A stretch of DNA of 1,126 nucleotides, from sequence record AF039877.1; one strand, written 5' to 3'. Origin of the DNA: a phage. Of this stretch, positions 1 through 1,126 are shown one piece after another. The notes beneath the pieces were generated by a model. That model saw only the letters and a list, made by a program, of their open reading frames with translations. It had not been told where the DNA came from and did no database searches. Numbering within the stretch: the first letter of the stretch is position 1; each line of letters opens with the position of its first letter. A program made the translations under genes and the position numbers.

Positions 1-25
1 CTAACCTGTGNACACACTAGATATT

Positions 26-499
26 ATGGCATGTAAAGATTTTGAATGTAGGCTCAACAACNCTCGTAAGATTTTTGGCAAGGCTCGTATTCCCGCTGAT
101 AATCTAATTAATACACTAATCGATGCTGGTTATAAGCTTGTGAAGACTGAGGTTAACCGTCCTAGTACTCCTGTGACTANNCGAGATCCGTGGCAATCGG
201 GGCCAATTACANTGTGGAACAGTCCTAAAATAACGTCGGATTTGCACAATGTTCCATGCGGTGGCGTTATAGAAAATAANNCCTCATATCGAGTTGGTGA
301 AGATTATGGACCTTCTGCACAATTGANACATACTCAAGAAGCTTTTGAATCTGACATGAAAAGCGTAGCACCTGTGGATACTGAAGGTTTTAAAAGTCCC
401 ATCTATGTTACTCACTTTAATAATCTTAGGCCTGGGAGTATAAATGATACTATCCTTGAAGCACTAGGAGCTGTTATTAATGAGAATAANAAGGATTAA
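26..499 (+). CDS. hypothetical protein (157 aa from ATG-26; 163 aa if GTG-8 is the start)
   Basis: Frame 2 is open from 5 to the TAA at 497-499, preceded by an in-frame TAA at 2-4, so the gene starts inside the window. About 164 stop-free codons is unlikely by chance in AT-rich DNA. None of the 9 N-containing codons in this frame (nac, nct, ann, ntg, aan, ncc, ana, aan) can be a stop. No Shine-Dalgarno motif precedes either GTG-8 or ATG-26, so the start is uncertain. The product has diverse composition and 3 Cys (CKDFEC, VPCGG), with no motif I recognise. Confidence 0.5.
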   Translation: MACKDFECRLNNXRKIFGKARIPADNLINTLIDAGYKLVKTEVNRPSTPVTXRDPWQSGPITXWNSPKITSDLHNVPCGGVIENXXSYRVGEDYGPSAQLXHTQEAFESDMKSVAPVDTEGFKSPIYVTHFNNLRPGSINDTILEALGAVINENXKD

Positions 500-716
500 T
501 AATTCCTAATACATGAGCNNCNACGGAGGCTCTAAAATAAAAGGAAGGTCATCCAGACNTTANAAAATGAGAGATAANTAATGTANNAACCTTTAAAGAT
601 ANACNTAAGACAAANTGCNTGGTAAAANAAAACCTAAAGAGAACATTAATGTTCGTAATGCCAANGTATTACCATTTCCAGAANTGTTTCAGGAAGAAAA
701 AGATAAGTTAGCATTT
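500..716. other. non-coding spacer, stop-dense in all three + frames, low sequence quality
   Basis: Stops at 500-502, 507-509, 514-516, 533-535, 538-540, 568-570, 575-577, 579-581, 606-608, 623-625, 635-637, 647-649 and 709-711 close every + frame between 500 and 608. Thirteen of the 30 Ns lie in 519-628. Two purine tracts, GGAGG (525-529) and AAGGAAGG (541-548), have no start codon at SD spacing. The 3' boundary may be 608 rather than 716 if the downstream ORF starts earlier. Confidence 0.4.
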
Positions 717-941
717 ATGGTTGATGCCCTTCTAGGGCTAAATGGAGGTTTATATTCCTCACTCAATATTAATGAGAAACGTTTAGTAGAGATGTTTTGT
801 AAGCGTTATCAAGTTANTTCAAAGGGCAATTCTTATAAAGAAGGTGAGAAAGCATTCACAGTCTTAAAGATTAGCGCCATATGCACATCGTTTCTTAGTT
901 TATGGGTTACAGATGGAATACTTCACCATCCCATCATTTAG
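717..941 (+). CDS. hypothetical small protein, 74 aa (frame open from 609, so the true start may be upstream)
   Basis: Frame-0 ORF from ATG 717 to TAG 939-941. The same frame is stop-free back to 609 and contains two NTG codons (615-617, 684-686) that could be starts if N is A, G or T. The only N codon inside 717-941 (ant, 816-818) cannot be a stop. AGGAAG at 691-696 is about 20 nt upstream of ATG-717, too far for a classic SD. The C-terminal ~20 residues are moderately hydrophobic (ISAICTSFLSLWVTDGIL). No motif recognised. Confidence 0.35.
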   Translation: MVDALLGLNGGLYSSLNINEKRLVEMFCKRYQVXSKGNSYKEGEKAFTVLKISAICTSFLSLWVTDGILHHPII

Positions 942-967
942 CTAACCTCTGCGATAGAGTCTTCTAA

Positions 968-1126
968 AGCATCCGCNNTGCAGNTAAGCAGTCTGAAATT
1001 AATGCTAAGCAATCAGAGTTAAATGCCAAAGATTCTGAGAATGAGGCAGAAATTTCCGCAACATCTTCTCAGCAATCTGCAANTCAGTCTGCCTCCTCTG
1101 CTACTGCTTCTGCTANTGGTGCTAAA
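968..1126 (+). CDS. partial CDS (3' end runs off the window; no canonical start found): phage tail-fibre-like protein segment with xAxxSxx heptad repeats
   Basis: Frame 2 is open from the codon after TAA 965-967 to the window end (53 codons): SIRXAXKQSEINAKQSELNAKDSENEAEISATSSQQSAXQSASSATASAXGAK. Heptads run NAKQSEL / NAKDSEN / EAEISAT / SSQQSAX / QSASSAT with A/S at position 2 and S at position 5. No in-frame ATG, GTG or TTG lies between 968 and the repeats. N codons in this frame (nnt, gnt, ant, ant) cannot be stops. The tail-fibre label rests on recalled similarity to the lambda Stf and T7 gp17 shaft repeats, not on a search. Confidence 0.45.
980..1042 (+). repeat. three imperfect tandem 21-nt units, each encoding one heptad (AXKQSEI, NAKQSEL, NAKDSEN)
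   Basis: Units at 980-1000, 1001-1021 and 1022-1042. Units 2 and 3 match at 13 of 21 positions by hand alignment, with the GCn-AAr-nnn-TCn-GAr core conserved. Unit 1 matches unit 2 at about 12 of 20 unambiguous positions. Confidence 0.5.

Follow-up and report, generated by a model that had tools for sequence, protein, structure and literature searches.

A start-less, frame-changing tail fibre reading frame in coliphage T5 record AF039877.1 is very probably an artefact of a poor-quality, chimeric clone sequence

Results

We analyzed a window of 1,126 nt (the whole stretch of DNA in sequence record AF039877.1), near whose end a tail fibre-like reading frame lacks a start codon and appears to change frame at a patch of uncalled bases. 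The window is coliphage T5 DNA represented by a poor-quality read, and the start-less, frame-changing fibre gene is very probably an artefact of an error-ridden sequence of a chimeric T5 shotgun clone, in which an internal fragment of the tail fibre gene ltf, encoding pb1, directly follows unrelated T5 early-region DNA. The apparent gene structure is not a real biological feature; the ltf stretch of the window departs from the known gene by sequencing and cloning errors only. The features that bear on this reading are collected in Table 1.

Table 1. Features of the 1,126-nt window of AF039877.1 (positions in window coordinates)
Feature	Position	Strand	Basis or identity
Piece 1, T5 early-region DNA	1..943	+	megablast to four T5 records; NC_005859 12399->11463
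TAG stop in ltf frame, made by the junction	939..941	+	T5 codon is GAG (Glu42); piece 1 supplies the T at 939
AGCT junction, 4 nt common to both pieces	940..943	.	AluI site
Piece 2, T5 ltf nt 125-312	940..1126	+	blastn to ltf of AM084272, AY692264 and AY587007; 96.3% including Ns
TAA, frame 2	965..967	+	plain out-of-frame stop; the ltf codons here are TCT AAA (Ser-Lys)
Missing-base site, ltf frame 0 -> frame 2	975..978	+	alignment with relatives; restored translation
NTG, once proposed as start	978..980	+	CTG across two Ala codons (GCT GCT GCA GCT), mid-ORF

The window joins two non-adjacent segments of T5

The first and larger piece of the window opens with the 3' portion of T5.019 (window 1-499); beyond an intergenic spacer it takes in the 5' 357 nt of T5.018 (ATG at 581), which AY692264 annotates as '33.8 kDa early protein'. 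The piece is colinear with NC_005859 12399-11463 within the T5.019 and T5.018 region (NC_005859 10936-12510). Alignment of this piece with T5 gave 904 matches, 11 mismatches, 22 Ns and six extra bases, corresponding to 98.8% identity (904/915) without Ns. Besides the extra bases and Ns, the window differs from T5.019/T5.018 in that T5.018 is truncated by the junction, which interrupts the gene at its codon 119.

The second piece is an internal gene fragment of 187 nt that covers the codons for pb1 residues 43-104, as well as 2 nt of codon 42, and is colinear with ltf of AM084272, AY587007 and AY692264 (ltf nucleotides are numbered here according to the CDS in AM084272). The pb1 protein is a homotrimer of 1396 aa that forms the L-shaped tail fibre and binds polymannose O-antigen (PMC4690869). 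Compared with T5 ltf, the window lacks the ATG and codons 1-41, is one base short at the N patch, and contains five Ns and one mismatch, with 181 of the 182 called bases identical. This sole called-base mismatch, an A->G change at 1118 that would convert AGT to GGT (S102G), lies 2 nt from the N at 1116 and 9 nt from the end of the read, and is probably a base-calling error.

In T5 both pieces are found on one strand but about 73.5 kb apart (NC_005859 11463-12399 vs. ~85744-85931), and their ends coincide with AluI cut sites (AG^CT) in three of four cases, with the fourth within 1 nt. The T5 sequence at the end of piece 1 is CATCATTTAG^CTCTTTCC (CTCTTT... after the cut), and at the start of piece 2 it is TGCTGCAGAG^CTAACCTCTGCG (TGCAGAG^CTAACC...). 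The start of the window likewise falls exactly on a cut (ATCTATGAAG^CTAACC...), while at the window end the site is located 1 nt beyond the last base (GCTAAAG^CTGC...), so that the window stops at ..GCTAAA rather than ..GCTAAAG. Given the local T5 AGCT density of 0.0042 per base, three exact coincidences of this kind have a chance probability of ~7e-8. A six-cutter enzyme was rejected for these ends, as their contexts (AAGCTA, TAGCTC, GAGCTA and AAGCTG) have only AGCT in common; CviJI, or another relaxed RG^CY cutter, would account for the fragment ends equally well. Within the insert, AGCT sites at 135, 340 and 469, as well as an AGNT at 982, were left uncut, which indicates a partial digest.

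We therefore infer in vitro ligation of AluI fragments as the origin of the junction. The ltf fragment would have been blunt-ligated, AG^CT to AG^CT, onto an unrelated partial-AluI fragment from T5.019/T5.018, a step that would remove the ATG of ltf along with the rest of the gene's first 124 nt, regenerate the AluI site, and create an in-frame TAG. The window resembles AluI blunt-end shotgun chimeras in comprising two non-adjacent fragments that are bounded by AG^CT and regenerate AGCT at the joint; it differs from a typical one in that the insert is without its last base, the final G of the expected blunt end, which we assume was trimmed together with the vector.

Searches for the junction outside this record returned no match in the collections covered: an exact scan with the 24-nt junction gave 0 matches in viral, genome and metagenome contig collections, a 211-nt junction-spanning megablast query matched no plasmid or E. 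coli genome, and in the phage megablast none of the 146 matching records was reported to continue without a break beyond window position 943. No vector sequence was found within the window, and in a literature search no paper came up that describes shotgun cloning of T5 with AluI.

We also noted that the sequence following the AluI cut is nearly alike at the two fragment starts, reading AG^CTAACCTTTGC in T5 for piece 1 (window 1-13) and AG^CTAACCTCTGC for piece 2 (window 940-954), with identity at 8 of the 9 bases that follow AGCT (post-hoc chance ~1e-4). Ligation gives no account of this likeness, which may be a coincidence. A PCR-primer origin for the CTAACCT common to both piece starts was considered and rejected, as the 3' ends of the pieces carry no complementary sequence.

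The frame switch coincides with a missing base in ltf

The first-pass annotation of this DNA, made from the letters alone, had described the reading frames accurately. On translation of 939-1126 in the three forward frames, the TAA and the Ns at 977, 978 and 984 stand where it placed them; frame 2 after the TAA reads SIRXAXKQSEINAKQSELNAKDSENEAEISATSSQQSA... with no ATG, GTG or TTG to the end of the window; and frame 0 from 942 reads *LTSAIESSKAS-(GCN)-(NTG)-Q. Its proposal that a one-base indel, and not biology, separates the two frames, to be checked by alignment with related genomes, was borne out when the ltf region of the window was aligned with eight relatives, four of them T5 records and the others T5-like phages (GEC_vB_N5, SP01, 3sent1 and VAH1). 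All eight sequences carry one extra base at the patch relative to the window and read through it, and in all eight the N-terminus of pb1 is uninterrupted (MAITKIILQQ...SKAS(AA/GP)AAKQSEINAK...), with 93-100% protein identity over residues 1-104. At the patch the window reads CCGC-NNTGCAG, compared with CCGCTGC[T/A]GCAG in seven of the eight relatives and CCGGCCCTGCAG in NC_005859.

Addition of a single base after 976 joins frame 0 to frame 2, as the first-pass annotation had anticipated, and yields LTSAIESSKASAXAXKQSEINAK...SAXGAK in a single frame, colinear with residues 43-104 of T5 pb1 (LTSAIESSKASAAAAKQSEINAK...SANSAK). The single continuous pb1 frame is thus broken in the window as written and is restored by one base. 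The loss itself was correctly foreseen but its position was not: whereas the base had been placed between 981 and 985, the alignment locates it at 975-978, in or beside the NN pair. Frame 2 becomes the ltf frame only beyond the missing base, and the TAA that appeared to precede the fibre-like reading frame is therefore simply an out-of-frame stop.

Because the eight relatives are one base longer and a single base restores the pb1 frame, the switch of frame reflects the deletion of one base, almost certainly a base-calling error. In the proposed course of events, the base would have been lost during base calling beside two Ns, shifting ltf from frame 0 to frame 2. A hairpin or band compression as the cause of the lost base was unsupported: when either strand of the patch was folded as DNA, in both T5 versions, no unusual hairpin emerged and the energies were no better than those of shuffled sequences (z 0.2-0.5).

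The true start of ltf is absent from the window

The missing start codon has a separate origin from the frame switch. In T5 the base matching window 940 is preceded by 124 nt of ltf that begin with the annotated ATG, which thus lies outside the window; the start and the N-terminal residues 1-41 (MAITKIILQQ...) are absent, and T5.018 DNA precedes 940 in their place. There is accordingly no ltf start in the window, since the 5' end of the gene has been swapped at the junction for T5 early-region DNA.

Two starts had been suggested for the fibre-like gene. The extension of a longer gene back to 942 holds only within the limits of the window, but the true start was lost at the junction, which had been overlooked; just upstream, frame 0 is closed by a TAG that is itself a product of the joining of two unrelated T5 fragments. 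The other suggestion, initiation at the NTG, fails, as the corresponding T5 codon letters, which were to be checked for ATG, are CTG and span two alanine codons. Neither the frame break nor an alternative start is conserved: all eight relatives are single-frame and begin at the canonical ATG 124 nt upstream.

Sequencing errors extend across the whole window

Against the T5 references, the window contains 30 Ns, 12 mismatches and seven indels (six extra bases and one missing), and these errors cluster at 1-62 and 490-750. We take such a distribution to reflect two end reads of one insert meeting mid-insert. Frame tracing placed extra bases at 586, 590, 605, 619 and 877, which distribute T5.018 over three frames in the window, and the apparent 74-aa ORF at 717-941 is likewise an artefact of this splitting. 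Since T5.018 is also broken into three frames by extra bases, frame breaks are a general property of the read underlying this window.

Discussion

Three other explanations were weighed against the chimeric, error-prone clone. T5 can do without its L-shaped fibres in the laboratory, and mutants that lack them are known; the one-base deficit could in principle represent a real ltf frameshift in the cloned T5 stock, with the chimeric junction still a cloning artefact. Such a frameshift would leave the window exactly one base short of all relatives, as observed, and the patch does seem to be either variable or error-prone, NC_005859 having GGCCC where the other T5 records have GCTGC. We nonetheless consider it improbable, given that the gap adjoins two uncalled bases, a third N following six bases later, and that a read whose six other indels and 30 Ns also break T5.018 offers nothing to mark this particular indel as real. 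Far weaker still is the case for initiation at a non-canonical codon such as the NTG, or for a programmed frameshift, either of which we regard as barely conceivable: only the geometry of the open reading frames speaks for it, while the homologous bases form a CTG within Ala-Ala-Ala-Ala, an annotated ATG is conserved 124 nt upstream of the match to 940, and the eight relatives are single-frame with 93-100% protein identity over residues 1-104. The alignments already refute this explanation.

The junction, for its part, might have arisen in vivo, as a T5 rearrangement in which AGCT served as the microhomology for illegitimate recombination; the 4-nt overlap at the junction and the odd likeness of AGCTAACCTTTGC (window start) and AGCTAACCTCTGC (junction) could be cited in favour of this. 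A passage on the same strand from 85.9 kb to 11.46 kb would, however, presuppose that ~74 kb had been tandemly duplicated or that a concatemer had suffered a deletion across the terminal repeat. Judging from the coordinates, a ~74-kb duplication would be oversize for a capsid that packages the 121.75-kb genome, and neither event would be compatible with a packaged genome of that size. Recombination would also leave unexplained why the outer ends of both pieces lie at AGCT, and the junction occurs in none of the phage, contig, plasmid and E. coli collections searched. A natural origin of the junction is thus unlikely, and an in vivo rearrangement of this specific kind very improbable. That the junction is a real recombination product in a T5 population, e.g., a defective rearranged genome, or that a genuine ltf frameshift produced a fibre-less variant, retains only slight probability, and the residual alternatives of a genuine frameshift mutant or a genuine rearrangement remain improbable even when taken jointly.

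With the chimeric clone as the preferred explanation, the importance of the finding is one of quality control only: record AF039877.1 is unfit for inferring an unusual start, a frameshift or the gene order of T5 ltf. More broadly, a start-less open reading frame beside a patch of Ns can mask a second artefact, in this case a chimeric junction just 35 bases off.

Additional observations on the T5 sequences

The spacer between T5.019 and T5.018 (window 513-562) contains two hairpins, GAGCCTC-TACG-GAGGCTC and AAGGTC..GACCTT; on the opposite strand a T-run follows the latter, which scores as terminator-like on the minus strand. NC_005859 is annotated without a terminator in this spacer, and an Rfam scan of the window gave no RNA family match. 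Beneath window 1-943, the annotation of AY587007 includes 'direct repeat D copy 10'.

Finally, the T5 references themselves differ within ltf. At codons 42-43 and 54-55 (window 941-942 and 975-979), NC_005859 / AY543070 has ACGT and GGCCC, encoding Asp-Val and Gly-Pro, whereas the three other T5 records and the four T5-like phages have AGCT and GCTGC, encoding Glu-Leu and Ala-Ala. The window agrees with the AGCT version at the former position, and the second difference falls exactly on its N patch. The ACGT and GGCCC variants in the RefSeq T5 ltf are probably two small reference errors.

Follow-up and report, generated by a model that had tools for sequence, protein, structure and literature searches.

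The L-shaped tail fibre of phage T5 is the product of the ltf gene, pb1, whose chain has been divided into an anchoring domain (residues 1-40), a trimeric coiled coil (41-218), a rigid fibre (219-1263) and a chaperone that is auto-cleaved after residue 1263 (PMC12750041); the gene carries fibre domain, tip and self-cleaving chaperone together (PMC4690869). On the T5 tail, unassigned density for about 50 N-terminal residues of pb1 has been described as intertwined with the p132 collar, and p132, like p140, is specific to T5-like phages (PMC10038345). [quoted passage not shown] In that structure a long alpha-helix begins at T40 (T39 in T5), and the helices of the three chains form a coiled coil that leaves the LtfC collar radially (PMC10713586). 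Apparently only the first turns of the helix were modelled, the MD section naming residues 43-52 as the super-helical C-terminal fragment (PMC10713586). LtfA differs from T5 Ltf in its length of 1076 aa, in diverging past the N-terminal part, and in having LtfB as a branch protein.

Here we analyse a stretch of 1,126 nucleotides of phage DNA (sequence record AF039877.1), called the window throughout, in which a piece of the T5 fibre gene lies beside DNA from the T5 early region. Compared by blastn with phage genomes, the window splits in two, at 1-943 and 940-1126. Its right-hand part, window 942-1126 on the plus strand, aligns with nucleotides 127-312 of the ltf coding sequence in AM084272 and encodes residues 43-104 of the 1396 in pb1; its left-hand part is early-region DNA, separated from ltf by about 74 kb in T5. 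The best explanation overall, and one that we hold to be very probably right, is that a coiled-coil piece of ltf, codons 43-104, sits inside a chimeric AluI clone of T5 DNA.

The identity of the right-hand fragment is plain at the level of DNA. Window 940-1126 corresponds to T5 positions 85931->85744 (approximate, in NC_005859) and to nucleotides 125-312 of AM084272, with a blastn identity to T5 ltf of 96.3% when Ns are counted. Base by base, AM084272 gives 181 matches, 1 mismatch, 1 missing base and 5 Ns, a comparison that takes in two junction bases common to both fragments; of the called bases, 181/182 match T5 ltf, apart from the one that is missing. The protein searches agree: the heptad peptide discussed below hits positions 43-104 of the 1396-position profile of PHROG 24369 ('tail fiber protein') with E=4.7e-20, and PHROG tail-fibre profiles were matched at E=1e-15 to 1e-20. 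A Pfam scan of the same peptide found no family, its single line being a meaningless SecA P-loop match at E=0.2. The original prediction, made from the sequence alone, had placed the right edge of the window in the 5' part of a tail fibre gene and had proposed a search of the translation against fibre families; the gene is indeed a fibre gene, with the significant PHROG tail fiber match given above.

What the window carries is a fragment of ltf and not a gene. It holds 62 of the 1396 codons, cut off from the start codon and the neighbours that the gene has in T5 and marred by read errors, and is otherwise the same gene with the same heptads. Codons 1-42 are missing, and there is neither a start codon nor a ribosome-binding site for the piece in the window. 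The collar-anchoring domain (aa 1-40, which binds p132/LtfC) is not within the window, the ltf DNA beginning at codon 43. At the other end the long fibre domain, the receptor-binding tip (970-1263) and the self-cleaving C-terminal chaperone (1264-1396) lie past the right edge and exist in the T5 gene, so the prediction that the receptor-binding end would fall outside the window was right. The idea that the window ends within the 5' part of a fibre gene needs dividing: codons 43-104 are there, but the start of the gene is absent and the ltf DNA sets in abruptly at 942, on an AluI site.

The repeat that first drew attention to this region is real. At 960-1126 on the plus strand, Ltf 49-104 is made up of eight heptads of the form x[A/S]xxSxx (SSKASAA, AAKQSEI, NAKQSEL, NAKDSEN, EAEISAT, SSQQSAT, QSASSAT and ASANSAK). 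In the raw read, translated in frame 2 from 980, seven of them appear as AXKQSEI, NAKQSEL, NAKDSEN, EAEISAT, SSQQSAX, QSASSAT and ASAXGAK, and 12 of the 14 cells fit the pattern of Ala or Ser at position 2 and Ser at position 5; T5 itself fits in 14/14, which bears out the consecutive heptads reported from the read. The two misses are an X that derives from an N and a G that comes from a base change at 1118 (A in T5, G in the window). In the full-length T5 protein the heptad register continues unbroken from about residue 49 to 209, which makes 23 heptads.

The frame of the read also had been suspected near 977, and with reason. The stretch SSKASA (960-977, frame 3) belongs to the same open reading frame and the same register as the heptads in frame 2, SSKASAA being Ltf 49-55. 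Between them lies a patch of read errors at 976-984 (plus strand), where one base is missing relative to T5 (CCG-CNNTGCAGN against CCGCTGCTGCAGC, also shown as CCG-CNNTGCAG against CCGCTGCTGCAG) and three Ns occur; the switch from frame 3 to frame 2 arises because the missing base lies beside the NN at 977-978.

Could the heptads be nothing but a chance product of a low-complexity, Ala/Ser-rich translation, unrelated to fibres? The composition is indeed rich in A and S, BLASTP against lambda Stf reaches only E=0.024, and no Pfam family matches. Yet the DNA is near-identical to an annotated and experimentally studied fibre gene, the PHROG fibre profiles match at the values given above, and the periodicity exceeds that of all but 2 of 50,000 composition-preserving shuffles of its 49 residues, those 2 reaching a score of 12 when the best of 7 registers was taken each time (shuffle mean 6.9, sd 0.87). 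The error-free T5 sequence of Ltf 43-104 scores 16, a value that 0 of 20,000 shuffles reached. We dismiss chance as an explanation. A recent tandem repeat of the DNA was considered as the origin of the heptads. It was rejected because the DNA, compared with itself at lag 21, reaches an identity of only 0.50, the values for lags 18 and 24 being about 0.25; the heptads are a diverged repeat at the level of the protein.

Comparable heptads in other phage fibres had been named in the original prediction, and both comparisons were borne out. The lambda Stf heptads AAKTSET, NAAASQQ and SAATSAS are found literally in lambda orf-401, the N-terminal part of Stf, which contains AAKTSETNAAASQQSAATSAS; the same x[A/S]xxSxx heptads score 14/14 there in the best 49-aa window. 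Against Ltf 43-104 the longest run shared with orf-401 is 6 residues, and the BLASTP value of E=0.024 over the 62 aa, composition-adjusted, is weak; likeness is therefore claimed for the repeat pattern only, and it is at this level that the stretch in the window would be said to resemble Stf, as far as comparison of the sequences goes. Outside the part of Ltf that the window holds, residues 264-281 of orf-401 are identical to T5 Ltf 138-155 over 18 residues (ATAAENSARAAKTSETNA), which suggests that coiled-coil shaft modules may have been exchanged, or strongly conserved, between otherwise unrelated siphophage side fibres. Lambda Stf differs from T5 Ltf in its attachment to the tail, p132 and p140 being confined to T5-like phages (PMC10038345). 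In T7 gp17 a similar heptad stretch lies in the rod region, at about residues 150-270, and scores 11/14; residues 241-249 are identical to Ltf 95-103, the 9-mer SATASANSA, inside the window. The T7 repeat is short and less regular, it belongs to a podovirus fibre whose N-terminal domain, which binds the tail, is unrelated, and the likeness shown between gp17 and Ltf is that of the repeat. The x[A/S]xxSxx heptad does point to the coiled-coil shaft of a phage fibre.

Window 942-1126 encodes the first third of the alpha-helical coiled-coil domain of pb1 (aa 41-218), the known proximal coiled coil that joins the collar anchor to the O-antigen-binding fibre. When the window's own 49 residues were given to AlphaFold2 as a single sequence, helices were predicted at 4-33 and 37-44 with a mean pLDDT of 94.5, which agrees with the cryo-EM helix of DT57C that begins at T40 (PMC10713586). 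Positions 2 and 5 of the heptad, spaced 3+4, would be the a/d core positions with small Ala and Ser side chains, and the charged and polar residues (N, K, Q and E) would be exposed to solvent. Residues 1-40 of the three pb1 chains anchor beneath the p132/LtfC collar, and from about residue 39-41 onwards the chains would zip into a parallel three-helix bundle that runs radially from the tail and bears the rigid fibre domain and the O-antigen-binding tip. Experimental models of such a bundle cover only about 10-13 residues at the start of the helix, and come from the DT57C homologue; for T5, the coiled coil at 41-218 is a statement of the providers of the pb1 cryo-EM structure (PMC12750041).

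The rest of the window tells a different story from the tail-fibre module that had been expected throughout it. Fragment A, at window 1-943 on the plus strand, runs from 12399->11463 in NC_005859, the reverse complement of that record, with 95.8% blastn identity to T5 over 1-943; once its 25 Ns are set aside, 904 bases match, 11 differ and 3 single-base indels remain. It contains the C-terminal part of T5.019 (ORF019, hypothetical; window 8-499, plus strand, about aa 40-202 with the stop codon included) and the N-terminal 119 codons of T5.018 (window 581-945, plus strand), a protein of 294 aa in T5, both placed by the T5 annotation. T5.018 is annotated in AY692264 as a '33.8 kDa early protein'. 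In the read, two surplus bases (at about 590 and 877) scatter it over frames 2, 3 and 1, and its frame terminates at a TAA made by the junction itself (AGC TAA, 940-945). Both parts match PHROG families of unknown function, T5.019 PHROG 5271 at E=6e-75 and T5.018 PHROG 8583 at E=4e-38, and a Pfam scan of the two upstream ORFs found no family. Going by 455 matching phage records, mostly Salmonella and Escherichia phages, T5.019 and T5.018 are conserved among T5-like phages. Within T5.019, window 235-248 (GTCGGATTTGCACA) is the 'direct repeat D copy 10' of AY587007, one of the short repeats dispersed in the T5 genome. The early genes T5.019 and T5.018 thus stand before the ltf piece in the window where T5.135-138 stand before ltf in T5, and the inference that the whole window belongs to a structural module fails: 1-943 is early DNA, some 74 kb from ltf.

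The two fragments meet at 940-943, where the alignments place an AGCT, the AluI site (AG^CT), that is common to both T5 parents. The early region reads ...TTTAGCT|CTTTCC and ltf reads ...GCAGAGCT|AACCTC; with more of the flanks, the early region in T5 is ...CATCATTTAG|CTCTTTCC, ltf is ...GCTGCAGAG|CTAACCTCTGCG, and the window is ...CATCATTTAG|CTAACCTCTGCG, so that across the join it reads ...CATCATTTAGCTAACCTCTGCG... The outer ends of the window are AluI ends as well, or nearly so. In T5 an AG precedes fragment A, which puts the left end exactly on an AluI cut (GAAG|CTAACC), and on the right T5 continues as G|CTGC (AAAG|CT), so that the window stops 1 nt before the cut. At the AGCT density of these T5 regions, 4.2-5.5 per kb, we estimate the chance that all four fragment ends would lie at AluI cuts, or no more than 1 nt away, at about 1e-9. 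Three AGCT sites within fragment A (135, 340 and 469) were left uncut, and the digest must therefore have been partial.

A history of cloning, an AluI shotgun chimera, would be the most likely explanation of these ends. The window would be the low-quality sequence of a clone insert in which two partial-digest AluI fragments of T5 were joined blunt end to blunt end, the first a 942-bp early-region fragment with T5.019 and the start of T5.018, the second an ltf fragment of about 186 bp; ltf would lie beside early genes because the two fragments were ligated together. The chimera explains why the piece lacks the tail-module context of ltf in T5, where pb3, pb4 and the collar gene lie upstream of it. 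Besides the uncut sites, two details count against a clone of this kind. At the right end 1 nt is lacking before the AluI cut, which trimming of the end or of vector might explain, and both fragments open with CTAACCT after the cut (window 1-7 and 942-948; in T5, GAAG|CTAACCTTTGC and GAG|CTAACCTCTGC). The chance of the latter is about 1e-3 given the CT; it lies outside the clone model and may be a coincidence. A self-ligated, circularised fragment A was considered and rejected, since beyond CTAACCT the sequence goes on as ltf does, not as fragment A opens. Nor does the junction encode a fusion protein: a T5.018-Ltf fusion is rejected, as the TAA at the junction ends the T5.018 frame and ltf follows in another frame and without a start codon.

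A junction of this kind could in principle have arisen in the phage, as a genuine in vivo rearrangement in a variant or defective T5 genome, by illegitimate recombination at the 4-bp AGCT microhomology. The microhomology is present, the two pieces run in the same direction on the T5 genome, and both deletion mutants and fibreless ltf mutants of T5 are known, among them T5st0 (AY692264, 113 kb) and the hd1 mutant (PMC10038345). A simple deletion is nevertheless rejected, since the T5 coordinate decreases from 12399 to 11463 along fragment A and resumes far higher, at 85931. Recombination by way of a concatemer would lose the terminal repeat with the pre-early genes as well as all DNA to the right of about position 85.9 kb, and the product would presumably be non-viable. 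Rearrangement also gives no reason for AluI sites at the window's outer ends, and no independent record or contig bears the junction, whether among the 181 matching phage records or among viral, genome and metagenome contigs. We regard such a rearrangement as very unlikely. A version of it in which a real recombination product in the T5 population was subcloned, so that only the outer AluI ends come from cloning, is highly unlikely in our judgement.

Searches for the junction bear on these readings directly. With a junction-centred 200-mer, blastn found 0 of 181 matching phage records spanning the join, the matches ending at 943 or beginning at 940; the same 200 bp found no match among plasmids, and a junction 30-mer had 0 exact matches in the viral, genome and metagenome contig collections. 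The absence of the junction from these databases supports the chimera without proving it. It also speaks against a T5-like phage in which a lateral tail-fibre gene naturally lies directly downstream of a T5.018 homologue. Tequintavirus records have been deposited with varied start points and orientations, and fibre genes are mosaic, which gives this idea some footing; but the match stops at the junction in all 181 records, ltf begins at codon 43 without a start codon or ribosome-binding site while T5.018 is cut at codon 119 of 294, and on both sides the letters, save for Ns and clusters of read errors, are those of T5 itself. A natural gene order of this kind is extremely unlikely.

The quality of the read gives some weight to another alternative, in which the join is computational, produced by mis-assembly or by stringing together two reads or records that are unrelated. 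The window has 30 Ns in its 1126 bases, half of them within 490-690, and most differences from T5 other than Ns are concentrated at 1-50 and 540-750, an error profile that suggests that at least two reads were merged; a 9-mer, AGCTAACCT, shared by the ltf site and by the place in T5 where the window's left end comes from, could have misled a naive overlap step. That 9-mer stands at the start of the window, however, rather than where fragment A ends, and alone could not have made the join. The join falls exactly on a restriction site of both parents, the outer ends are restriction sites too, which argues for physical fragments, and 921-976 is free of Ns and matches T5. We consider a computational join very unlikely. 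Under the chimeric clone, the clustering of Ns and errors would have the look of two opposed end reads of an insert of about 1.1 kb, merged mid-way.

The non-N bases are near-identical to T5 on both sides of the join, so the DNA beneath the read errors is that of T5, not of a relative. Nothing in the window is new, T5 pb1 and its coiled-coil domain having been described already. Since the adjacency of the two fragments is apparently an artefact of cloning, extending the contig downstream, which had been proposed as a way to find the remainder of the fibre gene, is not meaningful for this molecule. In a chimeric and error-laden window, inferences from adjacency are unsafe, and its main value is in quality control: taken at face value, windows of this kind could yield false gene adjacencies, false fusions and false 'new' fibre genes.

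The comparison with T5 also separates two versions of Ltf among the T5 records. Where it can be read, the window follows the version of AM084272, AY587007 and AY692264, with EL at codons 42-43 and A at 54-55; the RefSeq protein (NC_005859/AY543070) differs, with DV at 42-43 and GP at 54-55 where the others have EL and AA. These codons correspond to window 940-947 and 974-980. The AluI site at ltf codons 42-43 exists only in the EL/AA version (AM084272, AY587007, AY692264). With Gly-Pro inside a coiled coil, the RefSeq record seems to be in error at this point. Upstream of ltf, two small RefSeq ORFs (T5.136/T5.135; positions 4450-4874 of locus L002, from NC_005859) have been recognised as a frameshift-split LtfC/p132 collar protein (PMC10713586), and this split is probably another error in the T5 reference annotation.
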